Counted from the stretch's first letter, positions 1 through 64,000 are shown. The stretch is 64,000 nucleotides of DNA from Promethearchaeota archaeon (GCA_048938385.1 JBHLMG010000007.1:38947-102946), one strand, 5' to 3'. Notes: generated from the letters alone by a model not told the origin. Numbers and translations: made by a program.

Positions 1-1809
1 AAGACTCCTAACGGTGCCACTCACCTCAAATCGGATTTTACTAATTATAATGTGTCTTTTGTCGGACGACCCTTTCCACTCCAGGAGGCACCTACACATT
101 TTCAGCGTATTCGGCACTGGGGTTTCAACGCCCTACGATTCCTCATCACCTGGGAAGCCATTGAACATAGCGGTCCTCGATGTTACGACAAAGAATACTT
201 AGACTATATCGAGGAAATCCTCAAGGTAGCTGCGGAGCATGAGTTGTATATTTTCATTGATCCACACCAGGATTTATGGGGCCGGGCTTCAGGAGGGGAT
301 GGTGCACCTATTTGGACTTATGAAAAAGTGGGACTTGATGTCAGGCAATTCGATGCATCCGAAGCTGCGTTTGTAATGCAGCATCGCTACGATCCAACAA
401 ATGCTGATGCGTACCCTCCGATGTCTTGGCTTCAAAACTATGGGCGTTTCGCCACTTGTACTATGTTTACGCTCTTTTTTGGAGGCATTGATTTCGCACC
501 AGCTTCTAAGATAGAAGGCATCTCCACTCAGGACTATCTACAGAAACATTTCATCAATGCCATCAAACAAGTAGCAAAGCGTATCCATGACAATCCCTTT
601 GTAATTGGTTTTGAAACGATGAATGAGCCTAGCCCAGGGTGGATCGGTCAACGAGTGGACGGTGCCTCCAAACTAATATCACGTGAACTGTTCTATAGCA
701 TCAATCCTTTCGACGCCATGCTTCTTGCTGCAGGCTTTCCTCGTGAAATCCCATACAATCTCATAAAGCGATTTGCCATTAGGGAGATTCGTCGCGACCT
801 TCTAAATCCAGGTAGAATTAGCTGTTGGCTTGATGGGTTTGAGGATGTTTGGCGACAACATGGAGTGTGGGGTTTGAATGAGGTGGGAACACCTGTTATT
901 CTCCGGAACGATTATTTCCAAATCCAAAATGGAAAACAAGTAGATTTCTTAGAAGATTATCTATCACCTTTTGTCCAGCGTTTCGCGTCAATGATTCGTG
1001 AAATCTGTCCGCAGACCCTGATCGGAATCCAACTGCCAGCGGAGGGAGCGATGCACGGAGAAGCCTTTCTCTCTAACCCACCAGAAAATAGCGTAAATTC
1101 CTCACACTGGTATGATGAAATCACTGTTGGCCTCAAACGATTTCGTGGCTGGTTAAGTTATGATACTGTCAACAATAGACTAGTTCTTGGAAATACAAAT
1201 GTACAGAAGATGTTCATCCGGCAACTCGGAAAAATCAAAGCCATGTCCAAGGATATACCCACCATTGTTGGGGAATTCGGATTGTGTTTTGATCTCAATA
1301 ATCGGAAGGCCTTTCAAATTTTGAAGGATCGCCCTCGAAATGCTTGGAGAACACACATCCAAGCTCTTTCCATGTACTATAATGCAATGGACGCCAATCT
1401 ACTCCATTCTATGCTCTGGAACTACACTGCAGACAATGACAATACTTGGGGTGATCAGTGGAACCAAGAGGACTTCTCAATTTTCAGTCGTACTCAGCAA
1501 ATCAATCCGACAGACATCAACAGCGGAGGGCGAGCCATCGAAGGTTTTTGCCGTCCATATTTCATCGCAGTCGCTGGAACCCCTCTCCTTATGACCTTCT
1601 CAACGAAACGGAAGGTGTTTCGTTTCGAGTTCGATGCCAACCCAGGTATAGACGCTCCTACGATTCTCTACATTCCACAAATTCAATATCCTAATGGCTA
1701 TCGCGTTGCCGCTCCTGATCTCCTCCTAGAAGAAACATCTAACCCTCAGCTTCTTGCATTTCGTGTTCATGATACGGGAGCGAAACGAATTCTAATTACT
1801 CCTGTTTAA
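1..1809 (+). CDS. Glycoside hydrolase family 5, endoglycoceramidase/steryl-glucosidase-like; 5' partial
   Basis: Frame is open from base 1 (KTPNGATH...VSFVGRPFPL). Motifs RFLITWEAIEH, IDPHQD, catalytic NEP and GEFG, LWNY, WNQEDFS. Confidence 0.88.
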   Translation, partial: KTPNGATHLKSDFTNYNVSFVGRPFPLQEAPTHFQRIRHWGFNALRFLITWEAIEHSGPRCYDKEYLDYIEEILKVAAEHELYIFIDPHQDLWGRASGGDGAPIWTYEKVGLDVRQFDASEAAFVMQHRYDPTNADAYPPMSWLQNYGRFATCTMFTLFFGGIDFAPASKIEGISTQDYLQKHFINAIKQVAKRIHDNPFVIGFETMNEPSPGWIGQRVDGASKLISRELFYSINPFDAMLLAAGFPREIPYNLIKRFAIREIRRDLLNPGRISCWLDGFEDVWRQHGVWGLNEVGTPVILRNDYFQIQNGKQVDFLEDYLSPFVQRFASMIREICPQTLIGIQLPAEGAMHGEAFLSNPPENSVNSSHWYDEITVGLKRFRGWLSYDTVNNRLVLGNTNVQKMFIRQLGKIKAMSKDIPTIVGEFGLCFDLNNRKAFQILKDRPRNAWRTHIQALSMYYNAMDANLLHSMLWNYTADNDNTWGDQWNQEDFSIFSRTQQINPTDINSGGRAIEGFCRPYFIAVAGTPLLMTFSTKRKVFRFEFDANPGIDAPTILYIPQIQYPNGYRVAAPDLLLEETSNPQLLAFRVHDTGAKRILITPV

Positions 1810-1864
1810 GGAATAACACATAAGAGGAACATATCAATCTTCATCGGAAACAAGTGAATTTCCC

Positions 1865-2026
1865 ATGATGAAAGAAGACAAATGTCAACAATGTGAACAT
1901 ACCAATGACTTCAAAGGTTGTGCACTAAAACACATTACTACGGCCCGAAAGCTAATTTCCGAAGGGGATCTCAAAGGGGCCGAACATCAACTCGAATGCG
2001 TGGAACGACATCTAAAACAAATGTAA
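1865..2026 (+). CDS. Small Cys/His-containing protein, 53 aa (not in ORF track)
   Basis: Hand translation MMKEDKCQQCEHTNDFKGCALKHITTARKLISEGDLKGAEHQLECVERHLKQM; fills the gap between two convergent genes. Confidence 0.6.
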   Translation: MMKEDKCQQCEHTNDFKGCALKHITTARKLISEGDLKGAEHQLECVERHLKQM

Positions 2027-2035
2027 AACTATTCT

Positions 2036-3055
2036 CTAACCCCATTTAATGCAGGTTGCTGACCATGTATATCCGATGCCAGCTGCGGCCATACAAACCA
2101 AATTTCCGGGTTGAATTTTTCCGTGTTTCAGCCCCTCTTCAATGGACACAATAGCGTCATTTTGTCCCATATGGCCATATTCTTCAAAGTAGGTGGTTTG
2201 ATCCATTGTCAAGCCAAGTTCATCGATCACATAAGTGAAGGCGGAGCGTTTCATGTGGAGTAACGCAAGGTAATCGATGTCTTGAATCGAAAAGCCACTT
2301 CGATGGGTTGCATCATCTATGACTCGGATGAAGTTTTCCATCGATAATTTATCTAATCGCTCTTTCATGCCAGAGGGATCAGGCACATCCAAGTATTGCA
2401 ACCCTTGTTCAATGGCTTCACAAGTAATGGGCTGTTCGGTTCCTCCTGCGGGGCAATAAACATCATCAGCAAAGGAACCGTCAGTGATAATTGTGGTTTC
2501 AAGTACTCGGTTGTGGGGATATTCGCGTTGTAAAAGCGCGGCAACACCACTAGCAGCAAGGCTGAACATGAATCGGCTCCGATCATTTTTGTAGTTAATC
2601 AGGTCGCAATTTTGATATCCACTTGCCAATAGAATAGTTTGAACATCCGGTTCTGCCGCCATGAGGGCTTTGGCAAGGCGAAATCCACCCATTAATGTGG
2701 CACACCGTGCACTCAGATCCAACGCCCAGGCGTTAGTCGCTCCAATGTTGTATGAGAGTTTGACACCTGCTACCTGCATGGGGCGTTCAATGAATGTTTC
2801 ACCTGTCCAAAGAACTACATCAATATCATCCGCTGTGATACTTGGGGCCTTTTTGAGGGCGGTTTGAGCGGCACGACTACCCATTGTAATAGGGCCATCT
2901 TCTGGTCCACCTACGGTTTTACTTGTCAATCCGAACTTTGTAATGAGAATGTCCTCGGGGATGTTAGTTTCCTTCGAAATATGGGCGGCTGTATGACGAT
3001 GTTCAGGAAGATATACTCCGGTGCTCACCAGTCCCACTGACACTTGTTTCTCCAT
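2036..3055 (-). CDS. 3-oxoacyl-ACP synthase III (FabH-like) family protein
   Basis: GVYLPE N-terminus, catalytic Cys in DLSARCA, LLHMK, YGHMG (His in place of the usual Asn), AAAGIGYTW. Confidence 0.88.
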   Translation of the reverse strand: MEKQVSVGLVSTGVYLPEHRHTAAHISKETNIPEDILITKFGLTSKTVGGPEDGPITMGSRAAQTALKKAPSITADDIDVVLWTGETFIERPMQVAGVKLSYNIGATNAWALDLSARCATLMGGFRLAKALMAAEPDVQTILLASGYQNCDLINYKNDRSRFMFSLAASGVAALLQREYPHNRVLETTIITDGSFADDVYCPAGGTEQPITCEAIEQGLQYLDVPDPSGMKERLDKLSMENFIRVIDDATHRSGFSIQDIDYLALLHMKRSAFTYVIDELGLTMDQTTYFEEYGHMGQNDAIVSIEEGLKHGKIQPGNLVCMAAAGIGYTWSATCIKWG

Positions 3056-3137
3056 GCGTTTTCACCTTTGAATCGGAGTCAGGCTGTGTGCTTAGGGCGT
3101 CATGGTGCCTTAAAAAAATGCTTGGCTTTTCAGGAGG

Positions 3138-4508
3138 TTAGTTAGCTGAGATATTTTCGATGCGTTCACGCGTTTCCCTAGCATTGGTCTTTATGTCTTT
3201 ACGAATATTGTACAGGATTGGAATAATCGCTAGGGCGGCGATGAAAAAGAAGATGCAGATAATCGCTAAGGCTGGTGAGTAAAACCCGCCAAAGTAGGTG
3301 GCTGCTATTGATGCGGGGAGTTGGGTCCCTAAAGCCACGCCAATGACATGTGCAAGGAGGTGCAAAGAGAGAGCAGTACTTCGGATTTCTGGGGTATTAA
3401 TGTCCCCGGCACTGACATAAATGAGGGGGGAGAGTCCGGCATCAAAAAAGGTGCCCGTGAAAAGGAGGATAAAGAATGTAAGGGTTATGGGATTGAGGAA
3501 TAGATCTATAATGGTAAAGCCAGAAGCCCAAAAGGGGTAGAAGCACGCTATGAGAAGAATGGGTCCAGCAGCTAAAGTGCACAATAGGATTAAATCGATG
3601 CGACCGCGTTTATTTTTCCGAAACAGGCGGTCACCCCATCGACCAAAGATTGCAGTACCAGCGATTTGGCTCATTAAGGCTAAGGTCATGAAGATTGTCG
3701 CAACAAAAATATCGAGTCCGTGGTCAATATTCAGCCAGCGAACAGCCCAGGTGCCAAAAGCCGCAACGGGTATGATGGCAATGATGCCGACAACGATTAG
3801 CCAGATGTTTGATGGTTTGCGCCACATCCTGTGGAGGTCTTTCAGGCTTAATTTGTAAGTGTAAACATGACCTGCTTCATGGAGGTCTGCAAGACATTCT
3901 TCATGTTGTCCTCGGGGAGGTTCTCGAGTTAGGAAAAGGAGGAGTCCTGAGGCAAACCCGACGATTACGATGAGGAGAAATGGCATCTGCCAGCCCCAGG
4001 TTTCTACAAGAAGTCCGCTTACCATTACACCAAATCCATATCCTGCTCCGGCTGCAGTGCTTAGTAACCCAATTGTGGTGGAACGAAAGCTAGCTGGAAC
4101 GCAGTCAATAGTCATTGACAAAGCAAGGGGAGCCGTAGCTCCAATGCCGACAGCTGCGAGACTATAGAATAAAAATAGCGTCCAGTAGTTGATGTAAGGA
4201 AGGAGAATGGGAATCAGCCAAAAAATCCAGAAGAAGGTGCTGATTATGAGGAGCCTTCGACGGGTGGTTCGATCAGCCATATATGCCCAGGGTATAGCTG
4301 TAAAACCCGAGATGAGGAGGAAGATGGTGACTATGAACGCGATCCAATCATCGGAGGGGACACCAAGTATTGGAACAACGATGCCTGACATCGGTGGCAA
4401 TATTGCACTTGCAGCGGCAATGGTGAGTGAAAGGAGGAAGAGAATGCCATATGTTAAGCGGTCCTGGCGTTTCCATTGATCCGCTGGTTGCTTCTGCTCC
4501 GCTGTCAT
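3138..4508 (-). CDS. MFS transporter
   Basis: About 12 hydrophobic segments; motif-A-like ADRTTRR and GRWGDRLFRK. Confidence 0.88.
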   Translation of the reverse strand: MTAEQKQPADQWKRQDRLTYGILFLLSLTIAAASAILPPMSGIVVPILGVPSDDWIAFIVTIFLLISGFTAIPWAYMADRTTRRRLLIISTFFWIFWLIPILLPYINYWTLFLFYSLAAVGIGATAPLALSMTIDCVPASFRSTTIGLLSTAAGAGYGFGVMVSGLLVETWGWQMPFLLIVIVGFASGLLLFLTREPPRGQHEECLADLHEAGHVYTYKLSLKDLHRMWRKPSNIWLIVVGIIAIIPVAAFGTWAVRWLNIDHGLDIFVATIFMTLALMSQIAGTAIFGRWGDRLFRKNKRGRIDLILLCTLAAGPILLIACFYPFWASGFTIIDLFLNPITLTFFILLFTGTFFDAGLSPLIYVSAGDINTPEIRSTALSLHLLAHVIGVALGTQLPASIAATYFGGFYSPALAIICIFFFIAALAIIPILYNIRKDIKTNARETRERIENISAN

Positions 4509-4671
4509 TCATAGTCACACCGAAAGTGCGCATGCCAACCTCTAAGGGCGATTAATAGTTTTCCAACCAACGGGAAACCGTTGAGTATAATTGAGGGGAA
4601 TGAGTGATGTGAAAAGGTCTTAAGGTGAATCAAAACTCACAATGTTGCATCCATCTAAAGAGGTATGAAGT

Positions 4672-5883
4672 ATGAACCATAAAACCACTACACTGATCAT
4701 GGCAGGAACAGCCCATGGTTTGGTTCACTTACTCATGCTTTCTTTACCCTATATCACTGTGAAGCTCCTACAAGTAACACCCGTTCTTCCTGGACAAGAG
4801 GCGTTAATTGTCATTCTTCTTAATACTCCTTCCTACTTTGTCTTTGGATTGGGTGCAATTCCTGCTGGAGTGCTCTGTGACCGAATTGGTCCCACAAAAA
4901 CGATAGCCATCGGGCTTTTCTTAGCTGTATGCTCTGGTATCGGGTTGTTCTTCCTGTGGCCGCTAGGTATAGGGACGATTGCGCTATTTTTTATTCTATA
5001 CAGTTTTGGAGCTGGTTTGTATCATCCCGCGGGCACAACCTGGGTATCAAATACTTTCCAAGAAAATCGGGGTAAGGCACTAGGGCGCCATGGAATTGGT
5101 GGAAGCATTGGACAAGCCTCTGCACCTATTCTTTCTGCGCTCATTCTCAGCACAATCTTTTGGTCAGCTATCTTTCTTGTTCTAGCCCTTATCGGCTGCA
5201 TTGTAGCATTCGTCATTCTGCGTATCCGTCTCACGCCTACAGAGGTTCAGGAGTCACTTCATTCTGACAAGAAACCTAGCACGACTTTCTTTGCTGCGAT
5301 GACACCGCTAGTCTTCGTTGTAATGTCGTTGGTTCTTATTACTCGTGGAATGTTGTATCGTGGAACGGTTACTGCGCTTCCCACTTACATCACAATCGAA
5401 CTGCAAGCGCTCCTCGTCTTAGCCGGGTTGTTTGGAACACTTGTCTACATTGGTGGTGCTGTTGGCCAAGAAGTAGGTGGGCGCCTTACTGACAGGATTG
5501 GCTGGCAATTTACGCTGTTCATCATGTGTGTCCTCTCGGTGTTCTCCCTTCTTCTGCTCTCGATGCCCTATTCTCCAAATCTTTTGTCTGATTTACTGTT
5601 GATCATCTCTGTACTGCTATTCGGGTTTTCGTTCTTTTCAGCGCAAGCGGCGACGAACACTATGGTTGCCGATCTCTCTACATCTTCTAACCGTGGTTCG
5701 GTGTTTGGTTGGAGTTTCTTTGCCCGCTTCGGAATGGGCGCTTTTGGAATTACCATTGCGGGAATGATGCAGTTCCTATACGGCACTTGGGCTATGGGAT
5801 TTCTCATGATGGCGATCTTAGGATTATTAGCTGCCCTATTCGTACCTCTAGTTCGTAGTCGATATGAAAAAGTAGATACTTGA
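4672..5883 (+). CDS. MFS transporter
   Basis: About 12 TM segments; GVLCDRIG, GLYHPAG, GGRLTDRIG. Confidence 0.9.
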   Translation: MNHKTTTLIMAGTAHGLVHLLMLSLPYITVKLLQVTPVLPGQEALIVILLNTPSYFVFGLGAIPAGVLCDRIGPTKTIAIGLFLAVCSGIGLFFLWPLGIGTIALFFILYSFGAGLYHPAGTTWVSNTFQENRGKALGRHGIGGSIGQASAPILSALILSTIFWSAIFLVLALIGCIVAFVILRIRLTPTEVQESLHSDKKPSTTFFAAMTPLVFVVMSLVLITRGMLYRGTVTALPTYITIELQALLVLAGLFGTLVYIGGAVGQEVGGRLTDRIGWQFTLFIMCVLSVFSLLLLSMPYSPNLLSDLLLIISVLLFGFSFFSAQAATNTMVADLSTSSNRGSVFGWSFFARFGMGAFGITIAGMMQFLYGTWAMGFLMMAILGLLAALFVPLVRSRYEKVDT

Positions 5884-5911
5884 AAATTCCCACTTCAGAA
5901 ATCTTTTAGTC

Positions 5912-6757
5912 TTGAATTTCTTGAATGACCATAGGAGATTGCACATGGCTGAGACGAAAATGGGTAATGGCCGCCCAATTGTTGCACGACAACTTGTCCG
6001 ACGATTTGGAGACACAATCGCAGTTGATCAGCTCTCCTTCGAAGTTCGGGCTGGTGAAATCTATGGGCTCCTCGGTCCAAACGGAGCGGGTAAAACCACA
6101 ACTGTCAAAATGGTGAGTGGCTTGCTTCCGCCCAACGATGGACAAGTCGAAGTCTTTGGCTATGATCCAATGACAGATCCTATCGCTGTTAAAAAGCGCA
6201 TTGGATTGGTACCTGAAGATCATATCCTTTATGAGTCCTTAACTCCCCGGGAATTCTTCAACTTCATCGCATCTATACGGCGATTAGATTCGGTAGAGGT
6301 TGAAACCCGAGTGATTGCTCTCATTAGCGCCTTTGAATTCAAAGAATACTACGATCGCCCGATCGTCACGCTGAGCCATGGGAATCGACAAAAAGCGAGT
6401 ATCATTGCGGCTCTCATTCACGATCCTCCTTTACTCGTTTTGGATGAACCATTTAGCGGGCTTGATGCGCGTACTGTGCGTGTTTTCAAAGACATCTTGG
6501 ATATCCATTTGAAAAATGGTGGCGGCATTCTCTTTAGTAGTCATATCCTCGAAGTGGCTGAAAGCCTCTGCGACCGAATCGGGATTATTGACGATGGACG
6601 GTTGGTGGCTGAAGGAACAGTCGATGAACTCCGAGAATTAGTTAAATCGCATGGTTCACTTGAAGAAATCTTTCTTCGGGCAGTCCAGCAAGAAGCTGAG
6701 GTTGCGGAAACCATTCGCGCTCTCCGCTTAGCTCTTTCAAAGAAAAATAATGGTTAA
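5912..6757 (+). CDS. ABC transporter ATP-binding protein (true start probably about 5945)
   Basis: Walker A GPNGAGKTT, signature LSHGNRQK, Walker B LVLDEP, SSH. Confidence 0.95.
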   Translation: MNFLNDHRRLHMAETKMGNGRPIVARQLVRRFGDTIAVDQLSFEVRAGEIYGLLGPNGAGKTTTVKMVSGLLPPNDGQVEVFGYDPMTDPIAVKKRIGLVPEDHILYESLTPREFFNFIASIRRLDSVEVETRVIALISAFEFKEYYDRPIVTLSHGNRQKASIIAALIHDPPLLVLDEPFSGLDARTVRVFKDILDIHLKNGGGILFSSHILEVAESLCDRIGIIDDGRLVAEGTVDELRELVKSHGSLEEIFLRAVQQEAEVAETIRALRLALSKKNNG

Positions 6758-8474
6758 CTTTGTTGGTGGTTCCATAACTTTGTCAACAACCCCTGAAGGC
6801 GCTGGTAACCTCAGTTGGCGTGAAGCCTGGAGAATTGCAGGGCAAATGGCTCGTGAAATTCAGTTTCGCTCTGCCATTTCCATGAGCCAGGGTGCTGCCT
6901 TACAAAATATGGAACAGGTCATTGAACGAGCTCGCAAACAATCCCGATATAATAAATTCTCAGTAAGCATCTTCATTGGGTTACTCGCGGTAACATTAGG
7001 AATAATCGTTTGGGGCACCTTGAGTGGAGAGTTTGGAACTCCCCTTGAACATCGATGGATCACAATAGCCTTCACAATATCTTTGTTCAGCTTCTTCGCG
7101 TTTGGATTTCTAGTTGTCTGGGGGATGATGGTTTCAACCTCGTTCATTTCAACCAATGCAGCGGCGCTGGGTCATTATTTACCCGTGTCTCATTCTGATA
7201 CTGGAAAACTTGCACTTCTTGCCTATATTCGGCTCTTTGATGTGCAAATGTTCACGATTATCATTAGCTTTCCTCTCGCATATGGTATTGCCACGATGTC
7301 CATTTTAGGAGCTCTTGCCTGTCTCGGTGCGTTCCTTATCAATGTCGGCTTGGCAATTGCAGTGATGCTCATCCTTGCCCTCTATTTTCATACTCGGTTA
7401 CAATCGGGTGGGGGATCCCGATTCAGTTCGATCATCCGTTTGGTGTTCACTCTCCTTTGGGCTGTTGCCTTCATGAGTCTAACCTTAATTTCGCAGCTTC
7501 TCTACATCATAGTTCCTTTAGTTGAAAGTGTAGCCATTGGTCTGAGTGCCTACTGGGGAGTCCTTTATTTTGGTTATCCCTTTTCCTTGGGCACTTTTGT
7601 TGTTTTGGCAACTGGTGTGTTGGGTACACCTTCCCTGTTTCTAGGTTATGCTGCTACTCTCGTCTATGGGCTGTTAGCGGTTCTAGGGGTCCGTTGGGCT
7701 AGTCGGTTCCTCCAAAATATTGGTATCGGTGGGATGGCTCAGGTAGGACCTAGCCAAATCCGACCTGCTGGGGTCAAGATAAGTCAAATCAGTATAGCCC
7801 TCCTTCGGAAAGACTTACGTATCGCTACGCGAACACCGGGTCAAGCTATCCTGTTCTTTCTTCCCGTTATCTCCATGGTGCCCATTTTTCTCCAATTCAT
7901 CTGGGATACATCGGTGATCCGGGTATCTGATGTCATTATATCAGTTGCTATCCCTAGTATGATGCTGGGCTTCTTTTCCATCTTCTTTCTGGGTGTTGAA
8001 GCTCGAGGAATGGCATATACCATGACGCTGCCGTTGAAAACCGAGCAGATTCTCCGCTCGAAAGCCCAACTCATCACTTGCATGTCCGTTGCCATTCCAA
8101 TCGTTGTGCTGGTTGTCTCATATATTAGGTCGTTTACTAATCTCGTTTCCCATGCCATTGCCGTGTCGCAGATTGCGGTAGTCTATGTTTCAGCTTTCTT
8201 ATCACTAGTCATCTTTACGCGGGTCGTCGGTGGTGGTAGGTTAATTGGCTTTGATGTTGGTCAACACATCACTCAGATGCTACTTGTTGGTCTTCTCAGT
8301 GCTATTGTGTCTTTTATTCCCCTCGTCTTTTTCGGTGTCGTGTGGTTTGGAGTATCGCTAACAACTGGCTCCCTCAATCTCGCTCATTGGTCTGGGCTAG
8401 CAGGGTTGTGGCTCGGCATCCTTCTCAACTATGTATTTGGTCGAATCTTAGCAAAGCGCTTACTGGTTGACTGA
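6750..8474 (+). CDS. Putative ABC exporter permease
   Basis: Multi-TM protein overlapping the ATPase stop; LLRKDLRIATR and TLPL...LRSK motifs. Confidence 0.75.
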   Translation: MVNFVGGSITLSTTPEGAGNLSWREAWRIAGQMAREIQFRSAISMSQGAALQNMEQVIERARKQSRYNKFSVSIFIGLLAVTLGIIVWGTLSGEFGTPLEHRWITIAFTISLFSFFAFGFLVVWGMMVSTSFISTNAAALGHYLPVSHSDTGKLALLAYIRLFDVQMFTIIISFPLAYGIATMSILGALACLGAFLINVGLAIAVMLILALYFHTRLQSGGGSRFSSIIRLVFTLLWAVAFMSLTLISQLLYIIVPLVESVAIGLSAYWGVLYFGYPFSLGTFVVLATGVLGTPSLFLGYAATLVYGLLAVLGVRWASRFLQNIGIGGMAQVGPSQIRPAGVKISQISIALLRKDLRIATRTPGQAILFFLPVISMVPIFLQFIWDTSVIRVSDVIISVAIPSMMLGFFSIFFLGVEARGMAYTMTLPLKTEQILRSKAQLITCMSVAIPIVVLVVSYIRSFTNLVSHAIAVSQIAVVYVSAFLSLVIFTRVVGGGRLIGFDVGQHITQMLLVGLLSAIVSFIPLVFFGVVWFGVSLTTGSLNLAHWSGLAGLWLGILLNYVFGRILAKRLLVD

Positions 8475-8555
8475 ACCGTTAAGCTCTCGTGCGTGAATTG
8501 TCATCTGTGTCTTTTTTCACACTTTCAGGATCCTGTTTGGCTCAGGGAGCAAGTT

Positions 8556-9176
8556 TTAGTCGCACAATTTCTGGGCGACCAAGATCAATTGGTCCATGGT
8601 TCGATAAAGGGCTTTCAAACCGCGCTTATCCATTTCAGCCCCCTTGGCTCCCTTATCCTTGGACCAAAAGGATGCGCCTAGGTTTGCTCCAAACGCACCT
8701 CCACCTACTGAGAAGATGTGGTTGATGATGTAAAAGTCATGAATGGTACGGAGAGTGGGCTCCTGTCCCCCACTCCGATCGCCACCCACAGCAATGCCTG
8801 CGCCAACCTTGTTATCGAAGATGTGAATATTTTGGACAAGAATGGCTCGTGTGCGATCGAAAAGCGTTTTGAGCTGTCCACTGATGTTTCCCTGGTAAAC
8901 TGGGCTGCCGATGATGTAGGCATCAGCCCATTGTAGCAACTGATAGACTTCCAGCATGTCGTCTTGAAAGACGCATCCTTTTTTTTGCTGAACGCAGAAA
9001 TCACAGTGGGTGCAGAATTGTATTTTCTTCTTCGCCACGCTAAAGTATTCAGTTTCTACATCGTATTTTTCTTCTGCGTAGCGTAATGCTTCCCTGATGG
9101 CGTAGTCGGTTGCAGCGGCACGTGGGCTCCCAGAAATTCCTAGGAGTCGAATTGCCCTTTTACCCATCTCGGTCAC
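8556..9176 (-). CDS. Iron-sulfur flavoprotein (Isf) / NADPH-dependent FMN reductase family
   Basis: GISGSPR, CTHCDFC-x5-C, DDM, GSPVY, GGQE. Confidence 0.92.
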   Translation of the reverse strand: MTEMGKRAIRLLGISGSPRAAATDYAIREALRYAEEKYDVETEYFSVAKKKIQFCTHCDFCVQQKKGCVFQDDMLEVYQLLQWADAYIIGSPVYQGNISGQLKTLFDRTRAILVQNIHIFDNKVGAGIAVGGDRSGGQEPTLRTIHDFYIINHIFSVGGGAFGANLGASFWSKDKGAKGAEMDKRGLKALYRTMDQLILVAQKLCD

Positions 9177-9267
9177 CGGTTAATTGAATGGAGGTCGGAG
9201 ATTATGAAGCTTGTGAAACTGCAAAGCTACTTAGGACTCGACCTAGAGATAGGATTATCAAACCCCC

Positions 9268-9855
9268 ATGGCGCATAATAAAGACAAAGTGGTGGCTTTT
9301 ACCATGGTCCTTAAAGTTGCTTGGGCAATCACTGGTGCGGGGGATTACCTTGCTGATTCTTTTGCGGTCATGAAGCAGGCCACGGAGCAATATGACCTCA
9401 AACTCATGGTGTTTCTTTCAAAAGCTGGACTTCAAGTTGTAAAGATGTATAACCTCGTAAAGGAACTCGAAGTGTTGGATCCCAAATACCATGTGGAAAA
9501 AGATGCCAATACGCCTTTCCTCGTAGCTCCTCTCCAACGGCGAAAATATCACCTCGTCGTCGCGATGCCATTAACCGCTAATTCCACTGCAAAGATCGCC
9601 CATGGCATCGCTGATACTCTTGTAACCAACGCCATCGCTCAAGCTCAAAAAACAGGCGTACCTATCTATGTCTATCCTGTGGATCAGAAACCTGGCCGCG
9701 TAACCACTGTCCTTCCTTCTGGTGAAAAACTTACTCTAACCAGCCGACAAATCGACTTAGATAATGTCGCAAAACTACGCGCGATGGATGGGTTCTTTGT
9801 GCTTGAAAACCCAAAGGAAATCCTAGCCATCTTAGAGTCTTTCCCCCAAGAGTAG
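9268..9855 (+). CDS. afpA: Archaeoflavoprotein AfpA / dihydromethanopterin reductase-like flavoprotein (start probably 9304)
   Basis: KVAWAITGAG, PLTANSTAKIAHGIADTLVTNA, PVDQ; no ferredoxin Cys motifs. Confidence 0.8.
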   Translation: MAHNKDKVVAFTMVLKVAWAITGAGDYLADSFAVMKQATEQYDLKLMVFLSKAGLQVVKMYNLVKELEVLDPKYHVEKDANTPFLVAPLQRRKYHLVVAMPLTANSTAKIAHGIADTLVTNAIAQAQKTGVPIYVYPVDQKPGRVTTVLPSGEKLTLTSRQIDLDNVAKLRAMDGFFVLENPKEILAILESFPQE

Positions 9856-9952
9856 ATGGAAGCGAAGAGAAACGCTTAAATTCGTGCAAGGGGGAACGCC
9901 TCTTATCTGCAAGATATTTTACCATTATAAACTAATCGAGGGGTAATAAGTA

Positions 9953-11020
9953 ATGCCTAAAATCAAGATTGCACTTGCAGGCATTGGGAACTGTGCCAGT
10001 AGCCTCGTTCAAGCCATTCATCATTATGGAAACCCAGAAACAGCAGGCGAAAGTGCAGGGCTCGCTCATCCTATGCTGGGTCATTATGCGATCAGCGATA
10101 TCGAAGTAGTCGCTGCCTTCGACATAAATCAGGAGAAGGTTGGCAACAATCTCGACGAAGCTATTTTTGCGGCTCCAAACAACGCACCTAAATTCTCAGA
10201 GGTTTCTATACCACAGGTGAAGGTTCTACGCGGACCAACCCTCGACGGCCTTCCACCTGAACTACGAACCTTGGTTCAAGAAAGTGATGAACCACCTGTT
10301 GATGTGGCTACAGCTCTACAAGAAACCGGAGCCCAAATCTTGGTGGGCTTACTTCCAAGCGGCGCTCAAGAATCTACTTACTTTTACGCAGAAGAAGCGT
10401 TGAAAGCCGGCTGCGGCTATGTAAACTCTTCGCCTGTGATCCTGACCTGTAACCGGGAATGGGCTAATCGCTTCAGAGAAGCCAGGCTTCCTTTAGTTGG
10501 TGATGACCTTATGAGCCAATTAGGGGCCACGGCCCTTCATCGAGCCCTGTTAGATTTCCTGGTTAAACGAGGCGTGCGAATTGTTGAAAGCTATGCCCTC
10601 GATGTCGGAGGGGGAACTGAATCCATCGAATCTCTGCATCGGGCTCGTGATCAGAAGCGGTCTCTAAAAACTAAAATCGTCTCTGCGGAGGTCCCCTACG
10701 AGGTTCCAGTAACTGCAGGGTCTACGGATTATGTCTACTTCATGGGTAACCGTCGAGAAAGCTACTTTTACCTGAAGGGTCGATACATCGGTGATGCCGA
10801 CTTTCAAATCGATCTTCGTCTAATCAGCCAAGATGCACCGAATAGTACTTCAATTCTTTTGGATGTCATTCGGGGTGTACGAATTGGAATCGATCGGGGG
10901 TTCACGGGTCCTATCGATGCTGTCTGCTCTTATGGCTTCAAGGCTCCTCCCCGACCCTATCCGCTCTCCTTGAGCGAGGCGATTTTTGAACACTTCATTC
11001 GCAGCACTCGTCCAGTTTAA
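9953..11020 (+). CDS. ino1: myo-inositol-1-phosphate synthase, archaeal type
   Basis: GIGNCASSLVQ, VAAFDI, VGDDLMSQLGATALHR, DAPNS, FKAPP. Confidence 0.88.
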   Translation: MPKIKIALAGIGNCASSLVQAIHHYGNPETAGESAGLAHPMLGHYAISDIEVVAAFDINQEKVGNNLDEAIFAAPNNAPKFSEVSIPQVKVLRGPTLDGLPPELRTLVQESDEPPVDVATALQETGAQILVGLLPSGAQESTYFYAEEALKAGCGYVNSSPVILTCNREWANRFREARLPLVGDDLMSQLGATALHRALLDFLVKRGVRIVESYALDVGGGTESIESLHRARDQKRSLKTKIVSAEVPYEVPVTAGSTDYVYFMGNRRESYFYLKGRYIGDADFQIDLRLISQDAPNSTSILLDVIRGVRIGIDRGFTGPIDAVCSYGFKAPPRPYPLSLSEAIFEHFIRSTRPV

Positions 11021-11094
11021 ACACCTAGCTTACCCCGTCATTTTATTAACTACCAGGTGAAACGACTCTACCTATTGCCAGGTGGTGCAACACA

Positions 11095-11979
11095 GTGCGT
11101 ATTGGAATAGCAATGAGTCGAGATCGTCCGAATTGGCCAGTCCGACGCTTAACCCGTGCACTCTCGAACCGAGCCTGCGAAGTGGTCTTGTTTCGTCTAA
11201 GGGATCTTTCCATTCATCTTGATGGTGAGAAGATGCGTTTTCTCTTGCCACGCCGACAACCATTGGATACCAAGGCGATAATTATACGCAGTATCGGAGG
11301 GGGCTCCACTGATCAAATCACCAGCCGGATATCGCTTCTTGAAGCTTTAGAGTTTACAGGAATTCGGGTTTTTAATAGCGCCTACAGTCATCGACGCGCA
11401 AAGGACAAGTTAGCGACCCTAGTCTGGCTTACACATCAGGGCGTACCTGTTCCGAAGACAACGGTCACTGAACGGCTTGCTGTAGCTGTTGCAGCAACAA
11501 AGCGTTACGGTGACATTGTCTCTAAACCGCTCCGTGGCTCCCAAGGACAAGGAATTTTTCGACTCCAAGATCCAGATCTTGCCTTTCGCATTTTTAAAAT
11601 CCTCCAGACTGCTCATCAAACCATGTTCGTTCAACAATACATTGAGACTCCTGGTCGAGACATCAGGGTCTTTGTCGTCGGCGATCAGGTGATTGGAGCC
11701 ATGTATCGGTATGCAAGGCCTGGTAAATGGAAAACTAATGTGGCCCGGGGAGGTAAACCCCAGCTGTGCCCTTTGACAGTAGAGCTCGAAACCCTCGCAT
11801 TGAAAGCTAGTCAGGCAATGAAAATGGACTTTGCAGGCATTGATATTTTAGAAGATGGGAACCGATTGGTAGTCAGTGAGGTGAACTCAGCACCCAATTG
11901 GAGTGGATTGCAAAAGGCTACTGGGGTGGATGCGGCGGAACAAATCGTGGACTACCTGTTAAGAGAAATTAAAGCATAA
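11095..11979 (+). CDS. RimK-family ATP-grasp alpha-L-glutamate ligase (MptN/CofF-like)
   Basis: KDKL, KPLRGSQGQG, RDIRVFVVG, WKTNVARGG, GIDIL, EVNSAP. Confidence 0.9.
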   Translation: MRIGIAMSRDRPNWPVRRLTRALSNRACEVVLFRLRDLSIHLDGEKMRFLLPRRQPLDTKAIIIRSIGGGSTDQITSRISLLEALEFTGIRVFNSAYSHRRAKDKLATLVWLTHQGVPVPKTTVTERLAVAVAATKRYGDIVSKPLRGSQGQGIFRLQDPDLAFRIFKILQTAHQTMFVQQYIETPGRDIRVFVVGDQVIGAMYRYARPGKWKTNVARGGKPQLCPLTVELETLALKASQAMKMDFAGIDILEDGNRLVVSEVNSAPNWSGLQKATGVDAAEQIVDYLLREIKA

Positions 11980-11984
11980 ACCTC

Positions 11985-12036
11985 AGAAAAAAGGGAAAGG
12001 AGGGAGGGCAATACGCCGAGGTATTACAACTCCCTC
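11985..12036 (-). terminator. Stem-loop followed by pyrimidine/U tract
   Basis: GAGGGAG (12000-12006) pairs with CTCCCTC (12030-12036), inner AATAC/GTATT stem; on the minus strand it is followed by CTTTCCCTTTTTTCT. Confidence 0.55.
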
Positions 12037-12053
12037 GAAGGCTTTCTTAAGTT

Positions 12054-12092
12054 TTAGAAAGGGTCAATGGGACCCCATTCGCTCGGATTCAT
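12054..12092 (-). CDS. Candidate 12-aa micropeptide MNPSEWGPIDPF
   Basis: ATG preceded by GAGGA at 5 nt spacing; promoter-like AACGCTTAAAAA at 12159-12170; hairpin and U tract downstream. Confidence 0.4.
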   Translation of the reverse strand: MNPSEWGPIDPF

Positions 12093-12158
12093 GCTATTCC
12101 TCGCCTTAAATGGTGGATGGGGTTTGTTGTGTCCGGTAACCGCCTGGAATTTGTGGGG

Positions 12159-12170
12159 TTTTTAAGCGTT
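12159..12170 (-). promoter_or_regulatory. BRE/TATA-like promoter
   Basis: AACGCTTAAAAA on the minus strand, identical to the 12-mer at 18808-18819 and matching AACGCTTAAA at 9871-9880. Confidence 0.55.
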
Positions 12171-12513
12171 ATGCGCAGCAGACTATCTTTCAGGGGGGAA
12201 AAATAGGCTCTTAGACCTATTTGGAGGGCGTTCTTGCTCGAGGTAGAGGCACCGCTAGTTGTTGATCTGTCCTAAAGTGTAGTAATGAGAAATTTATTCA
12301 GATTAAAAATTGTGCTGGTGAATTAACTCTCAAGAATCGGTGTATTCACCTATTTCAGTTCTTAGCTACTAATCATGAAATTCACACACATACTGCACAT
12401 GGTCCCTCGTCTTATTTTTTACAGCTCTCACAGAATGGCGCTTCATGAATCACTTTCACATTTTCTCTCCCAAGCCCTTAAAAGAGTATCAAATGACGCT
12501 GAAAATTTGATGG

Positions 12514-12639
12514 AGCGAGAACTTGCAGACACGAAGCGTCTCACAGTATCTCTGCCACCAGATGTGCCAGCGGCTCAAAGGGAGCGTGGTCGATCTGGTG
12601 GGAAGACTGTCCTCACGACTGGTCTGCTTTGCTCTCGCT
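12514..12639 (+). ncRNA. Candidate rod-like structured RNA or 5' leader of the GH3 gene
   Basis: Nested helices AGCGAGA/TCTCGCT, GCAGAC/GTCTGC, ACAGT/ACTGT, CCACCAGAT/ATCTGGTGG, GCTC/GAGC; TATA-like CTTAAAAG about 30 nt upstream. Confidence 0.5.
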
Positions 12640-12672
12640 GATAAAAAACAGAAACAAAAGGAGAGATAAAAC

Positions 12673-14250
12673 ATGATTTGGTCCTTCTTCTCAAAGCTTC
12701 TCTATCGAACCAAAGTAAAACCATTCTTAAAGACACTCGATGATCCAATGGCTGCTCAAGAACAATGTCTTAAGAACCTTCTCACTTACGCTGCTAATAC
12801 ACATTATGGTAAGCGACAGGGATTTTCTGATATCCGAAACTATGAAGAGTTTTCACAGCAGGTTCCGATTAACCAGTATAAGGATTTCCAACCTTACATC
12901 CAACAAGAGATGAACGGTACTCCTAACCTTCTGTACCCTGAACCCATTAACTCGGTTATGTCGACAAGTGGTACAACAGGTGAACCGAAACTCGTTCCAT
13001 ACACGGAATCAACCTGGAAGGTGGCTAACCGGTTCCGTCATCGCTATTTTGGCAGTGGAGGCCATATTCGTCCTTATCTTCACGGTAAGTTACTGACAAT
13101 TGTTGCACCTGCAGTGTATCGACGGATTGGAAACTGGGATGTTGGTTATGTCTCGGGGTATGGGTTAAAGAAAAGTGGGAAACTAATGGCTAGCAAATTG
13201 GTACCTCACCCCTCTGTCTTTGACCTCGTCGATTGGCACGAGAAATTCCAAGAAACGATTCGTCAGGCTGTAGCGTGTGAAAAGGTCACTGCTAGTCTGG
13301 GAGCTACCTCTTTTATGATGGCACTGCTCCGCCGTATCAAGTACGAATCCTATGATTGGCTCATGCGTGATTCACAGATACCTGAGAAGGTTCGAAGCCG
13401 CATTGAAGCTGCACATCTGGGCGACGGCATCATTGACATACAGACATTATGGCCTGACTATTCACTCTTCTTCCACGCTGCGGTCGTTCGTGACTTATAT
13501 GAACCTGTTGTACAAGATCTCGCTGGAGATGTCCACATCCATGAATCATATGCAAGCACCGAGGGTGTTTTTTGCTGCCAACTCTATGAAGACAAACACG
13601 GCGTTGTCCCTATGGTCGATGATGTCTTCTTCGAATTCGCCGAGATGCAGGAGGGTCGGCTTGCACCTGACGCTAAGACAATTCCTCTCAGTGATGTGAA
13701 ACTGAATACACCATATCGTGTCGTAGTCAGTGGAAAAACCTGTCTCTGGCGATATGATCATCAAGATGTCGTCGTCTTTATTGATACTGATCCCCCAACC
13801 ATGCGATGTCTGGGTAAAAGTAAAAATGTGATCAGTATCAGTGGTGAGAAAGTTACCGAAAGTGACCTTGGTCTAGCTCTGCGTACAGCCTGTGAAACGC
13901 AGGACGCCTTGTATCAAGAATTCGTCGTTGCCCCCCTCATTACCGAAACCGAAAGTAGTTACCACATCTTCGTCGAATTCACTAAGCCACCAACTAATAT
14001 CGAAACCCTCAGTAGCGACATCGACCAGGCTCTCAAGAACCTTAGTGATGCCTACCATCTCGTCCGAAATGCAGGAGCGATCTCTAATGTTGTGGTTCAT
14101 CCCGTGCCTTCAGGTAGCTTTGCAGCCTACGAAAACCAGCGCCTACTATCCGGCCAAGCCATCGTCGGGCAAACTAAGCCACCACGACTCATCAGCTTCA
14201 ATGACGCTACCCAGCAACTTCTTCAGGTTCCGGTACTCACTACGAACTAA
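12673..14250 (+). CDS. GH3 family acyl-acid amido synthetase
   Basis: STSGTTGEPKLVP, YASTEG, WRYD..DVV, GEKV, GQTKPPRL. Confidence 0.9.
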   Translation: MIWSFFSKLLYRTKVKPFLKTLDDPMAAQEQCLKNLLTYAANTHYGKRQGFSDIRNYEEFSQQVPINQYKDFQPYIQQEMNGTPNLLYPEPINSVMSTSGTTGEPKLVPYTESTWKVANRFRHRYFGSGGHIRPYLHGKLLTIVAPAVYRRIGNWDVGYVSGYGLKKSGKLMASKLVPHPSVFDLVDWHEKFQETIRQAVACEKVTASLGATSFMMALLRRIKYESYDWLMRDSQIPEKVRSRIEAAHLGDGIIDIQTLWPDYSLFFHAAVVRDLYEPVVQDLAGDVHIHESYASTEGVFCCQLYEDKHGVVPMVDDVFFEFAEMQEGRLAPDAKTIPLSDVKLNTPYRVVVSGKTCLWRYDHQDVVVFIDTDPPTMRCLGKSKNVISISGEKVTESDLGLALRTACETQDALYQEFVVAPLITETESSYHIFVEFTKPPTNIETLSSDIDQALKNLSDAYHLVRNAGAISNVVVHPVPSGSFAAYENQRLLSGQAIVGQTKPPRLISFNDATQQLLQVPVLTTN

Positions 14251-14334
14251 GACGCAAAGAGCAAGGATCCTTCTCTTTCTTAGTAGGGATCCTGATCTCT
14301 CTTATTTTCGAGTCTTAGAGGGGGTTTCCCAGGT

Positions 14335-15012
14335 TCAACGGTGATATCTCGGTCGAATCAACAAACCTGCTGTGAGAGTGATCATTCCTATCAGATCGAT
14401 GAGTTCGGAAACCCAGATGATGCCCATTGCATCAAGTGGGTTTTTCAGCACTTGTCCTACTAGGGCAATGACGGCACCAATGCTCATTATGAGCCCGTGA
14501 ACATCTGGAAGCCGTTTTAGGTACCATGCCGTCATGAATGTGATGATGAAGGCTAGGAAGGCAGTCGCTAAGAAGGGAAGAAGAACAAACCGAACAATTT
14601 CAATAGTCATTGAAAGCCAAATGGCTGCGATAGCAGCTAGCGCAAAAATAACAGTTATTGCGAAACCCATTTTCCTTCGTTCAGATGTCCAAATGAGAAC
14701 TGAAGCTAAGAGCCAAAGAGAGAGGGTGAACACGGTGAGGCTCACTCGAAGTTGGTAAAAAGGCAGCGTATATGTTGCAAGTCCGATTGTGTCTGAAGCG
14801 AGACCAGAATCGAAGAAAACATCGATAGCTTCTGCCGCGCCGGCAAAGAACATACCGATACCAAAGAGAAATGGGATATCGGTGAAAAAGCGGGCTTCAG
14901 CACGAAACCACCGATAAAACAATAGTATGCCTATCAGGAACATGGTGATTATTTTGGCTAATTCAAAAATCCACAAGGGATCAGCGGAGGGAAATGCCAT
15001 CGTTGGTCGCAT
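14335..15012 (-). CDS. Hypothetical multi-pass (about 7 TM) membrane protein
   Basis: Long ORF with about 7 hydrophobic helices; start probably at 15000. Confidence 0.75.
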   Translation of the reverse strand: MRPTMAFPSADPLWIFELAKIITMFLIGILLFYRWFRAEARFFTDIPFLFGIGMFFAGAAEAIDVFFDSGLASDTIGLATYTLPFYQLRVSLTVFTLSLWLLASVLIWTSERRKMGFAITVIFALAAIAAIWLSMTIEIVRFVLLPFLATAFLAFIITFMTAWYLKRLPDVHGLIMSIGAVIALVGQVLKNPLDAMGIIWVSELIDLIGMITLTAGLLIRPRYHR

Positions 15013-15284
15013 CCTTAGGGGGCAATGGTAGCGCTGATATACTGCTCCCTTTCAGGCATATAAACTACTATCTGCGGATATTTCACAAATATTATAGTAC
15101 TCTTGGGACCGCTTGCATCCTCCACTCTTTATGCTGTGTTTTTGGTAACTCTCATGACGAGTACCCGGCTCAATAACATCTACGCGCTAGATCGACTATT
15201 GACGAGTTCAATCTGTTTGTAGACTTCAAAAAGAGCAAGATGCGACTTTGACGAACAATACAGTGTGCGTTCTACCTTACCAAT

Positions 15285-16232
15285 TTAGGTTTCGTCTTGT
15301 AGAACGCCTGCGGTTATGAGTAATTGACAGAGAAAGGAGTGTGCATCTATAGGGTTCCGAAAGGCTGTGTGTTTGAGGGGGATGAAACTTTCCCGCAACT
15401 GGTCGAATTTCGAATTAAAGGAACCCGGAGCTGATACATTCCCTTTGAGCTGATCCAATTCAAAGACTCGGGCACGAGCATGATCAACGATACCGCATAA
15501 CCCTGCCCAAGTTAGATAATCTGTTTTTCCGAGGGTGTTAATAGCGCGTGCAGCATCAATGAGGAGAAATGAGAGGAGCCAAGGGGAAGATGCGGCTTCC
15601 GGATATGTGGGTAAAGGAAGTTCGTAAAGGTAGCTCATATAATGATGTACTACTCCGATCGTAAATCCGCGTTCGATGAGAATATGATCAGCGACATAGG
15701 TTCGTAATCTTAGAATCGCTTCAAGCATTATCGAATAGATTGTGGGATCACTGTCGTCAGGTTCGTGAGGGACAATCGGATCTAATACATAGTCGGGAGT
15801 AACGCGAACTGGTTGACAATCTAAATACGAAGGCCAAACCATGCTGGGGGTCGTATTTGGCAGATAGTACGGATAGTCATCATAAGCATGAGTGAAAAAT
15901 TGTGTAAATCCTAAAGGAATTAGGTAATCGAAGTCATGACGACAAGGAGTTTCCAAAGGGTCTGCTACAAGGACGCAGGTATCGCGGTTAGACCATAACG
16001 GCATCCAAGCCATATGAGGCCATAAGGAGTCCTGATCTTCATCTAATGGCAAAGCAATGATGCGAATTCGTGTATCCGTGGAGAAGGTGTCCTGAATAGT
16101 TTTAATCGCAGGCAGGTACTTGATTGTTGCCTCACGATAACCAGTAGTCATTAGCAGTTGGTCTAGGGCATCATCTCGAAGGCCGTAGCCTTCACTAATT
16201 CCATCAAGTGGAAGAAGCGTTGATGGTTCCAT
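15285..16232 (-). CDS. Hypothetical protein
   Basis: 315-aa ORF filling the gap; no recognised motif. Confidence 0.7.
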   Translation of the reverse strand: MEPSTLLPLDGISEGYGLRDDALDQLLMTTGYREATIKYLPAIKTIQDTFSTDTRIRIIALPLDEDQDSLWPHMAWMPLWSNRDTCVLVADPLETPCRHDFDYLIPLGFTQFFTHAYDDYPYYLPNTTPSMVWPSYLDCQPVRVTPDYVLDPIVPHEPDDSDPTIYSIMLEAILRLRTYVADHILIERGFTIGVVHHYMSYLYELPLPTYPEAASSPWLLSFLLIDAARAINTLGKTDYLTWAGLCGIVDHARARVFELDQLKGNVSAPGSFNSKFDQLRESFIPLKHTAFRNPIDAHSFLCQLLITAGVLQDET

Positions 16233-16318
16233 CGTAGTTCAATTGATTGCCCGTTTTTTGATGTTTTTATATAGATTGTGGTGGCTAGCAGACAAGTATT
16301 TTTTTGGTATTGGGCTAG

Positions 16319-17578
16319 TTACTGCCATTCGCGGAGGATGAGCATCGTCTCCATATCGATGACTCCTGGGACTTCTTCGATGTTCTTTAGGGTTTTAGCC
16401 CGTGTACTTGCCAAACTCCGAATATCGATTCGGATGATATAGTCCCATTTACCTGAAATGGCTGAAACGCGACTCACACCATGGATTTTTCGGAGTTTTG
16501 TTAGAATATCGCCGGTTCCTGGCCGGATTTTCACAAGGATGTAACCCCGCATTTCACTCATGGAGAGGGCTATGATTCCAGAAATGACAAAGACGGTGCC
16601 AATGATTTTAATCAGCCATGAGAGAAAATCTGTAGCAGGTGGGTTATACACTCCTGGGAAGAGATTCGCTCCAAGAAGAGTCAAGGGAATCCCAAGAATG
16701 ATGGACACTGATCCAATCGCTTGAACCACTGACATCTTCCCGCGACCTAATGCCTGTAAGTAGGCTATAAGCGAGAAAAAGGTCAATCCAACAGGCGCAA
16801 AAAGCCAAGGCCAAATCGTTGGAAAATTAAATAATAGCATTAGAATAGCATCTGGAGTGATGAATGGAATCATGAAAATGGTCATGAATAAGTTCAAGAA
16901 AAGCAAAATCCAAAGGCGCAAATTTAGCGAATCGATGGTCGCTTCACGACGAACTTCAGTTCGTTTTGCGCGACTTTGAAAAAAAACGCTTATCGATACG
17001 CCTCCTGCCCAAAAAACGATGACTATGAAAAGCATTCGAAGATCGAAGATTCCAGGTGTGATACCCACTAAAAGGACGCCAAAGGTGATAGCGACAATCG
17101 AGAGGGCTTCAATCGGACTGGGCCAATCTCGAAGGAGGATGAGATCACCAATCATGAGGTAAATCAAGGAGAACCGAGAAAAGGGAATCACGGCTGAAAC
17201 ATCCGCGCTCAGTCCTGTTATGAAATAGTAAGCAAAAGTGCTCGCTCCCGAGAATACTCCTGCTAGAACGACATCTAGTAGAATCTTGCGTGAAGGTAGG
17301 CTTATGTGCGCAAAGGAGCGGTCTAGATGAGTTCCAAGGCTTCTTCGGCGTGGTCGGTTAACCGGGATGCTGAGCACGAGAAGCAAAATGAAGGTGAAAA
17401 GCAACGCAAACCACTGTTCTGCTAGGGCAAACGCAATTGGATTGGGTAGCAAGACCCGGTAGACAAAGACATCGGAAAACACAGAGAATGCAAATAACAC
17501 TCCGGCTGTTAACGCCAAGAAGTAGAAAGTTACACGGGCTCCCGAACGCCCAATCCTCCTTTCCATTGCAGCTCGCAA
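16319..17578 (-). CDS. EamA/DMT-like membrane protein fused to a C-terminal Lrp/AsnC ligand-binding (RAM) domain
   Basis: About 10 TM segments with DMT-like repeats (DVSAVIPF, GKMSVVQAI), then GYILVK...VSAISGKWDYIIRI...IEEVPGVIDMETML. Confidence 0.75.
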   Translation of the reverse strand: MRAAMERRIGRSGARVTFYFLALTAGVLFAFSVFSDVFVYRVLLPNPIAFALAEQWFALLFTFILLLVLSIPVNRPRRRSLGTHLDRSFAHISLPSRKILLDVVLAGVFSGASTFAYYFITGLSADVSAVIPFSRFSLIYLMIGDLILLRDWPSPIEALSIVAITFGVLLVGITPGIFDLRMLFIVIVFWAGGVSISVFFQSRAKRTEVRREATIDSLNLRLWILLFLNLFMTIFMIPFITPDAILMLLFNFPTIWPWLFAPVGLTFFSLIAYLQALGRGKMSVVQAIGSVSIILGIPLTLLGANLFPGVYNPPATDFLSWLIKIIGTVFVISGIIALSMSEMRGYILVKIRPGTGDILTKLRKIHGVSRVSAISGKWDYIIRIDIRSLASTRAKTLKNIEEVPGVIDMETMLILREWQ

Positions 17579-17613
17579 GGCTTTCCTTCTCCTCGGTAAA
17601 TCGTGAATTCTAG

Positions 17614-17853
17614 TTAAAATTCCTTCTCTACAACTGCCGTGGTGATGGCTTCTAAACCTTGGATTTTACCAATTTTGTTAGCTGTCAAGTCGTAAAGCGT
17701 TTCAAGGTTGGGTAAGTCAAATCTAGCAATGATATCGTATTCTCCAGTTGTTACCGTGATACTTGTTGCAGTCTCAAGTTCCCGCAAAGCATCCACAGCT
17801 TTTTGGATGTGTCCCATAAACACCTTGATCATAATGTATACTGCGACTTCCAT
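17614..17853 (-). CDS. Stand-alone Lrp/AsnC ligand-binding (RAM) domain protein
   Basis: VYIMIK...VTTGEYDIIAR...IGKIQGL..ITTAV; no HTH. Confidence 0.88.
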   Translation of the reverse strand: MEVAVYIMIKVFMGHIQKAVDALRELETATSITVTTGEYDIIARFDLPNLETLYDLTANKIGKIQGLEAITTAVVEKEF

Positions 17854-18032
17854 TGCATCTCGCCTTTACTACAGATAGTGCCCTCACCTCTCATTCGATG
17901 ATTAAAGGTTTTTCCTTAAAAATGGAAGAATCGAGGCTCTTCGTGATTCACCTATGCCTTCTGAAGTACACCGCAACTGGGATCTCTTATTTTCAGAGTT
18001 GACGACAGGGCGACTAACGCTGAATCGGTTTC

Positions 18033-18335
18033 TTATACTTTCAAGAGATGGTCGGTTTCTGATTCCATTTTTACACAGGTTTCAATGAAATCATCAAGGG
18101 CGTATCGTTCACTTCCCACACAATGCTGTGCTTTAAGGCGTGCTGAATGAATGGCTATTAGTAGTGATTCTCGAACAGCATTCTCAATAGGCATTCCCAA
18201 TGAAAGAAGATGGGGGATCTGCTCGACTAATCCCTTTGCCAAGGGCAACGCTGGTCCACGCGCTTTTAGAGCAACTCGGTTTACGGTGGCTTTTATCAAC
18301 CAATGCGACTCAATCATTCCACACACACTCCACAT
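18033..18335 (-). CDS. Hypothetical protein
   Basis: 100-aa helical ORF. Confidence 0.55.
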   Translation of the reverse strand: MWSVCGMIESHWLIKATVNRVALKARGPALPLAKGLVEQIPHLLSLGMPIENAVRESLLIAIHSARLKAQHCVGSERYALDDFIETCVKMESETDHLLKV

Positions 18336-18807
18336 TGTATCCTCACAAACTACACTACTTAAACATCACAAATTTCTTGTGGCTCTTTTCCATTAAACTC
18401 TTCTTGGCGACGAATTTCAATAAATTGGCTGACGCTGTGAAATTATTCTCCAGAAAGGGTTAAAATGAAAATTCCAAACCATTGAACAAACGCCTTCCAA
18501 AGGTAGTTTAGAATTTTCTGAAGTTTTGGCTACTATTTTCAGCAACTCTTATTCGTTTAGCTAGATTTTTCAAAAAAAACTTGATCCAACTGAAAATTCT
18601 AGCAGAAATGTAACATTAGGTGAGGATTGCTACCCTACCCTGTGAGAACTTGTTGTTGACCGTAGCTTCTCCAATACGGCAATGAAAAATGAAACCAATC
18701 GCAAAAAATAGTTCCTTAGTATGAGGCATTTCTTGGGATTAAAACTCACTTCTAACAGCATGGGCTTGCTTCAAGTCCTCAGTAATTCGTCGTCCTCCAC
18801 GAATAGG

Positions 18808-18819
18808 AACGCTTAAAAA
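18808..18819 (+). promoter_or_regulatory. BRE/TATA-like promoter of a probably leaderless transcript starting near 18843
   Basis: AACGCTTAAAAA about 24 nt before the TTG start. Confidence 0.55.
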
Positions 18820-18842
18820 AGTACCAAATTCCTCGCCCGGCT

Positions 18843-19910
18843 TTGCCAATCAGCTTGTTTGATGTGAAAAAGGTGAATCCAGAACGACCTACCGGTATAC
18901 AAAGGCAACTCACAAGGCAGGAGTTTAAAGTCTTGCCGACTAGAATCAATGGCGCTCAACTGGCTCTCCATTTTACTGACAATTATGGTGTTGTTTGCTG
19001 CGACATTCTCATTTATCGAGAAGTGACAAAAGAGGGTAGGGCGCTTGACGAAGAGGCTACCTATCTTTTTCAATCACTCGGACAACTCCAAACCCTACTT
19101 TGTAGCCATGCCCATCACATTGATCCAAGCATTCAGAGCCATGCCATTTCATTCCTTGGTAAAAAGGCTTACCTGCTTACCAACAATGCTAAGCGACTGA
19201 TAAACTGCCGACTCCACCCCCTTCTTATTCTAATTCCTTCACAAATACCGCCTTCCCCAAAGGATCTAGCGTCAGTGTATCCTCTTCATGTCCTTCAAGC
19301 CGCAGAACTCGAGTCTTACTTAACAAAAGTTCTCTCGACCAAGGGCACAGATCTAGCTTCTTCTAGGACAAAATTTCAGAGCCTCCGCAAAGCCTATCGC
19401 TTCTTAGGATCTGCTTTAATTCTACTTCCCCTACTCTTGGGGCTTTCAGGTATCCTATTAGGCAGTGGTCTATCGTTACTCGCGGCTCTCTTCGCCCTAG
19501 CAGGCGCTCTTGGTCCTCTCTTCCTCCTTCGAGGGGCCCGATCTGCGTTTCAGCAATTTCAATTCATTCAATCAATCACCATCTTTCCGCCAACCACTTT
19601 GCAAACAATTCATTCCGATCCGAAAGGCCGTCCACGCATACTCCTGAAATCTAGCCCAATGTCAACACCTCAAGCAACCTCAATTGACTTACCCGTTATA
19701 AACAAACGCCGTTTAGTTCAACCTAAACCCGAAGATCTTGTTACAACTACCAACAATTCATTTTCTTCAGAAACCCCTTCCTCCCTTGATGAACAAGCCA
19801 CGCAACCTACTACCTCTCAGTCATCAATACAAGCAAGCCGTTCCAAGGCAAATCAATCGGAATATCCTCCAAATCAAAAGCATATCTCACAAGCAACACA
19901 ACCAGGGTGA
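18843..19910 (+). CDS. Hypothetical membrane protein (soluble N-domain, 2 TM, S/T/Q/P-rich tail)
   Basis: 355-aa ORF with a hydrophobic hairpin near aa 188-228. Confidence 0.7.
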   Translation: MPISLFDVKKVNPERPTGIQRQLTRQEFKVLPTRINGAQLALHFTDNYGVVCCDILIYREVTKEGRALDEEATYLFQSLGQLQTLLCSHAHHIDPSIQSHAISFLGKKAYLLTNNAKRLINCRLHPLLILIPSQIPPSPKDLASVYPLHVLQAAELESYLTKVLSTKGTDLASSRTKFQSLRKAYRFLGSALILLPLLLGLSGILLGSGLSLLAALFALAGALGPLFLLRGARSAFQQFQFIQSITIFPPTTLQTIHSDPKGRPRILLKSSPMSTPQATSIDLPVINKRRLVQPKPEDLVTTTNNSFSSETPSSLDEQATQPTTSQSSIQASRSKANQSEYPPNQKHISQATQPG

Positions 19911-19914
19911 ACTC

Positions 19915-20583
19915 ATGCAAGTCACACCAGACATCTACGCGTTGGGCTTCATTCTCAAAGCCTTCATCGCAATCCCGCTGTTCTTATGTGTTAGTCTGAT
20001 TTTCTTAAAAATAATTAATCTAGTCAGTAGCCGATTACATACACTTGTCCGCTATCTCGCATTCCCAGGGGTGGTTCTTCACGAAGTATGCCATGACCTC
20101 CTCTGCAGGATTACAGGGATACCCGTTCTTGAACATCGAATATTCATCAAAACCCATAAAGGCGTTTGTAATGGACTCGTCATGGATACTCAACATATCC
20201 GAACCTTCACTACTGGCTTCTTGGTAGGGTTTGCCCCGCTCATTATTTTGGCCCTGTCACTCTATTTTTTTATCACTTTTTGGACGCAACTACCCATGCA
20301 TGAAATCCTCAAATGCTATTTCGTTTTTTGCTTCTTCATCGGGCTTGCTCCTAGTAAAACCGATTTACAGATTGTCTCCTCAATAGTAAAAGACCATCCC
20401 CGTCAAACCCTCCTTGAACTAAGCCTAATATCTCTTCCTTTCTTTGCTACCATTGGATATCTTTTCATCCGGTCCCTTTGGCTTCTTCCCTTTTCGCTCT
20501 TAGTTTTTTCTGGCGTGTTCTTGGTAGGGGTTTTAGTATCGTTTCTTCTCTGGCGCCTCCTTAAACAATACCGAAATTCATAA
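19915..20583 (+). CDS. Membrane zinc metalloprotease-like protein (M50/DUF3267-like)
   Basis: FPGVVLHEVCH (HExxH), GFAP, APSKTD; ATG at 19915 follows GGGTGA. Confidence 0.75.
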   Translation: MQVTPDIYALGFILKAFIAIPLFLCVSLIFLKIINLVSSRLHTLVRYLAFPGVVLHEVCHDLLCRITGIPVLEHRIFIKTHKGVCNGLVMDTQHIRTFTTGFLVGFAPLIILALSLYFFITFWTQLPMHEILKCYFVFCFFIGLAPSKTDLQIVSSIVKDHPRQTLLELSLISLPFFATIGYLFIRSLWLLPFSLLVFSGVFLVGVLVSFLLWRLLKQYRNS

Positions 20584-20659
20584 AAACAAATCAAAAACCG
20601 CACCTCGCTCAATGAGACCACACTATCAGAAACGAATCCGAGGCTCTAGATGTTGTTGA

Positions 20660-21598
20660 ATGTTATCAGATGGTTGGCTCAAAAAACCCGAAGAATTCAT
20701 AACTATGGGAAATGTGAGAAGAGTGATAAAACCACTATCAAGCTTTAACAGAAAGGCACCTATCAAATCCCAACCCTTGTTGCTCCTCCTCTTTGTGCTC
20801 GTTTCTCCCTTGATTAGCTGCACAGCTTCTTTTTCTCCCACTTCGGTATCTGCTCAGGAAACCCGCATCTATCAACTTCGAGTCATTACGACTTATCAAA
20901 ACCTCACTAGCTCTTATTTTGGTACTGAAATTGTCAGTCTGAACTCTACAGGGGATCTCTCGTTTGAAGGGATTCTCTCTTGGAATATTACCTTTGATGA
21001 GGGTCAAACTTGGTTATCAGACTCCGTTCAGGTCACCTATGATTGGAACCGTACCTACCAGTATGCTGGGCTAATGAGGTATACTGCATGGTGGATTCAT
21101 CCTAGTGTTCAACTCGGTTCACAAATCCAGATTGACGGAGATGCTCCCGCCACCAACAATCATCTGCGTATCCAACCGTTCACAGTCACTGATCTCATTT
21201 CTTTGGATCTCGATCGAACCTATTACCTCTGTTGGCAGCTCACCTATAACACTAATCACCAACATGAAACCTACTACTATGACTACTATACAGGCGTACT
21301 GCTCAAAGCTTCCACCATCGTCGAAAACATCGATCAACCAGTTCATGAAATCTATTTAACAATGGAGTCAGCCACCCCCGCACCACCTAGCATCAACCCC
21401 TTCCACCATCTCTGGATCACTTACAATTCCTTTCTTTTAGCCCTCATCGGGGCTTCCTTAGTCTCCCTCATTGTCTACTACTTATTACAACGATTACGCA
21501 CACAAAGGTTCCAGACGCCCTTTTCTGTCCCTTTTGAAAACGCAAGGCTTAAAAACGAACTAAAAATCCCCGCCCGACATCCCTACTCGGGGGACTAA
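20660..21598 (+). CDS. Secreted, C-terminally anchored beta-rich surface protein
   Basis: Signal-like stretch, YYYDYYTGVLLKA, Pro-rich linker, C-terminal TM with basic tail. Confidence 0.7.
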   Translation: MLSDGWLKKPEEFITMGNVRRVIKPLSSFNRKAPIKSQPLLLLLFVLVSPLISCTASFSPTSVSAQETRIYQLRVITTYQNLTSSYFGTEIVSLNSTGDLSFEGILSWNITFDEGQTWLSDSVQVTYDWNRTYQYAGLMRYTAWWIHPSVQLGSQIQIDGDAPATNNHLRIQPFTVTDLISLDLDRTYYLCWQLTYNTNHQHETYYYDYYTGVLLKASTIVENIDQPVHEIYLTMESATPAPPSINPFHHLWITYNSFLLALIGASLVSLIVYYLLQRLRTQRFQTPFSVPFENARLKNELKIPARHPYSGD

Positions 21599-21602
21599 GA
21601 AT

Positions 21603-24600
21603 ATGACCGCAAAACTTCATACTTTCGCTAATCTTCTTTTAGTGAGCTTCTTCGTTCTACTCCTTGCGGGAATTCCTTCTTTAAGTCCCTACCTTTCTTG
21701 CATTCCTCAAGATAGAACTAACTCACAGGCTAAGCCTTCCTTTCAAGCCTTCTCTTCGCCAGTTAGTGAACAAGGAGAAGAACTCCCTCTCAAGCCCGCT
21801 CAGACATTTCTTCCAAGCCCAGGTTCAGCACCTCCACTTTTTGGTGACATCCTCGTTGTGTATGGGGAGTATGTGAACGAATCCGGACAAGAGCCGGTAA
21901 CGCCCTGGGTTACATTCTTCTTAAACTTAGGATTCAACGCCTCGGGAATCCATATCAATGCCCTAGCCAATGCACCTTCCTATGATGTGTTAGTAGTAAC
22001 ACCGAGCGTGGGTATGAGTGGATTAGCCTTTGGTGTTTCTTTATCTGATGCGCAACATGTTATGAACACCTCACAGCCCATTCTATTGCTTGGGTATGCC
22101 CATGAAGTACTCGATCTGTTAGCAGGGTTTAATCCGGCCACAGACTTCATCCCTAGTCTGGAGCGCTACTTGTGGTCTGCTGAGCCATCTCTTCAAATCT
22201 ATAATACTCCCCATGAAATTCCCTCAACACAGGGACGCTTCCCACTCTATACTACTCATATCACCTACGATGCTTATCGCCCAAACTCCCTACCTGTGAA
22301 AACCGAAGTATTGGGTACTAACTTTGATGGTTCTGGTGTCCAACTACTTTGGTATAGGGCGATCTCCTCAAATCCTCACATCTACTATTGGGGTCTAGAC
22401 CAAGTGGGTCATCTTACCGACTATGGTGGATTCTTTTGTGAGAACCTTCTCTTATGGTTGCTCCGACCAACTTTCCAACAGCGTTTAGGCGCCACTTTGG
22501 CATCTCTTCAACTCGCTGGAGATGTACCTGTCGACTATTGGCAGCTCCACGGTGCTGGTGGCTTTGGATACCCTCTCGAACCCTCCTTACGATTCACATA
22601 TTATGTCACCAGTCTGGTCTCAACCCATGGATTAGATGTAAATACGACGCCCTTTGGGTCATGGCTTCATGACACTTTCAACTCAACGCTCGGTTATTTT
22701 GAAGACTTGGCAAGCTCTCAGCTTCTGGATCGGTGCATTACAACAAGTATGTCGGTTCTTACCGCCCAGTATCTTGGAATTCTCTATCAGTTCAATATTT
22801 CACAAATTGGCGATTACATTGCCAGCTGTCAAGATTCAATAACCGGTGGATTTTTCACAGGTCATGGTGCTGCATCCGTAAACCTTGTGGCAACCCGTTT
22901 CGCCGTTGAAGCCCTCCACGCTATCGATCAGCTCAATAAAATTAATACTAGTGCGGTCATTTCCTTTGTCAGTAATTGTCAAGAATTAGATTCTTTGAGT
23001 TCAGAATATGGAGGGTTCTATTCCACCTCTTCTGGAGGTATCGTAGCCAGCCTAATGAATGTCCAAGATGCTCTGATAATACTCTCAGTGCTGGGTGAAC
23101 TTGACTCTTTTGATGACACCTCGCTCATAGGTTTTCTGGCGGGCTGTGAAGAACCTCCAGACTCGGGAATTTTCGATGTGACACGAACCATGAGTTCTGA
23201 TTATTGGGTTCTTGGTACAGCTTTGGCAATTCAGATTTTAACAGTGCTAAACGAAACTAGCGTGTTTGATATTTCCAACGGACGAGCATTCATTGTGGCG
23301 AACCAATATCCTAATGGCGGGTGGGGACGCGGGGACGCACAACACGATTTTCACAATTCACCTGATGAAACCTGGTTCGCTGTTCAAGGGCTTGCACCCA
23401 CTGGGGGACTTGGATCCTGTCAAGATGGTCTCACACAATATTTGCGTGATTGTTCCACAGGCTGGGGTGGAGCCACGGAACCTATTTCCTTTGGTGATTT
23501 CCTAACGAGCGTCCAAATTATTTCAGCTCTAAATCAAGCGGATGCATTATCAGCTGTGAATATAACGGCGTTTTTAGAGTACCTAATCTATTGCTGGTCC
23601 TCTCCACGGACCTCTTTCACAGCGCATCAACTCCCTCCGGGCGTAAGTGCTGACACAGACACTCCAACACCTGATCGTGTCGCGATCGAAGCCGCTACCT
23701 TTGGTCCCCTTTACCATTACGCCTTTGCCATTCTCACTCAAATACTTCCGCTCACTGGAGATCCTTGGTCCACATGGGCTCTTCAAATTCGCCAGGAAAT
23801 CGAAGCTAGCCAAACATTCGAACCTGGCTATCGAGGTATGTTTGGGCTCCATCACCTTTATATCGGGCGTGAGAGCGATCTCACCTTTCGGTTTGACACT
23901 ACTTGTTGGGACCTTCTGGCTCATCAACGATTAGGGGGACACCCCGGGGATCTCATCAATGCCACTACGGTTCTTGAGTATCTCTTAAGTTGCTTACATG
24001 GAAACACCACTCACCAATATTTCTACGATTCGCTCCATTCTGTTCCCCTCCCTGAAGCATGGCGGATCGCTGATGGATATCTCGCTGAAACATGGCTAGG
24101 ACTCCAAGCCGTTGCTTACCTCGATCCCACCTGTAACGGATTAGACGGACAACGAATCGCCACTTATGCTAGCCAGTTCCTTCTCAGCAATTTGTCTCTC
24201 ATCACTGCATTCTATGCCACCGAGATCCTATACCTTTTAGCGGATATAGGATTGTATCCGGCCGCGCTAACCCTCTTAAACCATGATTCTCTCAAAACTT
24301 ACTTGATGGATGCTTTCACTTATCAGGGCTCTATCAAGGACTCAAGTCTGCCCTCTGGGAAATGGTTACCATATCAGTTGGACCTCGCATTAAAACTCAG
24401 TCATCGCCTCAGCCTCTACCCTTTGCTTGACTGCAATCCCATCCTTAACCTTTCAAACATACACTATCCAAGCGAAACCCTCACAATTGGTGAATCAGTA
24501 TCCTTTAACGCAACAGCCAATGAATTACGCTGGAATCTTCAGCTGGCAAATATCACCGTAACAGCCAACATCTTTGACACAAGCTTTACAAACTCTTGTG

Positions 24601-26513
24601 ATCCTCATCGTCCAGGACTTTGGCACATTCAGACGATCATACCTGCAAAGGTCGACGCGTTAGGTCCGCAAAACCTTACCCTGATAGCAATAGCTCCCGG
24701 AGCAGTCCCCTGTTACCTACAGTATACAGAAATTTGCGAAGTTAAGGGAAACATCACCGTGCTTCCCAGCTATGCTCCTGGATTAAATGTACCACGGAGT
24801 ATTCCACTGAATATCTCAGTCCAATTGAGCTTAAGCGGAGCCACACCCCCTGAATCCCTGCTCTCAACAGGCAATATTTCCGTAGTTATTGAAACGGTTA
24901 CTTCCATCTATTACCTACCTTATCAAGATCTAGGCTGGTATACAACCCTCATCCCTACCAACACTCTGGAAGCGAAAACTTACACCCTTTTCATCAACGC
25001 TAGCGCCCCTTACTGCACACCTATCCACACAACGGTCTTTTTGAACATCGTGGTGTTTACTACCAACATCACCTTAGAACAGACCTTACCTGCTATACCA
25101 ATCCTCTTTGAACCCGTAACCCTCTGTATTAGATTACAGAATGATAGTGGCACCCCTCTGATTGATTACCAAATAAATTTCAACATCACCACACCCGGCG
25201 GAACCACTCCTTACTTGATGGATACAAGTTCGACGAACGAATCTGGTACTGTCATTTTCTCATGGGTTCCTAATCAAATAGGGCAATGGCAAGTAGATTT
25301 TGTATTTACAGGGAACGCAATGTACAATGCAAGTGAAGGCTCAACAAGCATTCACGTCAACCCTCGCCCTCTAACCTGTACTATTCAACAGTTCCCTTCA
25401 TCCACTCTGTTTGTCGGGAATCAAAGCTATGTTGAAGTTGAAGTTAGCGATGGGCTAAACGGTTCTCGATTATCCGGACTGATAGTTAGCCTATTCGAGG
25501 ATACTGCCCTATTAGACACAGCAGTCACCAATGTCGAGGGGCAAGCCACCTGCGAATGGCTTGCAACCACACCACTCGGATCTCGGAGTCTGCGAATCGA
25601 AATCACCGAAACCACTACTCACGCTCAATGGATGTCGAATTTGCAGTTTTTTGTGCGGGATACAACGACGGCAACGGTTACGGCCAATACCACGCAGCTT
25701 TTTATGGGCGAAACCCTTGACTTGACCATCCAGGTAATGGCTTCCCTATCGACACCTCCTGATGGAATGGCATCCCTATTTTGGGACGGTCAATGGCAAC
25801 ACGACTTCGTCATCACCCAAGGATTGGGTCACACATCGCTCTTCATACCATATGTGACGGTCTCCGGGGATCATATACTAGTTGTGATTTTTGGACATCT
25901 TGATGACCCTGATGCATATACAGAATGCTCTACAAGCTTACTGATAACGGTTAAACCTGTTATCAGACCAACCTTAACATTGACCGTCAATCCTCTTGAG
26001 ATTGAAAATCCCCTACTGACACCCATTATATCCATTGAGGTGCAAATAACTTACACCAATGGATCCCTTACTCAAGGACTCATCGCTGATCTTACCTTAG
26101 AACTGCGTGCAGAAGATGCGAGCCTGTTATACTCCATGATTTTTATCACAAACAGTCAAGGCTTTTATCTTCTCGAACTGAACACACCGCCTCCTGGAAT
26201 ATACACACTCAGCGTAGAATTTCCAGGTCAACGGGAGTTTGCTCCTTGTTCACGATCAACACCCCTACTAGTTCGTGTTCCGATAAATCCAATAAACAAC
26301 TTCTTCTCCCCCCTCGTCTTGGTTTCGCTAGCCATTCTAGGAGTTGGTATCTTCTTAGGGAGTCTGAGCTTTATATTGTTGAGAAAACGGCTTCACCAGA
26401 TTCTTGAACTTTTCACCCCTGAGCTAGAAAGGGAGGTTAACCCTATGGATGCCTCAAACGCTGACAGTTCAGCTATAGAGGGAGATTTAGCTCTTCGAGG
26501 GGATCAATCATGA
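21603..26513 (+). CDS. Large surface protein with prenyltransferase/squalene-cyclase alpha/alpha repeats and Ig-like domains
   Basis: Signal peptide; repeats CQDSITGGF, CQELD...YGGF, NQYPNGGWG, TRFAVEAL, ETWFAVQGL; Ig-like repeats (TNESG, FTGNAMYNAS, TNVEG, TNSQG); C-terminal TM plus RKR. Confidence 0.8.
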   Translation: MTAKLHTFANLLLVSFFVLLLAGIPSLSPYLSCIPQDRTNSQAKPSFQAFSSPVSEQGEELPLKPAQTFLPSPGSAPPLFGDILVVYGEYVNESGQEPVTPWVTFFLNLGFNASGIHINALANAPSYDVLVVTPSVGMSGLAFGVSLSDAQHVMNTSQPILLLGYAHEVLDLLAGFNPATDFIPSLERYLWSAEPSLQIYNTPHEIPSTQGRFPLYTTHITYDAYRPNSLPVKTEVLGTNFDGSGVQLLWYRAISSNPHIYYWGLDQVGHLTDYGGFFCENLLLWLLRPTFQQRLGATLASLQLAGDVPVDYWQLHGAGGFGYPLEPSLRFTYYVTSLVSTHGLDVNTTPFGSWLHDTFNSTLGYFEDLASSQLLDRCITTSMSVLTAQYLGILYQFNISQIGDYIASCQDSITGGFFTGHGAASVNLVATRFAVEALHAIDQLNKINTSAVISFVSNCQELDSLSSEYGGFYSTSSGGIVASLMNVQDALIILSVLGELDSFDDTSLIGFLAGCEEPPDSGIFDVTRTMSSDYWVLGTALAIQILTVLNETSVFDISNGRAFIVANQYPNGGWGRGDAQHDFHNSPDETWFAVQGLAPTGGLGSCQDGLTQYLRDCSTGWGGATEPISFGDFLTSVQIISALNQADALSAVNITAFLEYLIYCWSSPRTSFTAHQLPPGVSADTDTPTPDRVAIEAATFGPLYHYAFAILTQILPLTGDPWSTWALQIRQEIEASQTFEPGYRGMFGLHHLYIGRESDLTFRFDTTCWDLLAHQRLGGHPGDLINATTVLEYLLSCLHGNTTHQYFYDSLHSVPLPEAWRIADGYLAETWLGLQAVAYLDPTCNGLDGQRIATYASQFLLSNLSLITAFYATEILYLLADIGLYPAALTLLNHDSLKTYLMDAFTYQGSIKDSSLPSGKWLPYQLDLALKLSHRLSLYPLLDCNPILNLSNIHYPSETLTIGESVSFNATANELRWNLQLANITVTANIFDTSFTNSCDPHRPGLWHIQTIIPAKVDALGPQNLTLIAIAPGAVPCYLQYTEICEVKGNITVLPSYAPGLNVPRSIPLNISVQLSLSGATPPESLLSTGNISVVIETVTSIYYLPYQDLGWYTTLIPTNTLEAKTYTLFINASAPYCTPIHTTVFLNIVVFTTNITLEQTLPAIPILFEPVTLCIRLQNDSGTPLIDYQINFNITTPGGTTPYLMDTSSTNESGTVIFSWVPNQIGQWQVDFVFTGNAMYNASEGSTSIHVNPRPLTCTIQQFPSSTLFVGNQSYVEVEVSDGLNGSRLSGLIVSLFEDTALLDTAVTNVEGQATCEWLATTPLGSRSLRIEITETTTHAQWMSNLQFFVRDTTTATVTANTTQLFMGETLDLTIQVMASLSTPPDGMASLFWDGQWQHDFVITQGLGHTSLFIPYVTVSGDHILVVIFGHLDDPDAYTECSTSLLITVKPVIRPTLTLTVNPLEIENPLLTPIISIEVQITYTNGSLTQGLIADLTLELRAEDASLLYSMIFITNSQGFYLLELNTPPPGIYTLSVEFPGQREFAPCSRSTPLLVRVPINPINNFFSPLVLVSLAILGVGIFLGSLSFILLRKRLHQILELFTPELEREVNPMDASNADSSAIEGDLALRGDQS

Positions 26514-26935
26514 GGCGACAATTCAAAGTTATTCAATGTCCAGAATGCGCCGAATTCATGTATTTCCAAGTTGAAACGCTTCAGAATTTTTGTAAATATT
26601 GCCACCACAAGTGGTTCCTCCACGCCCTAGATGGACAGATTGTAAACAATGTGCGTGAAGCCCAGCTATTAGTACAAAAACAAAAAAGGATTCTCCAAAA
26701 TCGTAAAAATGTCGTTCAACTGGGTATGATTCGTAATCCTGCAAAAAATGTGCTGCAGATTCTTCGATGCTATCGAGCTGATTGCCCACAATGGTTTTCC
26801 ATTCATGAAATCTACCAACGCTGTATCGAATCTGGCCTTCTTCCCAAGGAAGTTCAAGAGGCGATTACCGCTCTTAACGCCGAAGGCTTCATCGAAAAAC
26901 GGGAGGATGCCATTCGTGCGATTCCACTCAATTGA
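26510..26935 (+). CDS. Zn-ribbon plus winged-helix protein (DUF1922/DUF5817-like)
   Basis: CPEC...CKYC, then a wHTH-like tail EVQEAITALNAEGFIE; ATGA overlap with the upstream gene. Confidence 0.7.
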   Translation: MRRQFKVIQCPECAEFMYFQVETLQNFCKYCHHKWFLHALDGQIVNNVREAQLLVQKQKRILQNRKNVVQLGMIRNPAKNVLQILRCYRADCPQWFSIHEIYQRCIESGLLPKEVQEAITALNAEGFIEKREDAIRAIPLN

Positions 26936-27116
26936 TGAAGTTGTTCACGACACCTCCTCTTCTTTTTGACTGGTAGTTCATTCATTGTTGAAGTGCCTAC
27001 AAATCGTTGTTACGGTTGGAAAAAGACCAGAGAAGAATGCTTCCCAGTAACTGAAACTCACTGGAAACCACAAGGCATATAAACTAACTAAATCGGGCGG
27101 CTTTATCGAAGAACCC

Positions 27117-28538
27117 ATGAGACGCGTCCTGATGTGTGCACTACTATTGGTGAGCTTCCTGCTCAATGGCATCCTGTCAGTCCATTCTTTTGCAAATATG
27201 CATCTATTCATGGATGACGCTGCCCCTGGTGCCTGGCCACATGCGGTAGCCCTCCCTCTCCATTCCCCGCAAATTCGTTCTCCACCGGTATCGTCCCCTC
27301 CATCCATTACAAATGTGGCTTATACATCAAGCCTAATATCTTGGCAGACCAAACTTACCAACAGTGTCCATCAAACGCGTCTTCGGGATCTTCACTCCGG
27401 CTACTCATATCACCAGCAAGCCGTATCTCATACAATCCCCCTACAGTCTTCACCGAATTTCACTCGCACTTCTGTCTTCCTGATCAATCCTTTATGTTCG
27501 GTAAAGTTACAATATACTTCGACGATTAAGCAAGGTGAACTGCTTCCCATCTATTGCTTTGTTAATTCTTCTCTTGACAACACAACTACAATGAACCTCA
27601 CTCTTTTTCACCCTTTAGTAGGATCGGTTACCCAAACCAATCTACTCTTGGTTCGAGGAGAAAACCTATTCCACATAGATCTAGATGTCTTACCCGCATG
27701 CCCTGCCCAAACCTATAATCTCACATTTCTACTGACTACACCTGAGGTCACCCTCTCTTCAAACCAGATCTCTCTCACCGTTGACATCGCCTTTGTCATG
27801 ATGTTGGTTAACCTCCCAGAACAAGCGGGTCAAAATCAACCCTTCGAAGTCAGGGTCAGTGTAACCAATCTTGGTTCCCAATCCCGCGTCTTCAACATCA
27901 TCGCTGAATCTACTTTTCGTGGAAATACCCAAGTAATCGTCCAACCTAACGAAACCCGGTTAGTGACCCTCTGGGTTGAATACGCTTCTCAAGCAGTCAC
28001 AGATATCGGAGTTCGCATCATTTCTCTCATTCTCATAATCCGAACACATCGCATCACAAGCATCGAAACTTCTCTCTACATCGGCTATTCAACGGTTAGT
28101 AAGCTGATCATTGCCACTCCACCTATCTTCCTCTTTGTCTTGTGTATTATCGGAATTCAGTGGTTGCGAAAGGGGAAACGATCATCTTCTCTACAACCGC
28201 AACTGAACTCTGGCTTTCCACTAGTCCAACTAACCAATGGAAGCATTTCTACCGAAATTAACCAAGAAAGCCCAACAAGAATCCAAAGGACACACACCTA
28301 CCCCTTGACTCCACAGCTTCAACACCAACTCCAACATGCACTCCAACAACTGGGACTAACCGTAGCTAGCGAAAATCGTCATGGAAATAACCGAGTTGTA
28401 TTAGCCTGGGAAACTAAAGGCAAAGAACTTCACATAGTCCTTGAAGCCAATAACTCTCCACTCATTAATCGGGTATTAGGCGTACTCGCTGACGAAATGA
28501 ACTCCCACCCTACAGAAGGAGAACACCATGATACTTAA
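27117..28538 (+). CDS. Single-pass membrane protein with extracellular Ig/CARDB-like domains and a cytoplasmic domain
   Basis: Signal peptide, FEVRVSVTNLG...VQPNETRLV, TM near aa 330-350. Confidence 0.7.
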   Translation: MRRVLMCALLLVSFLLNGILSVHSFANMHLFMDDAAPGAWPHAVALPLHSPQIRSPPVSSPPSITNVAYTSSLISWQTKLTNSVHQTRLRDLHSGYSYHQQAVSHTIPLQSSPNFTRTSVFLINPLCSVKLQYTSTIKQGELLPIYCFVNSSLDNTTTMNLTLFHPLVGSVTQTNLLLVRGENLFHIDLDVLPACPAQTYNLTFLLTTPEVTLSSNQISLTVDIAFVMMLVNLPEQAGQNQPFEVRVSVTNLGSQSRVFNIIAESTFRGNTQVIVQPNETRLVTLWVEYASQAVTDIGVRIISLILIIRTHRITSIETSLYIGYSTVSKLIIATPPIFLFVLCIIGIQWLRKGKRSSSLQPQLNSGFPLVQLTNGSISTEINQESPTRIQRTHTYPLTPQLQHQLQHALQQLGLTVASENRHGNNRVVLAWETKGKELHIVLEANNSPLINRVLGVLADEMNSHPTEGEHHDT

Positions 28539-29025
28539 TTGGTCCGACTCGTTCACCGTTGTGCTTCTGTTGACCTTCCTCGTTGAAATACTCGTTGGCC
28601 GACACATCTTTAAAAAAATCCGTCGCAGAAACCAACAGCCACAACAACAAATTCTCCTTGTGCTCCATGCTTCACAAGCACAGCAGAATTCCTTCCAATC
28701 AGCAGTTCATGAGACCCCTCAACCTGTAACTGCTCCAGCCATTTATGAGTATCACATCCCTAATCCCCCCTCTACTCCCAGAGATGCTTCTTGGACTAAT
28801 ATCGCGCTGGCAACCTGCATTATTAGCGTGTTCCTCGTATCTTTCGTTCTCATCATCTGGACCTTGCGTCCTTTCACTTACTCTGGGGCGCTACGGTTTC
28901 TCACGGTACTTCTCCCCCTTCCTTTTCTCCCCCTTCCTGCCTTATTTCGACTTAAGACTTTGTCCACTTTTGGATGCCTTTTGATCGGATTTGGTCTCAG
29001 TCTTTTACTTTTCCTCATGCTATGA
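28528..29025 (+). CDS. Hypothetical membrane protein (about 4 TM)
   Basis: Overlaps the upstream stop; hydrophobic segments. Confidence 0.65.
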   Translation: MILNWSDSFTVVLLLTFLVEILVGRHIFKKIRRRNQQPQQQILLVLHASQAQQNSFQSAVHETPQPVTAPAIYEYHIPNPPSTPRDASWTNIALATCIISVFLVSFVLIIWTLRPFTYSGALRFLTVLLPLPFLPLPALFRLKTLSTFGCLLIGFGLSLLLFLML

Positions 29026-29154
29026 AACAATGGGCAGACTCCTGTTCTACCACCTTCAGCACCCCACAATACCTGTCGAAGCAATGACAGTGTTTGCTAA
29101 ACTTCTTATGCCACGATTCACACACTAGTCAGTGGTTCTGTTGAGGGGTGTCGC

Positions 29155-30105
29155 ATGAATACAACCCGGCTAGCCCGCGTTGCACGAGAAGCATTACTGC
29201 TCATCCGAAAATTCATGGGCCAAGGTGATTACCACCGCGCTTCAGAAGCCGCACTTAAAGCCGCGGAAGCCTTCAGTGAACTCGCAAAACACTCATCAGG
29301 TCAAGCCCATAAAATCGCCTATAAACGAGCAAAAATCTTGTTGGAAATCACAAAGGCTCTTCGCAATGAAGAACCCCTCCCACTTGAACTTGTCGATGCC
29401 TTGGACAGTTTTTATCCCGGAGAACCTCAACATTCTCCCCCAATAAGTAAGGAGGCAAACGAACACGATGCTTCCCAGGACGAACCGCCTTCTGAAGGGG
29501 TGTCCAAAGTCCCGATCAATCCCTCCACTACAACTAAAGAAATCGTCGGATTCACACAACATCAACTCCTCAACGGTATCTCCATTGCTTGCACCTTAAC
29601 TGAAATGCTCGACCGGGCTCAACAGAGCATTCGCATCATGGTGCAAAACTTCACCGATGTTCAAACTGTCACCGTAGGTACGGAAAGCTGCGAAGTCAAC
29701 CTCATCGACCGCCTCATCCAAAAGGCTAAAGCTGGAGTTCCAATTCGAATCATCATCCGTGAACCAGAAGCGTTTGGTGCCACAGCTAAACACTTTCAAG
29801 AAGCAGTTGAACGGATCCTCCGAGAATCCCTTGATATTGAGATTCTTGTTTGCGCCCAAATGCACATTAAGGCCATCATTATCGATGCGACGGAAGTGCT
29901 GGAGGGAAGCGCAAATTTCACTGCAAAAGGACTTTCAGGAATCGGTGAACAAGCTAGTTGGACGAACAATCCTGAATTTGTTTCCCAATATGTAACCCGT
30001 TTCGATCATTACTGGATACACCAAAGCTCGGATTGCACTGGTTGTAAGACGAGAACATGTGAGGTCCATCCTTTAACACGGCGTAACCCACAAATATCAT
30101 CCTAA
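29155..30105 (+). CDS. MIT-like domain plus phospholipase D/nuclease (single HKD) protein
   Basis: N-terminal three-helix bundle, linker, HIKAIIID...GSANFT, C-terminal CTGC..TCEVH. Confidence 0.8.
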   Translation: MNTTRLARVAREALLLIRKFMGQGDYHRASEAALKAAEAFSELAKHSSGQAHKIAYKRAKILLEITKALRNEEPLPLELVDALDSFYPGEPQHSPPISKEANEHDASQDEPPSEGVSKVPINPSTTTKEIVGFTQHQLLNGISIACTLTEMLDRAQQSIRIMVQNFTDVQTVTVGTESCEVNLIDRLIQKAKAGVPIRIIIREPEAFGATAKHFQEAVERILRESLDIEILVCAQMHIKAIIIDATEVLEGSANFTAKGLSGIGEQASWTNNPEFVSQYVTRFDHYWIHQSSDCTGCKTRTCEVHPLTRRNPQISS

Positions 30106-30395
30106 CTCCGTTCTTTTTGAAAGGATTATTCGGGAGCATTTCTCGAACAGTGAATTTTTTCTAGGTCCAAAACTTTCTTGTAAGCAAAATCCATCAGTTT
30201 ACAGGACTTTTAGGGTGTTTTTTCACCCGTTCCTGCCTGTTTTCCATTTATTCACAAGTTAAAGGATTGATACACCTTCTTTTGAAGAATTAAGCCCTCA
30301 AAATCATTTATTCGTGCCTCTTCGTGGGCTTTAAATAGCCACCAAGGACTCTCCACATCTTCCAAGGGCATCCGCTAAGTTAGGGGGCGATTAGC

Positions 30396-32159
30396 TTGGC
30401 GACAACGGTGCGTCCACAAACTCCGCAAGAGAAAAAACCTAGCGCAAATCAACGCCGGCATTTCCGCCAATTAGTCAAAAACCGCCTGAATGCCATTCAG
30501 GACCAGATTACTCAGCTAACGAACCGTCAACCGCCCCTACCCACTCAAATTAAATTCTTCAGCGATCGTACTCTTTCCAATCCCACCTTTTGCGGAACCT
30601 ATTCCGAAAGTACTCTTCAACTAGCATTCCAGGTCTTCGATCGACCTTTGCTCCTTGAAGCAGTGCTATATCGTGAGTTATACTCATCCTTACTGCCCTC
30701 AGTAGTTCGAGCTGTTCCTGAAAGCGGAGATCTTGGCCTTCTCTGCGCCTACCAGTTCCTACCTGAAGCCGATCAAACTCAGTTCCTCAAAATCTGGCAA
30801 GTAGTCTCCCCACGACAATTCTATGGTGATATCGTCTATAACGCACCTTTTTCCTTTCCCCTCTTCAATAGCGTCACTCAGGGAACATTCCTCAAACGAG
30901 TGTTACCTTACCTTGATGAACTTGAACCCGCCTTCACTCCCCTCACCTCTCGTGAATACATCGAGTTGATTGAAACATTCATGATGAATTACGCTTCCCC
31001 TCTCAATGAACAGGAGCTCCGAGTATTACATCTCATTCAAGAAAATCCAACAGCGACCCTTCAAGAGCTCCATAAGGACTCAGATTTGTCTATTGGAAGC
31101 CTAAGCAAATATATTGCGAACTTTCGTGAAAAACTGCTCTTCTCTCGTTTTTACCGTATTGATGTGCCCAGAATCCGCATCAATCACATAGCAGTCCTTG
31201 CTTATCCAGCGCCAGGAGCTCGGGTAGATCGATACCTGGAACAATGTCCTTACCTGCGGAAGATCCACCGATTCGGAGGAGCTGGTGCACCCTATCTGTT
31301 AAGTTACCTGCTTCCACGACTCCGCTTTCGACGACTGCAAGAATGGCTGCAGGAACTTGTAGGATTGGGACATCTGCTTCGATACCGCTATTATCCGCTC
31401 AGTGGTGTGTTTAACGGCTACAATCTCCGAAGCTATCTAGCCTTTGATGAGACGGTTCCTATTGCTGAACGTTTTCGTTGGGTAGCCTGGATTCGCTACC
31501 TTCGTGATGTCCTTATCCGCGAAGGATATGGTGAGGTTCTTGCACAACCCTTTGTGTATGAGTACAGCAATCCAAATATTGAAGCCGCGAATCTAGACGC
31601 CCTAGATTTCCAGTTATTAGCCTACCTAACGCCTGATATCTCAGCGGAAAATCTAGCTCAGAAATTGGGTGAATCTATCCACACTATTCGTAGGCGGACG
31701 AAGGAACTCTTCAACCAAAAAATCATCTTCGAACGCCCTGACCTGAGTATGTTTCATCTGGGGTTAAACGAGACAATTTTTATCATACTAGAAGGTAGCG
31801 AGGAGACGGTGCGTAATTTTCTAGCTGGATGTCGTGAGGCGCCTATGTATGGTGGCTCAGTTTTTCAACACCCCACACCAGGATGTATTGTCGCCTTCGG
31901 CCTTCCGACAGGGCTAGCCTTGAAAGTGGGTCGTGAGCTTGAGCGATTATTCCTAGAACAAAATGAGTTTGACGCCGCTGTGTTCTATGGTAATGGCTCT
32001 CAGGACTTTTTGGTCTATCCCGTCCTACGACGCTGTCACTTTGATATTAAACTCAAAAGTTGGCAGTGGCACCGCGAATACTTCCCCACAGCCTTTGATT
32101 ATGTGGAACGACAACACCGTGAGCTTCAGGGATCTAAGAGTACGACCTTTTCACGCTAA
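30396..32159 (+). CDS. Large putative transcriptional regulator with two HTH/Lrp-like modules
   Basis: LNEQELRVL...NPTATLQEL and LDALDFQLL...LAQKLGESIHTIRRR, each followed by ferredoxin-like beta/alpha segments. Confidence 0.65.
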   Translation: MATTVRPQTPQEKKPSANQRRHFRQLVKNRLNAIQDQITQLTNRQPPLPTQIKFFSDRTLSNPTFCGTYSESTLQLAFQVFDRPLLLEAVLYRELYSSLLPSVVRAVPESGDLGLLCAYQFLPEADQTQFLKIWQVVSPRQFYGDIVYNAPFSFPLFNSVTQGTFLKRVLPYLDELEPAFTPLTSREYIELIETFMMNYASPLNEQELRVLHLIQENPTATLQELHKDSDLSIGSLSKYIANFREKLLFSRFYRIDVPRIRINHIAVLAYPAPGARVDRYLEQCPYLRKIHRFGGAGAPYLLSYLLPRLRFRRLQEWLQELVGLGHLLRYRYYPLSGVFNGYNLRSYLAFDETVPIAERFRWVAWIRYLRDVLIREGYGEVLAQPFVYEYSNPNIEAANLDALDFQLLAYLTPDISAENLAQKLGESIHTIRRRTKELFNQKIIFERPDLSMFHLGLNETIFIILEGSEETVRNFLAGCREAPMYGGSVFQHPTPGCIVAFGLPTGLALKVGRELERLFLEQNEFDAAVFYGNGSQDFLVYPVLRRCHFDIKLKSWQWHREYFPTAFDYVERQHRELQGSKSTTFSR

Positions 32160-32180
32160 TGTATATTTAGGAGGCAAAAT

Positions 32181-32513
32181 ATGGACGAACAGAACCCCCT
32201 CAAAGCCCCGCTCACAAAATTAGGACAAGAAAAACTCTTCCAGACCCAAAGAAGCCGGGGCCCAGGTCGAGGTATTGGTGAAAAACGAATTTCAAAAGAA
32301 CGGGTCGAACGATTAGATACCATCTTTCTCGCACTACAAGACATCCACGATTATCTGTCCGAACATGGACACATGATTATCAATGAAAGTGGTTCCATGT
32401 TAACCTCACAATCTCATCAGAACCTCGACCAGCTCCTTGTGCTGCTCGAAGACTTTCTCTGGATCCTAAATTGCGCTATTGCAAAAAATGGTGGCAACCC
32501 AAAAATCGTCTAA
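32181..32513 (+). CDS. Hypothetical protein
   Basis: 110-aa ORF preceded by AGGAGG. Confidence 0.65.
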   Translation: MDEQNPLKAPLTKLGQEKLFQTQRSRGPGRGIGEKRISKERVERLDTIFLALQDIHDYLSEHGHMIINESGSMLTSQSHQNLDQLLVLLEDFLWILNCAIAKNGGNPKIV

Positions 32514-33250
32514 AACAACCTTGTTTGACGACTTGCACTAGGATGAATAATGCGCAGCTGATCTAGCTGTTCTTCGAACCCGAGAAGAAAGCTATTTAGG
32601 TTCACAGCAGGGACAACGGGAATTCCTTCATGGAATTGAAGGTCCTCTAGTAACATAGTCACTAAAACCGGAAGTAACAATGGGTCTTGCCAATCCAAAA
32701 TACCAAGGTCTGCTTGAAATTGGGCTAAATGATTTGCGAGGGCATGCGTTCGGATGACCTGCTTTTCACTTGCCGTACGCAAGGTTGAAGCTTTACCCAG
32801 ACGGACTCCGAATTGCTTACAATCAATGCACAACAAGAAGGGGTTCCGCCCTGCAACGATGTCAATCTCATACCGCCTTGAAAGAGAAAAACGAAACCGG
32901 TGTTTGACCTGAAACTCATGAAAGGTCAAGACATGGGCAACAAACTCTTCAAATTCCTGCCATGTCAAAGAATTCAAGATAGGACGGGTTGCTTCACCGA
33001 GTTGAAGTGCACGAATTGCAACTTGCACTTTGGCAAAACCGCAAAAGCTCCACTCATAATCAACGCCGGGTTCTAACAAGTTTGCAGATTCCAACGATTC
33101 TAAAAACTGGGTCTGTTGAACGGATTTAGGGAGCTGTGAGCTATCAAATTTTGATTTTCCCTGAGTAGCGTTCAACAAGTGACGGAGTAACGGCCCGTCT
33201 TGGAACACCACAAGCTTCTGCTCGTCCGCGTATAGCCAATCCAGGCACAA
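32510..33250 (-). CDS. Mrr-like PD-(D/E)XK endonuclease
   Basis: LTWQEFEEFV, EIDIVA, IDCKQ. Confidence 0.82.
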   Translation of the reverse strand: MCLDWLYADEQKLVVFQDGPLLRHLLNATQGKSKFDSSQLPKSVQQTQFLESLESANLLEPGVDYEWSFCGFAKVQVAIRALQLGEATRPILNSLTWQEFEEFVAHVLTFHEFQVKHRFRFSLSRRYEIDIVAGRNPFLLCIDCKQFGVRLGKASTLRTASEKQVIRTHALANHLAQFQADLGILDWQDPLLLPVLVTMLLEDLQFHEGIPVVPAVNLNSFLLGFEEQLDQLRIIHPSASRQTRLF

Positions 33251-33296
33251 TCACCTCAATCTTACCTGATTCCTCTGGAGTATTCAAGGTAGAGTC

Positions 33297-33683
33297 TTAG
33301 CTCTCCAGTTCCTGAAGTATGGCGCTGATTTCTCGAAGCGCGTTATTGACAGCTCGTATAAAGAACCGTGTTTCTCGCGGTATTAACGCCGCAAGGACGA
33401 CTGGTCGTCCATCCTGTAAAAGCGTTGATTTGCACACTAAAGTCCCATCATCGCATCGAATCGTAATGTCTCGAATCGCTCCAAGGGCCAGTTCGTCCTT
33501 GGCCCGATCCGCTGCGTCATGGACAATACTGCCCATGGCTGCCGCGACTTTTTCGTCAACACCTGGTTGTACGGCAGAAGCAATTACAAATCCTTCATCA
33601 TCTGCAATTATGCTAGCTTTTACTCGGCCTGTCTTGTTGAGTTTCTCTAAAGTTCTTGTTAAGGAATCTAGGGGTGACGCCAT
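33297..33683 (-). CDS. Roadblock/LC7 domain protein
   Basis: ASIIADDEGFVIAS...EKVAAAMGS...ELALG..ITIRCDDG. Confidence 0.9.
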   Translation of the reverse strand: MASPLDSLTRTLEKLNKTGRVKASIIADDEGFVIASAVQPGVDEKVAAAMGSIVHDAADRAKDELALGAIRDITIRCDDGTLVCKSTLLQDGRPVVLAALIPRETRFFIRAVNNALREISAILQELES

Positions 33684-33857
33684 TAGCCAGTACCTCCAAA
33701 TATCATATCTCCGCTGTGAGACACTTCATATTTCCCATGACCGCTTATAAATTCATGTTGCGTTCCATTTTCAAAGGAAAAACTTCCCTGTTATCCTACG
33801 CGTAAGCTTATAGAGAACCTCAACTAAGAGACTTCAGTAACTGTTGTGTGAGACATC

Positions 33858-34472
33858 ATGAACCTCAATCTTCGCCTTATGTTGTTAGGTGTTGCTACTG
33901 TGATTTTCACTTTAAGCGCTTTAGTGATCCACTTCAATCGCAACCGGTTTCAATGGTTTTACAAGTTCAATGAAGCCTTTCTCGCACTCTTTGGAGTTCA
34001 TTCCCGGCACGCACCTGAGATTCGCTTCACAACAAGTTGGCTTATCACCACTTGTTTGGCAACCGTGAATTTCGTCCTCCTCGTCAATATCAGCGACGCA
34101 GTGTTCCTCCTAACGGGAATAAGCGGCATCCTCCTCGATCCGACTTTAATTCCTCTTGCTCTTGGAGGAGTCGCTGCATCCATCCTTTTAGTAATCGTCA
34201 CTCTACTCCCTTCCTTAGAGATGCCCGTATCGTGGCCCACGGCTCTAGGAATAGTTGGGTTCCTCCATCTTTTAGGAGTCTATTTCCCCGAAACAATCAT
34301 AGGGCAAGTGAGTACTTTCCTCTTCTTTGCTGCAATAGCTATCGGCTTCGTTGGAGTCTTTCTCGCCCTTTACTTAATAGTTCGCTACTATCTTGGCTCT
34401 ACAATTGCGCATCGATTCGTAAGTGGTTCGAACGAGTCCGGAGAATATGGTGGTGCGAATGAGTCTTCATAA
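33858..34472 (+). CDS. Hypothetical membrane protein (about 5 TM)
   Basis: Hydrophobic 204-aa ORF. Confidence 0.7.
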   Translation: MNLNLRLMLLGVATVIFTLSALVIHFNRNRFQWFYKFNEAFLALFGVHSRHAPEIRFTTSWLITTCLATVNFVLLVNISDAVFLLTGISGILLDPTLIPLALGGVAASILLVIVTLLPSLEMPVSWPTALGIVGFLHLLGVYFPETIIGQVSTFLFFAAIAIGFVGVFLALYLIVRYYLGSTIAHRFVSGSNESGEYGGANESS

Positions 34473-34539
34473 AATAAAAAAAGAAAAGGGCTTTTCTCCC
34501 GAGAGTTGCTTAACGCCAACCTCCTACCGGGAAGCCCTT
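34470..34539 (-). terminator. Long 3' stem-loop plus U tract after the histone gene
   Basis: AAGGGCTT/AAGCCCTT, CCCG/CGGG and GTTG/CAAC stems, followed by TTCTTTTTTTATTTT on the minus strand. Confidence 0.6.
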
Positions 34540-34544
34540 AGAGT

Positions 34545-34718
34545 CTAGAAGTCGTGTTCCATGATCGTCTTACGCTTGTTAGCTTTCGCTCGCGCGCCAG
34601 CTTTCTCAATGAGCATCGAAACCTTCTTGTCTAGAGCCTCATAAGAAGCAGCGGAGACTTGGAAACCATGTTTGTGTGCTTTCTTAGCAACAGCTTTTTT
34701 GGTGATAAAGTCAGCCAA
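34545..34718 (-). CDS. Short histone-fold protein (alpha3-truncated, DUF1931/Bd0055-like), 57 aa, not in ORF track
   Basis: TTG start after GGAG; MADFITKKAVAKKAHKHGFQVSAASYEALDKKVSMLIEKAGARAKANKRKTIMEHDF carries the histone L2 motif A..RA...RKT(I)...D. Confidence 0.88.
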   Translation of the reverse strand: MADFITKKAVAKKAHKHGFQVSAASYEALDKKVSMLIEKAGARAKANKRKTIMEHDF

Positions 34719-34807
34719 TTTTGGTTACTCCAACTCAACTAGACGGCTTCTCCTCCTACTCAAACTAGAGAAGAAACACCGCTAGAGTGGGGTTTGGCGC
34801 CATCAGC

Positions 34808-34820
34808 TATTAAAAGCTTT
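34808..34820 (-). promoter_or_regulatory. BRE/TATA-like promoter of the histone gene
   Basis: AAAGCTTTTAATA on the minus strand, about 23 nt before the start of a 5' hairpin at 34785. Confidence 0.55.
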
Positions 34821-34913
34821 GGGTCGGCGTTGTTTCTGGTTTAAAATATATAGGTCGGTCTTAAAATCTATAATCGCTATTTTAGTCGGAGTTTTTTTTG
34901 CTGAAAGTAATAT

Positions 34914-35492
34914 CTAAAACTTGAATTCAATGCCATTAGCCTCTAACGCTTTTTCTAGCAAATTTTGACGGTGTTCGTGGTTCCGAATCGCCTCTCCCAA
35001 TAAAGGCAGGAGCTCTAAATCTGCACCAGTGAACGATTGATTTAAAGTTTCGAAAGCTGGAATCATATCGGTGCCGACAAGCTGAGCACCCATCGCGGCT
35101 AATAAGTACCCTTTCCGTTCTTCCAATGACTCAGCAGTTTCGCTTTGAGCAAGAAGCCAATAAAAGACGCTCTTGATGAGTTTGAAGGCCCATAAAATCC
35201 CAAAGAACTGCCACTCTTGTTCTCGGTGATCTTTCTTCATTTCCATAAGGCTTCGAAGGATGCCAGCAACTTCTTTGCGCGCTGAAGCAAATTTTTCTGC
35301 TGCTTTCGAAAATTGTCCCTCTTTTGCTAGCTTGCTGCCATCATTCATTAAATCGAAATATTGCTGAGGAAGCTGTTGTAGTATCTGGTTTCGGATCCAT
35401 TCTTCCAAGAGCTTATTCTGGTTGTGTTCCGATTCTTTTTCGTTCACGGCGTAAGTACCCTCCTTCCTCCGCCAGTTCTTTGATAGCTGCAA
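34914..35492 (-). CDS. Hypothetical alpha-helical (TPR-like) protein (start probably GTG 35447)
   Basis: LAKEGQFSKAAEKFASA; overlaps the end of the longin gene. Confidence 0.65.
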   Translation of the reverse strand: MQLSKNWRRKEGTYAVNEKESEHNQNKLLEEWIRNQILQQLPQQYFDLMNDGSKLAKEGQFSKAAEKFASARKEVAGILRSLMEMKKDHREQEWQFFGILWAFKLIKSVFYWLLAQSETAESLEERKGYLLAAMGAQLVGTDMIPAFETLNQSFTGADLELLPLLGEAIRNHEHRQNLLEKALEANGIEFKF

Positions 35493-36486
35493 AGTCCTCA
35501 GCGGATAAACGGAGGAGTTGAGCAGCTTCGTCCTCTGGAAGTCCTGGAGATTTAGCGAGTAGTCGGGCTACATCGTCGATGCGGTCTCGAATAGTAAGAA
35601 ATGCTGTTTCTGCAACAGATCGGAGTTCTGGACTACTTTCGCCTAGTTCTTTCTCGGCATGGGCCACAGTTTCAGCGATGTTGAAGGATTTGGATTCAAA
35701 CCCAACGGGTAAGACTACATGTTCTTCAATTAGCAGGCAGACATAGGTCAGTCCCATTTTTGACGCGTCAGCAAAGGTGGATTCGTACGCCCGTTGGGGG
35801 AGGCTTAGGATAAATGACATGTTAGGTGGTCGGTCTTGGAGAACTTGCAAAGCGGCTCCAGCATCTTCAAAATACATGACTGGAATCCGGCGGCGTTGCA
35901 TGGTTTGGAGTGCTCGGATTACTGATTGGTTTCGGGATTTTTTCCCCACGGTAAGGATAGGGATTCCCCGTAACAGGCCGTAGAGCAGGATATCTAATCC
36001 TGGACCAAAACGCCGCCAAAGCCGTATAATAGCTGGACGAAGTTCCAGTGGCTCCTTAGGTTTTTCAAAGGTAGGCAGGTAATCATTAACTACTTCACGA
36101 GCAACGGGGTTAAACTCTCGGAAGTGGGCTACCTCCCCTGTCCATCGTTTTAATTCCTTTTGAAACCGATCTAAAAAGAGAGCGTTAAGAGTTTTAAGCA
36201 CTGCCATTATCGAAACATCATCGTCCTCACGATCAGCAAGTGCTACGCTCATCACCGGATCCGCGAAATCCCATACGAACTGGTAATTACCCGTTTCGAT
36301 TGTGGTCACATCATCTGAGAGCAAATCCTGACTAAACATGCGCAATGCAGATAGGAATCCGGAGACGAGTTCAGGGCTTACATTCACTGCGGTGGGACCG
36401 AATCCTACTGAAGTGAGGACCAACCCGCTTTTGTGAAAATGATACAACTGATAGATCATCTGCAAGCCCGTGCCTTTTTTTCTCAA
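35413..36486 (-). CDS. Longin domain plus DENN-like domain protein (start probably ATG 36459)
   Basis: IYQLYHFHKSGLVL...LVSGFLSALRMFS...FLDRF...WTGEV..FREF is longin-like; LDILLYGLLRGIPILTVG resembles the start of a DENN core. Confidence 0.75.
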   Translation of the reverse strand: MRKKGTGLQMIYQLYHFHKSGLVLTSVGFGPTAVNVSPELVSGFLSALRMFSQDLLSDDVTTIETGNYQFVWDFADPVMSVALADREDDDVSIMAVLKTLNALFLDRFQKELKRWTGEVAHFREFNPVAREVVNDYLPTFEKPKEPLELRPAIIRLWRRFGPGLDILLYGLLRGIPILTVGKKSRNQSVIRALQTMQRRRIPVMYFEDAGAALQVLQDRPPNMSFILSLPQRAYESTFADASKMGLTYVCLLIEEHVVLPVGFESKSFNIAETVAHAEKELGESSPELRSVAETAFLTIRDRIDDVARLLAKSPGLPEDEAAQLLRLSAEDFAAIKELAEEGGYLRRERKRIGTQPE

Positions 36487-36578
36487 AGTTGGTATAAATG
36501 GGTTTCCACTTGCTTGAAAAAAATCCCTTTGATTATTGGGGATTCTTAGAACCGGCTAATTCTAGTAATAGACCTGTA

Positions 36579-37454
36579 TTAGTGTTGGCGTCGTAACACG
36601 AAAGTCCGAATGAGTAAAATGATGACAATTATGAGAATCGCTATGGCGGTTCCAACGATTAGTAATATTGGGAGGGGGTTTGGCGGCGGATTGGGTGGTA
36701 TATTCGTTGAAAGAACTTTGTAGTGGTATGTGAGTGATTGCCGGATCGAGCCCACTGAGAGAAGGCGTGTATCATTCGCTTGATAATAGATGCCTACATC
36801 ATGATCAATGATGAATGTGGTTTCGAAGTGTGTGTCAGTAGTAGTGCTACTATTGAAAAGCTGGTAGCAGAGTTCTTCGTTCCCATTAATGAGGAAGGTT
36901 GTATAGTCGACGCTATTCCAGCGACTACCTCCGATGTCGATGTTCGAACCAACATTGATACTAGAGAGGGTGAAATCATCTAGAAAGAAGCCTGGAAACC
37001 CATAGGTGATTGGGAAGTCAATGAGATCATTGTATACTCCCGTTGGAGCCGGAGCGGTAACTGACCCGTTCATCGTTACCATGGTCTGCCAGGAGGTGTT
37101 AGATACCGTGGCGATGTTGCTGTGAATGTTTACGGAGAAGTTGTAGTATGCCCGGAGAACATTACCAATTAGTGCCAAATTAGTCACTCTGATAGTGAGG
37201 TTGACAAATTGCTGCCACCGTAAAGTGTAGTTGCTTTCCGCTAGATTCAGCCCTGTCCAGAAGTGTATGTTCGTTGCAGTTTGGTTGGGCTGAACGCTGA
37301 CAAATCCATAACTATACCTGGTGCTGTGGCCCATGGTGGGTGTATAGGCTAGAATCCTCTGCGGTTGTGTGCTCATCACAGTCCCACTAACGGTTAAAAG
37401 GAGCATAGATACCGTTAGGATGGCTAGGATAGGTCGGGTTCTTCGCATTGGCAC
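36579..37454 (-). CDS. Secreted, C-terminally anchored surface protein (related to 20660-21598)
   Basis: Signal peptide, many N-x-S/T sequons, PPNPPPNP linker, TM plus RRQH. Confidence 0.75.
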   Translation of the reverse strand: MPMRRTRPILAILTVSMLLLTVSGTVMSTQPQRILAYTPTMGHSTRYSYGFVSVQPNQTATNIHFWTGLNLAESNYTLRWQQFVNLTIRVTNLALIGNVLRAYYNFSVNIHSNIATVSNTSWQTMVTMNGSVTAPAPTGVYNDLIDFPITYGFPGFFLDDFTLSSINVGSNIDIGGSRWNSVDYTTFLINGNEELCYQLFNSSTTTDTHFETTFIIDHDVGIYYQANDTRLLSVGSIRQSLTYHYKVLSTNIPPNPPPNPLPILLIVGTAIAILIIVIILLIRTFVLRRQH

Positions 37455-37522
37455 TCCTCATAAAACATTTTAGATTGGATGTTTTAAATTCCTTGTGCTG
37501 CTCTTTGGCTCCTTGTTCTGCT

Positions 37523-38602
37523 TTAGTCTTTTTCAGTATAGGCTAGTAGATGTGTGGTTATCACATCGACTGGGTTCTCCATTTGCTTCATCAATTTCTG
37601 TGCCCGTTCCTTATGAACTTTCAAGAATTGGTCACGATTAGTTAGTATTTCAGTAGTTTTTTTGGCCGCCTTTACCGGGTCCGGTATCCGGTAGAGTAAG
37701 TGGTTCTTGATAAGGTACCGTTCGGTTTCCAGTTCTGCTCCTGGATAGCACGAAATCACTGGTACACCTAGTAGGCTTGCTTCTTGGTTCATAGTACCAC
37801 CTGCACCAACTAACAATATCGCAGAAGCCAATAAACTTGGAGCATCAATCACTCCATCGGGGAGAATAATTCGGTTCCCAAACTTCTGGCGCATAACCTC
37901 GCGTTGTGCTGCGTATCGACATAATACTACAACTGCGATGTGCGAGAACTCCTCTGTGATTGTTGTTATGACCGGGTTGATCAATGGACTGATTTCATTT
38001 GCAATTCCATGTAGATAAGATGCCTGCGCTTCTTCTGGTCGAATCACGACATATTCTGAATCTGGATCTAAGCCTAAATCGTTAAAGACTTGAATATTAG
38101 GTGTAAACTTCTCCAACCACGCTACAGGATCCAAGCCATGGTAGGAGATGATCTTCTGTGAGGGTACACCTTGCGCCTTCCAGGTGTTTTTCATAAACCA
38201 CGGTGTAAAAAGCTTCAAAGCAAGGGGTATAGTGAGTTGCGCGACAAAGCGTGAATGAGGGGAATCATTTGCCGTGAAATAGGGAATTCCCAATCCAAAG
38301 GCGACTCGGGCACTTTCAGGTGAAGCGAAAGCGAAAGCGATGTCTGGTGCAAGGTCGTGGACATATTTTGCCAAAGCGACAACTCTGTCAGCGCTAGCTA
38401 ACAACTTCTCGTACACTCCTGCTCCTCCATGCCTGCCCACTACATCAGCTGGAATTCCCAAGAGGCTTAATTTCTCCGTAACCTCAGCATACCTCCGGGT
38501 TGTATAACGAATGTCAAAATCCGAGGTGCCTAACCGTTCTGCAATTTTCAAACAAAATAGGGCTTGTTTAGGGGTTAACACATCAAACCAGATACGCGTC
38601 AT
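37523..38602 (-). CDS. DUF354 family glycosyltransferase-like protein
   Basis: MTRIWFDVLTPKQ, VGRHGG, SPESARVAFGLGIP, GAGGTMNQEASLLGVP. Confidence 0.88.
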   Translation of the reverse strand: MTRIWFDVLTPKQALFCLKIAERLGTSDFDIRYTTRRYAEVTEKLSLLGIPADVVGRHGGAGVYEKLLASADRVVALAKYVHDLAPDIAFAFASPESARVAFGLGIPYFTANDSPHSRFVAQLTIPLALKLFTPWFMKNTWKAQGVPSQKIISYHGLDPVAWLEKFTPNIQVFNDLGLDPDSEYVVIRPEEAQASYLHGIANEISPLINPVITTITEEFSHIAVVVLCRYAAQREVMRQKFGNRIILPDGVIDAPSLLASAILLVGAGGTMNQEASLLGVPVISCYPGAELETERYLIKNHLLYRIPDPVKAAKKTTEILTNRDQFLKVHKERAQKLMKQMENPVDVITTHLLAYTEKD

Positions 38603-38713
38603 GCTTTTTTCACGCCCCTGTTTCTGTACATGTTCTCTTATGGCATCGTCCCTTCCCTTTTTATTTGATGTTGTCTTGATTCTCCACTTAGAATTATTCA
38701 CTTCTAGCGAGGA

Positions 38714-39292
38714 TTGGTTATCATAGATGAAGAAGGTCTCCGTCGAATAATTGAAAATCACTTAGAAAACGCTGAAGAACACATCCGTGAGGGTCGTCGC
38801 CAACAAGCCCTTGGTGAGTTCGAAGAAGCTGCATCTCTTCTCGAAGCTGAAGGGGAGCTTGATCAGCTCGAAATGTTATGGGCTCACGCAGCCACAGGGT
38901 TCACGGCAGCTGCCGCACCTTTCCAGGCTGGATTCAGTTTCCTACGACTTGCGGACCTTGAGGCGAAAGCTGGTCGACGATCGGATGCTCGGGACAGTTA
39001 TTTATCTGCCGCTAACTCATTTTTCGCTGCGAGAGATAAAAGCCAAGAACTATGGACAAAACTCACCCAGGCGCTAGAAAAGGCCATTGAACTTACCCTC
39101 GCTTTAGACGATCCTTCCATGGCTATTGAGTTACTCTTCAAATGCGCAATGATCCATTATCGAGAAACAGGTTATACATTCGATGCTATCAATTGTCTTG
39201 AACGAGCCCAACAGCTCACCGAACAAGTCCCTACTCACCCGCTTAAGGAAGAAATCAGTCAAACGCTCCAACATCTAATTGATCGACAGTAA
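38714..39292 (+). CDS. SNAP (soluble NSF attachment protein)-like helical repeat protein
   Basis: TPR-like helical hairpins with SNAP-type spacing: AHAATGF...AGFSF...DARDSYLSAANSF...KAIEL...AINCLERA. Confidence 0.65.
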   Translation: MVIIDEEGLRRIIENHLENAEEHIREGRRQQALGEFEEAASLLEAEGELDQLEMLWAHAATGFTAAAAPFQAGFSFLRLADLEAKAGRRSDARDSYLSAANSFFAARDKSQELWTKLTQALEKAIELTLALDDPSMAIELLFKCAMIHYRETGYTFDAINCLERAQQLTEQVPTHPLKEEISQTLQHLIDRQ

Positions 39293-39365
39293 GGAAAAAT
39301 GAAACTGTCACCAATCCTCGCCTAGCCAACGAATTCGCCCCTGACTCTTAACGAATTCTGTCTAG

Positions 39366-40505
39366 CTAGGCGAGGGCTTGGCGGCTCTGCTGCACGATCC
39401 ATGCTCGGTCTGCTTCGGTAAGCGCGGGGTGGACTGGAAGTGACAACACTTCTTTAGCGGCTTGTTCGGAAACGGGCATTATTCCTTCCTTGTATTGGAA
39501 GAGCCGTTGATAAATTGGAGTTAGGTGGAGGGGAACCTCATAATAGACAGCGGCGCCAATCTTTGCCTGGTGTAATGCTTTCTGTACAGCATCTCGGCTT
39601 CTCGGTGGGGAGATTCGAATTGTGTACAGATACCAGTTATGCGTCGCCCAAGGGGCTTCAATTGGTAAGCCCACATTTTTCAAATCTGCAAGTTCTTCGC
39701 TTAAAACCTTCGCATTCTCTCTGCGTTTTTTAAGAAATTCTGGTAGGCGGTCCATTTGGGCAAGACCAATGGCGGATTGAATTTCGGGGATTCTGTAGTT
39801 ATGTCCCAGCTGAACATATTCATAGGGACGGATTTCGCCATGCGTGCGGATTTGTCGTAATCGTTCAGCCAACAAGTCATCGTTTGTTGTGAGTAACCCG
39901 CCTTCACCAGTTGTGATGACCTTGCTAGGGTATAGGCTGTAAGTCCCCACATCACCAATCGTTCCCACATGCTGGCCCCGGTACTTTGTACCATGGGCTT
40001 GGCAGGCATCCTCAATGATGGCGATGTCGTGTTTTTGCGCTAACTCGCATAAAGGCGCCATGTCGGTAGGATGCCCATAAAGGTGCACGGGAATTATCGC
40101 CCGGGTTTTGGGGGTTATGGCCCGTTTGACTTTCTCTGGATCTAGCGTATAGGTTTCAGGACTAATGTCAGCAAATACGACCTTGGCTCCATTCAACAGC
40201 ACCATGTTCGTGGTGGCAATGAAACTAAAGGGGGGTGCAATCACTTCATCGCCTGCGTTGACATTGAAGGCAAGGAGGGCAGCATGGAGCGCAGCAGTTC
40301 CTGAGTTGACGGCGATTGCGTGTTTGGCCCCGACAAACTTCGCAAACGCTTCCTCGAATTGCTTAGTGAAAGCTCCAGCTCCGGATTTGTGGGTAAGCAT
40401 ACCGCTCTCGAGGACTTTGGTGACTGCTGCGATCTCCTCTGCTCCGAGGATGGGGCGATTGGATGGAATGAATTGCTCTGGTGGTGAAAGCGACGCTGGT
40501 GGCAC
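39366..40505 (-). CDS. DegT/DnrJ/EryC1/StrS PLP-dependent aminotransferase
   Basis: NSGTAALH, PVHLYG, IEDACQAHG, SLYPSKVITTGEGG. Confidence 0.95.
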   Translation of the reverse strand: MPPASLSPPEQFIPSNRPILGAEEIAAVTKVLESGMLTHKSGAGAFTKQFEEAFAKFVGAKHAIAVNSGTAALHAALLAFNVNAGDEVIAPPFSFIATTNMVLLNGAKVVFADISPETYTLDPEKVKRAITPKTRAIIPVHLYGHPTDMAPLCELAQKHDIAIIEDACQAHGTKYRGQHVGTIGDVGTYSLYPSKVITTGEGGLLTTNDDLLAERLRQIRTHGEIRPYEYVQLGHNYRIPEIQSAIGLAQMDRLPEFLKKRRENAKVLSEELADLKNVGLPIEAPWATHNWYLYTIRISPPRSRDAVQKALHQAKIGAAVYYEVPLHLTPIYQRLFQYKEGIMPVSEQAAKEVLSLPVHPALTEADRAWIVQQSRQALA

Positions 40506-40616
40506 AGTGGCTGTCTCCGCTTATGGAATAGGGGGGTGCCCCCATATAAAATTAACTATATTTCCGTAAATTAGGGTTTAAACGGAATCTCAGTAAAATT
40601 TCCCGCAATTCCCGCA

Positions 40617-41567
40617 TTAAAAAGTCAATGCAAAGATTCGGAGCCTGTGTACATGCTGGAACCCCATAGCCTTGTAGAGTGCTAATGCTGGTTTATTGGT
40701 TATGTCGAATTCCAATTGCACAACAGAAAATCCGCTAGCAAGCACGCCTTGCATACTGAAAGCAAGTAGTCCTCGTCCTAAACCTTGCCGACGATGTTGA
40801 GGGACGACACCAATTGGACCTAGCATTCCGACTTCTCGAATAGGTCGGACAACAGTCACTCCCACGATCTCCTTGGTTTTTACCAAGACGCCGGTGGCTT
40901 GCTCAATGAAAGGGCGTTCTCGGTCTAACCAGAATTTGTAGGAATCCAACCGCTGCTCTACAGTTTGATCAAGCCAGAAGCGGTCAATACTATTATCGAA
41001 CATTTCAAAGAAAGGTCCCCGCAGCTCTTCGTTGGTATACTCAGGGAGGGGGACTAGCTCAAATTTTGCAGGTAAATGGACGGGGGGTACTGAAGCTCGA
41101 GTCAGTTTCCGTTCAAGCCGTGCCTCTTCCGTGGTAAGATGCATTCCTTGGTTTTCTAACCAACGCTGATAGAGCAGAGCCCTCAATTCTGTTTGAGGGG
41201 TTATCTCTGTGAGTTCTGCTTCAAGGCGGTCAAACCCTTGTGATTGGGCATGTTTGATGGTGGCTTTCAGTAACTCCTCAGCTATGGCTTCTCGGTGCGG
41301 TCCAAGCTTGACGATAGGATGCCAGCGTCCGATTGTGCCCACATTTGGTATGAAAGAAAAAAATGCTAGCCAACCTACCACTTGATTCTTTGAATAAGCA
41401 ACAATTGGAATGCTATGTGAGCGTTGCGCTAACCATTCTAAGTAATCGGTGAAACCATCCAAGGCGGTCGAGTCAGAAAGCAAGCCCTCTTCTTGTCTTG
41501 TTTCAAAGAGATATCGGGCTAGTGTTTTCTTTTCGACTTCGTCCCAAGTTTGAACTCGAATTTGCAT
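40617..41567 (-). CDS. Tandem GNAT acetyltransferase
   Basis: GVVPQHRRQGLGRGL, NKPALALYKAMGF; degenerate N-terminal GNAT domain. Confidence 0.88.
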   Translation of the reverse strand: MQIRVQTWDEVEKKTLARYLFETRQEEGLLSDSTALDGFTDYLEWLAQRSHSIPIVAYSKNQVVGWLAFFSFIPNVGTIGRWHPIVKLGPHREAIAEELLKATIKHAQSQGFDRLEAELTEITPQTELRALLYQRWLENQGMHLTTEEARLERKLTRASVPPVHLPAKFELVPLPEYTNEELRGPFFEMFDNSIDRFWLDQTVEQRLDSYKFWLDRERPFIEQATGVLVKTKEIVGVTVVRPIREVGMLGPIGVVPQHRRQGLGRGLLAFSMQGVLASGFSVVQLEFDITNKPALALYKAMGFQHVHRLRIFALTF

Positions 41568-41648
41568 AGTATGGAAAAAGGGTAGTTGATCTAATAATTA
41601 AGTGAGTAGGACTAATGGAATGACTGATGTATTTACCGGTAAAGCGTC

Positions 41649-42071
41649 TTATAGACCTTTGATTACTTGCATGAGGACTGTGTGGTGGCGTTTTTCGTCT
41701 GCGAGTATGTGTTCGAAGATTGCTTTGACGGTCTTTTGTTTCACAGTTTTAATCGTTTCTTCGAGAATCTCGATCATCTGCTTTTCGACTTCGATGTGTT
41801 GGCTGAGATCGCGTTTTGCGACCAGTGTATCAGTCCATTTATCCTCATGAAAGTCTTTGAAGGAATAAGGTGTTTCTTTGAGAACTCGTTCAACGGTTCG
41901 GTACATTTTAGCATGTTTCGCTGAATCCATGCCTAGTTCATCAATGATAAGTTTGATGGCGGCATTGTCAATCGTTGCAGCGGTTTTTTTGTAGAGTTCA
42001 ACCGCCTTATCTTCAATCTTGATTGCTCTAGCAACCATTTCAAGTAATTCTTTATGCGGACCTTCCGTCAT
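41649..42071 (-). CDS. Ferritin-like (rubrerythrin-type) di-iron protein
   Basis: E...DSAKH and HIEVE...DEKRHH. Confidence 0.85.
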   Translation of the reverse strand: MTEGPHKELLEMVARAIKIEDKAVELYKKTAATIDNAAIKLIIDELGMDSAKHAKMYRTVERVLKETPYSFKDFHEDKWTDTLVAKRDLSQHIEVEKQMIEILEETIKTVKQKTVKAIFEHILADEKRHHTVLMQVIKGL

Positions 42072-42154
42072 AGTGTGTTCACCTAGTTATCGTGATATCC
42101 TTCGAACAGTGAGCCACCTGTAAAAAAGACTTCTCCTCTTGGCAATTCCCTGAG

Positions 42155-42565
42155 CTAGAACTTCCAAACCTCGTCTTTGAGAATCGTGTGGTGGCGTTTT
42201 TCATCATCGAGGATGTGTTTTAACAAGGCTTTTAGCGTTTCATCCTTGCTGACCAATATCTCATCTTTCAAGAGTTCTATCATCTTTTGCTCTCGTTCTA
42301 TGTGAGTTTTAATAGCTTCTAACCCTTGGTTGCGTTGTTGCCAAGAACTCACAAAAGTTTCCTTAGATAGTTCTCCTTCCTTCAACGCATCTAGCATTAG
42401 CTGCACCATTGCTGCATGCTTCGTCGAGTCTGCAGCACAGATCTCAAAAAGTGCCTTGATGCCTACATGGTCGATAGTTTTCATTTCTTTACGAAGGGCG
42501 CGTGCAGATTCCTTTTCTAGTTTTAATTGGGTTTCTAACAGTTTGATGAGTTTTTCATGGGCCAT
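42155..42565 (-). CDS. Ferritin-like (rubrerythrin-type) di-iron protein, tandem paralog
   Basis: E...DSTKH and HIERE...DEKRHH. Confidence 0.85.
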   Translation of the reverse strand: MAHEKLIKLLETQLKLEKESARALRKEMKTIDHVGIKALFEICAADSTKHAAMVQLMLDALKEGELSKETFVSSWQQRNQGLEAIKTHIEREQKMIELLKDEILVSKDETLKALLKHILDDEKRHHTILKDEVWKF

Positions 42566-42570
42566 GACTG

Positions 42571-43116
42571 TTACTGCTCCATTAGTTTGTCTAACAGCAT
42601 CCTATAATAGGAAAGCACTTGTGGTCGTGTTCGTGCATCCATTGTCTTAAATTCTTTGGCTAATCCAGCCATTTCTTTTCTTGATAGTAAATTAGCTGCT
42701 GCTGGGAATAGCTCCTCATCCTCCCGTTTGATGTGAGGTATAATTAATTTCACGTAGCTCTCAAGGTTGCTAAGGACGGTTTGTCGAGCCTTTTTATTCC
42801 CTGTAAACATGGGTTTGGCATGTCTTCGGAGATCACTGATATATCCTAACAACCGCATGTGTTCTTCGACAAGTTGATCAATGATCTCTCCAAATTCGGA
42901 CACTCCTCCTTGGCGTTCAATCGCAGGGAATAGCTGTTGTTCTTCTTTTCCGTGGTGAACGATATCAGCAAAAGTACTCCAAAAATCGATAAGCATCCAG
43001 TAGCGTTTTGGTTGGATGACTTTATCATCCTTGATTTCTCTGCGAAACTCTTGAGTGACGAAGATGGCTTTTTCGATGAGCTGGTGTTCCTCAGCAAGGC
43101 GCTCTAAAGGTTGCAT
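42571..43116 (-). CDS. Hemerythrin (HHE) domain protein
   Basis: EEH, HHGKEEQQLFP, EEH, HIKREDEELFP. Confidence 0.92.
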   Translation of the reverse strand: MQPLERLAEEHQLIEKAIFVTQEFRREIKDDKVIQPKRYWMLIDFWSTFADIVHHGKEEQQLFPAIERQGGVSEFGEIIDQLVEEHMRLLGYISDLRRHAKPMFTGNKKARQTVLSNLESYVKLIIPHIKREDEELFPAAANLLSRKEMAGLAKEFKTMDARTRPQVLSYYRMLLDKLMEQ

Positions 43117-43232
43117 TGACTTAGCACTTCTCCAAAGGTGGGTATAGACCTTAAGGTTTGAAGCGTTATAAAATGCTTTAATCTTCTCCTGTTATGCTAC
43201 TCCTGAACCCTGTTCCACGAGGTTTAAGACTT

Positions 43233-43646
43233 CTAGTTATCTATTTTGTTTAGGGAATCAATGAACTGTTTGACTTTTTTCTCAATGGCATCCCGGATTT
43301 CTCGAACCTTCATAATGGATTGGCCCTTGGGGTCTTCTATGGCCCAGTGAATGACACGATGCAATAAAGGTGCAGGACAAAACTTCTCTACTTCGCACCC
43401 CATAACGATTACATGAGCGGCGTCATGTAACTCAGACGCCGTAATTCGACGAGGCTTATTGTTGAAGATATCAATGCCTTTCTCTAACATCACTTCAACC
43501 ACGATATCATGTACTTTCTCGCTAGGATGAGTTCCGCCGCTATCAGCAGTTATTTTTCCCTTCCCATATTTTTGCGCGAAAGCCGCTGCCATTTGGCTAC
43601 GCCCTGCATTGTGAATACAGACAAAGAGAATGCTTTTTGTGGACAT
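43233..43646 (-). CDS. arsC: Arsenate reductase, LMW-PTP family
   Basis: LFVCIHNAGRSQMA, MGC...CP, WAIEDP. Confidence 0.88.
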   Translation of the reverse strand: MSTKSILFVCIHNAGRSQMAAAFAQKYGKGKITADSGGTHPSEKVHDIVVEVMLEKGIDIFNNKPRRITASELHDAAHVIVMGCEVEKFCPAPLLHRVIHWAIEDPKGQSIMKVREIRDAIEKKVKQFIDSLNKIDN

Positions 43647-43774
43647 TTCATCTAAGTGCTTTGGCCCACTTGAACTTAATTAATTCAGTGTTTTCACAAG
43701 AATGAAATTGGTAGGTTCACAAATAATAGCAAACCAAAAAAATGATCGTCTTCAATCCTTCTTGAGGTGAAATA

Positions 43775-45532
43775 ATGTCTCGATTACGCCCTCGATATTT
43801 GGTATTCATTATTAGCATCATCCTGATGCTTAGTGGCGTTGCCATGGCCTGGGGTGTGCAGAATAACTTTGGTGCTGTCCAAGCTAGCGAACTAACCCTC
43901 ACGACAGCAGAGGGCGTTCCGATATCAGGCATCCTCCAACGACCCCTCGTCGCCACGTCTGCCAATCCTCTTCCCGGAGTCGTCGTTATCCATGGCGTCA
44001 TTCAATCTAAGGAATGGGTTATGGCTTTTGGCATAGAACTCGCCCGACGCGGATTCGTAGTACTTACTATTGATGCTGTAGGTCATGGAAACTCGGGTCC
44101 CAGCATGGGTTCTGGAACGGATGCAGGAGGCATTGTAGCACTTGAACACTTGGATAGTCTGCCTTATGTTAGCACGCTAGGCATGGTTGGCCATAGCATG
44201 GGTGCTGGCATTGCCATTCAAGCTATCAATACCACCTCCATTCAAGTGGATAGCCTTGTGCTTGTTGGCGGGGGTGGTAGTACCCTTAGTATATGGGCGA
44301 ACACCACCTATCCGCATAATGTGCTCATAGTAGTGGGGCTGTATGATGAGCTTTTCAATGTGCCACAACTTCTCAACGATCTTGCTGACCCTTTCAATAC
44401 AACAACGCCTGTAATTCCTGGACAACTTTATGGTGATTTCACTACAGGAAGTGCCCGGATGGTAGTGCTTCCACCTACCAATCACCTTTTCGAAACTATT
44501 GACCCTGCTGCGATAAGCACTACCACGGAGTGGGTCATGAATAGCCTCAAAGGCGTTCCCGATAGCTACTGGATTCCTAGCCTAAACCTCTTATATCCCC
44601 TCTGGATTGCTGGCGGCTTGTTAACCTGTCTGGGTGCCATTCTCTCCGTCCTTGCATTATTTTCGATTCTTATTCAATTCCGGATTTTTCGTCCAATCCG
44701 CAATTCTCCAAACTCAGAATACTTCGCAAAGACCACCTCCTATCTTGGAATGGGACTCCTCTATGGATTCATCTCCCTTGGAGCTTTACTGGTCATGTTT
44801 TTTACCCACCTTCCTTTCTCCTTTCCTCAGGGCTATGGGTTATCTGTAATCCTTGGTCTCTTCATCGGAGGGTTATTAGCCCTCCTTCTCCTGGTTGGTG
44901 TCAAACATATCTTGCAACGAAAATCAGTAATCTCAGCTTGGAACGATTTTGGGGGGTTTAACGGTAAGGACCAAGGTGGGTTCAAGAACTTACTGAAGAC
45001 TATCGCTCTTGGATTTCTGCTGGGTTTTATTGGGATTGCTTGGCTCTATCTTTGGGTGTTGCCGGTTGATTTATTTCTCGCTCTAGATTTCCGGGCTTTC
45101 CTGCCTTTCCTTAAAACCCTCTCCCCGCTGCGTGCCCTATTTGTCCCTTTCTACTTCCTACTCTTACTTCCAGTGACCCTCATCGATGGGCTCTGGCTGA
45201 TGGGCTACCTTCGCACTCAACCAAAAGACACTTGGTGGAAAACCCAGGCTTGGTGGACCGGCAAAGCCATTTTCATTAAAATTCTTCTCTTTGTAGCAGT
45301 CCTCATCGTCCAAACTGGGGTCAGCATTGCCAGTGGACGCCCTTTCATCTCTGGATTTGTAGGGTTTTACCTACTCTTTCTTTGGATGTTCGTTCCAATG
45401 TACGCTGTATCTTCGACAATTATCGCTTGGTCGTATCGGCTAAGCAATCGTTTCTACATCGCTGTTCTCTTCAACGCCTTCCTCTTTGCGTGGTTAATGG
45501 CTGCAGTTCTACCAATCTATTACATCTACTAA
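43775..45532 (+). CDS. Membrane-bound alpha/beta hydrolase
   Basis: VIHG, GHGNS, GHSMG nucleophile elbow, followed by about 8 TM segments. Confidence 0.85.
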   Translation: MSRLRPRYLVFIISIILMLSGVAMAWGVQNNFGAVQASELTLTTAEGVPISGILQRPLVATSANPLPGVVVIHGVIQSKEWVMAFGIELARRGFVVLTIDAVGHGNSGPSMGSGTDAGGIVALEHLDSLPYVSTLGMVGHSMGAGIAIQAINTTSIQVDSLVLVGGGGSTLSIWANTTYPHNVLIVVGLYDELFNVPQLLNDLADPFNTTTPVIPGQLYGDFTTGSARMVVLPPTNHLFETIDPAAISTTTEWVMNSLKGVPDSYWIPSLNLLYPLWIAGGLLTCLGAILSVLALFSILIQFRIFRPIRNSPNSEYFAKTTSYLGMGLLYGFISLGALLVMFFTHLPFSFPQGYGLSVILGLFIGGLLALLLLVGVKHILQRKSVISAWNDFGGFNGKDQGGFKNLLKTIALGFLLGFIGIAWLYLWVLPVDLFLALDFRAFLPFLKTLSPLRALFVPFYFLLLLPVTLIDGLWLMGYLRTQPKDTWWKTQAWWTGKAIFIKILLFVAVLIVQTGVSIASGRPFISGFVGFYLLFLWMFVPMYAVSSTIIAWSYRLSNRFYIAVLFNAFLFAWLMAAVLPIYYIY

Positions 45533-45618
45533 CACCATTCCAGGCTTACAGGTGTTGGTAGCGCAAGGTTAAAGCCAAGGGACTCCCCAAATCAGAGTGA
45601 AGCCTTGGAGAGTCTTAC

Positions 45619-47571
45619 ATGGCTGAACCTCGATATTGGTTGTTAAACGCGGTCTATCATCCAGACCTTCAAGCTGTAAAGCTAACTTACCTTGAAACTC
45701 CAGCTCAGGAACTAATCACTCTTCAGACAAATTTTACCCCATATTTTTATGCCTTACCATCAAACCTTGGAGAATCAGTGCAACGCATGGAATTGATGAG
45801 CGGTGAGACTCTCACAGTTGCTCGTGTTCATGAAGGAAGTGATGTCAAACCTGAACGGGAATGGGAGCGCGAACTAAGTCCCGCTTTGAGCTTCATTCAC
45901 AATCAAGGGCTTCGGTTCGGTTGTCCCCATCAACAAAAGAACCAGGTCATGCAACTAGACTTACCAATACCACCAAACCAGCTTGAGGCTTTCAACACCC
46001 GCTTTGCCTTGATAAAAAAACAGGATCCGTTGAAATACACCTTTTTGAAGGAATTTTTCCAATACGCTATCCAACCTGTTCCCACTATTCCTCTGGGTTC
46101 GTTTAAACTAGAAAAGCAGTATGACGCCTCTCGAATTCTTTGGGCGTTGATGTTGGCTCGAGTCGCCAACATCCCGTTCCTCCAAGCACTCACAAGCCGG
46201 GGGGTATCTGATTGGATTCGATCGATGTTATATTCTAGCTACCGTCGCCTTGGCATTCTCATCCCCGACCCAGAAGAGCTCAAAAAAGGACATACACCAC
46301 ATCGAGTGGAAGGCGCTCTCACTATCGCTCCAACCCCAGGTGCTTACTTTAACATGGCGGTCTTGGATTTCGAGTCCCTATATCCAAGTCTTATCGATCA
46401 GTATAACCTCTCCTATGAAACCATGGATTGTGGACACACCGAATGTCAAACCAATCAAGTACCCGATGAAGCTCACTATGTTTGCACTCATCGGCGCGGC
46501 ATTTTCAGCGCCCTGATCGGGGCAATCAAAGACCTACGCATCCATTGGTTCAAACCCCTAAGCCGAGAAAAGAACTTACCTGCAAGGCAACGGGAACAAG
46601 CCACGACAATCTCAGACTTGTTGAAACTGCTTCTTGTAAGCAGTGGTGGAGTGACGATCAGGATTCATGGACTCGCCTGCCCGCCCTTTGCAGAATCCAT
46701 GATGGCTTATGGGCGATGGGCTTTACGCACAAGCTGGGATTATGCCATTGGACGCGGTATGCAACCGATTTATGGTGACACTGACTCGCTCTTCTTAGAT
46801 CAACCCACGCAGGAACAGATCGCTTGGCTTCTCGCGAAGGTCAAAGAGGAATTAAAACTAAAACTCGCTGTCGATGTCATCTATCCCCTGTGTGTGTTTA
46901 GTTCTGCGAAAAAAGCCTACTTTGGGATCCTTTCGAATGGTTCACCTGACGCGAAAGGTATAACCTTGGGTAAGTCAAGTTCTCCACCTCTTTTCCGCCG
47001 TGTCTTCCGGGAGGCTGTAAAACCCTTGGCTGGTGTTGATGATCAAGACAAACTTACTGAGGCACGACCCAAAATTGTACGGATTCTTCAACAACAGATT
47101 GCCTCCCTGCGGCAAGGACATTTCACCGTGGAAGATATGGAGTACCGAGTTAAGGTCTGGAAGGATATGGAGAAGGCGGAGAAAGGCGCTATGCTCGCTC
47201 AACCGTATCAAGCTATGAAACAGCTTCAAGATAACGGAATTACTGTGAAACGACGGGATGAGGTTGGCTTTGTAAAAGTGAAATCCTTCCGTTATGGGCC
47301 ACGCACTTTCACCGTAAAACCTACTAGTATGGCAACACACCAAGAAATCGATGTTCCTGATTACATTCGAAAACTAGGCATGGCGTTCGAACAAGTCCTC
47401 GTTCCTCTTTGTATTGAATTTCCTAGCAAGCAATCTAGAGCGCTTGATGCCTTTCTTTCCAAGGATGTGCATGAGCCTTTTACTTCCGAATCCAGCGCTC
47501 CTGAAAAACGCCAAGATGAGCAGCCTAAGGGTGGGCAGAAACGGTTGGTTGATTTCTCAGAGGATTGCTGA
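45619..47571 (+). CDS. Family B DNA polymerase, PolB1-like, lacking the exonuclease domain, with altered motif B
   Basis: DFESLYPS...NLSYET, YGDTDS, KKAY; motif B reads KLLLVSSGG; C-terminal PIP-like QKRLVDF. Confidence 0.85.
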   Translation: MAEPRYWLLNAVYHPDLQAVKLTYLETPAQELITLQTNFTPYFYALPSNLGESVQRMELMSGETLTVARVHEGSDVKPEREWERELSPALSFIHNQGLRFGCPHQQKNQVMQLDLPIPPNQLEAFNTRFALIKKQDPLKYTFLKEFFQYAIQPVPTIPLGSFKLEKQYDASRILWALMLARVANIPFLQALTSRGVSDWIRSMLYSSYRRLGILIPDPEELKKGHTPHRVEGALTIAPTPGAYFNMAVLDFESLYPSLIDQYNLSYETMDCGHTECQTNQVPDEAHYVCTHRRGIFSALIGAIKDLRIHWFKPLSREKNLPARQREQATTISDLLKLLLVSSGGVTIRIHGLACPPFAESMMAYGRWALRTSWDYAIGRGMQPIYGDTDSLFLDQPTQEQIAWLLAKVKEELKLKLAVDVIYPLCVFSSAKKAYFGILSNGSPDAKGITLGKSSSPPLFRRVFREAVKPLAGVDDQDKLTEARPKIVRILQQQIASLRQGHFTVEDMEYRVKVWKDMEKAEKGAMLAQPYQAMKQLQDNGITVKRRDEVGFVKVKSFRYGPRTFTVKPTSMATHQEIDVPDYIRKLGMAFEQVLVPLCIEFPSKQSRALDAFLSKDVHEPFTSESSAPEKRQDEQPKGGQKRLVDFSEDC

Positions 47572-47673
47572 ATGATCTATTGTTGCCTGTTTGAATGTCC
47601 AATTTTTCCGTGTTAACTAGTTTACACGATAATATAGTAAAATTTATTAGCTACCAACTATCACCCTCCTTAT

Positions 47674-48462
47674 ATGAGCCAGATACGATTACTAAGTACC
47701 ATTGAAATGGCACTCAAAAACCGTACTCAGCTCTTTGCTAACATCCACGACAATCGTAACCTAACCAAATACTTCATCGATCTCCAACTTGCAATTCTTC
47801 TTTTCACCTTTATCTACGGTGCCTCTATGGGGCTCTTTTCTGGTGGCCTCCAAATCCTCTATGCGGCATTGAAAATCCCTATTCTCATTTTTCTTACCCT
47901 CTACATCTGCGTTCCCACATTCTATGTGCTAGACAGCCTGGTTGGTGGCGCCTTATCCCTTCGCCAAATGCTCATCATCCTCCTCTCCGGCTTCACCATA
48001 ATGGCAACAATTCTCGTGGCTTTCTTACCCGTAGCACTTTTCTTCTTACTTACAAGCTTCGATTATACCTTCGTTGTATTACTCAATGTCTTCATCTTCG
48101 GTATTGGCGGGGTTGGTGCCCTCATCTACTTCCTTAATGGCTACACTACCATGTATAACTTGGAGGGCGAACCCGGACCGCAAATCACAGACGCGAGTAA
48201 ATGTCGTCAATGTGAAAGCCCAATCGCTGAAGGCAGCGCCTTCTGCCGATCTTGTGGAACACGTGTAGCCCCTTCCCCAGAGAAGGGGTTTCAAGCCTCC
48301 TCTCTGCCAATTCTCATCGGTTGTGCAGTGTTAATTTTTGTCGGAACTCAGCTAGCCTGGATCCTTCGACCCTACTTCAATTACTATCCCTTTTTCATTC
48401 GGCCTCTGGGTGGTAATTTCTACCTAGCCTTACTCCAACTCCTTCTCCAGCTTATTTTCTAG
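47674..48462 (+). CDS. Membrane protein with inserted zinc ribbon
   Basis: About 5 TM segments, VGTQLAWILRP, CRQC...FCRSCG. Confidence 0.75.
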   Translation: MSQIRLLSTIEMALKNRTQLFANIHDNRNLTKYFIDLQLAILLFTFIYGASMGLFSGGLQILYAALKIPILIFLTLYICVPTFYVLDSLVGGALSLRQMLIILLSGFTIMATILVAFLPVALFFLLTSFDYTFVVLLNVFIFGIGGVGALIYFLNGYTTMYNLEGEPGPQITDASKCRQCESPIAEGSAFCRSCGTRVAPSPEKGFQASSLPILIGCAVLIFVGTQLAWILRPYFNYYPFFIRPLGGNFYLALLQLLLQLIF

Positions 48463-48509
48463 CAGGCCTTGCCTGCTAGCTCCTCCTTTTTTTTCTGATG
48501 CAAGCGCCG

Positions 48510-49367
48510 TTAAGTGCTGGTAACTCGATTCCGGAGAATTCCAATGTTTGTGATCTCTGCTTCGACAACATCACCGGGTTGAAGATACACAGGGTTAGGC
48601 TTCGCGACATGACCAACCCCAGCAGGCGTTCCAGTAGCAATAACATCACCAGGTTCAAGCGTCATCACCTGTGAGATATCAGCAATTAGTTCTGCAACTG
48701 AAAAGATCATTTCCGCTGTGGAACTATCCTGACGCACTTTGCCATTTAGCCGCAATTCTAGCTGTAACTTCTGAGGATCTTTTATCTGATCAGGTAATGT
48801 GAGGCACGGTCCCATGGGTGCAAAGGTATCGAAACTTTTTCCTCGGAACCATTGCCCATCACGAAATTGGAAACCTCTCGCTGATACATCGTTAAACACT
48901 GTATAACCACCCACATAATCCAAAGCTTCATCGACAGGAACATCACGGCCGGTTTTTCCAATGATCACTCCGAGTTCAACCTCGTAGTCCACTTTGGTGG
49001 CTCTATTTGGGATGACGATGTCTTCTTCGGGTCCGATGATTGCAGTAGGGGGCTTGGAAAAGAGGATAGGCGTCTCTGGAATGCTTCGCCCAGTCTCCTT
49101 TGCATGACTCTGATAATTCACACCGATTCCAATGATTTTGGTCGGTCGAGGTATGGGGGCTAGTAATTGGACTTCTTCGATAGGTTGTGCACCAATGCGT
49201 CCTTTCAGCGCCGCTTCTATGGTGTGCTCAAGGGATGGATCGTTGAAGAAACTTAACAGATCGGGAATACCGGGTGTTGGTACAACTTCTCCATTATCAA
49301 GACATCCCACCCGAGGACCTGCATCGGTTGCATAGGTGACGAGTTTCACCTGTTGGCTTCTCTCCAA
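48510..49367 (-). CDS. Fumarylacetoacetate hydrolase family protein
   Basis: DYEVEL, NDVSAR, GKSFDTFAPMGP, DVIATGTPAGVG. Confidence 0.95.
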   Translation of the reverse strand: MERSQQVKLVTYATDAGPRVGCLDNGEVVPTPGIPDLLSFFNDPSLEHTIEAALKGRIGAQPIEEVQLLAPIPRPTKIIGIGVNYQSHAKETGRSIPETPILFSKPPTAIIGPEEDIVIPNRATKVDYEVELGVIIGKTGRDVPVDEALDYVGGYTVFNDVSARGFQFRDGQWFRGKSFDTFAPMGPCLTLPDQIKDPQKLQLELRLNGKVRQDSSTAEMIFSVAELIADISQVMTLEPGDVIATGTPAGVGHVAKPNPVYLQPGDVVEAEITNIGILRNRVTST

Positions 49368-49464
49368 TAAAACGGGTCTCTAAATTAGACCTACTTACTC
49401 TCCTCCTTCAACCCTAAATAATTGACTCTATCACGATATTCCATCGACAAAAATGACTGAATTG

Positions 49465-49914
49465 TTACTCACCGCAGCGGAAAAAAAGCCAACCATCCTT
49501 TACTTTCTTAAACCGAATAAGGCAGAACCGACCCTGCAACTGCTTACCATGAACCACTACGATGATCTCCTTGTCCGCATCCCATTTTTCAGTTTCGTAA
49601 GTTCCTTGATCCCATATCTCTACGCTTCCAGCTCCATATTCCCCTGGAGGAATAACGCCTTGAAAGGAGGCGTATTCTAGAGGGTGGTCTTCCGTCTGGA
49701 TGGCTAATCGGCGAACACCTTTCTCAGTTGGTGGTTCTTTGGGAATTGCCCAGCTTACCAAGACGCCGTTTCGTTCGAGTCGAAAATCCCAGTGGAGATT
49801 CCGGGCTTGATGGCGCTGAATCACATAGACTTGGTTTCTCCCGGATTTCAAGGTAGGTGCAGGTTCAGGGGTTTTAGCGAAATCTCGTTTCTTCTTGTAT
49901 TCGTCTAGGCTCAC
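49465..49914 (-). CDS. Stand-alone LigD-type DNA 3'-phosphoesterase (PE domain)
   Basis: YKKKRDFAKTPEP, QRHQARNLHWDFRLE, SWAIPK, EDHPLEY, YGAG..IWD. Confidence 0.93.
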   Translation of the reverse strand: MSLDEYKKKRDFAKTPEPAPTLKSGRNQVYVIQRHQARNLHWDFRLERNGVLVSWAIPKEPPTEKGVRRLAIQTEDHPLEYASFQGVIPPGEYGAGSVEIWDQGTYETEKWDADKEIIVVVHGKQLQGRFCLIRFKKVKDGWLFFRCGE

Positions 49915-49954
49915 TTTCTATCCCACCTGCCTCAATGATAAAGTAGTTAATTAA

Positions 49955-50674
49955 TTGCTTCCTATTTTTGGATGTATTCACACACCTAGGGAATTGGGAA
50001 TGTTAGCTAGCCTCATGAATTTCGTTTTTCCGTATGGTTCGGGGATTCTCTACATCTTTATCGCCCTTCTTTTAAGCTGGGCTTCCAGCACCCTCATTGA
50101 ATCCATTGTCTTAGAATGGTTGCTACATCGGCAGGGGAACCAGACACGATTCGTTGCGGTCATGGGATGGACGAGTGTCGTTCAAGTCCTCAGTACGCCG
50201 TTTTCCTTTGCAGTGGCCCTCATCATTTTTGGAGGAATGATTGGCATCCTACCACTTCCTCAATACCTCGATGTCCTCCAACTTAGTTTCAGCCTGCTCT
50301 GGAATCCATTAGGCTTTTTCCTTGGATTTTTCCTCGTTCCCGTTGTTCTTGAGTACTTTCTTTGGCGAGGAAGCTGGTTGCAGATCAACTCAAAAGAGAA
50401 CCCTGCAAAACTCGCTGTTCGTATCCCTCCCTCCAAGCTATTTTGCTTCTCTGGTGTTATTATCGCCAATGCTTGCTCATTTCTCTTCGCTTTCTTATTG
50501 CAGGCTAGTTTATTGCCTTACCCCTTTGCACTCTATGGCGGGCTGACTTTTGTCGTCTTGATCGTGGGAGTCTTTGTGTGGTTTCTCTATACCACCCAAG
50601 GGGTCGTCTCGTTACGAGCTCCAGAGCAACCAATAGAATGCGTTATTATCGTGAAGGGGGTTCAAGCCGCGTGA
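49955..50674 (+). CDS. Hypothetical membrane protein
   Basis: Multi-TM ORF. Confidence 0.65.
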   Translation: MLPIFGCIHTPRELGMLASLMNFVFPYGSGILYIFIALLLSWASSTLIESIVLEWLLHRQGNQTRFVAVMGWTSVVQVLSTPFSFAVALIIFGGMIGILPLPQYLDVLQLSFSLLWNPLGFFLGFFLVPVVLEYFLWRGSWLQINSKENPAKLAVRIPPSKLFCFSGVIIANACSFLFAFLLQASLLPYPFALYGGLTFVVLIVGVFVWFLYTTQGVVSLRAPEQPIECVIIVKGVQAA

Positions 50675-52104
50675 AACGAAGACCAATGGCTAACACCACT
50701 CTGAGTTTATACGCAATAGCGCAGGTTTCTGCAATTGTGCTTTTCATTTTCCTTTTTATCACCTACTCGCCTGTGATTCAACGGCTTTCTCAATTTCCAC
50801 CCATCACTCCCCAGGAATTAAAAGCCACAATGGGTCAACACAACCGCCAACAGGCCATCTGGGCCGATTACATTCAGACAAATGATGGCTCGTTTCGAGT
50901 CGTCATAAAACATAGTAGCTACGAAGGAACCGTCTGGTCTGAACCCGTGGTTCTATCGAACCTTGTCATCCCATTATTTACACTAATTCCGCCAGGGTAT
51001 TGGGGCCCCCTCAATTGGAGAGTTGTAACATCTCTTGCTTGCAGTGATAATGGGTCTATGAGCGCAGGATGGATAACCTACAATTCAACCTTCTCTAATG
51101 ATGTGGGTTCAGTCCAATATGTAGTGCATGATGGAACTGAATGGAGCCAATCTAATTCTTTAACCAATCAATCTAACATTGCCAACTTCCAGCTCCGGTA
51201 TAGTCGCGATGGAGTGCTATTCGCCGCGTGGTTGGAATTAAATTATTCGACTTATTCTGAGGCGAGGTGGAAACTGTATTGTTGGGAGGTCGGTTCTCCC
51301 AGTCTTCCTCAACTCGTCTTTGAGGGGAATGAGAGCTACTACTATGATATGGATTCAGTTTCGTTCATTCTCCTTCCTGGACGAAATGGAAGTATCCATC
51401 TGTTCTGCAAAACTCCAACTTCCATTTTATTCCGGGCAAATGTCAATGGCACCTGGTCAGCGATTGATTCATTTTCTGGTAACTACTATGGCGTTTGGGG
51501 TGCTGCGATCGACTCGCAAGAACGAATTCATCTGGTCTATGACTACTATAACGGGTTTGATGACACTGCTCTCCGATACACCTCCTTCTTTAACGGTACC
51601 TGGGGCTCGAATGAGACCCTAGTGCAAGGAGTTTCAGTTGTTCGACTATGGCTGGCAGTTAGCAGTCTCAATGAGCTCCAAGTCCTGTGGGCTCAAATCG
51701 GTCAACATGCTTTTTCCTATAATCCTGTCTTCTTTACAGTCAAATACTTCGACGGAAACTGGACATCGAAAATTCAAGTGATGGGTTTACCTTCAGGAAG
51801 CATTGAATCCCAACTTGTGTTAGGTGCTGGGGATACTTATCTAATCCAAGAACAGCCCTTAGGTTCTGCACGGCAATTTGCCCATTACCAGCTGGGTTTT
51901 CCTCACTTCTCAGAAACCTTGGGGCTTAATGTAACGGAAGTTCACTTTCTGGGAATAGTTTCAACGAGTATTCCACAAATGCTCACACAGTTCCAAGTCT
52001 ATGCCTTGGGGTTTGGGACGATCATGGTAATTGGTGTAGCCGTGTTTTTTCCATTGGTCTATCGGTTTTTGCGTTCGTCTTTCAGGCAAATTCTTCAACC
52101 GTGA
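50578..52104 (+). CDS. Membrane-anchored extracellular beta-propeller-like protein (start probably 50671 or 50686)
   Basis: N- and C-terminal TM; repeats DGTEWS, NGTWS, NGTWG, DGNWT; AIDSQERIHLVY. Confidence 0.7.
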   Translation: MVSLYHPRGRLVTSSRATNRMRYYREGGSSRVKRRPMANTTLSLYAIAQVSAIVLFIFLFITYSPVIQRLSQFPPITPQELKATMGQHNRQQAIWADYIQTNDGSFRVVIKHSSYEGTVWSEPVVLSNLVIPLFTLIPPGYWGPLNWRVVTSLACSDNGSMSAGWITYNSTFSNDVGSVQYVVHDGTEWSQSNSLTNQSNIANFQLRYSRDGVLFAAWLELNYSTYSEARWKLYCWEVGSPSLPQLVFEGNESYYYDMDSVSFILLPGRNGSIHLFCKTPTSILFRANVNGTWSAIDSFSGNYYGVWGAAIDSQERIHLVYDYYNGFDDTALRYTSFFNGTWGSNETLVQGVSVVRLWLAVSSLNELQVLWAQIGQHAFSYNPVFFTVKYFDGNWTSKIQVMGLPSGSIESQLVLGAGDTYLIQEQPLGSARQFAHYQLGFPHFSETLGLNVTEVHFLGIVSTSIPQMLTQFQVYALGFGTIMVIGVAVFFPLVYRFLRSSFRQILQP

Positions 52105-52129
52105 AGGTTTGGAGTACTCCAGTTGTTTG

Positions 52130-53023
52130 CTAGCGTAGATGCGTGAATAACCATTCAGCAAGACCCGTTCCGGTCTGGTTTAATTCTTCACATTCGTGGA
52201 TTACCATTTCTTCGAAGAGTTCCGTTTCCCCACCATCAAATTGTCGGGAATAGCGAGCGAAGCTTAGAGGGTGAATGAGTTGAGACTGTAACGTAAAACT
52301 CCGTCCCTTCTGATCTCTGATATGGCTTGTTGCTTTGACTGGTTTTCGAATGGTGTTTTCTTCAAATTGGGTGGTTACTTGGATTTTGGTGAGAGGAACA
52401 TTCCCTTCTTTTGAACTAATACAACCAGAAAGATGGCTTTTGCCTTGTACCGTGTCATACCGTAAACCAATCATCAATTCATCGAATTGAGCCTGGAGGG
52501 CAAACCAATTATCGATGTGCCAATCACGAACACCCCAACTCTTGTCTCTCTGTCCGTAACCTTTCACTTGGAGCATTTGTCCATTTGGATAAGTGATATG
52601 TCCTGTTACAATTCCGGATTGTTCGAAGTGCCGTTGCCAACTTGTGCCGCTTCCTGCCCCAAAATCGTAAGGGGGAAATCGCATTTGCCATCGAAGTTCT
52701 ACATGAACACGAGTACTGGTGTAATGAATACCCCAGTCGTTAAATGGTTTGATGAGTTCGTAGGAGAGGGTGTCATCACTTAAAACGGAACGGAGTACTT
52801 TCGGTAAGGGGTCTTTCGGTTCAGCGAAATAAAATTCAGAATTCCCTTCGACAAAAAGAGCGAAGACAAACTCGCGTTTAGGTTGGTGTGGTATTACTCC
52901 AATCGTGGTAAACCCACTTACCTTTGACTTGAGGTCGACCCAGTTAAAATACCAGCTTTCTCGCCAATCACTATCCTCGGATACTTCGTGTAAATACTCG
53001 TCAGCGTCGGTTAACTTCGTCAA
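52130..53023 (-). CDS. Tocopherol cyclase/CrtC/AttH-like double beta-barrel protein
   Basis: WRESWYFNW, HFEQSG, GQRDKSWGVRDW. Confidence 0.7.
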   Translation of the reverse strand: MTKLTDADEYLHEVSEDSDWRESWYFNWVDLKSKVSGFTTIGVIPHQPKREFVFALFVEGNSEFYFAEPKDPLPKVLRSVLSDDTLSYELIKPFNDWGIHYTSTRVHVELRWQMRFPPYDFGAGSGTSWQRHFEQSGIVTGHITYPNGQMLQVKGYGQRDKSWGVRDWHIDNWFALQAQFDELMIGLRYDTVQGKSHLSGCISSKEGNVPLTKIQVTTQFEENTIRKPVKATSHIRDQKGRSFTLQSQLIHPLSFARYSRQFDGGETELFEEMVIHECEELNQTGTGLAEWLFTHLR

Positions 53024-53049
53024 TATTATCCGGCTCCAAGATGTCGATC

Positions 53050-54216
53050 CTATTCAGGCAACCAATAGAATGTTGGATCCTTTGCTCGTTCATCAGCGGG
53101 ACGAAACATTCGTGCAAAAGCATTATCACCATCATGTTCCATGAAATAGGGAACATACTTCTCCAGGACATGGGGTGTAAGGTCCCACTCGATTTGGTCA
53201 GTGATTCCAACCTGGTTTGTGAATCTGGCAAACCCTCGCATATAGGCCTTTGCGCCAGCGATTAATCGTTGCTGTTTATCCCAGCTAGCAAATTTAAGGA
53301 ATAGTTCCTGTTGAGCAGCATCAGCTGCTTCTCCATAGGCAGGCAGTTCGTCTAATCCAAGACTGGTTATCTTCGCCCCTTTCTTTGTATACGCTACTAC
53401 GCCCGTCACATGGTCCCCGTATTCTGCTGGATCGAAAGTAATTGTCCCGACATCAATGGCCTTAGCCTTGATGTCCTTCAGAGTGAAAGCTACTCCTAGA
53501 GTGGAGGTAGGAAGCTTTGCCTCTGTTTTCGACCAGGGCAACCACAGATCACCATGACCATCAAAGAGGTGTGTATACTCAGAGATAACGAGAATCTCGT
53601 TCTTGCTAATAGGATATGGTCCGTGTTCGATGATCTTTGCACGGGCTTCACATTCATCCATGAAAGCGTACAGGTCAACAGCTCCAATGATTTTACGCAA
53701 TTCGTTAACTTGTTGGGAGCTCACCGGTTCAAGACGGTCCTGCAACCAGGTCAACACTTCTTCGCCAAAGGCTTGGTTAATGTATCCTGCAGATTCGACT
53801 GTTGGTTTCCCTGAATTAAAGTAATGAGATCCCAACCGATGCCAATGATCAAGGAGATATCGCCATTCTTCCTGTTTTTCTTTTGGTTCTTTCCTGGGCT
53901 CGTTATCGCACTGGTTGAAGATAATTCCCATTCGACCCAGACCGTAGTAAAGCCATTGGTAGGTGATGGAAAGGGCGTGAATCTCTGAAAGCGGGACCTT
54001 ACTTTGTTGTGCTAGAATTTCTGGTGAGATTCGGGCCCACACCTGGCTCATGATCTCATATTGCGTCTCATAGGTGTTGTAACAGGATAATGAGATATAG
54101 GCGTTCACTGGGAATAGTTGGGATTCCAGCAATCCTCGCTCTAACAGGATATTCGTGAAAACCTCGGAAATATGGGCGATTTGCGCATTGATGGCTTGCA
54201 AGTTCACGGTTATCAA
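53050..54216 (-). CDS. Conserved-looking hypothetical protein
   Basis: 388-aa ORF (ERGLLES.LFPV.AY, HGPY, LPWS), co-oriented with the downstream gene. Confidence 0.75.
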   Translation of the reverse strand: MITVNLQAINAQIAHISEVFTNILLERGLLESQLFPVNAYISLSCYNTYETQYEIMSQVWARISPEILAQQSKVPLSEIHALSITYQWLYYGLGRMGIIFNQCDNEPRKEPKEKQEEWRYLLDHWHRLGSHYFNSGKPTVESAGYINQAFGEEVLTWLQDRLEPVSSQQVNELRKIIGAVDLYAFMDECEARAKIIEHGPYPISKNEILVISEYTHLFDGHGDLWLPWSKTEAKLPTSTLGVAFTLKDIKAKAIDVGTITFDPAEYGDHVTGVVAYTKKGAKITSLGLDELPAYGEAADAAQQELFLKFASWDKQQRLIAGAKAYMRGFARFTNQVGITDQIEWDLTPHVLEKYVPYFMEHDGDNAFARMFRPADERAKDPTFYWLPE

Positions 54217-54295
54217 ACCTATGAGATATGGTTCTTTCTGAGTGTAATGAGGTTATACAAAAGCGGTACGACCCGTTCAAATTCTTCCGACAGAA

Positions 54296-54736
54296 TCACT
54301 TAGTCTTATGCGGGCGTTTAGTTTTTTGCTTTGGTCTACGAATTGATGGAGCAATGCTCAGGATGCCTCCGATAATTGCCAAGACGGGAGCGACATAATA
54401 GGTTAAACCTAAGACCACAAAGGAGGGAGATGCAAAGATAATGGCTAGAAAACCCCCTAATGGTCCACTTCGCCAGATGGAGATCACGCCAGCAATCAAC
54501 AGCATACTGCCAATCAGGATGGCTACACCAATCACGATGCGGGTAATGAATAGGTAGAACTCGATACCTGGGAGTTCGCTAGGGGGGACAGAGGAGAGCT
54601 GTTGTAAAATGCTCAGATACGCAATAATGTTATTTAGCTGAGATGCAAGGATTATGACGCCGCCTAGCATCTGAAAGATCCCTCCTAAATCAGCGAGGCA
54701 AGAAAAATCTCCATCGTTTTCTACTTTATTAGGCAT
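54296..54736 (-). CDS. Small membrane protein (4 TM)
   Basis: Hydrophobic segments, VLAIIGGILS. Confidence 0.65.
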   Translation of the reverse strand: MPNKVENDGDFSCLADLGGIFQMLGGVIILASQLNNIIAYLSILQQLSSVPPSELPGIEFYLFITRIVIGVAILIGSMLLIAGVISIWRSGPLGGFLAIIFASPSFVVLGLTYYVAPVLAIIGGILSIAPSIRRPKQKTKRPHKTK

Positions 54737-54901
54737 CTCTGCGACTTCCTATGCATGAGCTATGTATTGTATTGGAGGTGATTTCTTACTCTCTCAAATA
54801 GTCTCCGGAATAAAGTGTTCTCGCGGTCAATACAAACCATCGTTTAGACAAATTCCCGTAAATTAAAAGCGATAGACTATGTAGTACCCGCAGGTATCGA
54901 C

Positions 54902-55399
54902 ATGCCAACTGACTATCCTCTCTCCCAAGAAATTGAGATAACCATTCCCCCTTCAGAACCATTCTATCCTCCCTTTGTGGCTGGTCGTGACCAAGAGTTC
55001 GCAGGTCGGGGCCCTTTCGTCACCGTTCTTGTAACCCTTTGGAAAATCGGTACAAATCAACTCGGGTATCAGATTAGCATGGATGCCCTCGAAACCCATG
55101 ATGATTTCACCTTCTTTCAAGGGCAAACTGGACTCAAACCCATCTATAATGTCAATCATCAACATCCTGGATTCTTTATCGCTACTATTCTCTCTGATAC
55201 TGCCAGTGGTGTACGGCTTTTTGATTCAGATCCGCACCTAAACATCTTACGCCCTAGCTACGGAAATTTAGTCCGAGAATTCACAATCGAAGGCGACCGA
55301 AAAGGTGATGACCAACCTTGGGTTCAAGTTGCCTTCAATCCGGTCCGTATCCGAATCGTTGAAAGCCCACATTGCTTCTTAAAACGCATCAACAAATGA
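54902..55399 (+). CDS. Hypothetical beta-rich protein
   Basis: 165-aa ORF; RDQEFAGRGP and GDRKGDD motifs. Confidence 0.65.
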   Translation: MPTDYPLSQEIEITIPPSEPFYPPFVAGRDQEFAGRGPFVTVLVTLWKIGTNQLGYQISMDALETHDDFTFFQGQTGLKPIYNVNHQHPGFFIATILSDTASGVRLFDSDPHLNILRPSYGNLVREFTIEGDRKGDDQPWVQVAFNPVRIRIVESPHCFLKRINK

Positions 55400-55412
55400 T
55401 AGGAGGCTGTGA

Positions 55413-56222
55413 ATGTCAAAATTAGAATTCTTCCAAGAATTAGGAAAGAAACTGAACGAAGATCTCCACCTACAGACCTTTCCACTCGCGATCCGATTTC
55501 TAAAATCGAAAAATGATATTCCGGAGAAGGCCCATAGACCAAGCGCTCTCAATATGCAAATCACCATGTGTCAGGGTTACACTTTCTCACGGCGTATTGG
55601 CTGGACCATGGGTCTCGCAGAAGAAGACATGAAATGCACCCCCAATCTAGTTGCTTACGGGTTTACTGAACTCACAAACAATCGCGCGTTCATCGAAGCC
55701 TTCCGGGCTATGGACTATTATGCCACGGACGATGCCGCACAACAGATGCTGGATAATTTTTCCAGGATAACTCCAGGTGATTATGAAGCCGTCGTTATCT
55801 CCCCTCTAGCGTGGACGAAGGTTGAACCAGATGTGATTCTCATCCATGGTAATTCGACTCAGGTGATGAGGCTTATTCAAGCGAGCATCTACAACACTGG
55901 AGAACCTCTCCTCACTAGACAAATGGGTATGGCTGCGAGCTGTATTGGTGGTGTGTTGCATACCTTCCAAACAAGTAAACCCAACATGATAATCCCTGGA
56001 GCCGGAGACCGGATCTTTGGCGCGGTTCAGGATCATGAAATCATCTTCACCCTCTCAGGGGATCAACTAGAGGAGACCGTGTTAGCTTTAAGAAAGGCTG
56101 GATACAAAATGGGCATCCGCTATCCTATGCCCGTTAGCCTTACCGAACCCACACTGATCCCTATAGCTTGGGAAATCTTAGATAAACACACACGAAAGCT
56201 CAACAAGTCTAGGACGCAGTAA
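55413..56222 (+). CDS. DUF169 family protein
   Basis: PLAIRF, CQ...RR.G, PDVILI, C.G, PGAGDRIFG...DHEI. Confidence 0.88.
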   Translation: MSKLEFFQELGKKLNEDLHLQTFPLAIRFLKSKNDIPEKAHRPSALNMQITMCQGYTFSRRIGWTMGLAEEDMKCTPNLVAYGFTELTNNRAFIEAFRAMDYYATDDAAQQMLDNFSRITPGDYEAVVISPLAWTKVEPDVILIHGNSTQVMRLIQASIYNTGEPLLTRQMGMAASCIGGVLHTFQTSKPNMIIPGAGDRIFGAVQDHEIIFTLSGDQLEETVLALRKAGYKMGIRYPMPVSLTEPTLIPIAWEILDKHTRKLNKSRTQ

Positions 56223-56457
56223 ATCTACTGAATGAAATTACTGCGCAAAAAAGGAACCTCCTGATGAACTGAAGGTGGGGACTCTGCAGTTATTCTCTGA
56301 GGTGAAGACCCTCAAAGCGGTTTTAGCTTGATGATTCTCTTCGCGATTTAGAAACATACGGGTTAACTGGTTAGGCTTCGCAAGTCTAGGTACGAGTGGG
56401 TTCGATAAGAGATTTTGAAAGACTACGCTCAATCGTCGATGATCATCTCAGCCCCAG

Positions 56458-56503
56458 GCCTTTGCTCTTCGGTTAGTTATCCCCCAAGAATATCCAGCAA
56501 TAT
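56458..56503 (-). pseudogene. Possible highly decayed radA 3'-region relic (relic 3)
   Basis: Minus strand CATATTGCTGGA (HIAG)...GGATA...AAGAGCAAAGGC (KSKG); needs about 7 nt of deletion to align with Rad[19 protein letters not shown]. Confidence 0.3.
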
Positions 56504-56707
56504 GCAAAATGGATGCTAAGAATAGTGAGCCAATACGCCAGCCCTGAAATTGCGTTAGATGTGGAATTTCTTAACCCCAACATACAACGCATACTTCTGA
56601 AGTGATGTAGTATGACGCTTTGGGAGATTATTGTAACCTTTATTGTACAAATGCAATGTTTATTGACTTTTTTGGATGAATCTATTGTAGTATTTTTTCA
56701 TGACTAA

Positions 56708-57451
56708 CTACAATTTTGTAGAGTTGGGCAAGGGTGAAGGCTTTGCTGATTTAGGAGATCTCTCGACTATTCGTGTATCAAAATCTACCATTTCTTGAGG
56801 TTGTTGGGAAAGTGATGGAAAAACTGTGGTTTGACCTTGCAGCACCCAACCCAGCGTTATCATAATTGCAACTATTATACCAGTTAGGGTTGCACCCCGA
56901 ACTAGAAAGACTACTTCGGCTGGATTAACTTGAGGATAAAACAACATCGGATTCAAGTTAATGAACAGAATCATGGGTGGCAAAAAAATCAGCCAAACTG
57001 ACAGACCTAATAACCACCACCATTTGACTCGATGGTATGCACACGCTTTGCAGGCAACACCATTAAAACGAAAAACTCCAATGGTCCTACTCCACGCTGG
57101 TTTGATCCGTACAAGGCATTTACTGCAAAAAGGTTGTCCACATATGGCACATCGGTCATAAGCCAACTCTTCTGAATGACTGGAACACAGAGTACCCTTC
57201 AGAAAAACCTCGGCGTGGACTCGACTTTCACGGATCAGAAACACCGCTGTAAGGATGCTTCCTAACCCTCCTGCCAGAGCAACTGTTGAAGCAAAAAGAC
57301 TCCATGGATTGTGTAAGAACCAATAATAGAGCCCCTGCGCGAAAATCAGTATGCTCGTGAGAGCGTAGAACATAGCCACCTTATAGTCAGGAGTGTTAGT
57401 ACTTGCGATCCATCGCAAAGAGGTGTCCCTCAAATTTGTCTCACTAGCCAA
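56708..57451 (-). CDS. Membrane protein with B-box-like zinc finger
   Basis: 2 TM, CSSH...CAIC...CSKC...CKAC, 2 TM. Confidence 0.78.
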   Translation of the reverse strand: MASETNLRDTSLRWIASTNTPDYKVAMFYALTSILIFAQGLYYWFLHNPWSLFASTVALAGGLGSILTAVFLIRESRVHAEVFLKGTLCSSHSEELAYDRCAICGQPFCSKCLVRIKPAWSRTIGVFRFNGVACKACAYHRVKWWWLLGLSVWLIFLPPMILFINLNPMLFYPQVNPAEVVFLVRGATLTGIIVAIMITLGWVLQGQTTVFPSLSQQPQEMVDFDTRIVERSPKSAKPSPLPNSTKL

Positions 57452-57778
57452 TTGTTTCCCTCCATTTTAATCATCACATTTCGCAGATTTATTCCTTTGC
57501 AAAGGGCACCAAGACCGCAGTGTGCACTAAGAATCTTGTCTGGAAAAGCCTTGGCTTCGACATCCTGATGCCTCCAAAAATACTCTCAGATTCCAGCATC
57601 TTCTCCTTGGTTCCCTTCTATACTTATGCCTTGGAAGAAGCGCAGCTGGAAACGCTGCAGAGACTCTTCTAACCTTTCTGGCAAAATACCAAATAATTTG
57701 TGAACGGACAAAATCACTTATTATCTTGGTTGAATAGCCTTCTCCTTTCTCGGATAATACTTTGCGGAACTGATATCC

Positions 57779-59023
57779 ATGGAACCTGAAATAAGCGATG
57801 TTAGCAGCAGGGATGAGGATGCAGGCTTAGTAATCCTCTCCCATCCGCGACGCAGTTACGCTTTCTTATTGGTTTCTAATTTTCTTTGGTTCTTTGGTTT
57901 GGGTTTGTATTCTAACTTCCTGAGCCTTTTCCTAACGGGTATTGGTGCCAGTCCTATTGATGCTGGGCTTTTCTCTTCTCTTATGATGGCCAGTGGCATT
58001 CTTTGGACGGGCTTAGGTGGCGTGCTAACGACACGGTTCGGCGTCAAACCCCTGCTAATCATTGGTTGGCTCATCGTCATCCCCGCTCCAATCTTCTATA
58101 TCTTCGCTCAATCTTTAGGTTGGCACCTCGCCCTTATCGGAGCGTTCTTTGAAGGAAGCGCGCTCCTCGCTGTTGCTCCTTTTCGCACATACACCTCGCT
58201 AGTAACGACGCAAAAACAACGAGGATTTGGCTATTCCCTTATTGCCTCATCATCAGCTATTGCAGGCATCCCGGCGCCTACTGTTGGTGGGCTCCTGATT
58301 GCGTGGTTTGGGTACAACAACCTCTTCATCTTAGTCACAATCATTTATGTCATAAGCACCGTGATGCTTATTCCCCTCACCACGGCTCAGCGAACTCAGG
58401 ACACGCAAAACCGCCAATGGCGAGGGGACTTCCTTTCCAACCGAACCTTTATTCTCGCAACTCTTTTTATGGGGGTCGTGTTTTCAATTGTCACTCTTGC
58501 TGACTTCTTCGTTCCCCTCTTTTTGAATATTAAATTCGGATTCACTGAAGCTCAAATCGGTGTTCTCTTCACGATTCTCAGTGCTAGTGGAGCCCTCTTC
58601 GGTCCTCTCTTGGGTGTTGCCGGAGATCGCTGGGGTCATGTGAAAGTGCTAACCTTCCCAATCATTGGATTGATGAGTTACTATCTCCTACTCATTCTCC
58701 TCCCATTATCGATCATGCTGCCGCTAGCGTATATAGTGCGTGGCCTCGCATTTGGTACCTATATCCTCACTAATGCGATTATCTCTCAAAAAATCCATCC
58801 CACTCAACTCCCTAACGCCTTTGCTGTACATGTTCTAGCATCTCGCGCGATTACACCTTTCACTCCGTACCTCGGGGGCATCGCTTATACTGTACATCCC
58901 GTCTTTCCCTTGTTGACCAGTGGCTTAATCCTTCCAATCAACTTTGTTATCCTCTTTCTTCTCCATCGAAGTCAACAATCCGAGGGATCAAAAAGACCTC
59001 CACTCAAAGCTTCACCATCTTAA
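57779..59023 (+). CDS. MFS transporter
   Basis: About 12 TM segments; GGVLTTRFG, GVAGDRWG. Confidence 0.9.
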   Translation: MEPEISDVSSRDEDAGLVILSHPRRSYAFLLVSNFLWFFGLGLYSNFLSLFLTGIGASPIDAGLFSSLMMASGILWTGLGGVLTTRFGVKPLLIIGWLIVIPAPIFYIFAQSLGWHLALIGAFFEGSALLAVAPFRTYTSLVTTQKQRGFGYSLIASSSAIAGIPAPTVGGLLIAWFGYNNLFILVTIIYVISTVMLIPLTTAQRTQDTQNRQWRGDFLSNRTFILATLFMGVVFSIVTLADFFVPLFLNIKFGFTEAQIGVLFTILSASGALFGPLLGVAGDRWGHVKVLTFPIIGLMSYYLLLILLPLSIMLPLAYIVRGLAFGTYILTNAIISQKIHPTQLPNAFAVHVLASRAITPFTPYLGGIAYTVHPVFPLLTSGLILPINFVILFLLHRSQQSEGSKRPPLKASPS

Positions 59024-59096
59024 TCGTGGGTCTGTGCGTATTACTGGAGTATTTCAAGGATTTTGCATAATATCCTTCACTGCAAAGGTGTATTCA

Positions 59097-59504
59097 ATGG
59101 TTCTTGAATTTATCATCGGAGTCATGGCCCTCGTCATCTTGGGTCTCCTACTGTACATCTGGTATCAGCGCCGAATGCTCGATGTTCGCGTTCGAGATCA
59201 CATCCAACGCGAACAAGACCGCATCCGAAAGGATGCTCTCACAAAGAGTCGTGCAGTTTTGAAAGGCAAAATAGCCGAGCAGATGGCTCCTCTCCTCGAG
59301 GCTTTTCCGTTCCAACCTGCTGATGCCCGCTTCATTGGTTCTCCTGTTGACTATATTGTCTTCGTTGGTTATCATAAAAATGAACCCACCGAGGTCGTCC
59401 TCGTTGACATTAAAACGGGGAACGCTCAACTCAGTCCTATTGAACGGAAAATTGAGCGCTTAGTGCAGGCTAAACGGGTTCAGTGGATGACGGTTCGGGT
59501 ATAA
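59097..59504 (+). CDS. Membrane-anchored Holliday-junction-resolvase-like endonuclease (Endonuc_Holl)
   Basis: N-terminal TM, SRAVLKGKIAEQMAP, RFIGSPVDYIVF, DIKTG. Confidence 0.88.
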   Translation: MVLEFIIGVMALVILGLLLYIWYQRRMLDVRVRDHIQREQDRIRKDALTKSRAVLKGKIAEQMAPLLEAFPFQPADARFIGSPVDYIVFVGYHKNEPTEVVLVDIKTGNAQLSPIERKIERLVQAKRVQWMTVRV

Positions 59505-59525
59505 AGCGAGTGGCATAGTTCCGTG

Positions 59526-59852
59526 CTACTTATTATGCGGTCTACGACGACAGGATCCTCCTTTGGGGCAGTAGTGTTGGATGTGGTTATCGATGATTTT
59601 GAAGAGCGGCTCCATAGTTTCGCTGTTCAAGGTGTAAATGCGTTCTTTTCCTTGCCGTTCTACAAACACGAAACCACACTGGACGAGAGGGCGAAGGTTG
59701 TGTGATACCATGCTCTGTTCTTGACCGAGGGATTGTATGATCTGCGTCACATTACTGGGTCCCTCGCGCAGGAATTCAAGGATGGCGAGTCGCGTTGGAT
59801 TACCCAAAGTGGAAAAGAATAGGTGGCAAGATTGGCTAAGTTCCGTTTTCAT
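59526..59852 (-). CDS. ArsR/SmtB family transcriptional repressor
   Basis: FSTLGNPTRLAIL, QSMVSHNL, ERQGKERIY; ATG at 59852. Confidence 0.92.
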   Translation of the reverse strand: MKTELSQSCHLFFSTLGNPTRLAILEFLREGPSNVTQIIQSLGQEQSMVSHNLRPLVQCGFVFVERQGKERIYTLNSETMEPLFKIIDNHIQHYCPKGGSCRRRPHNK

Positions 59853-59871
59853 GTTTAGGCACCGTCTTGAT

Positions 59872-59887
59872 ATGAAAGTTTTTTCAT
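59872..59887. promoter_or_regulatory. Putative ArsR/SmtB operator 1
   Basis: Perfect inverted repeat ATGAAA-GTTT-TTTCAT (TGAA-N6-TTCA). Confidence 0.6.
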
Positions 59888-59951
59888 TCATTAATCTTTA
59901 AAACTTGTGGGTTTCTAATCATTGAACCGATTATAGCGGAATGCTTAAATA

Positions 59952-59973
59952 CATATGAAATTATTCTCATATG
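59952..59973. promoter_or_regulatory. Putative ArsR/SmtB operator 2
   Basis: CATATGA-N8-TCATATG immediately downstream of TATA-like GCTTAAATA. Confidence 0.62.
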
Positions 59974-59996
59974 ATGAATATTTCAGGTGATGTTTC

Positions 59997-61220
59997 GTGA
60001 AGCGTACATCCTCCATGGACCCCGCTAGAAAGAAAGCCCTCAAAGAGATTATCAAAGATCTTCATGCCGGCTCGTCTCTCAAAGAGGTGAAAGCCAAAGC
60101 CGATGATTTACTCCGCAGTTGTACCCCCCACGAGATTGCTCAAATCGAGGAGGAGCTCATTCGTGAAGGTATGCCCGTTGAGCAAGTCCGTGAGTTTTGT
60201 GACATCCATCTGGAAGCGTTCAGAGAGGGCCTTGAAGCCAGTCAGCTCAATGTGGATGCCAGCCACCCCCTTTGGATTCTCATGGAAGAACACAAACGCC
60301 TCCTCGAATTCTGCCAGAACCTGCGTAGTCTAGCCAAGACCCTACTGCCTCTTCAGGACTTCAATACCGCCAAACAACACTGGGACGAGTTAATGCAAAT
60401 CATTGACCACTTTAAGGGAGCCGAAAATCACTACCTCCGCGAGGAGAATGTACTTTTTCCGTACCTTGAAAAACACGGCATCACCCAACCCCCTGCTATC
60501 ATGTGGGCTGAACACGATGAGATTCGAGCTCTTGAAAAACGCCTTTACACGCTAATAGATACCCATACAAAACAGGAATATGATAAATTCACTAGCGAAC
60601 TTTCTGAGCTCGCGCTTATGCTTGCGGAATTACTAGCTGGACACTTTCACAAAGAAAATAACATCCTCTTCCCAACAGCATTCCGCGTCATTACACCGAA
60701 CGAATGGATTCAAATCCGTCAAGAATTCGATGAAATTGGCTACTGCAGTTTTACACCTGAACCTAAACCCCTTCCAACCCTTTCTCCTCCTCAATCCCTC
60801 GGGGTAATCGGAAAAGGAGGGATGATCGACTTTGAGACGGGCGCGCTTTCGTTTCAGGTGATTGAAGCTATTTTCAATAATCTCCCGGTTGATATTACCT
60901 TCGTGGATGCAGAGGACCGTGTACGCTTCTACAGCGAATCTGGCGGCCGAATCTTTACCCGAACCAAGGCTGTGATCGGTCGAACGGTTCAAGCCTGCCA
61001 TCCACAAAAAAGCCTTCATAAAGTTCAACAGATTCTTGACGACTTCCGAGCTGGGAAACGAAACACTGCAGAATTTTGGATCAACCTCAAAGGACGCATG
61101 ATCTACATCCGATATTTTGCTGTTCACAATCCAGATGGAGAATACCTAGGATGCTTAGAAGTCACTCAAGATATAACCGACATCCAAAAACTCGACGGCG
61201 AGAAACGCCTTCTCGATTAG
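59997..61220 (+). CDS. DUF438 + hemerythrin + PAS domain protein
   Basis: LHAG...FCDIH, HYLREENVLFP, HFHKENNILFP, LPVDITFVD, CHPQKS. Confidence 0.92.
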   Translation: MKRTSSMDPARKKALKEIIKDLHAGSSLKEVKAKADDLLRSCTPHEIAQIEEELIREGMPVEQVREFCDIHLEAFREGLEASQLNVDASHPLWILMEEHKRLLEFCQNLRSLAKTLLPLQDFNTAKQHWDELMQIIDHFKGAENHYLREENVLFPYLEKHGITQPPAIMWAEHDEIRALEKRLYTLIDTHTKQEYDKFTSELSELALMLAELLAGHFHKENNILFPTAFRVITPNEWIQIRQEFDEIGYCSFTPEPKPLPTLSPPQSLGVIGKGGMIDFETGALSFQVIEAIFNNLPVDITFVDAEDRVRFYSESGGRIFTRTKAVIGRTVQACHPQKSLHKVQQILDDFRAGKRNTAEFWINLKGRMIYIRYFAVHNPDGEYLGCLEVTQDITDIQKLDGEKRLLD

Positions 61221-61294
61221 ACTGGCATCTCTTCTTACATAAAGGCGCGTTTTTTATCCAACTCAAGCACTTCTAGCATGAAGGATGTGGAAGA

Positions 61295-62410
61295 ATGGAA
61301 CGGTTATCCCGTGAAGCGGTCAATCATTACATCACCGGAGCTAAGGTTCTCGCCTGTGGCGGTGGAGGTAGCGAAGCGACAGCGCATCAGCGAATCAATG
61401 AAGTCTATGACGCAGGGGACTCTTTCCAGATGGTGAGCTTGCAGGAGGTTCCTGACGATGAACTCCTCTTCATCGTTGGCACCGTGGGCGGAGGAATCAG
61501 TCAAGAGGCTAAGCAGCTAGTAGCTCAGCTTCCCCGTGCACCGACTGATCTTTATGTCGATGCTGCGCAACGGCTTACCGAGTATTTAGGATGTGAACCC
61601 TTTGGCTTCATCGCCAGCGAGATTGGACCTGGGAATGGCGTGGTCCCAATGTATGTGGCGGCGAAATTAGGAAAGGTGGTCATCGATGCTGATTGTTGTG
61701 GTCGGGCAAAACCGGAAATCGCCATCTCCACCACAAACCTAGCTGGATTAGCTATCACTCCGCTATCAATGGTCTCACCCTACGGCGATTTCATGATTCT
61801 AAAGGACGCTGTGGATGATGCCCGTGCTGAAGTGATTACTCGTCATGTTGCAATCGCGTCCGGTGGCACAGTTGGAGTGGCACGATGCCCCGCAACTGGA
61901 AAACAATATCGGCATGCAGCTATTGATGGTTCGATCACCAGGTGTATCTCGTTGGGACGAGTAATTGTTGAATCCCGAGAAAAAGGTGAAAATGTCATAG
62001 AAAGAATACTAGCCTTTACCAGTGGACTCACCCTCTTTACCGGTAGGATAACCCGACTTCAACTTGTTGAGGAAGGTGGATTTACCACCGGCACTGTTGA
62101 ATTCTCAGGGGTGCTTCAGGCGGGTGAAATGCAGGGACAGGAAGTAACCTTACGGATTTGGTTCAAGAACGAATACCTCGCCGTTTGGTACAATAACACA
62201 CCCTTAGGAACTTCCCCTGATTCTATTTGCGTGATCGATGCCATAACCGGTGAAGGCGTCCCAATCACCAGAGAAGAGTTAAGAAACCATCGAGAGGTAT
62301 CAATCATCGGAATTCCTGCCGCTCCACAATGGCACACCCCTCAAGGACTTGAACTCTTTGGACCCACCCACTTCCAACTACCCACGAAATATACACCCTT
62401 TCCAAAATAG
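61295..62410 (+). CDS. DUF917 family protein
   Basis: GAKVLACGGGG, EIGPGN, DADCCGRAKPE, FKNEYL, PDSI. Confidence 0.9.
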   Translation: MERLSREAVNHYITGAKVLACGGGGSEATAHQRINEVYDAGDSFQMVSLQEVPDDELLFIVGTVGGGISQEAKQLVAQLPRAPTDLYVDAAQRLTEYLGCEPFGFIASEIGPGNGVVPMYVAAKLGKVVIDADCCGRAKPEIAISTTNLAGLAITPLSMVSPYGDFMILKDAVDDARAEVITRHVAIASGGTVGVARCPATGKQYRHAAIDGSITRCISLGRVIVESREKGENVIERILAFTSGLTLFTGRITRLQLVEEGGFTTGTVEFSGVLQAGEMQGQEVTLRIWFKNEYLAVWYNNTPLGTSPDSICVIDAITGEGVPITREELRNHREVSIIGIPAAPQWHTPQGLELFGPTHFQLPTKYTPFPK

Positions 62411-62451
62411 GGTCCGTTCACCTCCGCTCAGGATAAATTCCTTTTAGTGCA

Positions 62452-62506
62452 CATCTATATCCGCGTCGACGCCGCATGGCCAGCAATGTGCCTTTCTATC
62501 AGGCGT
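62452..62506 (-). pseudogene. Decayed radA fragment (relic 2)
   Basis: Minus strand reads TPDR-(frameshift)-HIAGHAASTRI*M versus Rad[22 protein letters not shown] at 63821-63883. Confidence 0.65.
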
Positions 62507-62534
62507 TCTGGAATTCAAAGTGGAATACAGTTTC

Positions 62535-62681
62535 TCAACGCTTCAGATACTTTTCAGGATTCTCCTCAAAGGCAGTTTTACATCCGGGAGCGCAGAAGTA
62601 GTACACTTTACCTTTGTATGTGGACTTGTACTTCGCTGTGTCTTCGTCCACTTCCATGTTACAAACTAGATCTCGGGCCAA
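62535..62681 (-). CDS. YHS/TRASH domain metal-binding protein
   Basis: ARDLVCNMEVD...YKGKVYYFCAPGCKTAFEENPEKY; GAGGTGA upstream of the TTG. Confidence 0.9.
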   Translation of the reverse strand: MARDLVCNMEVDEDTAKYKSTYKGKVYYFCAPGCKTAFEENPEKYLKR

Positions 62682-62833
62682 CAAAATCACCTCATTTTTT
62701 TTTGGAATCTCGTGCTGAACCATTTCAGTCTTGATCTGGCTTTATTTACACTTTTCGAATTGCTTACGGCATGTGAAAAACACCGTCGAATTCAGCATCA
62801 CCAAAGACTTTGTCACTGATTTTCTACAGAACC

Positions 62834-62917
62834 CTATGCATCCGCAATACCTTGCACCGTAATTGTGAAGAGCATTTCACCCTCCAGCAAGTAGAGCGAG
62901 TCAATCAATGTTGCAAC
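62834..62917 (-). pseudogene. Duplicated, decayed radA 3' end (relic 1)
   Basis: Minus strand VATLIDSLYLLEGEMLFTITVQGIADA* versus Rad[28 protein letters not shown]; by hand 64/84 nt identical to 63713-63796, ungapped. Confidence 0.92.
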
Positions 62918-62973
62918 CTAGTGTTCCAACCTGTCTATCTATACAGAAATTTTACAATAGCCTTCGTGATTTT

Positions 62974-63633
62974 TTATATCAACTTTTTAGGGTCAAACAA
63001 TCGGGATTCGATGCTTCGCTGTTCTTTTGGTATAACAGAGAGTGGAGTATTGAGGATACGATTGAGTCTACGATTAGCCCACAAACCTAAAACAACTAAG
63101 AACGCCCAGACGAGTACAGAAACCAAGACCAGAAGTGGAACTGTTAGGCAAAGTCCGATGGCAAATACAGACAGGATGATATAGAGTACCCAGAAATTCC
63201 TAATCCGTCGTCGGGCGCAATCCTGACAGGCCACGCCATCAAACGCGAACATGCCTACTGAAGAGGTCATGGTTTGCTTAATCCGCACAAGGTGTTCAAG
63301 ACATTCTAAGCGACCGCAAATGGCACACCAATCGTACGCGAATTGGTTTTGGTCGCTAGCACAAAGACTTCCCTTCGGAAAGGGGGATCGATGTACACGA
63401 GCTCCATCCCAGAAGAAGAATAAGGCACCTCCAAAAATAATCGCTCCAAACCACACGATGCCATTCATGAACCATCGAATTTCAATTAGCGGTGACAACC
63501 CACTGGCATTAAGGTATAATCCACTGGTAAGAAACAGAAATCCTAGGATAAGCCAAAAAGTAGCCAACAACCAATAGCGGCTATTCGTACTCTTTACTAA
63601 CTGAATTTGTCCTTTCTCTGATGGCTCATCCAC
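62974..63633 (-). CDS. Membrane protein with B-box-like zinc finger (paralog of 56708-57451)
   Basis: KGSLCASD...AYDWCAICG...LVRIK...GVACQDCA. Confidence 0.78.
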   Translation of the reverse strand: MDEPSEKGQIQLVKSTNSRYWLLATFWLILGFLFLTSGLYLNASGLSPLIEIRWFMNGIVWFGAIIFGGALFFFWDGARVHRSPFPKGSLCASDQNQFAYDWCAICGRLECLEHLVRIKQTMTSSVGMFAFDGVACQDCARRRIRNFWVLYIILSVFAIGLCLTVPLLVLVSVLVWAFLVVLGLWANRRLNRILNTPLSVIPKEQRSIESRLFDPKKLI

Positions 63634-63712
63634 TTGAAAACACCATCCCTATCCTGTTCTTCGCATCTCGCCCTTAAAAACACTAATGGCTTTTCTTTTC
63701 AAAAATAAAATT

Positions 63713-64000
63713 CTACGCATCCGCGATACCCTGCGCTGTAATGGTGAAGAGGGCTTCACCTTCAGGTAAGTAGGGTGAATCGATTAATGTCGCAATCCGA
63801 CGCTCTGCCTTGCTCTTCCGCAAGTAAATCCGCGTCTGTGCAGCATGTGCTACAATATGGCCGCCAGTCGGACGGTCAGGCGCGCCGAAAAATACGTCAG
63901 GTTGCGCATGCACTTGATTTGTCGTGACGACGGCGATGTTGGTGACTTCGGCGACGCGGAGGAGGTCGTGGAGGTGTTTGTTGAGTTTTTGTTGGCGTTC
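63713..64000 (-). CDS. radA: DNA repair and recombination protein RadA, 3' part (runs off the window)
   Basis: [13 protein letters not shown]...TNQV...PTGGHIVAH...RIYLRKSK...[11 protein letters not shown]. Confidence 0.95.

Follow-up and report, generated by a model that had tools for sequence, protein, structure and literature searches.

In integron cassette arrays, an IntI-type recombinase is found beside the anchor and the attC sites are palindromic, and casposons and transposons are characterised by a short target-site duplication (~14-15 bp) together with terminal inverted repeats. Homing normally neither duplicates the downstream exon nor carries in neighbouring genes, and homology-facilitated illegitimate recombination usually deletes recipient DNA and predicts no fixed limit at one codon. 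Integrative elements are already known to substitute a 3' end of their own for that of the gene they enter. In Thaumarchaeota, 14 of 68 integrated elements lie in 3'-distal parts of protein genes, and the re-use of one site leads to arrays (PMC6563490). At the RNA level, cbf5 is the only confirmed case of BHB splicing of archaeal pre-mRNA in the literature searched (as of 2009), with cleavage occurring between the second and third bulge nucleotides (PMC2738675).

The window considered here, i.e., the whole stretch of 64,000 nucleotides that was analysed, belongs to the genome (G000) of an Asgard (Hermodarchaeota-like) archaeon, a MAG of 51 contigs and 2.48 Mb. With a probability of roughly 0.55, its positions 62448-63882 represent the radA-proximal end of an insertion array anchored in this gene, made up of serial units of a radA 3' exon plus cargo. 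As in the elements of Thaumarchaeota (PMC6563490), a replacement gene end with stop codon is supplied, the old end forms the far direct repeat, repeated use of the site results in arrays and the empty site is visible in relatives. Unlike those elements, the radA units carry no integrase or other mobile-element gene and comprise 0.46-1.3 kb with 0-2 genes, their repeats are long (65-170 nt), diverged and now without an exact shared core, on the 5' side these repeats do not go beyond a predicted RNA-intron position, and the gene targeted is radA, of an Asgard archaeon.

With integrons the locus shares small, mostly single-gene units beside a fixed anchor (co-oriented in G000), a cargo of toxin-antitoxin and membrane proteins and possibly a small circular-assembling form (L229). 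Nevertheless, an integron was rejected, as the array has neither an IntI-type recombinase near it nor attC-like hairpins, its boundaries being copies of the anchor's coding end; folded as single-stranded DNA, the relics are no better than shuffles (z -1.2, -0.9 and +0.5). A casposon or transposon was rejected likewise on the form of the repeats, which are coding sequence 65-170 nt in length, and because the units are not flanked by inverted repeats. As in intron or intein homing with co-conversion of flanking exons, and in "intronless homing" by free-standing endonucleases, the radA events cluster at a predicted intron site, some close relatives having the intron and others not, and the adjoining exon is mosaic between species. 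Unlike in homing, the downstream exon is duplicated and neighbouring genes are carried in, and homing driven by a LAGLIDADG endonuclease was dismissed, since no such domain occurs in the introns of 29-59 nt or on any radA contig. Across the genus LAGLIDADG domains are frequent, with 1-17 matches per genome (two in G000), and those within long ORFs, the majority, are read as inteins. The crenarchaeal cbf5 pre-mRNA intron (PMC2738675) is comparable in its lineage-specific presence or absence, whereas the predicted intron discussed here concerns radA, an Asgard lineage and a site which coincides with a DNA-level insertion hotspot. Finally, homology-facilitated illegitimate recombination resembles the locus in the anchoring by a conserved gene, the illegitimate nature of the other joint and the lack of an element-borne recombinase, and differs in that the anchor end of radA is duplicated with a limit at one codon. 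What is unusual about the radA array are units of one or two genes without recombinase, the cell's main recombinase gene as anchor, and the fact that no repeat passes a position which bears a predicted BHB intron in close relatives.

Displaced radA ends in the window

The features of the locus, in order of decreasing coordinates, are as follows.

63713-64000, minus strand: 3' part of radA, last 95 codons and stop (Pfam Rad51 positions 146-244)
63713-63882, minus strand: resident tail unit comprising radA codons 257-312, which corresponds to exon 2 of intron-bearing relatives
63713-63796, minus strand: part of the live tail repeated in relic 1 (repeat family D1, spacing 879 nt, 77% identity)
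62974-63633, minus strand: cargo gene 1, BboxTM1, a membrane protein of 219 aa, its Cys-rich loop being Zn-ribbon/B-box-like, no Pfam family
62834-62917, minus strand: relic 1, displaced radA tail, codons ~285-312 and stop, 5' part missing (nhmmer E 2e-15)
62535-62723, minus strand: cargo gene 2, a 62-aa YHS-domain protein (Pfam YHS E 4e-17)
62448-62512, minus strand: relic 2, older radA tail fragment, codons ~258-279 (nhmmer hmm 120-184, 15.8 bits)
61295-62410, plus strand: S-Me-THD-like gene (Pfam), convergent on the relics
59997-61220, plus strand: DUF438-hemerythrin-PAS gene (Pfam), backbone neighbour of radA, found downstream of radA in 10 relatives
58944-59504, plus strand: Endonuc_Holl (PF10107) nuclease-like gene with N-terminal membrane helix (Pfam E 1.6e-35)
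56708-57451, minus strand: BboxTM2, second paralogue, 33-48% identical to BboxTM1

The first-pass annotation had placed a radA gene on the minus strand, and the 3' end of this gene (Rad51 family) is indeed found there. The contig ends within radA, the N-terminal 217 codons being located at the start of contig C2; both halves abut with a 2-nt overlap and yield a RadA of 312 aa. The break is accounted for by a stretch that is identical between species (radA nt 577-705, compared with G008). Incongruence of the radA tail with the rest of the gene, which the annotation had suggested looking for, was likewise indicated. The closest allele of the resident tail unit is that of G008 (pS 0.30), with 14 mismatches over radA nt 769-939 and 14 more in the 63 nt immediately upstream, whereas the 5' 450 nt of radA reject a clade of G000 and G008 (AU p 0.005, for a clade picked after the identities had been seen). 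The identity pattern is mosaic, with the switch placed only to within nt 768-786.

Relic 1, described beforehand as a copy of the radA 3' end, is real according to tblastn (E 2.7e-8) as well as nhmmer with a genus radA 3' profile. It aligns without gaps to 63713-63796 over 83-84 nt (76-77% identity) with the stop codon in register, and these two direct repeats, of which 63713-63796 is the 3' end of the target gene, bound the insert. Their longest identical runs measure 8-9 nt and they have no exact core in common, though decay could have erased one. Relic 1 lacks a start codon as well as the first 28 codons of exon 2 and has stops upstream, while its open frame is kept. Compared with the live tail, 13.7 of 20.2 synonymous sites (pS 0.68) and 6.3 of 60.8 non-synonymous sites (pN 0.10) differ, which identifies both as different working alleles and not as products of a local duplication. 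Relic 1 carries two Pro>Leu and one Ala>Met replacement at residues invariant across all live RadA tails.

Relic 2 represents a more N-terminal part of RadA than relic 1, as had been claimed. By tblastn alone its match is weak (E 3.4); with the genus radA 3'-end profile, it reaches 15.6-15.8 bits (E 0.003 when all 2.48 Mb of the genome are searched) against 6.8 bits for the next chance match in the genome. Dinucleotide shuffling of its intergenic region, repeated 2000 times, never attained this score (maximum 2.6 bits), and it matches covariance model positions 3-74. Its 3' part is lost, replacements number 8 over 18 codons, and the frame is interrupted by a stop. A third fragment, proposed at 56458-56503 on the minus strand, was rejected: nhmmer gave no match genome-wide at E<=100 and none in its own intergenic region, and its local alignment lies within noise (Smith-Waterman rank 182 of 1696 tiles). 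Nor did nhmmer detect a radA tail beside BboxTM2, whether genome-wide or in the intergenic region, and a check of 2106 ORF tails revealed no further non-coding downstream tail relic in G000. The postulated increase of decay with distance from radA holds for the two real relics and not beyond them, and an origin of the entire 50-63.6 kb patchwork by insertion at radA is unsupported, because radA signatures end at 62.45 kb. The arrangement is no misassembly, since the same gene order is present in an independent 67.9-kb Logan contig and in unitigs of another run.

Relatives and the Pro257 boundary

The genes downstream of radA differ across the genus, and independent radA tail relics exist in three other genomes, namely G014, G013 (G013:C349) and G005 (G005:C322), the latter two not being physically linked to the respective radA contigs. 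A convergent gene ends 8-44 nt beyond each of these relics. In G014, the layout flanking the insert is like that of G000, with a relic repeating the radA 3' end, and another assembly (L252) repeats this arrangement. Between the G014 relic and the stop of a flavin-reductase gene there are 26 nt, and the intact tail is situated 44 nt from the same stop in G002, G005 and G006; against these close relatives, which display the empty site, G014 carries an insertion of 462 nt. Together with the allelic differences, the variable gene order, the relics of other genomes and the metagenome arrays, this empty site supports the earlier view of radA as a recurrent insertion site which receives a replacement 3' end and keeps the displaced end at the far boundary.

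Metagenome contigs provide further tails. L201 contains an orphan tail in a flavin-reductase/Endonuc_Holl context, and L229, L196 and L209 share the order tail, VapBC-like pair, tail, two membrane genes, tail. L229 is a circular-assembling contig of 2.6 kb with a 116-nt terminal repeat, which may be a circle or a collapsed tandem repeat. In L207, an intact radA is followed by the same VapB-like gene as in these arrays, as expected if the unit consists of a tail and the donor's downstream genes. No donor genome with BboxTM1 or the YHS gene directly after radA was found.

The 5' ends of the relics vary from hmm 119 to ~205. Relic 2 and the L201 tail begin at the exon-2 boundary (hmm 119, Pro257), in L201 exactly so, relic 1 and the G014 relic begin ~75-90 nt inside exon 2, and no relic or orphan tail reaches upstream of hmm 119. 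At the same point, radA is interrupted by 59 nt in G007, 29 nt in L207 and 50 nt in L212, a site aligning to ~63881-63885 of the window. These insertions are predicted BHB introns, judged by motif and reading frame. All three can be arranged into a 3-nt bulge, a 4-bp helix and a 3-nt bulge: the L207 fold gives the helix and the 5' bulge, the 3' bulge being read from a 7-nt internal loop; the L212 fold gives the 5' bulge, a 5-bp helix having been reinterpreted manually as the 4-bp helix and the 3' bulge; and G007 requires a register shift and one G-U pair. The z-scores of the folds are -4.4 (L207), -4.9 (G007) and -1.3 (L212), and a cut after the second bulge nucleotide would restore in-frame FFG(A/T)PDRPTGGH in all three. 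Such an intron in radA is noteworthy in itself, and makes gene callers report radA as broken. That no relic passes upstream of its position is a new observation. As radA of G000 has no intron, the link between its insertions and the intron site rests on the relatives and the coinciding boundaries.

Possible origins of the array

According to the reading preferred here, a serially built radA-anchored array, a foreign radA 3' segment and a travelling gene would have been inserted twice, at or just after the codon 256/257 boundary. Each incoming tail would complete the radA frame, and the former tail would be displaced downstream and decay. The newest unit would comprise the live tail and BboxTM1, and the older one relic 1, eroded on its 5' side, and the YHS gene. 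Relic 2 would probably be the lineage's original tail, situated by the ancestral convergent S-Me-THD-like neighbour, and its distal 3' part must then have been deleted. Because the boundary equals the predicted BHB intron position in relatives, the mobile unit may be defined as radA exon 2 plus downstream genes. For the joining, we favour and infer a radA-anchored repair or recombination without element-borne integrase, either through a junction break repaired with foreign DNA, joined by homology at one end and illegitimately at the other, or through single-crossover entry of small tail-bearing circles, e.g., L229. The starts of relic 1 and the G014 relic inside exon 2 oblige this account to assume additional erosion or a different crossover.

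A further-reaching proposal, which we regard as tentative and rather doubtful, ties this integrase-independent capture to the BHB intron site in radA of Hermodarchaeota-like Asgards, as a cassette system recombining at the radA coding end. Units arising from break repair or arriving as small circles would be inserted at the exon junction, leaving radA intact, and the displaced 3' exons would pile up as an array. If the relation were causal, archaeal RNA-level introns would be connected with the gain of genes at the DNA level among the prokaryotes most closely related to eukaryotes, and a concrete, testable locus for the uptake of accessory genes by Asgard genomes would be available.

Site-specific integration is possible, but unlikely. 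Here, elements with a tyrosine or other recombinase and an attP mimicking the last 85-170 nt of radA would have entered serially and later been reduced by deletion to 0-1 gene, leaving a decayed att-site array as at tRNA genes or thaumarchaeal protein-gene 3' ends. Topologically, the locus corresponds exactly to attL/attR with a replacement 3' end; one-site arrays as well as 3'-distal integration into protein genes are documented (PMC6563490). A defined site is also argued for by the relics all being short 3' ends, although the best radA homology lies mid-gene (96-100% identity). Extra tyrosine recombinases occur in some genomes of the genus; the contigs bearing them, however, contain no radA-like sequence. 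The annotated absence of an integrase from the window was borne out by a Pfam scan of its ORFs, and no integrase, transposase or LAGLIDADG homing endonuclease is present in the window or beside radA in any relative. When every ORF lying between radA and a relic in G000, G012, G013, G014, L229 and L201 was scanned with Pfam, no integrase emerged, and in and beside the five relic-bounded inserts and the metagenome arrays neither an integrase nor any other mobile-element gene was seen. G000 itself has a single XerA-like recombinase, the genome's only PF00589 match sits on contig C26, and no viral contig with the radA tail motif was found. The variable 5' ends of the relics weigh against a fixed site as well, as may the missing exact core, unless decay has erased it.

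It is highly improbable that the tails are functional, i.e., silent alternative 3' exons or cassettes which vary the RadA C-terminus via BHB splicing or gene conversion, with the cargo as passengers. The open frame and in-register stop of relic 1, the 88-98% protein identity of several metagenome tails to live tails and the coincidence of the unit boundary with a predicted splice site in relatives would fit this idea, whereas the replacements at invariant residues and missing codons of relic 1 and the decay of relic 2 contradict it; moreover, most tails cannot restore PDRPTGGH, since 10-90 nt are missing from the start of their exon 2. Local events, either tandem duplication of the radA end with subsequent decay or an assembly or binning artefact, might be suspected in a MAG of 51 contigs with a break inside radA and close, direct repeats, but are largely refuted and the least probable of all, as the pS and pN values of relic 1 are incompatible with neutral decay of a local copy, the Logan data repeat the gene order, the break is explained by the interspecies identity and relics recur in other genomes and assemblies.

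Cargo and backbone genes

The S-Me-THD-like, DUF438 and Endonuc_Holl genes are considered backbone and not cargo, because they are common radA neighbours in relatives. Orthologues of the first lie downstream of radA past the flavin-reductase gene in G002, G005 and G006 and past other inserted genes in G013, and it is probably the ancestral neighbour of radA. Endonuc_Holl is located near radA in eight relatives (seven of the genus and G017 of a sister genus) and in L201. Concerning the "B-box" membrane genes, their relationship as paralogues was confirmed (E 1e-20), whereas the B-box label itself is weakly supported, with no Pfam family and, for the Cys-rich middle (Atlas model), a low TM-score by query (0.27-0.33) to Zn-ribbon/B-box-like small proteins. 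BboxTM1 has only eight relatives among 5.8e9 proteins and is encoded, at different loci, by 6 of the 14 genomes of the genus. The annotated YHS gene is real and the sole stand-alone copy in G000; in relatives, the stand-alone YHS gene is found ~3 kb from a Cu P-type ATPase.

Relic radA 3' ends, probably displaced, beside the present gene

The window (G000:C33:38947-102946) comes from the genome under study, G000, whose nearest public relatives are Hermodarchaeota/Promethearchaeota metagenome-assembled genomes. Its contig ends inside radA, and the remainder of the gene is found on contig C2.

Features of the radA locus, in minus-strand order
start of contig C2: first 217 codons of radA, abutting the window contig with a 2-nt overlap and completing a 312-aa RadA
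63713-64000, minus strand: last 95 codons of radA (3' part), ending in the present 3' end (live tail)
62974-63633, minus strand: BboxTM1, a 219-aa membrane protein with a Cys-rich loop, first gene downstream of radA
62834-62917, minus strand: relic 1, between BboxTM1 and the YHS gene
62535-62723, minus strand: YHS protein of 62 aa, between relics 1 and 2
62448-62512, minus strand: relic 2, last radA fragment in this order
beyond relic 2, convergent on radA: S-Me-THD-like gene
beyond relic 2, convergent on radA: DUF438-hemerythrin-PAS gene
beyond relic 2, minus strand: ArsR regulator, among the other genes
beyond relic 2, convergent on radA: Endonuc_Holl (58944-59504) and MFS genes
still farther from radA: second BboxTM paralogue, DUF169 and other genes

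The first-pass annotation had read this region as a candidate array of cargo genes separated by three displaced radA 3' ends, two of which are upheld. Relic 1 repeats, without gaps, the final 27-28 radA codons plus the stop, at 76-77% identity to the live tail (E 2.7e-8 by tblastn; E 2e-15 by nhmmer with a radA 3' profile built from 13 family 3' ends, namely 12 of the genus and that of the sister-genus genome G017). Relic 2, unconvincing by tblastn (E 3.4) and by stringent single-sequence alignment, is recovered by the profile with 15.8 bits (E 0.003 over the whole 2.48-Mb genome), the next match having 6.8 bits and the best of 2000 dinucleotide shuffles of its region 2.6 bits. The third proposed relic (56458-56503) gave no signal with tblastn, nhmmer, Smith-Waterman or the shuffle test and is rejected as a radA fragment. 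The idea of a radA-anchored patchwork is not supported below 62.4 kb, where gene content varies within the genus but the radA signature is absent. A scan of 2106 ORF tails revealed no other non-coding downstream tail relic in G000, and the radA-downstream region of the window holds no tRNA or Rfam match. The 485 nt at 56223-56707 feature no ORF of at least 65 aa, tRNA, Rfam match or radA similarity.

Misassembly was addressed by independent assemblies, and the same gene order is present on a 67.9-kb Logan contig and on unitigs of another run. The radA contig break falls within a 129-nt stretch identical to the relative G008, and such between-species identical sequence is of the type that breaks metagenome assemblies. 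In run X1, the unitig over the BboxTM1 unit (window 62897-63776) has a depth of 9.7 compared with 13.1-14.1 in its flanks, and it begins and ends at matching points in the two copies of the repeat; this could reflect a subpopulation lacking the unit, or chance. No contig joining across the unit was found in the source-study runs X1 and X3. A single 3.5x contig from a mangrove run belonging to a different study, with only 31 nt on one side, joins 62771 to 63713 and omits BboxTM1 and relic 1.

Relatives have a stand-alone YHS gene roughly 3 kb away from a copper P-type ATPase. At the ATPase locus of G000 (G000:C51:31807) no copy was found; its sole stand-alone copy is the cargo gene beside radA at 62535-62723, whose protein is 55-66% identical to the relatives' copies.

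Tails, relics and cargo in relatives and metagenomes

Gene content downstream of radA is not constant but varies across the 12 genus genomes for which there is a radA contig. From 9-10 kb downstream, five to six backbone genes are found again; the radA-adjacent stretch holds Endonuc_Holl and DUF438 in most genomes and flavin reductase and S-Me-THD in some, and lineage-specific genes stand beside radA in G012, G013, G001, G010 and G000. The Endonuc_Holl gene (PF10107), which encodes an N-terminal membrane helix, adjoins radA in seven genus genomes, in G017 and on the metagenome contig L201, an odd but conserved pairing of a Holliday-junction-resolvase-like nuclease with a recombinase.

In the relative G014, a tail relic occurs 385 nt after radA (E 1.8e-7). 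Its distance to the stop codon of the convergent flavin-reductase gene is 26 nt; for the intact radA tail of G002, G005 and G006 the corresponding distance is 44 nt. Because the relic occupies the place of the intact tail, G014 carries a 462-nt insertion comprising a new tail and no gene, which is also present in a second assembly (L252). The 382-nt insert was considered as a multicopy mini-element and discarded, as it is single-copy in the genus. When 80 radA loci across Archaea were each scanned with their own tail, a same-strand downstream relic was detected only at the G014 locus. A covariance model of the final 170 nt of radA, based on sequence only and run on 19 genomes of the order, added two relics on contigs separate from the radA contig.

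Tail relics found with the covariance model
G013:C349:2767-2876: E 7e-12
G005:C322:3481-3604: E 5.5e-6

A convergent gene end is found 8-40 nt from each of them, and both contigs have gene families in common with the radA-downstream zone of other genomes. A degenerate pattern for an 11-residue tail motif retrieved 59 JGI contigs, most with ordinary radA and four with tails lacking the gene body.

Metagenome contigs with tails lacking the gene body
L201: 98%-identical tail starting exactly at profile position 119, with unrelated DNA before and flavin reductase and Endonuc_Holl after
L229 (Ga0153915_10126401): two tails 1166 nt apart with a VapB-like/PIN pair between, then two membrane-protein genes
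L196: extends L229 into a third tail
L209: tail-VapBC unit with other upstream sequence

The PIN match on L229 is strong (E 9.5e-16) and the VapB-like match weak (E 0.033). The last 116 nt of this 2746-nt contig repeat its first 116 nt (1-116, 2629-2744), so that it assembles either as a 2.6-kb circle or as a (collapsed) tandem repeat. Contig L207 has an intact radA with a homologue of the VapB-like gene behind it; for this reason, a unit looks like a tail together with whatever genes followed radA in the donor. No donor arrangement was found for the units of G000. Compared with the DNA that follows radA in 12 relatives, the 110-nt stretch beyond relic 1 is not similar (z <= 2). An exact 27-mer of the relic-1 flank is absent from JGI metagenomes.

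In three metagenome radA loci (L203, L226, L236; about 58% identical), an insertion of approximately 1.0-1.2 kb between RadA residues 107 and 112 was taken to be an intein unrelated to the tail phenomenon.

Foreign origin of a tail and mosaic structure of radA

Relic 1 and the live tail differ at 13.7 of 20.2 synonymous and 6.3 of 60.8 non-synonymous sites, a divergence matching that between the tails of different species (pS, differences at synonymous sites, 0.69-0.89), with a few extra replacements at invariant residues (Pro to Leu twice, Ala to Met once). Under neutral decay after a local duplication, a non-synonymous value (pN) of 0.10 would be accompanied by a pS of about 0.2, which differs from the observed pattern. 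Since this synonymous excess contradicts neutral decay of a local copy, one of the two tails came from another lineage. The live tail is nearest to that of G008 (pS 0.30). The first-pass annotation had raised phylogenetic incongruence of the tail as a check. The 5' 450 nt of radA reject a clade of G000 and G008 (AU p 0.005), a clade picked after identities were seen. The tree of the 3' 219 nt is unresolved, and G008 with G001 is not rejected (AU p 0.19). G000 and G008 mismatch at six positions of nt 450-705, all of them before nt 577, at 14 positions of nt 706-768 and at 14 of nt 769-939. Judged from these comparisons, radA of G000 is mosaic, and the switch at nt 768-786 is compatible with the probable intron site of relatives. 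The 129 nt at radA nt 577-705 (window 63947-64000 and C2:3-77) are identical between G000 and G008, whose genes differ by 11% overall, and in nt 450-720 several species pairs are 96-100% identical; both indicate recent exchange between species inside radA.

A probable intron site as tail boundary and possible routes of replacement

None of the relics and orphan tails reaches upstream of profile position 119. The tails start at 119 (L201), 120 (relic 2) and, for the others, 129, 137, 141, ~170, ~195 and ~205. At this boundary, the Pro257 codon, alignment with intact genes revealed insertions between FFG and PDRPTGG, within or adjoining the codon.

Insertions in radA, aligned to window ~63881-63885
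L124:673-733 (genome G007): 59 nt
L207:3214-3242: 29 nt
L212:~765-815, minus strand: 50 nt

The insertions are mutually unrelated in sequence, and none has a length divisible by three; gene callers report all three genes as frameshifted. The minimum-energy fold of L207 holds a 4-bp helix and a 5' 3-nt bulge (z -4.4), the 3' bulge being read from a 7-nt internal loop. The G007 fold is well supported (z -4.9), with a canonical 3-4-3 register that requires one G-U instead of a G-C pair. That of L212 is weaker (z -1.3), with a 5' bulge beside a 5-bp helix and a central 4-bp helix and 3' bulge assigned by hand. For the cbf5 intron, each cut is predicted to separate the second bulge nucleotide from the third (PMC2738675). 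Applied here, this rule yields in-frame FFG(A/T)PDRPTGGH, one version for G007 and L212 and the other for L207, with the L212 junction one codon upstream of the others. The insertions are thus predicted, with a probability of roughly 0.8, to be bulge-helix-bulge (BHB) introns in the pre-mRNA of radA, an Asgard recombinase gene, and likely of the splicing-endonuclease type. Asgard tRNA genes often gain BHB introns (bioRxiv 10.64898/2026.10.13.758758); a literature search found no report of one in radA. The radA of G000 is itself without an intron, and its relic 2 starts at the intron site.

The topology at radA is that of an integration supplying a replacement 3' end, and arrays arising from re-use of one integration site are known in archaea (PMC6563490), both of which would suit a classical integrase-borne element. 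Against such an element, no recombinase or mobile-element gene lies within any unit, and G000 possesses only one XerA-like recombinase, on another contig. In addition, the tail is absent from genus contigs bearing other recombinases and from viral contigs (IMG/VR, peptide and degenerate DNA patterns), so that no element with a radA-tail attP was obtained there, and the repeats lack an exact common core and vary at their 5' ends. A hairpin of the live tail was considered as a recombination site (z -2 to -2.8), but was judged not conserved in the relatives' aligned tails. Plain homologous recombination fits poorly as well, as it would be expected to act through the middle of the gene, where homology is much better, and to produce long relics. 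No such relics are seen, and those found never pass the intron site.

Because both explanations fit poorly, events starting at the intron-site junction are favoured. By one route, foreign DNA may serve to repair a break at the junction: the left end would be joined by homology within the radA body, and the right joint, made once the old exon 2 (codons 257-312) had been partly eroded, would be illegitimate. By a second route, small tail-bearing circles would enter at the junction. No homing endonuclease was found near radA, and the conserved Endonuc_Holl neighbour is a candidate nuclease. In G000, relic 2 would be the original tail beside its old neighbour S-Me-THD, its distal part having been deleted, probably along with a flavin-reductase gene. 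The unit of relic 1 and YHS would then have arrived, followed by the newest one of live tail and BboxTM1.

The exact BboxTM1 protein has no other context on record, and relatives of its family occupy ordinary chromosomal contexts without a radA tail. About 140 nt before their start, the genes of this family have a conserved element of roughly 80 nt, part of which recurs at their 3' end. It is 80-93% identical across genomic contexts (L130:55-147 and 989-1079; L187-L194; L155:2172-2242) and might act as a leader or regulatory RNA or represent the end of an element. The reading of BboxTM genes as cassettes bounded by long target duplications was dismissed, since the flanking repeats at G003:C3 and G002:C79 proved to be this element with its partial 3' copy and repeats dispersed between the genes of a variable catalase locus. 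At that locus (L152, G002:C79:3600-6300; L160, G006:C39:60000-68000), accessory genes, including a two-gene pair resembling toxin-antitoxin and a BboxTM copy, are separated by such repeats of 50-190 nt. An apparent tRNA 3' relic in G011 proved to be the T-arm of a second, intron-containing tRNA. A tRNA of G011 (L129:2289-2427, contig G011:C22), with long intervening sequence(s) and missed by ARAGORN, lies between a tRNA-Thr, a BboxTM gene and a 5S rRNA gene, with TnpB-like ORFs nearby.
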